Source: Chiloscyllium plagiosum (lineage: Eukaryota). Taken from it: DNA of 20,000 nt. Below are positions 1-20,000 of this stretch, piece after piece. Each line of letters begins with the position of its first letter. Position 1 is the stretch's first letter. The position numbers were made by a program, and so were the translations under genes. The DNA lies in contig NC_057760.1 in assembly GCF_004010195.1 (NCBI RefSeq), forward strand, positions 4,617,689 through 4,637,688. Reading direction: 5' to 3'. The notes beneath the pieces were generated by a model, which saw only the letters and a list, made by a program, of their open reading frames with translations, did no database searches and was not told the origin of the DNA.

Positions 1-262
1 AAATGGTGAACTTTGAATTCAGTAAATTTTCTGGAATAATATAAGCCAGTCTAACGATGACCATGTAATCACTGTTGATTGCTGTAAAAACCCAAGTAAA
101 TCATTAATGTCCTTCAGGGAAGGAAATCTGCCATCCTTATCTGGTCTGGTCCAAAATGTAAACACCGACGTATGACAATGTGGTTGACTGTTAATGGCAA
201 TTGGAGATGGGCAATTAATGCCAGGCCTTGCCAGTGAAACTCATGCTATGAATGAATAGAAG
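1..262 (+). mobile_element. Deu-domain (SacSINE1-like) SINE, 3' part
   Basis: Recognised motifs: 'aatgtccttcagggaaggaaatctgccatccttatctggtctgg', 'ggcaattggagatgggcaattaatgcc..gccttgccagtga' and an 'atgaatgaat' tail. Family named from memory. Confidence 0.65.
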
Positions 263-439
263 CCAAGCCCCTAGGTTCAATTCTCAATGTCCTCAAATTT
301 AGCAGACCATAACTCAGGAGGGGGCTGAGGTTGGTCCTGGTTACCCACTCCAGTTGGAAGTTATCAGCCCTATTCACCACAGTTCCTGGTCTAACACTTG
401 GTTTGTGGCCCTACGATGATCCAATAATTTGCACATACA

Positions 440-680
440 ATACTGGGAGCTAACATCTGTAGAAGTGACCATGTGTTTATCAGAGTTTTGACAAAACCTG
501 AAGTCCTTTACAGAAGGGAACCTGCTGTCTTTGTCTGGCCTATGACTAGAATCCCTACCCTCATGGTTGATGCTTAAGTAGCCTCTGAAGAGGCTTTCCA
601 AGGCACGTATCAAAAATTTTAGGGTAACTTGGACTGGGCAGTAAATGTCAACCTTGCAAGGTGATACCCTCAGATTGACG
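440..680 (+). mobile_element. Second, more degraded Deu-type SINE copy
   Basis: Similar to 1-262: 'gtcctttacagaagggaacctgctgtctttgtctggccta' and 'ggtaacttggactgggcagtaaatgtcaaccttgc'. Confidence 0.5.
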
Positions 681-815
681 GCAATTCGTTAATATCCAGG
701 TTCATCTGAAGAATGGGCACATGGATAAAGTGTCAATGGTCATGGACCAGTGTTCCTCAGCACCATCAGGAGTGATGAAGAAACAGATAAACTAGATTAG
801 TCCAGGATTCTGTAC

Positions 816-984
816 CTGAGAGGTTTGCGTTCAATGCAGACTTTATCAAAAACATCTTTCAAGAAAGAGGGTGGGTTCTCAGCTACCACATGGTGTACTC
901 GTAAGCGGGACTTCAGATACTCCACAAAGCGCTTCATAAACCCAACAAAATGCTCAGCCGTGCGAATATTACCAGGAACAGACT
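816..984 (-). CDS. ERCC2: ERCC2/XPD exon 11 (-ESVPGNIRTAEHFVGFMKRFVEYLKSRLRVHHVVAENPPSFLKDVFDKVCIERKPLR-)
   Basis: cag|AGTCTG...CCTCTCAG|gtacag; 169 nt; contained in ORF 797..994. Confidence 0.97.
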
Positions 985-1380
985 CTGGATTCACAACAAA
1001 AGAACATGTGATTAATGCTCTGCTCCATTCTCCTGAATCCAGGTGAGGAGGCAGGGTGCTTCAAGGATGAACAACAGAGGCGACAGGACCATGAAACAAA
1101 TCAATCGTTATGTGATGTGGGTAGACAGAATGGAAAGGCAATTCAAGTCTGAAACATCCAACATTGAGGAAGCTGCGGTTCAAAATCAATGGGTAAAATA
1201 TAGTTACATTCGCGAGGTGCCCAGGACATATCTTTTGGAGAAGAGGGAGGAAATTGGAGAAAATAAACTGAATTTCCAATAGGGTGCAGTACTCTGCAGC
1301 TTACCAAAATTGAAAGAACAGTTTGAGTGAAAGTGCGTATGAGTTCATGAACATTTTGCAATTGCTTTCATTTACTGTAC

Positions 1381-1514
1381 CTTGTAGAATTTCATCTGGC
1401 AATACAGGATTGGCTAAATAGACATCTGTTTCTCTGGCAATATGAGCTTCTTTCAGCCCCTCCACTAATTGTCTGTATTCTTCTTTCAGTTTGGCAGCAT
1501 CTGTTTCCTTTATA
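1381..1514 (-). CDS. ERCC2: ERCC2/XPD exon 10 ([44 protein letters not shown]), Arch domain
   Basis: cag|TATAAAG...CTACAAG|gtacag; 134 nt; LANPVLPDE motif. Confidence 0.96.
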
Positions 1515-1869
1515 CTGGAGAGAAAAACCGTTGTTTGGCGAGAGGATTAACAACCATTGAGTGAACGTCTAATATGTGAGAAAACACATCTCCATTTTGA
1601 TTATTTTTAAACTCATGCTGAGAAATCCACTTGAGTAAATTTCCTAATCTGAACAGAAACTTTCCCTGAGGGTCACAGTAATTGGCAGGATGGTCTGATG
1701 CCTGAGTGACAAAAACCAACAGTATTTACACAACAGCAACCACTCTATCAGTGAGCCTGCAGAATTGCTGAAATTTACAGATCGATAACAGACCTTTCAG
1801 TCCAAATGATTCATGTTAATGGTGATGAATCACCTGAGCCTTCTCACACTTTCCTTATTTAAGCCAACC

Positions 1870-2740
1870 TTGAAGGTTTTTTGCTGAAGTGACACAGTTG
1901 ATTGATGAGGGGAAGGGCTGTAGATGTCATACATGGACTTCAGTAAAGCGTTTGATAAGGTTCCACATGGTGGAGAAAGTGAAGTTGCATGGGGTCCAGA
2001 GTGTACTAGCTAGATGGCTAGAAAACTGGTTGGGCAGCAGAAGACAGAGAGTAGTAGTAGAAGGGAGTTTCTCAAAATGGAGGACTGTGGACAGTGGTGT
2101 TCCACAAGGATCCAGGTTGGGATCACTTGTTTGTGATATACAAATGATCTGGAGGAAGGTATAGGTGGTCTGATTAGCAAGTTTACCGATGAAACTAAGA
2201 TTGGTGGAGTAGCAAATAGTGAAGGGGACTGTCAGAGAATGTAGCAGAATATTGATAGGTTGGAGACTTGTTCGGAGAAATGGCAGATGGAGTTCAATCC
2301 GGGCAAACGCGAGGTAATGCATTTTGGAAGATCCAATTCAAGAGCAAACTATACGGTAAATGGAAAAGCCCTGGGCAAAATTCTTGTACAGAGAGATCTG
2401 GGTGCTCAGGTCCAATGTACCCTGAAGGTGGCAATACAGGTCAACAGAGTGATTAAGAAGGCATATGGTATGCTTTCCCTTATCAGATGGGATATTGAGT
2501 ACAAGAGTTGGCAGATCATGTTACAGTTGGAAAGGACTTTGGTTTGGGGGCCTGGAACGCGTTGCCGGCGGAGGTGGTAGAGGCGGGCACAATAGTGTCA
2601 TTTAAGATGTATCGAAACAGATACATGAATGGGCAGGGAGCAGAGGGATACGGATCCTTTGAAAATAGGCAGGTTTAGATAGAGGATATGGATCGGCGCA
2701 GCCGAAGGGCCTGTCCCCGTGTTGTTAATTTTCTTTGTTA
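1870..2740 (+). mobile_element. CR1-clade LINE 3' fragment (degenerate RT, internal deletion near 2545, 3' UTR)
   Basis: Frameshifted RT motifs: MDFSKAFDKVPH, WLENWLGSRRQRVVV, SGVPQGS, WQMEFNPGKREVMHFG, RDLG. Confidence 0.92.
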
Positions 2741-2743
2741 CTG

Positions 2744-2850
2744 CGTGCAGAGGTAGTAAGCTTATCTCTGAACCAAGAAGCCCAGGTTCAAGCCCCGCCA
2801 GCTCCACAAGTATGTCATAACATATCCAAATAGACTGATTATAAATATCG
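2744..2850 (+). mobile_element. Short tRNA-derived SINE (~110 bp)
   Basis: B-box-like 'ggttcaagccc'; similar to the copy at 19701-19810 ('tctgaac..gaag.cc.ggtt.aag.cc...gctcca...gt.tgt.ataacat.tc'). Confidence 0.55.
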
Positions 2851-3145
2851 ACTTAACCTTACTCTCTGTTGCTTTCTTTTTCACATCTATCCATTTTACC
2901 CATAAATGTATCTATGCTATTCACACCAATCATTCAATGTAGAAACACGTTGCACATTCTCACTGTTCTCTGGGGACAAATAAAAATCTCTTGTATCTGC
3001 CTAAATGCAAACTCTGCAATCTGGCCCTGTCCTGATGAGTCTCTTGCTACTGCTCAGAGTTTACTCCATCTTGTCAATATATTGCTGTTCTTCATCATGA
3101 GCAGCTAAGTGGAAAAACAACATTTTTCCAGTCCATCTTGTTCCT

Positions 3146-3322
3146 AGGTCTGGCAACAATTGTGGAAAGGGAAAGAGATAATATTTTAGGTTGATGGCCT
3201 TTCAGAAGACAAAAAGCCATTGACCTTAAATATTAAGCATTTTTCTCTCTCGACAAACCCAAGTACCTTCAGAATTTCCTGATATTGTTTGTGATTTCTA
3301 GCATCCACATTATTTGGTTTTA
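3146..3322. mobile_element. Old palindromic Penelope-derived element with a decayed hammerhead-like centre
   Basis: Imperfect inverted repeat: 'aatattttaggttgatggcctt' pairs with 'aagccattgaccttaaatatt'. The tail 'gatttctagcatccaca' resembles 'gatctccagcatctgca' of the young copies. Confidence 0.5.
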
Positions 3323-3418
3323 TTGTTTGTATATCTGGTTTAATCTATTCTAGGCCAAGTCACTGTGACAGAATGAGCCATGAAGAAAATTGATCAAAAT
3401 ATCAACTGAATGACTTAC

Positions 3419-3515
3419 TGTTGGATGGTCTTTTGTATTGTTTCAATGTTGTTCTGACATTGGTCTAACATGCGCCGAGTAATGTTCACACTCATTGAGT
3501 CAATGCATACATTGT
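3419..3515 (-). CDS. ERCC2: ERCC2/XPD exon 9 ([32 protein letters not shown])
   Basis: cag|ACAATG...CCAACA|gtaagt; 97 nt; phases fit exons 8 and 10. Confidence 0.96.
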
Positions 3516-3988
3516 CTGCAAAGCATTTGTAGAAATGACATGTTAAAAATATTTTTGTTTTCAAATATATGGACATGTTTTTAAAAAGAACAGGACAATC
3601 GGAACGTTGTAGAATTGAGCAATCAATGGTCTAGATCTACAATTCTGGGATGGAATCCAGCTCTGGTCAGACAGAAGACCTCCCAAGATTTGCTGCTGCA
3701 AGAGCATTTTATCTTTATAAAATAAATGAGGGATACACTCATTCCAAGTCCAGAGCATAAAATTTTATCCCATTTACTCAAGACACCCATGATCGATATG
3801 ATTAATAAGGACAAGTTCTGAACTTAGTGAAATGGGGACATGATTTGCTAAGGTATTCTGCACCTGACCTAGAAACAGGTCACACAGAAACTGTTGTCAA
3901 CTGAAATGAAAAGGATCACAATAAATAAACATAATTACAATTATATGTCTTATTATAATATATTGAGAACTGCAGTATAACAACATAC

Positions 3989-4112
3989 CGATATTGTGAG
4001 CCTCATCAAATACCACCACTGATTTCCGAGACAGCTCCTTGGAGACCAGGTCTGCAATCTTGGGGTCCAGCAGGTAGTGGTAACTATACACAATGATGTT
4101 TGCGTGTAGAAT
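3989..4112 (-). CDS. ERCC2: ERCC2/XPD exon 8 ([41 protein letters not shown]), motif II DEAH
   Basis: cag|ATTCTA...AATATCG|gtatgt; 124 nt; FDEAHNI motif. Confidence 0.97.
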
Positions 4113-4655
4113 CTGACAGAAGTATCACAAAGCTGATGCATTTGTGGATTAAAAGCAGTTAAATAACATATGATCCTAAAACATTTGTCCACCCATTCTG
4201 AAGACAACATCTGGTTTGGACACCATTCAACAGAGAACCGCTCAATCTCTGGAACTTTGACGGAGACATCACTTGTTAGTTAGTCCTAGTGACCTACTCT
4301 ACCATAGCACTGTCCTGTTCAAGCCTAATTCTGTTCTAATCCAAACTTCCCAAACCCAGTCACATTGTCACTTGCACACATAAAGACAAGTGTACGTATA
4401 TTCACTCTCTTGCAGATAATCACTCATCCACATGTCCATACAGATCCCCTGGCTGGGGGTCATTACAGAACAATCAGGACAGTATTGGCAGATATTTTCC
4501 CTATGCCCTTAGCCAAGCCTGCAAATGACCGCATCACTCAATCATCACCTCAGCAAACTCAGGAAAGATTGGAGCTGAAGCACAATATTCCAGGTAGTCT
4601 GGCTTAGATCCTTCCCTTGGAATGGGAATATGCGCATTGTGAAGGAGATCAGGAT

Positions 4656-4748
4656 CAGTTCTGATAAAGAGTGACTGGACTCAAAATGTTAACTCTGGTT
4701 TTCTCTCAATAGGTACTGCCAGACCTGCTGAGTTTCTCCAACACTCTC
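4656..4748 (+). mobile_element. Penelope-derived 3' terminal fragment with a decayed hammerhead motif
   Basis: agtt-CTGATAA-agagt..actc-AAAAT-GTT-aact, followed by 'ctgccagacctgctgagtttctcca' (compare 'ctgcctgacctgctgcgcttttcca' in the young copies). Confidence 0.6.
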
Positions 4749-4913
4749 TAAGCTATAATACTTTCTAGAGGAAAGATTCATCAATGCACCCTGAAGCTTG
4801 TTCAGTGAACAGTGCAAGGTCAAAGGTGCAGTACAGAGCCAATGCCTTACCTTGAAGAGAACTGGATACCAAAACTCTGTCATTTGCCAAAGGGAAAGGT
4901 GGAATGCACTTAC

Positions 4914-5030
4914 AGAATATCTGGCCAGGAAATAGGGACACCATCCTTTCTGCTTCCCATAAGCTTTCAAGTCATCTAGGTTATAAATTCCAGAAGTTAG
5001 TGGCACTTGTTTCCCATGGAGATCAAACTC
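4914..5030 (-). CDS. ERCC2: ERCC2/XPD exon 7 ([39 protein letters not shown]), Fe-S ligand C190
   Basis: cag|GAGTTT...TATTCT|gtaagt; 117 nt; WCPYF motif. Confidence 0.97.
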
Positions 5031-5494
5031 CTGTCAGAGAAAATACACAAACACAAACTGCAGAATCAATCACTCAGTGAGAAAGCTAACATAGTGACTG
5101 ATGTTAACAAGCTGGAGGTATCAATTAAATAAAAGAAGAGCACAAATACTGGCAAACTTGAGTTTTTAAAAATAGACTGCAGGTTGTAGAGAGGAGATAA
5201 GATTTACGAAGGGTAGGATGGAGAGAGACAGAGGAAGGCCAGAGATGGAGACAAATTGGAAGGAATATGAAGGGCTTTGGAGACAGCAACATCTAACCTA
5301 TGACTTCAACAGATGCATAAGAACATTACCAAATGCAAGCTTCCTTCCAAACTACACACCATCCGGACTGGTTCTGCTTCAATGTTACTGGAATCCCAGA
5401 ATTCTTACGCAAACAGTCATCACTTTCTCAATAATTTTTAGTCTCGGCCCATGCTGTCTATATTTCATAAACAAAATAAGACAAAGGGAGATGA

Positions 5495-5565
5495 AGGGAG
5501 GGGAGCTGAGGGTGTGAGGAGAGGGAGAGAGAGAGGAGAGTGTGAGTGTGAGGAGAGGGAGGGAA
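5495..5565. repeat. GA/GT-rich low-complexity tract
   Basis: 'gggaggggagctgagggtgtgaggagagggagagagaggagagtgtgagtgtgaggagagggaggg'. Confidence 0.8.
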
Positions 5566-6607
5566 GCTTTCTTCAGTTTTGATATGAGGGGTGTTCCAAT
5601 CTCAGCTGGTGGCAAACCTAGACAAGTCAGATCCTACAGTGAAATCTGGCTTGACAGATCATACGTTATAATCTTGCAACTTGGTTACCTAATAGTTAAT
5701 CACTGCATATAATTCACATGGGGCTGCCAATTTACTTTTAACAAAAGAACAGAAGTTTATGCTTGAGGGAAAAAAAGTAGAGGACAATTTGGTAAAATGT
5801 TATTATAAATGACAAAAAGGAAGACTCAACATTTTTCTCTGCAATATACTTGACAGATACTAAACCCAGTGAAGTATCAATTCTAACTTTATTTTTAAAA
5901 ATGTCTTACTCAGCTATTGAGATCACAAGCATTTCCCTTCAGTAACTTTCTGCACATTCATCAAAAGTGACTCTCCCTGAGACACTCAGGCACAAGCTAA
6001 CTCATTGACATTTCTCATGGAACTCTAAGAGAAGAAACTTCAGGGCTTTTTCCTGTTACTTTGACTCCTTTAGGGCTGCTAAACAGCAGATGTACTGGCA
6101 AGAATCTTTCCTTCTCGACTGAACTTGCTTTTGGCTTATTTTTCTCTGGGTTGAAAAATTTAACTTAGGAAATCATTACCAGTGATTGTCTAGGTGACTT
6201 GCCCAATTGTTTAGCTTAAGTCACATGATTTCTTAGAAATACTGTTTTGATCCAATGTTTCTGACCCTTCAAAAAAAAAACAAATTACCTTTGCAGACCT
6301 AAAACCCATTTACTCTACATTTGAACTCAAGTTGAAAATAACAATATGTTATAAATTTCATCATATAAGAAACAATAATTTTCAAGTGAATGTGGGGAAC
6401 CAAGAGAGGATGCAGCAAGGATGCATAGATTGGATGTGGAATAAACATTCACAACAGCAAAGGCAGTCTGGTCTGTCCAAAAATGCTCACACTAAGCAAA
6501 CCAAGCTTGCAATGGTGTGAAGACATCAAGTGTAAAGAACCTGACTGTTCAGTTACTAGGCAGGGATTTTAATTTAGACTTTACAGATCTTAGCTGCTAT
6601 CATGTAC

Positions 6608-6724
6608 CTCATAGAACTGGCAGATGGGCACAGTGGGATTGCTGGAGTGCTGCATTCTGATGTGTGATGCAGTCAGGCTACGACACTTTCCATCAACTTC
6701 CTTTCCAAACCTCTGAGAACTAAC
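6608..6724 (-). CDS. ERCC2: ERCC2/XPD exon 6 (VSSQRFGKEVDGKCRSLTASHIRMQHSSNPTVPICQFYE), Fe-S ligands C134 and C155
   Basis: cag|GTTAGT...TATGAG|gtacat; 117 nt; translated by hand, absent from the ORF track. Confidence 0.96.
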
Positions 6725-6728
6725 CTGT

Positions 6729-7375
6729 AAATAGCAAGATAAAAATCAAACTACAGAAGAGCTTCATTATTTATTTTAAAAAGTAGAGAAAAGTTGCAAT
6801 CCTACAACAGGTTTTCTTGGAACATTTCACCCAACTAGTGCCATTGCTCCACAGTTTGAAAATTGGATGTAGGTTTGCTCGCTGAGCTGGAAGGTTCATT
6901 TTCAAACGTCTCATCACCATACTAGGTAACATCTTCAATGACGTCATTTCTTATGGCAATGTCATTTCCTGTTCTTTTTCTCAGGGGGTAAATGGGGTCC
7001 AAGTCAATGTGTTTGTTGGTAGAGTTCCAGTTGAAATGCTATGATCCTAGGAATTCTCGTGCGCGTCCCTATTTTCGGCTTGTCCTAGGATGGATGTGTT
7101 GTCCCAGTCGAAATGATGCCCTACCTTATCAATTTGAAAGCTACGATTGTTAATAAGTCCATCTCTGGCAACAGAGAATTTAGCTGTGGTCTTGGCATTC
7201 AATGGCATTACCATTACTGAATCCCTCAGTATCAACATCTTGGGTATACCATTAACTGAACTAGACCAGCCATATAAAAGCAATATAAATATCAAACTAC
7301 AGAAGAACTGCATCATTTATTTTAAAAAGTAGAGAAAAGTTGCGATTCTACAGCAAATTTTCTCAGAACACATTT
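6729..7375. repeat. ~100-bp local direct duplication (6729-6827 and 7275-7375)
   Basis: Both copies contain 'atcaaactacagaaga...tttattttaaaaagtagagaaaagttgc.at.ctaca.ca..tttct'. Confidence 0.9.
6862..7130 (-). mobile_element. Penelope-like element (PLE) 3' fragment: end of GIY-YIG endonuclease region plus pLTR with a mutated hammerhead
   Basis: Minus strand encodes GHHFDWDNTSILGQA, then after a frameshift REFLGS*HFNWNSTNKHIDLDPIY. Downstream: TTGAAGA-tgttacc-tagtat-ggtgat-GAGAC-GTT. Possible TSD cagtttgaaa (6852-6861) / caatttgaaa (7130-7139). Confidence 0.8.
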
Positions 7376-8030
7376 GTGGGTGGCATGGTGGCTCAGTCAT
7401 TAGCACTGCTGCCTCACAGCGCCAGGGACCCAGGTTTATTCCAGCCTCAGGTGACTGTCTGTGTGGAGTTTGCACATTCTCCCTGTGTCTACTTCAGTTT
7501 CCTCCCACAGTCCAAAAATGTGAAGGTTAGGTGAATTGGCCATGTTAAATTGCCCACAATATTCAGGGATGTGTAGGTTAGATGCATTAGTCAGGGGAAA
7601 TGTAGAGTAATAGGGAAGGGGAATGGGTCTGGGTAGGATACTCTTCAGAGGATCGGTGTGGACGTGCTGGGCTGAATGGCCTGTTTCCACACTGTAGGGA
7701 TTGAATGACTTTTAAGATTCTATGAAAAGCAGATCACAGACTAGAAATCCTGCAGTGAATAACTCACTTCCTGTCTCCCCAAATACTGTTCCAACATCTA
7801 TAAGGTGCAAGTCAGGAATATGATGGAATACTCCCCACTTGCCTGGCTGACACAGTTCCAACTACACTCAAGAAGCTTGACACCATTCAGGACAAAGCAG
7901 TCCAACTGAACTGTGACCCATCCATCACCTTGAACAATCACTCCCTTTATGACCAGCACACAGTACCAAAAGTCCATAATATCTGTAAGGTGCACTCTGT
8001 TAACTCACCAAGGCTCTTTTGACAGCACCC
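7165..8030 (+). mobile_element. L2/Crack-like LINE ORF2 3' fragment, split into 7165-7277 and 7721-8030
   Basis: First part encodes FNGITITESLSINILG; second part encodes IYKVQVRNMMEYSPLAW...KKLDTIQDKA. Interrupted by the duplicated segment and a SINE. Confidence 0.7.
7376..7720 (+). mobile_element. HE1-type V-SINE (tRNA-derived shark SINE)
   Basis: A-box-like 'tggctcagtcatt', V-domain 'ctgtgtggagtttgcacattctccc...cctcccacagtccaaa', CR1-like tail 'gggctgaatggcctgtttccacactgtagggatt'. Confidence 0.88.
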
Positions 8031-8413
8031 ATTGACAGTGTGGCAGTCCCTCAGCACTGACCTGACAACAGAGCAACCCTCGCGAGCACGGACTCTACAA
8101 CAGTTTGATGGTCCCAAAATTGAGATTGAAGCCACGGTTTTTTGACTTTTAACAAGAGTTGTGAATTGCAACTTTAGAGTTAAATTTTTATTCACTGAAA
8201 TTTGTACTTCTAGCAGAAGAGCTTATTCCTTCCTCAGACCTCAGTCTACATGACCAGCAAGACAGATATTGGATGAGTTGGAGCAATGGAAAGCTCACCA
8301 CCCTATCACCTTATGGAGACTGACCTGTCAGTTCAAAGATGAAGGAGATCCAAAGTGCATGTAAACATCTGCTTTTTCAGCAATCACACAGAGCACTGTT
8401 CAGCAAAACTAAC

Positions 8414-8527
8414 CTCTGGGTGGATGCAGAGATTCTTCCTGGAGCTCAGAGCCAGAGCCAAGAATTCAATATTGTTGCCAGACAGTTTCTCGTAATAATC
8501 GATCAGCTTCCGCAGCTCCTCAATGAC
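8414..8527 (-). CDS. ERCC2: ERCC2/XPD exon 5 ([38 protein letters not shown]), includes Fe-S ligand C116 and R112
   Basis: cag|GTCATT...CCAGAG|gttagt; 114 nt; contained in ORF 8384..8737. Confidence 0.97.
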
Positions 8528-8585
8528 CTGAGAAGATGGGGTGGGAGGTTTAAGAGAGAACAGGGTGTAGAAGTGTGGGGGGGGA

Positions 8586-8710
8586 AGAGAGAGAGACAGA
8601 GAGAGAGAAGAGAGAGAAGAGTGAAGAGAGAGGAGTGGGAGAGGGCAGAGACAGAGGGAAAGTAAGCAAAAGAGAGACAGAGGAGAGGATGGAGGAATAC
8701 ACAGAGTGAG
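8586..8710. repeat. (GA)n-rich imperfect microsatellite; a long pyrimidine tract upstream of the exon 5 acceptor on the gene strand
   Basis: 'agagagagacagagagagagaagagagagaagagtgaagagagagg...'. Confidence 0.9.
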
Positions 8711-9000
8711 AGTTTTTTTTAATAAACAGGTTTGCAATGTTCAGAAATATCATTCTTTTTAAATGAACACCACAAACTGCAGTGCTCAAAATTAAGGTTT
8801 TTACATGTTGGCAACACAGACTGTCCACAGATCTTTTGATGCACATCCTGTCAAGGGTCAACATAACGTTTCTTCCCTTCCCCACCACCCAAGATCAAGA
8901 GGGTTACTTTTTGAACTTTTTGCAGCCACATCCTCACTCTCGCCAACTCCTTCATTCAGTGATGAGGTCACACAGTAACATTATTGTGTATTTGTGTTGA

Positions 9001-9213
9001 GGTGAAAATGTGTTGCTGGAAAAGCGCAGCAGGTCAGGCAGCATCCAAGGAGCAGGAGAATCGCGTTTCGGGCACGAGCCCTTCAGCCCTGAAGAAAGGC
9101 TCATGCCCGAAACGTCGATTCTCCTGCTCCTTGGATGCTGCCTGACCTGCTGCGCTTTTCCAGCAACACATTTTCAGCTCTGATCTCCAGCATCTGCAGT
9201 CCTCACTTTCTCC
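9001..9213 (+). mobile_element. Palindromic non-autonomous Penelope-derived element, copy A
   Basis: Inverted repeat 9003-9176 plus unique tail ending 'cagtcctcactttctcc'. Perfect 12-bp TSD TATTTGTGTTGA at 8989-9000 and 9214-9225. Confidence 0.9.
9086..9120 (+). ncRNA. Minimal type I hammerhead ribozyme motif (Penelope type); activity uncertain
   Basis: CTGAAGA (9089-9095), stem II ggc-tcat-gcc, GAAAC (9109-9113), GTC (9114-9116). Helix III is the palindromic ACGT; helix I is weak. Confidence 0.55.
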
Positions 9214-9439
9214 TATTTGTGTTGAAGCGCAGGATTTTAATTCACTGAAGAATTGGAACAATCAATATTCTCAATAAATACCAATCCTCGATTCAACTTA
9301 AATGAAAACACCATCATATTTAAATTGACACAAGACAATAACCATCAGCAATAGAAGGTTTTTTTTCAATAACTGGCACACACTTTATAAGCAGCACATT
9401 TATTTGCACTGAACTTACTACCTGTGCGTTGAAGCTATT

Positions 9440-9880
9440 TTGGTTCCCAGTCAGCCAGGCATTCCTTAGCTGAGAGTCTCCCTCCCCCACAACTCTCCTA
9501 CTCACTTTGTCCCTCTCCCTTCTCTAGTTGCAGCTTCTCGCCTCACCCAGTAAACTGTCTGCCACCCTTATAGCTAAGTACAGCAGATCCTCCTACCCCA
9601 CCAAACTGTCAGACTCACTCACGTAACTCCTGCTACCCTCCCCCAGATCACCAGGCAGACTCACTGCCCCGCTCTGATAAATCAGCCACCTTGCCTGGCT
9701 GACTTGCTAACCACACACCCTTGTTCCCATCCCACCCTATTCCCTAAATACATGCCACTAATACACACCTTGCCGATGTCCTGGCACCCTCCCCTCCCTA
9801 TCTGCCTCACTTGGCAGCCTCCTATCCTAGCTGCAACAAATCCCACCTCCCCCCTCCGCCCCCCAAATACACAACTGTTG
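9440..9880. repeat. C-rich, strand-skewed low-complexity region
   Basis: Many C runs; weak internal repeats such as 'aaactgtc' and 'cagactcact'. Origin unclear. Confidence 0.4.
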
Positions 9881-10354
9881 CTGATGGATTGACTTGTTAA
9901 CCTATCAACAGCAAACATGAGGAGAAACAGCTTGTAATTGGAAGATCAATTTCTGTCCAACGTTTTCAGTTCCACTTAGCAGAGTGGTGACATTTCTCAT
10001 CACTTCCCTCCCCTACTCCACCCATAACTGTGATTCACTTTATCTTTGTGATTTGGCCACTTTTGGGACATTCTCTACCCCTTCCTAGTTACTATATATT
10101 TTGAACAAAGATCTTGGGTGTCCAAGATCATCAAAACTTAAATGCTGGAAATAGAATCAACTTCATAAATACAATGAAAATAACACAGTGTAAACTGTTG
10201 GAGGAACTAAACTTGGTCTCAATGCCCCTAGGATAGAGAGGCGCAAGTGATAAGGATGAGGCAGATCCATCAATGAAAGATAATTTTAATTCTGGTTTGC
10301 AGTGTATACAGTGATTGTTAAAACAAAAATAGGGATTTCACAAATTGCACCTAC

Positions 10355-10417
10355 CTTCTCGATCTCAGGAACTGTTCGAGAGCAGTAGATGAGTTTAGTC
10401 ACTTCTGTTGGATATGT
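10355..10417 (-). CDS. ERCC2: ERCC2/XPD exon 4 ([21 protein letters not shown]), motif Ia
   Basis: ctag|ACATAT...GAGAAG|gtaggt; 63 nt; near-identical to human [21 protein letters not shown]. Confidence 0.97.
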
Positions 10418-11027
10418 CTAGAAGGGAAGAGAAAGGCAAAAAGGTGAGAATGTTTAGAGGTGCAGAGACAGGGCCTCTCTCACATACAGAAACATAATGG
10501 ATACAGAAAGAGATGTATTAGTGAATTGAACTGACCCCATCCACAGGGTGAGACAGAGCATAGATACATCAATTTCTAACAATGCCTAGATACCAGCCTG
10601 TACTGAGGGACCTACAGCCAGGGCAAATTGTCCAGTCAGTTGAGCTGAGAAGGACTATAGGTGATATCTGCAGTTGAACTTCAGTCGCGTGAAAGGGTTA
10701 ATTTCCGAAGAACTGGTGGCATGGCATGTTTCAGTATCAATATACACAACACTTCCTCTCTCAAACCATCCATAACCTTTAGCCATGCCGCTCCCACACA
10801 CTGTCCACCTACAACCACAACTTGGTCTGCACCCACCCATGGCTCAGTCCGCAAACACCCACAGTTCAAACTGCAGCCACGTGCACGTGATCGCTATGCA
10901 TGTGATATGTTACTATATAGAAGTTCAGGGAGTTCAAAGATGCCTCTCTGTCACCAAAAATATTGTTCTTACAAACAGAATAAAGAAGCTAATGAAATTG
11001 CATTGGGTATATTCAAACATTTGGGTG

Positions 11028-12207
11028 GCGAACACGATGGTGGTATTTAAGAAAGATGGTAAGGAAAAGCCAGGGAACCACAGACTGGTGAGCCTGATGT
11101 CAGTGGTGGGTATGTTGAGGGAGGGAATTCTGAGGGACAGGATGGACATGCATTTGGAAAGACAAGGACTGATTAGGGACAGTCAACATAGTTTTGTGCG
11201 TGGGAAATCGTGTCTCACTAACTTGATCGAGTTTTTGAAGAAGTGACAAAGAAGGTTGATGATGGCAGAGTGGTAGATGTTGTTTATTTGGACTTCAGCA
11301 AAACATTTGACAAGGTTTTGCATTATAGACTGGTTGTCAAGGTTAAAGCACATGGAATCCAAAAGGAGCTATCCGATTGGATACAAAATTGGCTTGAAGG
11401 TTGGAGACAGAGGGTAGTGGTAGAGAATTGTTTTTTGGACTGGAGGCCTGTGACCCATCATGGGTCGCAATGGGCCAAGGAATCGCAGATGAAGTTTAAT
11501 TTAGTTAAATGTGAGGGAGTGTTGCTGAACAAAGGGACCTAGGGTTGCAGGTGCATAGTTTTTTGAAAGTGGAGTCACAAGTGGACAGGGTAGAGAAGGC
11601 ATTTAGCACATTTGCCTTCATTGCTCAGTCCATTGAGGAGGAGTCAGGGTGTTATGTTGCAGCTGTACAAGACATTAATGAGGCCACTTTTAGAATACTG
11701 CACTCAATTTTAGTTTCCCTGCTATAGGAAAGATGTTGTTAAACCTGAAAGGATTCAGAAAATATTTACAAGGATGTTGCTGGGATTGGAGGGTTTGAGC
11801 TAAAAGGAGAGGTTGAATAGGCTGGAACTATTTTTCCAGGAGCATCAGAGGTCAAGGCGTTATTGAGGTTTATAAAATCATGAGGGGCATAGATAGGGTG
11901 AACAGTCACGGTCTTTTTTCCCGGGGTAGGGAGTCCAAACTAGAGGGCATAGGTTAAAGGTGAGAGGGGTAATGTGTAAAAGAGACCTGATGGGCAACCT
12001 GCAGAGGGTGCTGTTATATGGAATGAGCTGCCGGAGGTGATGGTGGAGGCAGGTACAATTACAAATTTAAAAGGCATCTGGATGGGTACATGAATAGTAC
12101 ATGCCAGACCAAATGCTGGCAAATGGGACCAGATTAATTTAGGATATTCTGGTTGGCGCAGTCAGGTTGGATCAAAGGATCTGTACATCTCTATGACTCT
12201 GTGACTC
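11028..12207 (+). mobile_element. CR1-clade LINE 3' portion with internal deletions
   Basis: KKDGKEKPGNHRLVSLMSVVG, SQHSFVRGKSCLTNLIEF, VDVVYLDFSKTFDKV, WIQNWLEGWRQRVVV; ends in a 'ctctatgactctgtgactc' tail. Confidence 0.92.
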
Positions 12208-12342
12208 ATTCATTCCAGCTTTACATGAATTTAACAGAAATACATGTTGAAATGAAGCTTAACTTTTCCCCTCCTTGACTCATCCCCCACCCCTTTCCAA
12301 CCCTAACCCAACGCACCCCAGAGAAGTAAGCATCATTCTCAC

Positions 12343-12420
12343 CATCTGATAGGCCACAAGCAGTGAAAGCAGTGACACAGTCTTCCCTGTGCCTGACGGC
12401 ATTTCCAAAACCCCATGTCC
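12343..12420 (-). CDS. ERCC2: ERCC2/XPD exon 3 ([26 protein letters not shown]), helicase motif I / Walker A
   Basis: ttag|GGACAT...CAGATG|gtgaga; 78 nt; EMPSGTGKT motif. Confidence 0.97.
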
Positions 12421-12800
12421 CTAAGATACAGAAAGTGACACCAAGTTTGAAACAACAAGACATGATCAGCAAATATAAGCAGCCAAACAGGCTTTCAAAC
12501 ATAAAAAACAAATACCGACTCGAAAAGTCTCATCCTTGTGTTCAATTCCTTTCATCATTCTGTACAGCCTTGTGCTTTTGAACATACCATAGGAAATGCC
12601 TTTTTAATAAAGAATGTGTTAACAATCCCACCCCCCCCCACCCCACAGCATATTATATCTATGGAGGGAAAGTCGAATTTGACAAACCTACTGGACTTAT
12701 TTAAGAGGTTACTAGAATAGATGAGGGAGAACCATTAGATATGGTATACTGATTTCCAGAAAGCTTTTAATAAAGTTCAACATAACAGGTTATTGCATAA

Positions 12801-13500
12801 ACAATAAAAACAAACAGATTCACAAACACGTTCTTCCCCACTGTTATCGGAGTTTTGAACGGACCCCTTTAATGTTAATTTCTCTTACTTCCTTTTTGCC
12901 ATGTGCAACATTGTGTCCTGGACCTTGTTCTACCCTGATGCACTTGTATAATGCAATGTGGCTGTAAAGCTGTGGCGAAACGGTTAAAAATTATGTCCCA
13001 ATACATGTGTGAATCTAACCGGAATGGAGGTGTTGCTTAGTCCCGTGTGAATCTTATTACACAGCTCCCCGTGTGAATCTTCTTATCTGTATGTAACCAG
13101 AATGGAATGTGTTTTTTAGCCTTGCTCTGCTGTTCACATGAATGTTTATATCTGGAAAAGAGTATATCAGCTGGAAAAGTCTCCAGTTCGGTGAGTCTGC
13201 TCCGGGGTTACGTTTAACCGCCGAGCGTGGGTTGTTGGCAACCGCTCTACGAGAACTGACGGCTCCCAGTTCCGGTAACATGTAGAGTGAGTATAAGCCA
13301 GACCCGTTGTAAGTATGAGACCTGGTTGTGGCGACGCTGCGGGGAATAAAATGCTCATATTCTAGCAGACTCGCCTCTTGGTCGTTTGTTCTGTGTCAGA
13401 CTACTCTCCTACGAACCTGACCTTGAGAATTTTTTAAAACAAAAGCACACAAGACAACACTTTTCACCGTATCTTGTTACATAGGACAGTAATAATCAAA
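12801..13500 (+). mobile_element. Rex1/Babar-like LINE 3' end (12801-12970 and 13442-13500), split by a solo LTR
   Basis: 'aacagattcacaaacacgttcttccccactgttatcggagttttgaacgga' encodes NRFTNTFFPTVIGVLNG, resembling the Rex1 ORF2 C-terminal R..NSFFP.AIR.LN. 3' UTR 'acacttttcaccgtatcttgttaca..gacagtaataa'. Family named from memory. Confidence 0.6.
12971..13441 (+). mobile_element. Solo LTR (471 bp)
   Basis: TGT...ACA termini; perfect 5-bp TSD AAAGC (12966-12970 and 13442-13446); AATAAA at 13345-13350; TATA-like motifs; internal short repeats; CpG-rich. Confidence 0.85.
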
Positions 13501-13765
13501 TCAAAATTAAGGCTTGTGGGATTGGTGATAATTATCTGGGCGTGGATTGAAATTTGGTTCACAGAGAGTAGGAATAAGACAGCGACTAGTGGGGTACCAC
13601 AGGGATCAATGCTCTGGCTCGTTATTCCCAATATCCATCTGGATACAGAAATCAAACGTAATATTTCACAGTTTGCTGATATCATCAAACTAGGTGAGAC
13701 TGAGAGTGGTGAGGAGCGTGCAAAGAGGCTTTAGGACAATTTATACAAAGTGTGAATGGCAGATG

Positions 13766-14075
13766 GAGCAGCACAGGGCTCAGTGGTTAGTACTGCTGCC
13801 TCACAGCACCAGGGACTCGGGTTCGATTCCAGCCTCAGGCAACTATCTGTGTGGAGTCTGCACATTCTCCCCGTGTCTGTGTGGGTTTTCTCCAGGTGCG
13901 CCGGTTTCCTTCCACAGTCCAAAGATGTGCAGGTCAGCTGAATTGGCCATGGTAAATTGCCCATAGTGTTATGTGCATAGTCAGAGGGAAATAGGTCTGG
14001 GTGGGTTACACTTCAGAGGGTAGGTTGGACTTGTTGGACTGAAGGGCCTGTTTCCACACTGTAGGGAATCTAATC
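13766..14075 (+). mobile_element. HE1-type V-SINE inserted in CR1
   Basis: A box 'ggctcagtggtt', B box 'ggttcgattcc', V-domain and tail 'ggcctgtttccacactgtagggaatctaatc'; homologous to 7376-7720. Confidence 0.9.
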
Positions 14076-14904
14076 ATGTGATTAATTGTGATGATGCTCA
14101 TTGAGGAAAAACAGAATGGCAGAGTATTATTTAAATGGAATAGGCTGGGAAAGACTGATGTTCAAAAGGACCTGGATATTCTTGTAAACTGGTCATTGAA
14201 AGCTGGCATGCAGGTGTTGCAGGAATTTAGGAAGGCAGCCAGTATGCTGGTGGTTACTCCACAAAAATTTGATGACAGGAGCAGAGAAATCTGACTGCAG
14301 ATGTACAAGGCCTTGGTGAGACCATACCTGGAGAAGTGTGTGCAGTTCTGGTCTCGTTACTTAACAAAATATATAACTGCCACAGGAGAGCAATGACCGC
14401 TCACCAGACTGATTCCTTGAGGATGGTTAGTTTCTCATACAAGGAGAGATTGGGTTGACTGGGCCTGTATTCACTTGGGCTGAGGATAATGAAAGGGGGT
14501 CTCATTGAATTGTACCAAATTCTGAGAGGGCTGGACAGACAGGGTGCAGGGATGATGTTTTTCACTGGCTAGAGGGGTGGAGTTACAGAACAAAGACTCA
14601 CGGTCTCAGAATACAAGGTAGGCTGCTTTGAAAAGAGTACGAGAAGAGGCGGTCTCCACTCAAATAATAGTGAACCTGGGAGATTTTCTACCACCAAAGC
14701 TTATGGAGGCAAGGCCACTGAATACTTTAAGAAACAAAGAAATAGATTTGAAGAAGTTAGAGGTGACAAGGGATATGGGGAGTATTACCTTCAAGATAGA
14801 TGACATATAATCATGATTACTGAATGGCATGGTGTTAATGGCCAAACAGCCTACTCGTGCTCCTATTTTCTATATTTCTACATTCTGCTTTTAGTTTTAC
14901 GAAA

Positions 14905-15300
14905 GATATGCAGTTCATGTCCAGTCTAAGGATAATATTCCAGTGAGTGTTGCTGAGTTTAGAGGGTTGAATTATGAGGTCAGACTTTACTTGAATTCTC
15001 TTGGGTTTAGGTGGTTGAGGAGTTGTCTGATTGTGGCTTTAAAAGTGATTAGAGGATCCTGCAGGTTAGTTGGAAATAGGAGGCAGCAACCTTCACACAA
15101 AGACTGCTGGATATTTGGCAGCCTCTCCCACAAAAGCTGATAATGATCAAATAATATGTTGAGAGTTGAGATTGATCATTAAGGATGGGTATCAAAAGAA
15201 AAAATAAAGCCTGGTTGATAGAGTAAAGGTACAGAAGAAGCATGATTCAAATGAATGGCAAAACCTTTTGATCAGATAGTAAGTGGCTTCCCAACTGTTA
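14905..15300 (+). mobile_element. Highly degraded CR1-like LINE 3' end
   Basis: 'agagggttgaattatgaggtcagact', 'tctgattgtggctttaaaagtgattagagga', 'gagttgagattgat' resemble CR1 3' sequences seen elsewhere in the window. Confidence 0.5.
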
Positions 15301-15391
15301 TAGGTCCCATGGCAGGTTGAAAATGATAAGAGTATTGATCCAGCCAGCCAATATTTTCCCTCAACTATTTTTGCCAAAACAATAGTGACTG

Positions 15392-16101
15392 TGTTATGAA
15401 GGTATAAGGAGTACTGTACCTTTAAGAGAGTTGAAAGCTAGTAAGAACTTACAGAGGCATACAGAGTACTGGAACATTTACAACATAACATTTGGTCCAG
15501 CAACTAGCAGTACTTGGATTGCTGAGACAAAAACAAATTCAAATTACGCCAGTTTACATTATGCCCCAAGATACTAAACTCCAATCAAGTTTGAATTTAG
15601 TTTTTTGACAATATTAACACCAATGAAACAATCCAATAATTTTGCTTATAAATATTAAACAAATTGAACAGTTGGAGAAGAATTGCCAAGCCACCAACAT
15701 CTGCAGACTGCCCAGAGAATAGCTCTCTTAAAGGTACCTTTACCTATCAATGACCCGTGAAACAGAAATCCCCAAGAAGAAAATAAGACAGAGGAAGATA
15801 CAAAGAGAAGATTCGACAGCTGACTGGTTTTAAAATTTGAAATTTTTGGTAAATCTTAATCGGGTGGCGATAGGTATTTATCGGACCAGTTTTATAAAAG
15901 AGAAAGTAAAAGGTAAGTTACAAATAGGAGTTGTAAATTAATTATTGACTGTTAGACTTAAAGAATAACATTCGTAAAGTTTTTCTGCTTTAAATAGTGA
16001 CTTTTGGGATAGTTCTTGGCCTCTCAAATTTTAACAGATTAAGTCACTTCATACAGGTTTAAATTAGCGGGGTGGGGGGGAAGAATGGTTTAGTCCATGT
16101 C
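15392..16101 (+). mobile_element. 5' LTR of a Gmr1-like Ty3/gypsy retrotransposon
   Basis: Starts TGTTATGAAG and aligns along its length with 18906-19633. Its extreme 3' end is replaced or interrupted by a PLE fragment. Confidence 0.85.
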
Positions 16102-16192
16102 TTAGTAGGGTAACAAAATGTCTTGAAATGAACCTTCCAGCTCAGCGAGCAAACCTACATCCAAAACCTCAACCTGAGCTACAAATCTTCTC
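16102..16192 (+). mobile_element. Penelope-like pLTR 3' terminal fragment, same family as 6862-7130 but opposite orientation
   Basis: 'aatgaaccttccagctcagcgagcaaacctacatccaa' is the exact reverse complement of 6863-6900. Confidence 0.85.
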
Positions 16193-16692
16193 NNNNNNNN
16201 NNNNNNNNNNNNNNNNNNNNNNNNNNNNNNNNNNNNNNNNNNNNNNNNNNNNNNNNNNNNNNNNNNNNNNNNNNNNNNNNNNNNNNNNNNNNNNNNNNNN
16301 NNNNNNNNNNNNNNNNNNNNNNNNNNNNNNNNNNNNNNNNNNNNNNNNNNNNNNNNNNNNNNNNNNNNNNNNNNNNNNNNNNNNNNNNNNNNNNNNNNNN
16401 NNNNNNNNNNNNNNNNNNNNNNNNNNNNNNNNNNNNNNNNNNNNNNNNNNNNNNNNNNNNNNNNNNNNNNNNNNNNNNNNNNNNNNNNNNNNNNNNNNNN
16501 NNNNNNNNNNNNNNNNNNNNNNNNNNNNNNNNNNNNNNNNNNNNNNNNNNNNNNNNNNNNNNNNNNNNNNNNNNNNNNNNNNNNNNNNNNNNNNNNNNNN
16601 NNNNNNNNNNNNNNNNNNNNNNNNNNNNNNNNNNNNNNNNNNNNNNNNNNNNNNNNNNNNNNNNNNNNNNNNNNNNNNNNNNNNNNNNNNNN
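16193..16692. other. Assembly gap (500 N)
   Basis: Exactly 500 N; probably a fixed-size scaffolding placeholder. Confidence 0.98.
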
Positions 16693-16739
16693 AGACCCTG
16701 AAGACCATGTTGAGAGCGTACTGTCAGGATTACCCGAAT

Positions 16740-16955
16740 TTAAAAATGTGTTGCTGGAAAAGCGCAGCAGGCCAGGCAGCATCAAAGGAACAGGAGAATC
16801 GACGTTTCGGGCATAAGCCCTTCTTTCCTGAAGAAGAGCTTATGCCCGAAACGTCGTTTCTCCTGCTCCTTTGATGCTGCCTGGCCTGCTGCGCTTTTCC
16901 AGCAACACATTTTTAAGCTCTGATACTCCAGCATCTGCAGTCCTCACTTTCTCCT
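16740..16955 (+). mobile_element. Palindromic Penelope-derived element, copy B, inserted in integrase
   Basis: Inverted repeat 16740-16916 plus tail. TSD AGGATTACCCGAAT (16726-16739) / AGGATTACCAGAAT (16956-16969). Confidence 0.9.
16824..16860 (+). ncRNA. Minimal type I hammerhead ribozyme motif; activity uncertain
   Basis: CTGAAGA (16828-16834), a-gagc-ttat-gccc, GAAAC (16848-16852), GTC (16853-16855). One stem II mismatch; helix I weak. Confidence 0.5.
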
Positions 16956-17218
16956 AGGATTACCAGAATGCTTGGGATAAAGGTATCCCATTTGTATTGT
17001 GTGTCATTAGAGATGCCCCAAACAAATCTACTCAGTTTACTCTCTTTGAGTTAATATTTGGACATGAAGTGAGAGGCCTTTTGAAATTAATTAAAGAGAA
17101 ATTGATAAGACCAAATTTGGAGATTTCACACTTGGATTATGTATCGGAGGTGAGGGAGAGTAAGTCAGGTAAGTGAGTTAGCTAAACAGCACCTAAAGAG
17201 GGCACAGTATAGAATGAG

Positions 17219-17290
17219 TAGAGAGTGTGGCACTTGAAAAGCAGAGCAGGTCAGGCAACATTTGAGGAGCAGGAAAATCGATGTTATCAG
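17219..17290. mobile_element. Truncated left arm of a related palindromic PLE-derived element at the integrase/RT junction
   Basis: 'gaaaagcagagcaggtcaggcaacatttgaggagcaggaaaatcgatgtt' resembles the left arms of copies A-C. Confidence 0.7.
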
Positions 17291-17388
17291 ATGTTTCTGC
17301 TCTGATAAAACAACACCCCTATTGGCTTAATCCTTTCAAAGTCAGACAGGTCCAGATGGAGACCATGCTTGACGAGGATATCATTGAA

Positions 17389-17610
17389 GAGCTGAAAAAT
17401 GTGTTGCTGGAAAAGTGCAGCAGGTCAGGCAACATCAAAGGAGCAGGAGAATCGATGTGTCGGGCATAAGCCCTTCTTCAGGAAGAAGAAGGGCTTATGC
17501 CCGAAACGTCGTTTCCCCTGTTCCCTGGATGCTGCCTGACCTGCTGCACTTTTCCAGCAACACATTTTTTAGTTCTGATCTCCAGCATCTGCAGTCCTCA
17601 CTTTCTCCTA
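17389..17610 (+). mobile_element. Palindromic Penelope-derived element, copy C, inserted in the RT N-terminus
   Basis: Inverted repeat ~17389-17576 plus tail. TSD GAGGATATCATTGAA (17374-17388) / GAGGACACCATTGAA (17611-17625). Confidence 0.88.
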
Positions 17611-18895
17611 GAGGACACCATTGAACCAAGTCAGAGTGAGTGGAGTTCACCAATTGTCCTAGTTCCCAAACCAGAGGGGACTCAACGATTCTGCATGAAT
17701 TATCAGAACGTCAACACCATTACAAAATCGGACTCATATCCAATTCCTAGATTGGGGGACTGTATCAAGAAAGTCGGACAAGCCAGTTACATCACCAAGT
17801 TGGACTTACTGCGTGGCTATGGCAGGTAACTTTATCAGAGACAGCGAAAGAAATTTCTGCATTTGTAACCCCAAATGGGCTATATCAATTTAGAACACAG
17901 CCACCACATTCCAAAGACTCATGAACAGAGTTGTGGTTGGGTTAATAAAATTGTGCAGTCTATTTGGACAATGTAATGATCTTTAGTAAGTCCTGGAAAG
18001 ATCACGTGGTATAGTGGCTAAGCTCTTTGAATGACCATGACAAGCAAAACTGGCAATAAACTTCAATAAGACTGAATTTGCAGAAGCAGAGGTGACGTTC
18101 TTGGGACATAACATTGGTCATGGGAGATTGACCCCCATGGAACGCAAAGACGAAGGCCATTGAGGAATTTCCACAACGAACCTCGAAGAAAGAGGTGCTT
18201 CAATTCCTAGGACTTGGCGGATTCTATCAAAAATTTGATCCAAACTTCAGTAGTGAAGTAGCATCGTTCACCAATTTGTTGAAGAACAAAGTTTTGGTGA
18301 ACAGAACAATGCCAGGAGGCATTTGACCATTTTAAATCAATATTAACCACCATACCAGATTTAGCTACATCAAACTTTTCAAAACCTTTTAAAGTTGCCA
18401 TTGATGCTAGTGAGTTGGAGCTGTACTGCTACAGGAAGATGAGGATGGGATTGAACTGCCAGTTGGTTACTTTTTGAAGAAGCTCAACATCCACCAGAGG
18501 AAATACTCCACGATTAAAAAAGAACTATTGAGTTTGGTACTGACCTTACAACATTTTAATGTGTATGTCACAAACAATGTGTCGGACATGGTTACACAGA
18601 TCACAATCCTCTTAGGTTCTAAGAACGCTTTAAAGACAAGAATATTTCATTGGAGTCTTATGTTACACTTTTAATTTAAAAATCATACATGTTGCGGGTT
18701 GTAAGAATGTAATCGCAGATGCGTTATTGCAAATTTAACTGAAAGTACAGATAAGATGCATCTATCTAATGTCATATATACAGATGGGAAGAAGTTAGGG
18801 TAAACTCAGATTAAAGTTATCTGTATGTTATGGTAATGTGTTTAAATAATAGAAAAAAGGAGCGAAGCCATCTTTTCATTGTGACAGTTGTTTTT

Positions 18896-18905
18896 AAGGG
18901 GGAGG
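18896..18905 (+). promoter_or_regulatory. Polypurine tract of the LTR retrotransposon
   Basis: AAGGGGGAGG directly before the TG of the 3' LTR and preceded by a T run. Confidence 0.85.
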
Positions 18906-19633
18906 TGTTGTGAAGATGTAAGGGGTACTGTACCTTTAAGAGAGTTGAAAGCTAGCAAGGATTTAGAGAGACACATGGAGTACTGGAAAATGTATAATGT
19001 AACATTTGGTCTAGCAGCTTACAGTACTTGAGTTGCTATGAGACAAAAACAAATTCAAATTTGGCCAAACAGTTTAAATTATGCCCCAAGATACTAAACT
19101 CCAATCAGGTTTGAGTCTGATATTTTGACAATATTAACACCAGTGAAACGATCCGAAGCTTTGGGGTATAAGACCAGGAAAAACTGAACAAATGGGGGAG
19201 AACTGCCAAGCCACCAACATATGCAGACTGCCTGGAGAATAGCTCTCTTAAAGGTACCTTTATCTATTAATGATCTGTGAAACAGAAATCTCTAAGAAGA
19301 AGAAAATAAGACAGAGGAAGTTACAAAGAGAAGATTTGACAGCTGGCAGGTTTTCAGATTTGAATGTTTTGGTAAATCTTAATTGGGAGTTTTATCGGAC
19401 CAGTATTGTAGAAGGGAAAGTAAAAGATTTGTTAGAGATAGGAGTTGTAAATAGTAATTCATTAATATTCTATGTTAGACTTAAAAAATAACATTCTTAA
19501 ACTTTTTGTACTTTAAGTAGTGACTTTTTGGATAGTTCTTAGCCTCTCGAATTTTAACAAATTACAGCACAGGTTAAATCATTTCTATGTTACAGGTTTA
19601 AATTAGTGGGAGGATTTACCTTGTGTCGTAACA
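18906..19633 (+). mobile_element. 3' LTR of the Gmr1-like element (728 bp)
   Basis: TGTTG...TAACA termini; TATA-like 'ggtataaga' near 19166. Flanks ACTG (15388-15391) and ATTG (19634-19637) form a possible 4-bp TSD with one mismatch. Confidence 0.88.
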
Positions 19634-19700
19634 ATTGATTAATAGCGGATTGTACTGTGTTTAAATTAGTTATAAGGTCATGAAGCACATTTGGAGTATC

Positions 19701-19810
19701 TGGGCTGTGGTGTACAGTCCTTACCTCTGAACTAGGAGGCCTGGGTTTAGGTCCCATCTGCTCCAGAGTGTGTAATAACATCTCTCAACAGGTTGATTAG
19801 AAAGTTATAT
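19701..19810 (+). mobile_element. Short tRNA-derived SINE, second copy of 2744-2850
   Basis: 'ccttacctctgaactaggaggcctgggtttaggtcccatctgctccagagtgtgtaataacatctc'. Confidence 0.55.
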
Positions 19811-19967
19811 GGAGCACATCTAGAGATCCCAAGGGACATAGTTGGGTGCGTTAGCTCTATTTGACAATCTCTGATCTTGTCCCCCTTCCCATTGTGTCCT
19901 CACAGCCTCCAATCTGTCATTTCATTACAGCTGAGGATTAAGATCTGACCATTTTGTCACAAGGTAC

Positions 19968-20000
19968 CTTAGCATCAAGAATCCTTTTCAGCTCCAACAT
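19968..20000 (-). CDS. ERCC2: ERCC2/XPD exon 2, 3' part only (MLELKRILDAK); the rest lies beyond the window end
   Basis: Reverse complement reads ATG TTG GAG CTG AAA AGG ATT CTT GAT GCT AAG|gtacct. This matches human XPD MRELKRTLDAK and ends at a phase-0 GT donor. Confidence 0.93.

Follow-up and report, generated by a model that had tools for sequence, protein, structure and literature searches.

Short hammerhead-bearing palindromes in Chiloscyllium plagiosum DNA as probable terminal-module insertions of a Penelope-like family

Three palindromes of ~215 bp, located within a 20,000-nucleotide stretch of Chiloscyllium plagiosum DNA (contig NC_057760.1; the entire stretch is referred to here as the window), are most probably insertions of the terminal module of an EN+ Penelope-like element (PLE) family, with the mirror arm having been made separately at each insertion. 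This reading is based on the target-site duplications (TSDs), the one-sided tail and the adjacent, inverted 5'-truncated copy observed in 3/3 palindromes; an inverted 5'-truncated copy plus tail is an arrangement already described for PLEs. The terminal module would represent the pLTR end of the element, i.e. a minimal hammerhead, ~65 nt and an optional ~35-nt tail. The analysis thus agrees with an earlier note in assigning the palindromes to a retrotransposed, PLE-type unit with a minimal type I hammerhead motif, and, by analogy with known PLEs, insertion was probably performed by a PLE RT/GIY-YIG protein. Exact-pattern scans for the family in viral and metagenome contigs returned 0 matches and yielded no autonomous RT/GIY-YIG element with its own terminus, and PLE membership of the family is therefore suggested by architecture and analogy, a terminus linked to a GIY-YIG ORF having been observed in an unrelated family with the same build.

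All three copies were recovered (9001-9214, 16740-16955 and 17389-17609; 214-221 bp), with a mean column identity of 86% with flanks. In broad agreement with the earlier description, each copy (3/3) is built as a long inverted repeat, carries a common tail of 34-39 nt on the right side only and, as determined by junction comparison, has its fold point ≤5 nt from hammerhead position C3. The predicted folding energies of the palindromes lie between -156 and -168 kcal/mol, with z values between -20 and -25 and 0/200 shuffles being equally stable. The individual features, including a lone fragment between copies 2 and 3, are as follows:

8990..9000, plus strand: left TSD of copy 1, 11/11 identical to 9215-9225; the final 2 nt are also compatible with a natural continuation of the arm
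9001..9086, minus strand: tail-less inverted arm of copy 1, with an incomplete core (CUGAAGA minus 3 nt, GUC minus 1 nt)
9088..9180, plus strand: direct arm of copy 1, core motif at 9089-9116, G10.1 changed to A, native 5' strand of helix I absent
9180..9214, plus strand: tail of copy 1, ~35 nt, with a sharp family end at 9213-9215
9215..9225, plus strand: right TSD of copy 1
16726..16739, plus strand: left TSD of copy 2, 14 bp with 1 mismatch, a codon duplication in the host frame
16740..16824, minus strand: tail-less inverted arm of copy 2, starting 3-4 nt inside the core, CUGA missing
16825..16955, plus strand: direct arm and ~39-nt tail of copy 2, core motif at 16828-16855, helix II mismatch, helix I of 1 bp
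16956..16969, plus strand: right TSD of copy 2
17219..17285, minus strand: isolated, older fragment belonging to a sister subfamily, non-palindromic (nhmmer E 1e-10; family D1)
17373..17388, plus strand: left TSD of copy 3, 16 bp with 3 mismatches, a codon duplication in the host frame
17389..17484, minus strand: tail-less inverted arm of copy 3, CUGAAGA present, C3 at 17481, GAAAC and GUC each substituted
17485..17609, plus strand: direct arm and ~35-nt tail of copy 3, starting 2 nt inside the core
17610..17625, plus strand: right TSD of copy 3

The TSDs of copies 1, 2 and 3 are variable in length (11, 14 and 16 bp, with identities of 11/11, 13/14 and 13/16, respectively), and those of copies 2 and 3 are independently visible as duplicated codons in the frame of a host retrotransposon. 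The tail is bounded by 9180 and 9212-9215 in all three DNA runs, and tandem-tail joints in family copies among the contigs of these runs return to 9180. The description of the copies as young holds for copies 1 and 2, in which the two arms differ at 3/81 columns, and does not hold for copy 3, where the arm-to-arm difference (8/81 columns) is as large as that relative to the other copies. No confirmation of an integrase at 16958-17173 was obtained from Pfam or PDB.

The majority state of the six arms consists of CUGANGA, an extra nucleotide, a G-C-closed helix II, GAAA, a palindromic 15.2-16.2 and GUC, consistent with the minimal type I hammerhead motif recognized earlier, in which the extra nucleotide follows A9 and a palindromic ACGU replaces helix III. 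The claim of a hammerhead core on each strand was not borne out: CTGAAGA is confined to the plus arm in copies 1 and 2 and to the minus arm in copy 3, one arm per copy carries the core motif (3/3), and a full core on both strands was found in 0/3 copies. The core of copy 1 has lost its G10.1-C11.1 pair, that of copy 2 exhibits a mismatch in helix II and a helix I of only 1 bp, and the minus-strand core of copy 3 carries two core substitutions; in 0/6 arms of the three window copies was a complete core combined with both helix II and helix I. No complete ribozyme is thus retained in any of these copies.

The palindromic fold deletes the 5' strand of helix I, which is lost in all three window copies. 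Among contigs from the DNA runs, the core in other family copies is continued by common upstream letters, and a low-agreement consensus of loose ends yielded a weak helix I for the family (3 pairs around a U-U mismatch), with a 4-pair variant constituting 18%, 1.2% and 0.2% of depth across the three runs in that same consensus. The suggested switching of the RNA between hairpin and ribozyme is not supported by structure predictions, as the ribozyme-compatible fold costs 23-31 kcal/mol compared with the long hairpin, the 5' strand of helix I has been removed, and the pairing probability of helix II is ≤2e-10 inside the ~90-bp hairpin, leaving the core buried. The Rfam check proposed earlier returned a hammerhead match in 0/18 rows at E≤10, with only miRNA hairpin models, below gathering scores, being reported; in view of the absence of helices I and III, this null result was not counted as evidence against the motif. 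By analogy with PAc (Poseidon, Anolis), an ORF beginning at the loop/stem II ATG was considered and rejected, the ATG being absent from a sister subfamily (loose ends).

The family was shown to be very abundant, with 271,301, 137,680 and 118,084 contigs in the three DNA runs (three organisms). The loose ends before 9088 share identical last 8 letters in all three runs, indicative of native sequence upstream of the fold, and this upstream sequence is common to 197, 651 and 515 contigs, respectively. The centre of copy 1 itself exhibited a summed depth of 0-451, compared with 1.5-2.7e7 in the arm (three runs), and at least eight different opposite-strand joints, read as head-to-head, were present among the 15 listed, none above a depth of 420. 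A fixed junction resembling that of copy 2 or copy 3 may be present at high copy number in these data, because near-symmetric junctions are poorly represented in De Bruijn contigs, counts were saturated in runs X1 and X4, and 62 more joints exist beyond those listed. The arms are arranged head-to-head, and no head-to-tail tandem array of the unit was found.

Unrelated minimal-hammerhead families in metagenome contigs served as comparators, in which an inverted arm of at least 40 nt within 300 nt upstream was identified for 23/83 locus groups (20/80 after merging four with one common flank), as opposed to 0/76 controls. In the largest comparator family, whose GIY-YIG ORF ends 86-98 nt before the core, 16 fold-back events displayed 16 different centres, ranging from +20 to -214; in the underlying list of 30 rows, three rows were merged with locus L015 as one event and L009 (21-nt match) is doubtful. 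The inverted arms of three of its loci (L053, L107 and L028) extend into the end of the GIY-YIG ORF. Comparator 5' ends fell within -30 to +6 at 26/53 loci and beyond -200 at 19/53, with copies grading continuously from short ones to long ones that extend into the GIY-YIG ORF; 3' ends were excluded, as alignments were shortened by subfamily divergence. The 5' ends accumulate just upstream of the hammerhead. Comparator TSDs were clear in few cases (L008, 12 bp; L071, 10 bp; L040, 14 bp), low-scoring ones being ignored, and helix I mostly comprised 3-5 contiguous pairs, with at least 3 pairs in 65/93. A search with the peptide of a second family (6925-7068, minus strand) produced four unannotated matches, two of which were low-complexity or unrelated, with a GIY-YIG Pfam match in 0/4.

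The three window copies represent three different junctions, whose centres all lie within 8 nt and are mirror images in copies 2 and 3. This 8-nt spread is tighter than that of the comparator family and counts against the favoured reading. The 5' ends of the six arms fall between -3 and +5 relative to C3, away from the cleavage site at +28. Four informative columns pair the arms by copy (9102, 9145, 9154 and 9175), one pairs them by side (9118) and two are mixed. With 22 steps, the by-copy tree is one of the equally shortest among 105 trees, compared with 25 steps for the best by-side tree, a margin of just 3 steps for 6 sequences. Copies 2 and 3 have the 9118 variant in common in their right arms; it is absent among the family variants listed from the DNA runs. 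A common palindromic ancestor would account for this, which counts against the favoured reading. Among these three copies, a small sample, a centre shared by all copies together with arms grouping by side was not found. A simple 3-nt microhomology join accounts for the centre of neither copy 2 nor copy 3.

Under the favoured reading of a mirror arm made per insertion, the GIY-YIG domain of the element would cut both target strands in a staggered manner (after PMC11167929), and the RT would prime from both 3'-OH ends, using the outer (tail) start once and the inner (tail-less) start once, with uncleaved RNA as template. Synthesis of both cDNAs would halt close to the hammerhead's upstream edge, where either the template reaches its 5' end or an RNP obstructs the RT. 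The two cDNAs would then be united in head-to-head orientation, with microhomology of 0-1 nt, the outcome being a dead-end palindrome minus the 5' strand of helix I. The two-primer step, as opposed to self-priming, is given slightly less than an even chance.

Self-priming, which retains the same identity for the palindromes and derives the mirror arm from fold-back on one nucleic-acid strand, perhaps an antisense template, at a short self-complementary segment around C3, is possible and on balance doubtful. Such a step is proposed for head-to-head PLE junctions in the available excerpts of PMC3846280, and it is consistent with the copy-specific variants common to both arms in copies 1 and 2 and with TTC/GAA complementarity around C3 in the native sequence. 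However, the tail-less arm of copy 3 extends 5 nt further upstream than its tailed arm and therefore cannot copy a first-strand cDNA begun at the tail, the arms of this copy differ at 8/81 columns, and the tail-less end corresponds to a second RT start which, according to excerpts of PMC11167929, is used in vitro on both strands.

A comparably tentative proposal concerns the source RNA alone, which could be a ~130-nt linear, hammerhead-headed, non-autonomous derivative with a transcript start just before C3; it is compatible with the favoured reading, as the mirror arm would still be added at insertion. The common start of the six arms between -3 and +5, the very high copy number of just the terminal module and the 26/53 comparator loci ending within -30 to +6 argue for such a derivative. 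It is opposed by the upstream sequence common to hundreds of contigs (197, 651 and 515), by the comparator continuum into the GIY-YIG ORF (19/53 beyond -200) and by the different subfamily variants in the three copies.

The earlier note had instead proposed a palindromic, MITE-shaped and retrozyme-like non-autonomous element mobilised by PLE enzymes; on this model, a master palindrome would be transcribed and then copied in full. This is improbable, and the appearance of the three window copies does not suggest such a common master. Its near-constant unit size (214-221 bp), centres within 8 nt, inner arm ends agreeing within ~6 nt and one variant common to two right arms would fit. Palindromes are unstable and subject to arm correction, and on this model the centres would diverge later by small hairpin-tip deletions and the arms would be homogenized within a copy. 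Against it stand the differing centres, mirror images in copies 2 and 3, the four columns that pair arms by copy, the native sequence by which other copies continue upstream of the fold, the many other opposite-strand joints, and the unrelated families that yield the same shape with varying centres; furthermore, a ~90-bp hairpin would bury the core, and PLE insertion already accounts for the TSD and one-sided tail. A cut-and-paste DNA-transposon MITE with a chance hammerhead-like word, to which the small size and long terminal inverted repeats would conform, is highly improbable given TSDs that vary in length (11, 14 and 16 bp), termini that are asymmetric owing to a tail on one side only, and variable centres and inner arm ends.

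Returning to terminal-module insertion, each palindrome could conceivably, albeit with rather low probability, have been left in the genome by one dimeric PLE event, in which two RTs, priming from both target strands at the tail start and the inner start, respectively, would copy two uncleaved RNAs, possibly held together via a hammerhead dimer, and would stop at the upstream edge of the ribozyme. If so, the minimal hammerhead would serve integration as a structural boundary or as a pairing module, not as a cutter, and the asymmetry of the tail, the inverted pLTRs and the conservation of the hammerhead would be explained jointly, in a manner countable over many natural copies. How inverted, tailed PLE insertions form is called open in the available excerpts of PMC8557442 and PMC3846280. 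The minimal units, being numerous and recurrent in unrelated families, represent a natural data set for RT start and stop sites and for the use of one versus two templates per arm pair. For annotation, short palindromes containing hammerhead words would represent PLE insertion stumps that could be mis-filed as MITEs, retrozymes or, because the best Rfam rows are miRNA hairpins, pre-miRNAs.

Excerpts of PMC8557442, PMC3846280 and PMC2377424 describe PLE insertions with an adjacent inverted, 5'-truncated copy and a 30-40-bp tail. The window copies resemble these EN+ insertions in the inverted copy placed head-to-head at the 5' end, the one-end tail, TSDs of ~8-16 bp, the variable inverted part and the palindrome at the junction, and differ in that the whole insertion is ~215 bp and ORF-less, with both arms ending at the upstream edge of the hammerhead; the ~215-bp size class and the 5'-end pile-up are not described in those excerpts. 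A search of the literature found no paper on mini-palindromes of this kind in cartilaginous fish. For PAc, excerpts of PMC11167929 report two RT starts bounding the tail in vitro, with both target strands cut and extended, unprocessed RNA as substrate and hammerhead cleavage dispensable. The start sites ~100-150 nt downstream of the hammerhead are similar here, whereas those excerpts report no inverted products, and the PAc ORF starts at stem II, the equivalent ATG being missing in a sister subfamily.

Metazoan minimal hammerheads (excerpts of PMC4209133 and PMC6765202), most motifs of which belong to truncated PLEs and which in Schistosoma include opposite-strand pairs 100-700 bp apart, share with the present family CUGANGA, one extra nucleotide before helix II, G10.1-C11.1 (most arms), the palindromic ACGU and the absence of helix III; the family differs in its weak helix I, the 5' strand of which the window copies lack. 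Non-LTR retrozymes are described in excerpts of PMC7229834 and bioRxiv 10.64898/2026.07.22.740005, the retrozyme supplements of the latter including one chondrichthyan, as tandem repeats in head-to-tail arrangement, each unit containing a complete hammerhead, that give rise to circular RNAs. As the published definition needs head-to-tail units of this type, the term retrozyme-like does not apply. The palindromes are similar to metazoan non-LTR retrozymes in being small, non-coding and PLE-related, with a type I hammerhead and long TSDs, but are arranged head-to-head, with no complete hammerhead.

The three ~215-bp palindromes proposed in the earlier note (copies 1, 2 and 3) were re-located in the window sequence at the claimed places, and each proved to be an inverted repeat, its arms roughly 85-95 bp long, with a shared tail of 34-39 nt on the right side only. 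Predicted folding of the copies far exceeded that of shuffled sequences (z -20 to -25; 0 of 200 shuffles as stable). Target-site duplications (TSDs), which the earlier note did not mention, showed identities of 11/11, 13/14 and 13/16 for copies 1, 2 and 3, respectively, and those of copies 2 and 3 were seen independently as repeated codons in the interrupted retrotransposon frame, so that the palindrome boundaries are firm. The copies are listed below, with arm starts given relative to C3, the hammerhead core position used as zero.

9001-9214, copy 1: arm starts at about -1/+5 (left arm possibly 0 with a 3-nt slip); CUGAAGA-bearing arm on the + strand, G10.1 lost
16740-16955, copy 2: arm starts at about -3/+3 or +4; CUGAAGA-bearing arm on the + strand, with a mismatch in helix II and a single helix I pair
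17389-17609, copy 3: arm starts at about +2/-3, the mirror image of copy 2; CUGAAGA-bearing arm on the - strand, with two core substitutions
The other three arms: intact CUGAAGA missing

The centres thus differ among the three copies, and none of the six arms starts at the cleavage site (+28). Over 81 columns, the two arms of a copy show 3 differences each in copies 1 and 2 and 8 in copy 3, and arms from different copies show 5-8. Four informative columns pair the arms by copy, two are mixed and one, uniting the right arms of copies 2 and 3, pairs them by side and counts against pairing by copy; among the 105 trees of six arms, the by-copy tree ties for the shortest (22 steps), compared with 25 for the best by-side tree. 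Columns and trees together provide modest sequence-based evidence that the arms pair by copy rather than by side.

Such copies may arise if the target is cut in a stagger, one cDNA is begun at an outer start and another at an inner start, and both stop close to the hammerhead's upstream border before being joined head to head. In PMC8557442, PMC3846280, PMC2377424 and PMC8969392, Penelope-like elements (PLEs) are described as carrying an inverted 5'-truncated copy beside their 5' end and a one-sided tail of 30-40 bp, with palindromes where copies meet head to head. For Poseidon from Anolis in vitro (PAc), PMC11167929 reports that both target strands are cut and extended, from two start sites that bound the tail and with unprocessed RNA as template. 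Self-priming, as proposed in PMC3846280, remains a rival source of the mirror arm; it fits copy 3 less well, where the tail-less arm extends further upstream than the tailed arm. As regards the target, the first TSD letter directly 3' of the tail (9215, 16956 and 17610) is A in all three copies, and AG is found in two. Given the pyrimidine run at the tail end, the native continuation of the tail may be AG, which may be splice-acceptor-like or provide 1-2 nt of priming microhomology. The TSD of copy 1 opens with ATT, the motif most cut by PAc according to PMC11167929.

By majority, the six arms read CUGAAGA, then an additional A, a helix II of 4 bp, GAAA, the palindrome ACGU and GUC, a composition that matches the metazoan minimal hammerhead as defined in PMC4209133. 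The core predicted earlier for each strand was not borne out, as no copy carries both, and core, helix II and helix I occur together in none of the six arms. The helix I 5' strand is removed by the fold point. A search of the window with Rfam matched no hammerhead model. In the predicted fold of a transcript spanning a whole copy, the pairing probability of helix II was at most 2e-10, and a ribozyme-compatible fold would cost 23, 29 and 31 kcal/mol for the three copies; with 0/6 complete arms, the suggested switch between hairpin and ribozyme is unsupported for these copies. The notion of a MITE-shaped family is likewise unsupported, as the copies failed the membership tests for MITEs and have TSDs that vary in length, which suggests insertion by target-primed reverse transcription and not by cut-and-paste. 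The palindromes failed those for retrozymes as well. On every testable feature, these three real, well-bounded palindromes are minimal Penelope-like insertions.

The following other elements were identified in the window.

~1870-2700, ~11040-12200 and ~13500-14870: CR1-like RT relics
3179-3310: candidate fold-back of far greater age, from a further hammerhead-type family (weak self-inverted match, 70% over 57 nt, E 4.1)
4661-4745, + strand: decayed hammerhead-like motif, not palindromic, with a fuzzy core; the arm that follows it downstream is related to the element (nhmmer E 7e-4)
4692-5033 and 8387-8740, - strand: two exons that match successive stretches of Pfam DEAD_2 (E 2e-6 and 6e-5)
6730-6824 and 7276-7370: direct repeat (95 nt, 86%) flanking a stretch with a fragment of the second hammerhead family
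6863-7154 (- strand) and 16103-16164 (+ strand, beside an N gap): second repeat family
7381-7720 and 13770-14080: SINE-like ~330-bp repeat, 84-87% in matched blocks
~15390-19565: relic of an LTR retrotransposon, with 81.5% identity between its LTRs (669 columns) and RNase H by Pfam

The two DEAD_2 exons look like ERCC2/XPD. Copy 1 is situated about 260 nt past the second of these frames, probably within an intron; a host transcript would run through the coreless strand of copy 1 and include an ~85-bp hairpin. The LTR relic contains at least four PLE-type insertions, including copies 2 and 3, which are therefore younger than their host element. In this relic, an integrase-like stretch, which Pfam and PDB searches did not confirm, seems to precede the RT, the arrangement of Gmr1-like elements. 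The second repeat family carries a decayed hammerhead-like motif (6904-6938, - strand) preceded by a broken frame, which seems to resemble a Poseidon-type endonuclease C-terminus. A protein search with its peptide (6925-7068, - strand) returned four unannotated hits, two of which were low-complexity or unrelated and none of which matched Pfam GIY-YIG. The SINE-like repeat resembles the elasmobranch HE1 SINE, and the window repeats are shark-like in character.

The stretch was present, in whole or part, in 20 of 24 listed sequencing runs. In three DNA runs from three organisms, 271,301, 137,680 and 118,084 contigs were placed on 9068-9270, with sharp drops in depth at 9088 and 9214-9215. In 197, 651 and 515 contigs, loose ends precede 9088 (overall agreement 0.36-0.57); their final eight letters are identical among the three runs, indicating that other family copies extend upstream of the fold point. 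These upstream letters give a weak helix I of three pairs around a U-U mismatch. A variant at 9119 that completes a 4-bp helix I accounts for 18, 1.2 and 0.2% of depth in runs X1, X4 and X11, respectively, pointing to a subfamily that has expanded in one organism. Summed depth was 0-451 at the centre of copy 1 vs 1.5-2.7e7 in the arm. Among the joints, whose counts were saturated in two runs, ten of the 15 listed (62 more were recorded) change strand, and eight of these can be read as head-to-head joins at different positions, each with a depth of at most 420; a common fixed centre of another type may exist, as near-symmetric junctions are badly represented in such contigs. In each of the three DNA runs, some contigs carry head-to-tail repeats of the tail, and the joints that lead from 9212 or 9214 to 9180 define it as an ~35-nt unit. 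Some contigs join tail ends (9180-9214) on opposite strands. Exact-pattern scans of viral and metagenome contigs revealed no autonomous element with this family's terminus.

Scanning metagenome contigs for the minimal hammerhead core yielded at least 120 loci, unrelated to the window family, and those listed sort into 95 flank-sharing groups. At least three contiguous helix I pairs are possible in 65 of 93 groups listed vs about 3% in controls. Inverted arms of at least 40 nt within 300 nt upstream were found in 23 of the 83 groups listed that had enough upstream DNA, or 20 of 80 after merging four with a common flank, compared with 0 of 76 control anchors. Loci L015, L055, L102 and L093 have a fold-back centre and an upstream flank in common but not their downstream sequence; they represent either a fold-back carried within another repeat or chimeric assemblies. 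The largest family has a GIY-YIG ORF (Pfam E 5e-5, above the cut-off, in L043; below it in L010) that stops 86-98 nt ahead of the core, and RT fragments, matched by Pfam below the cut-off, in L076 and L061. Its listed loci include 16 independent fold-backs with 16 different centres (+20 to -214), three of which extend into the ORF end. Perfect TSDs were found in L008 (12 bp), with a tail on a single arm, and L071 (10 bp). The 5' ends of the largest family are bimodal among the loci listed (26 of 53 at -30 to +6, 8 at -200 to -30 and 19 beyond -200), in a scan that requires an intact core and with alignments that divergence may shorten. Thus, PLE families repeatedly give rise to mini-palindromes close to the hammerhead, which grade into longer copies.

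In the literature searched, no description of this minimal palindrome size class in cartilaginous fish was found. The point worth following is that, in unrelated families, 5' ends pile up at the edge of the hammerhead. Candidate causes of such cDNA ends are a nearby boundary in the transcript, either its start or a splice site, and, alternatively, a protein-RNA block. According to PMC4209133 and PMC2377424, helix I marks the end of the intron in D. virilis, and the start lies 46 nt upstream of that intron.
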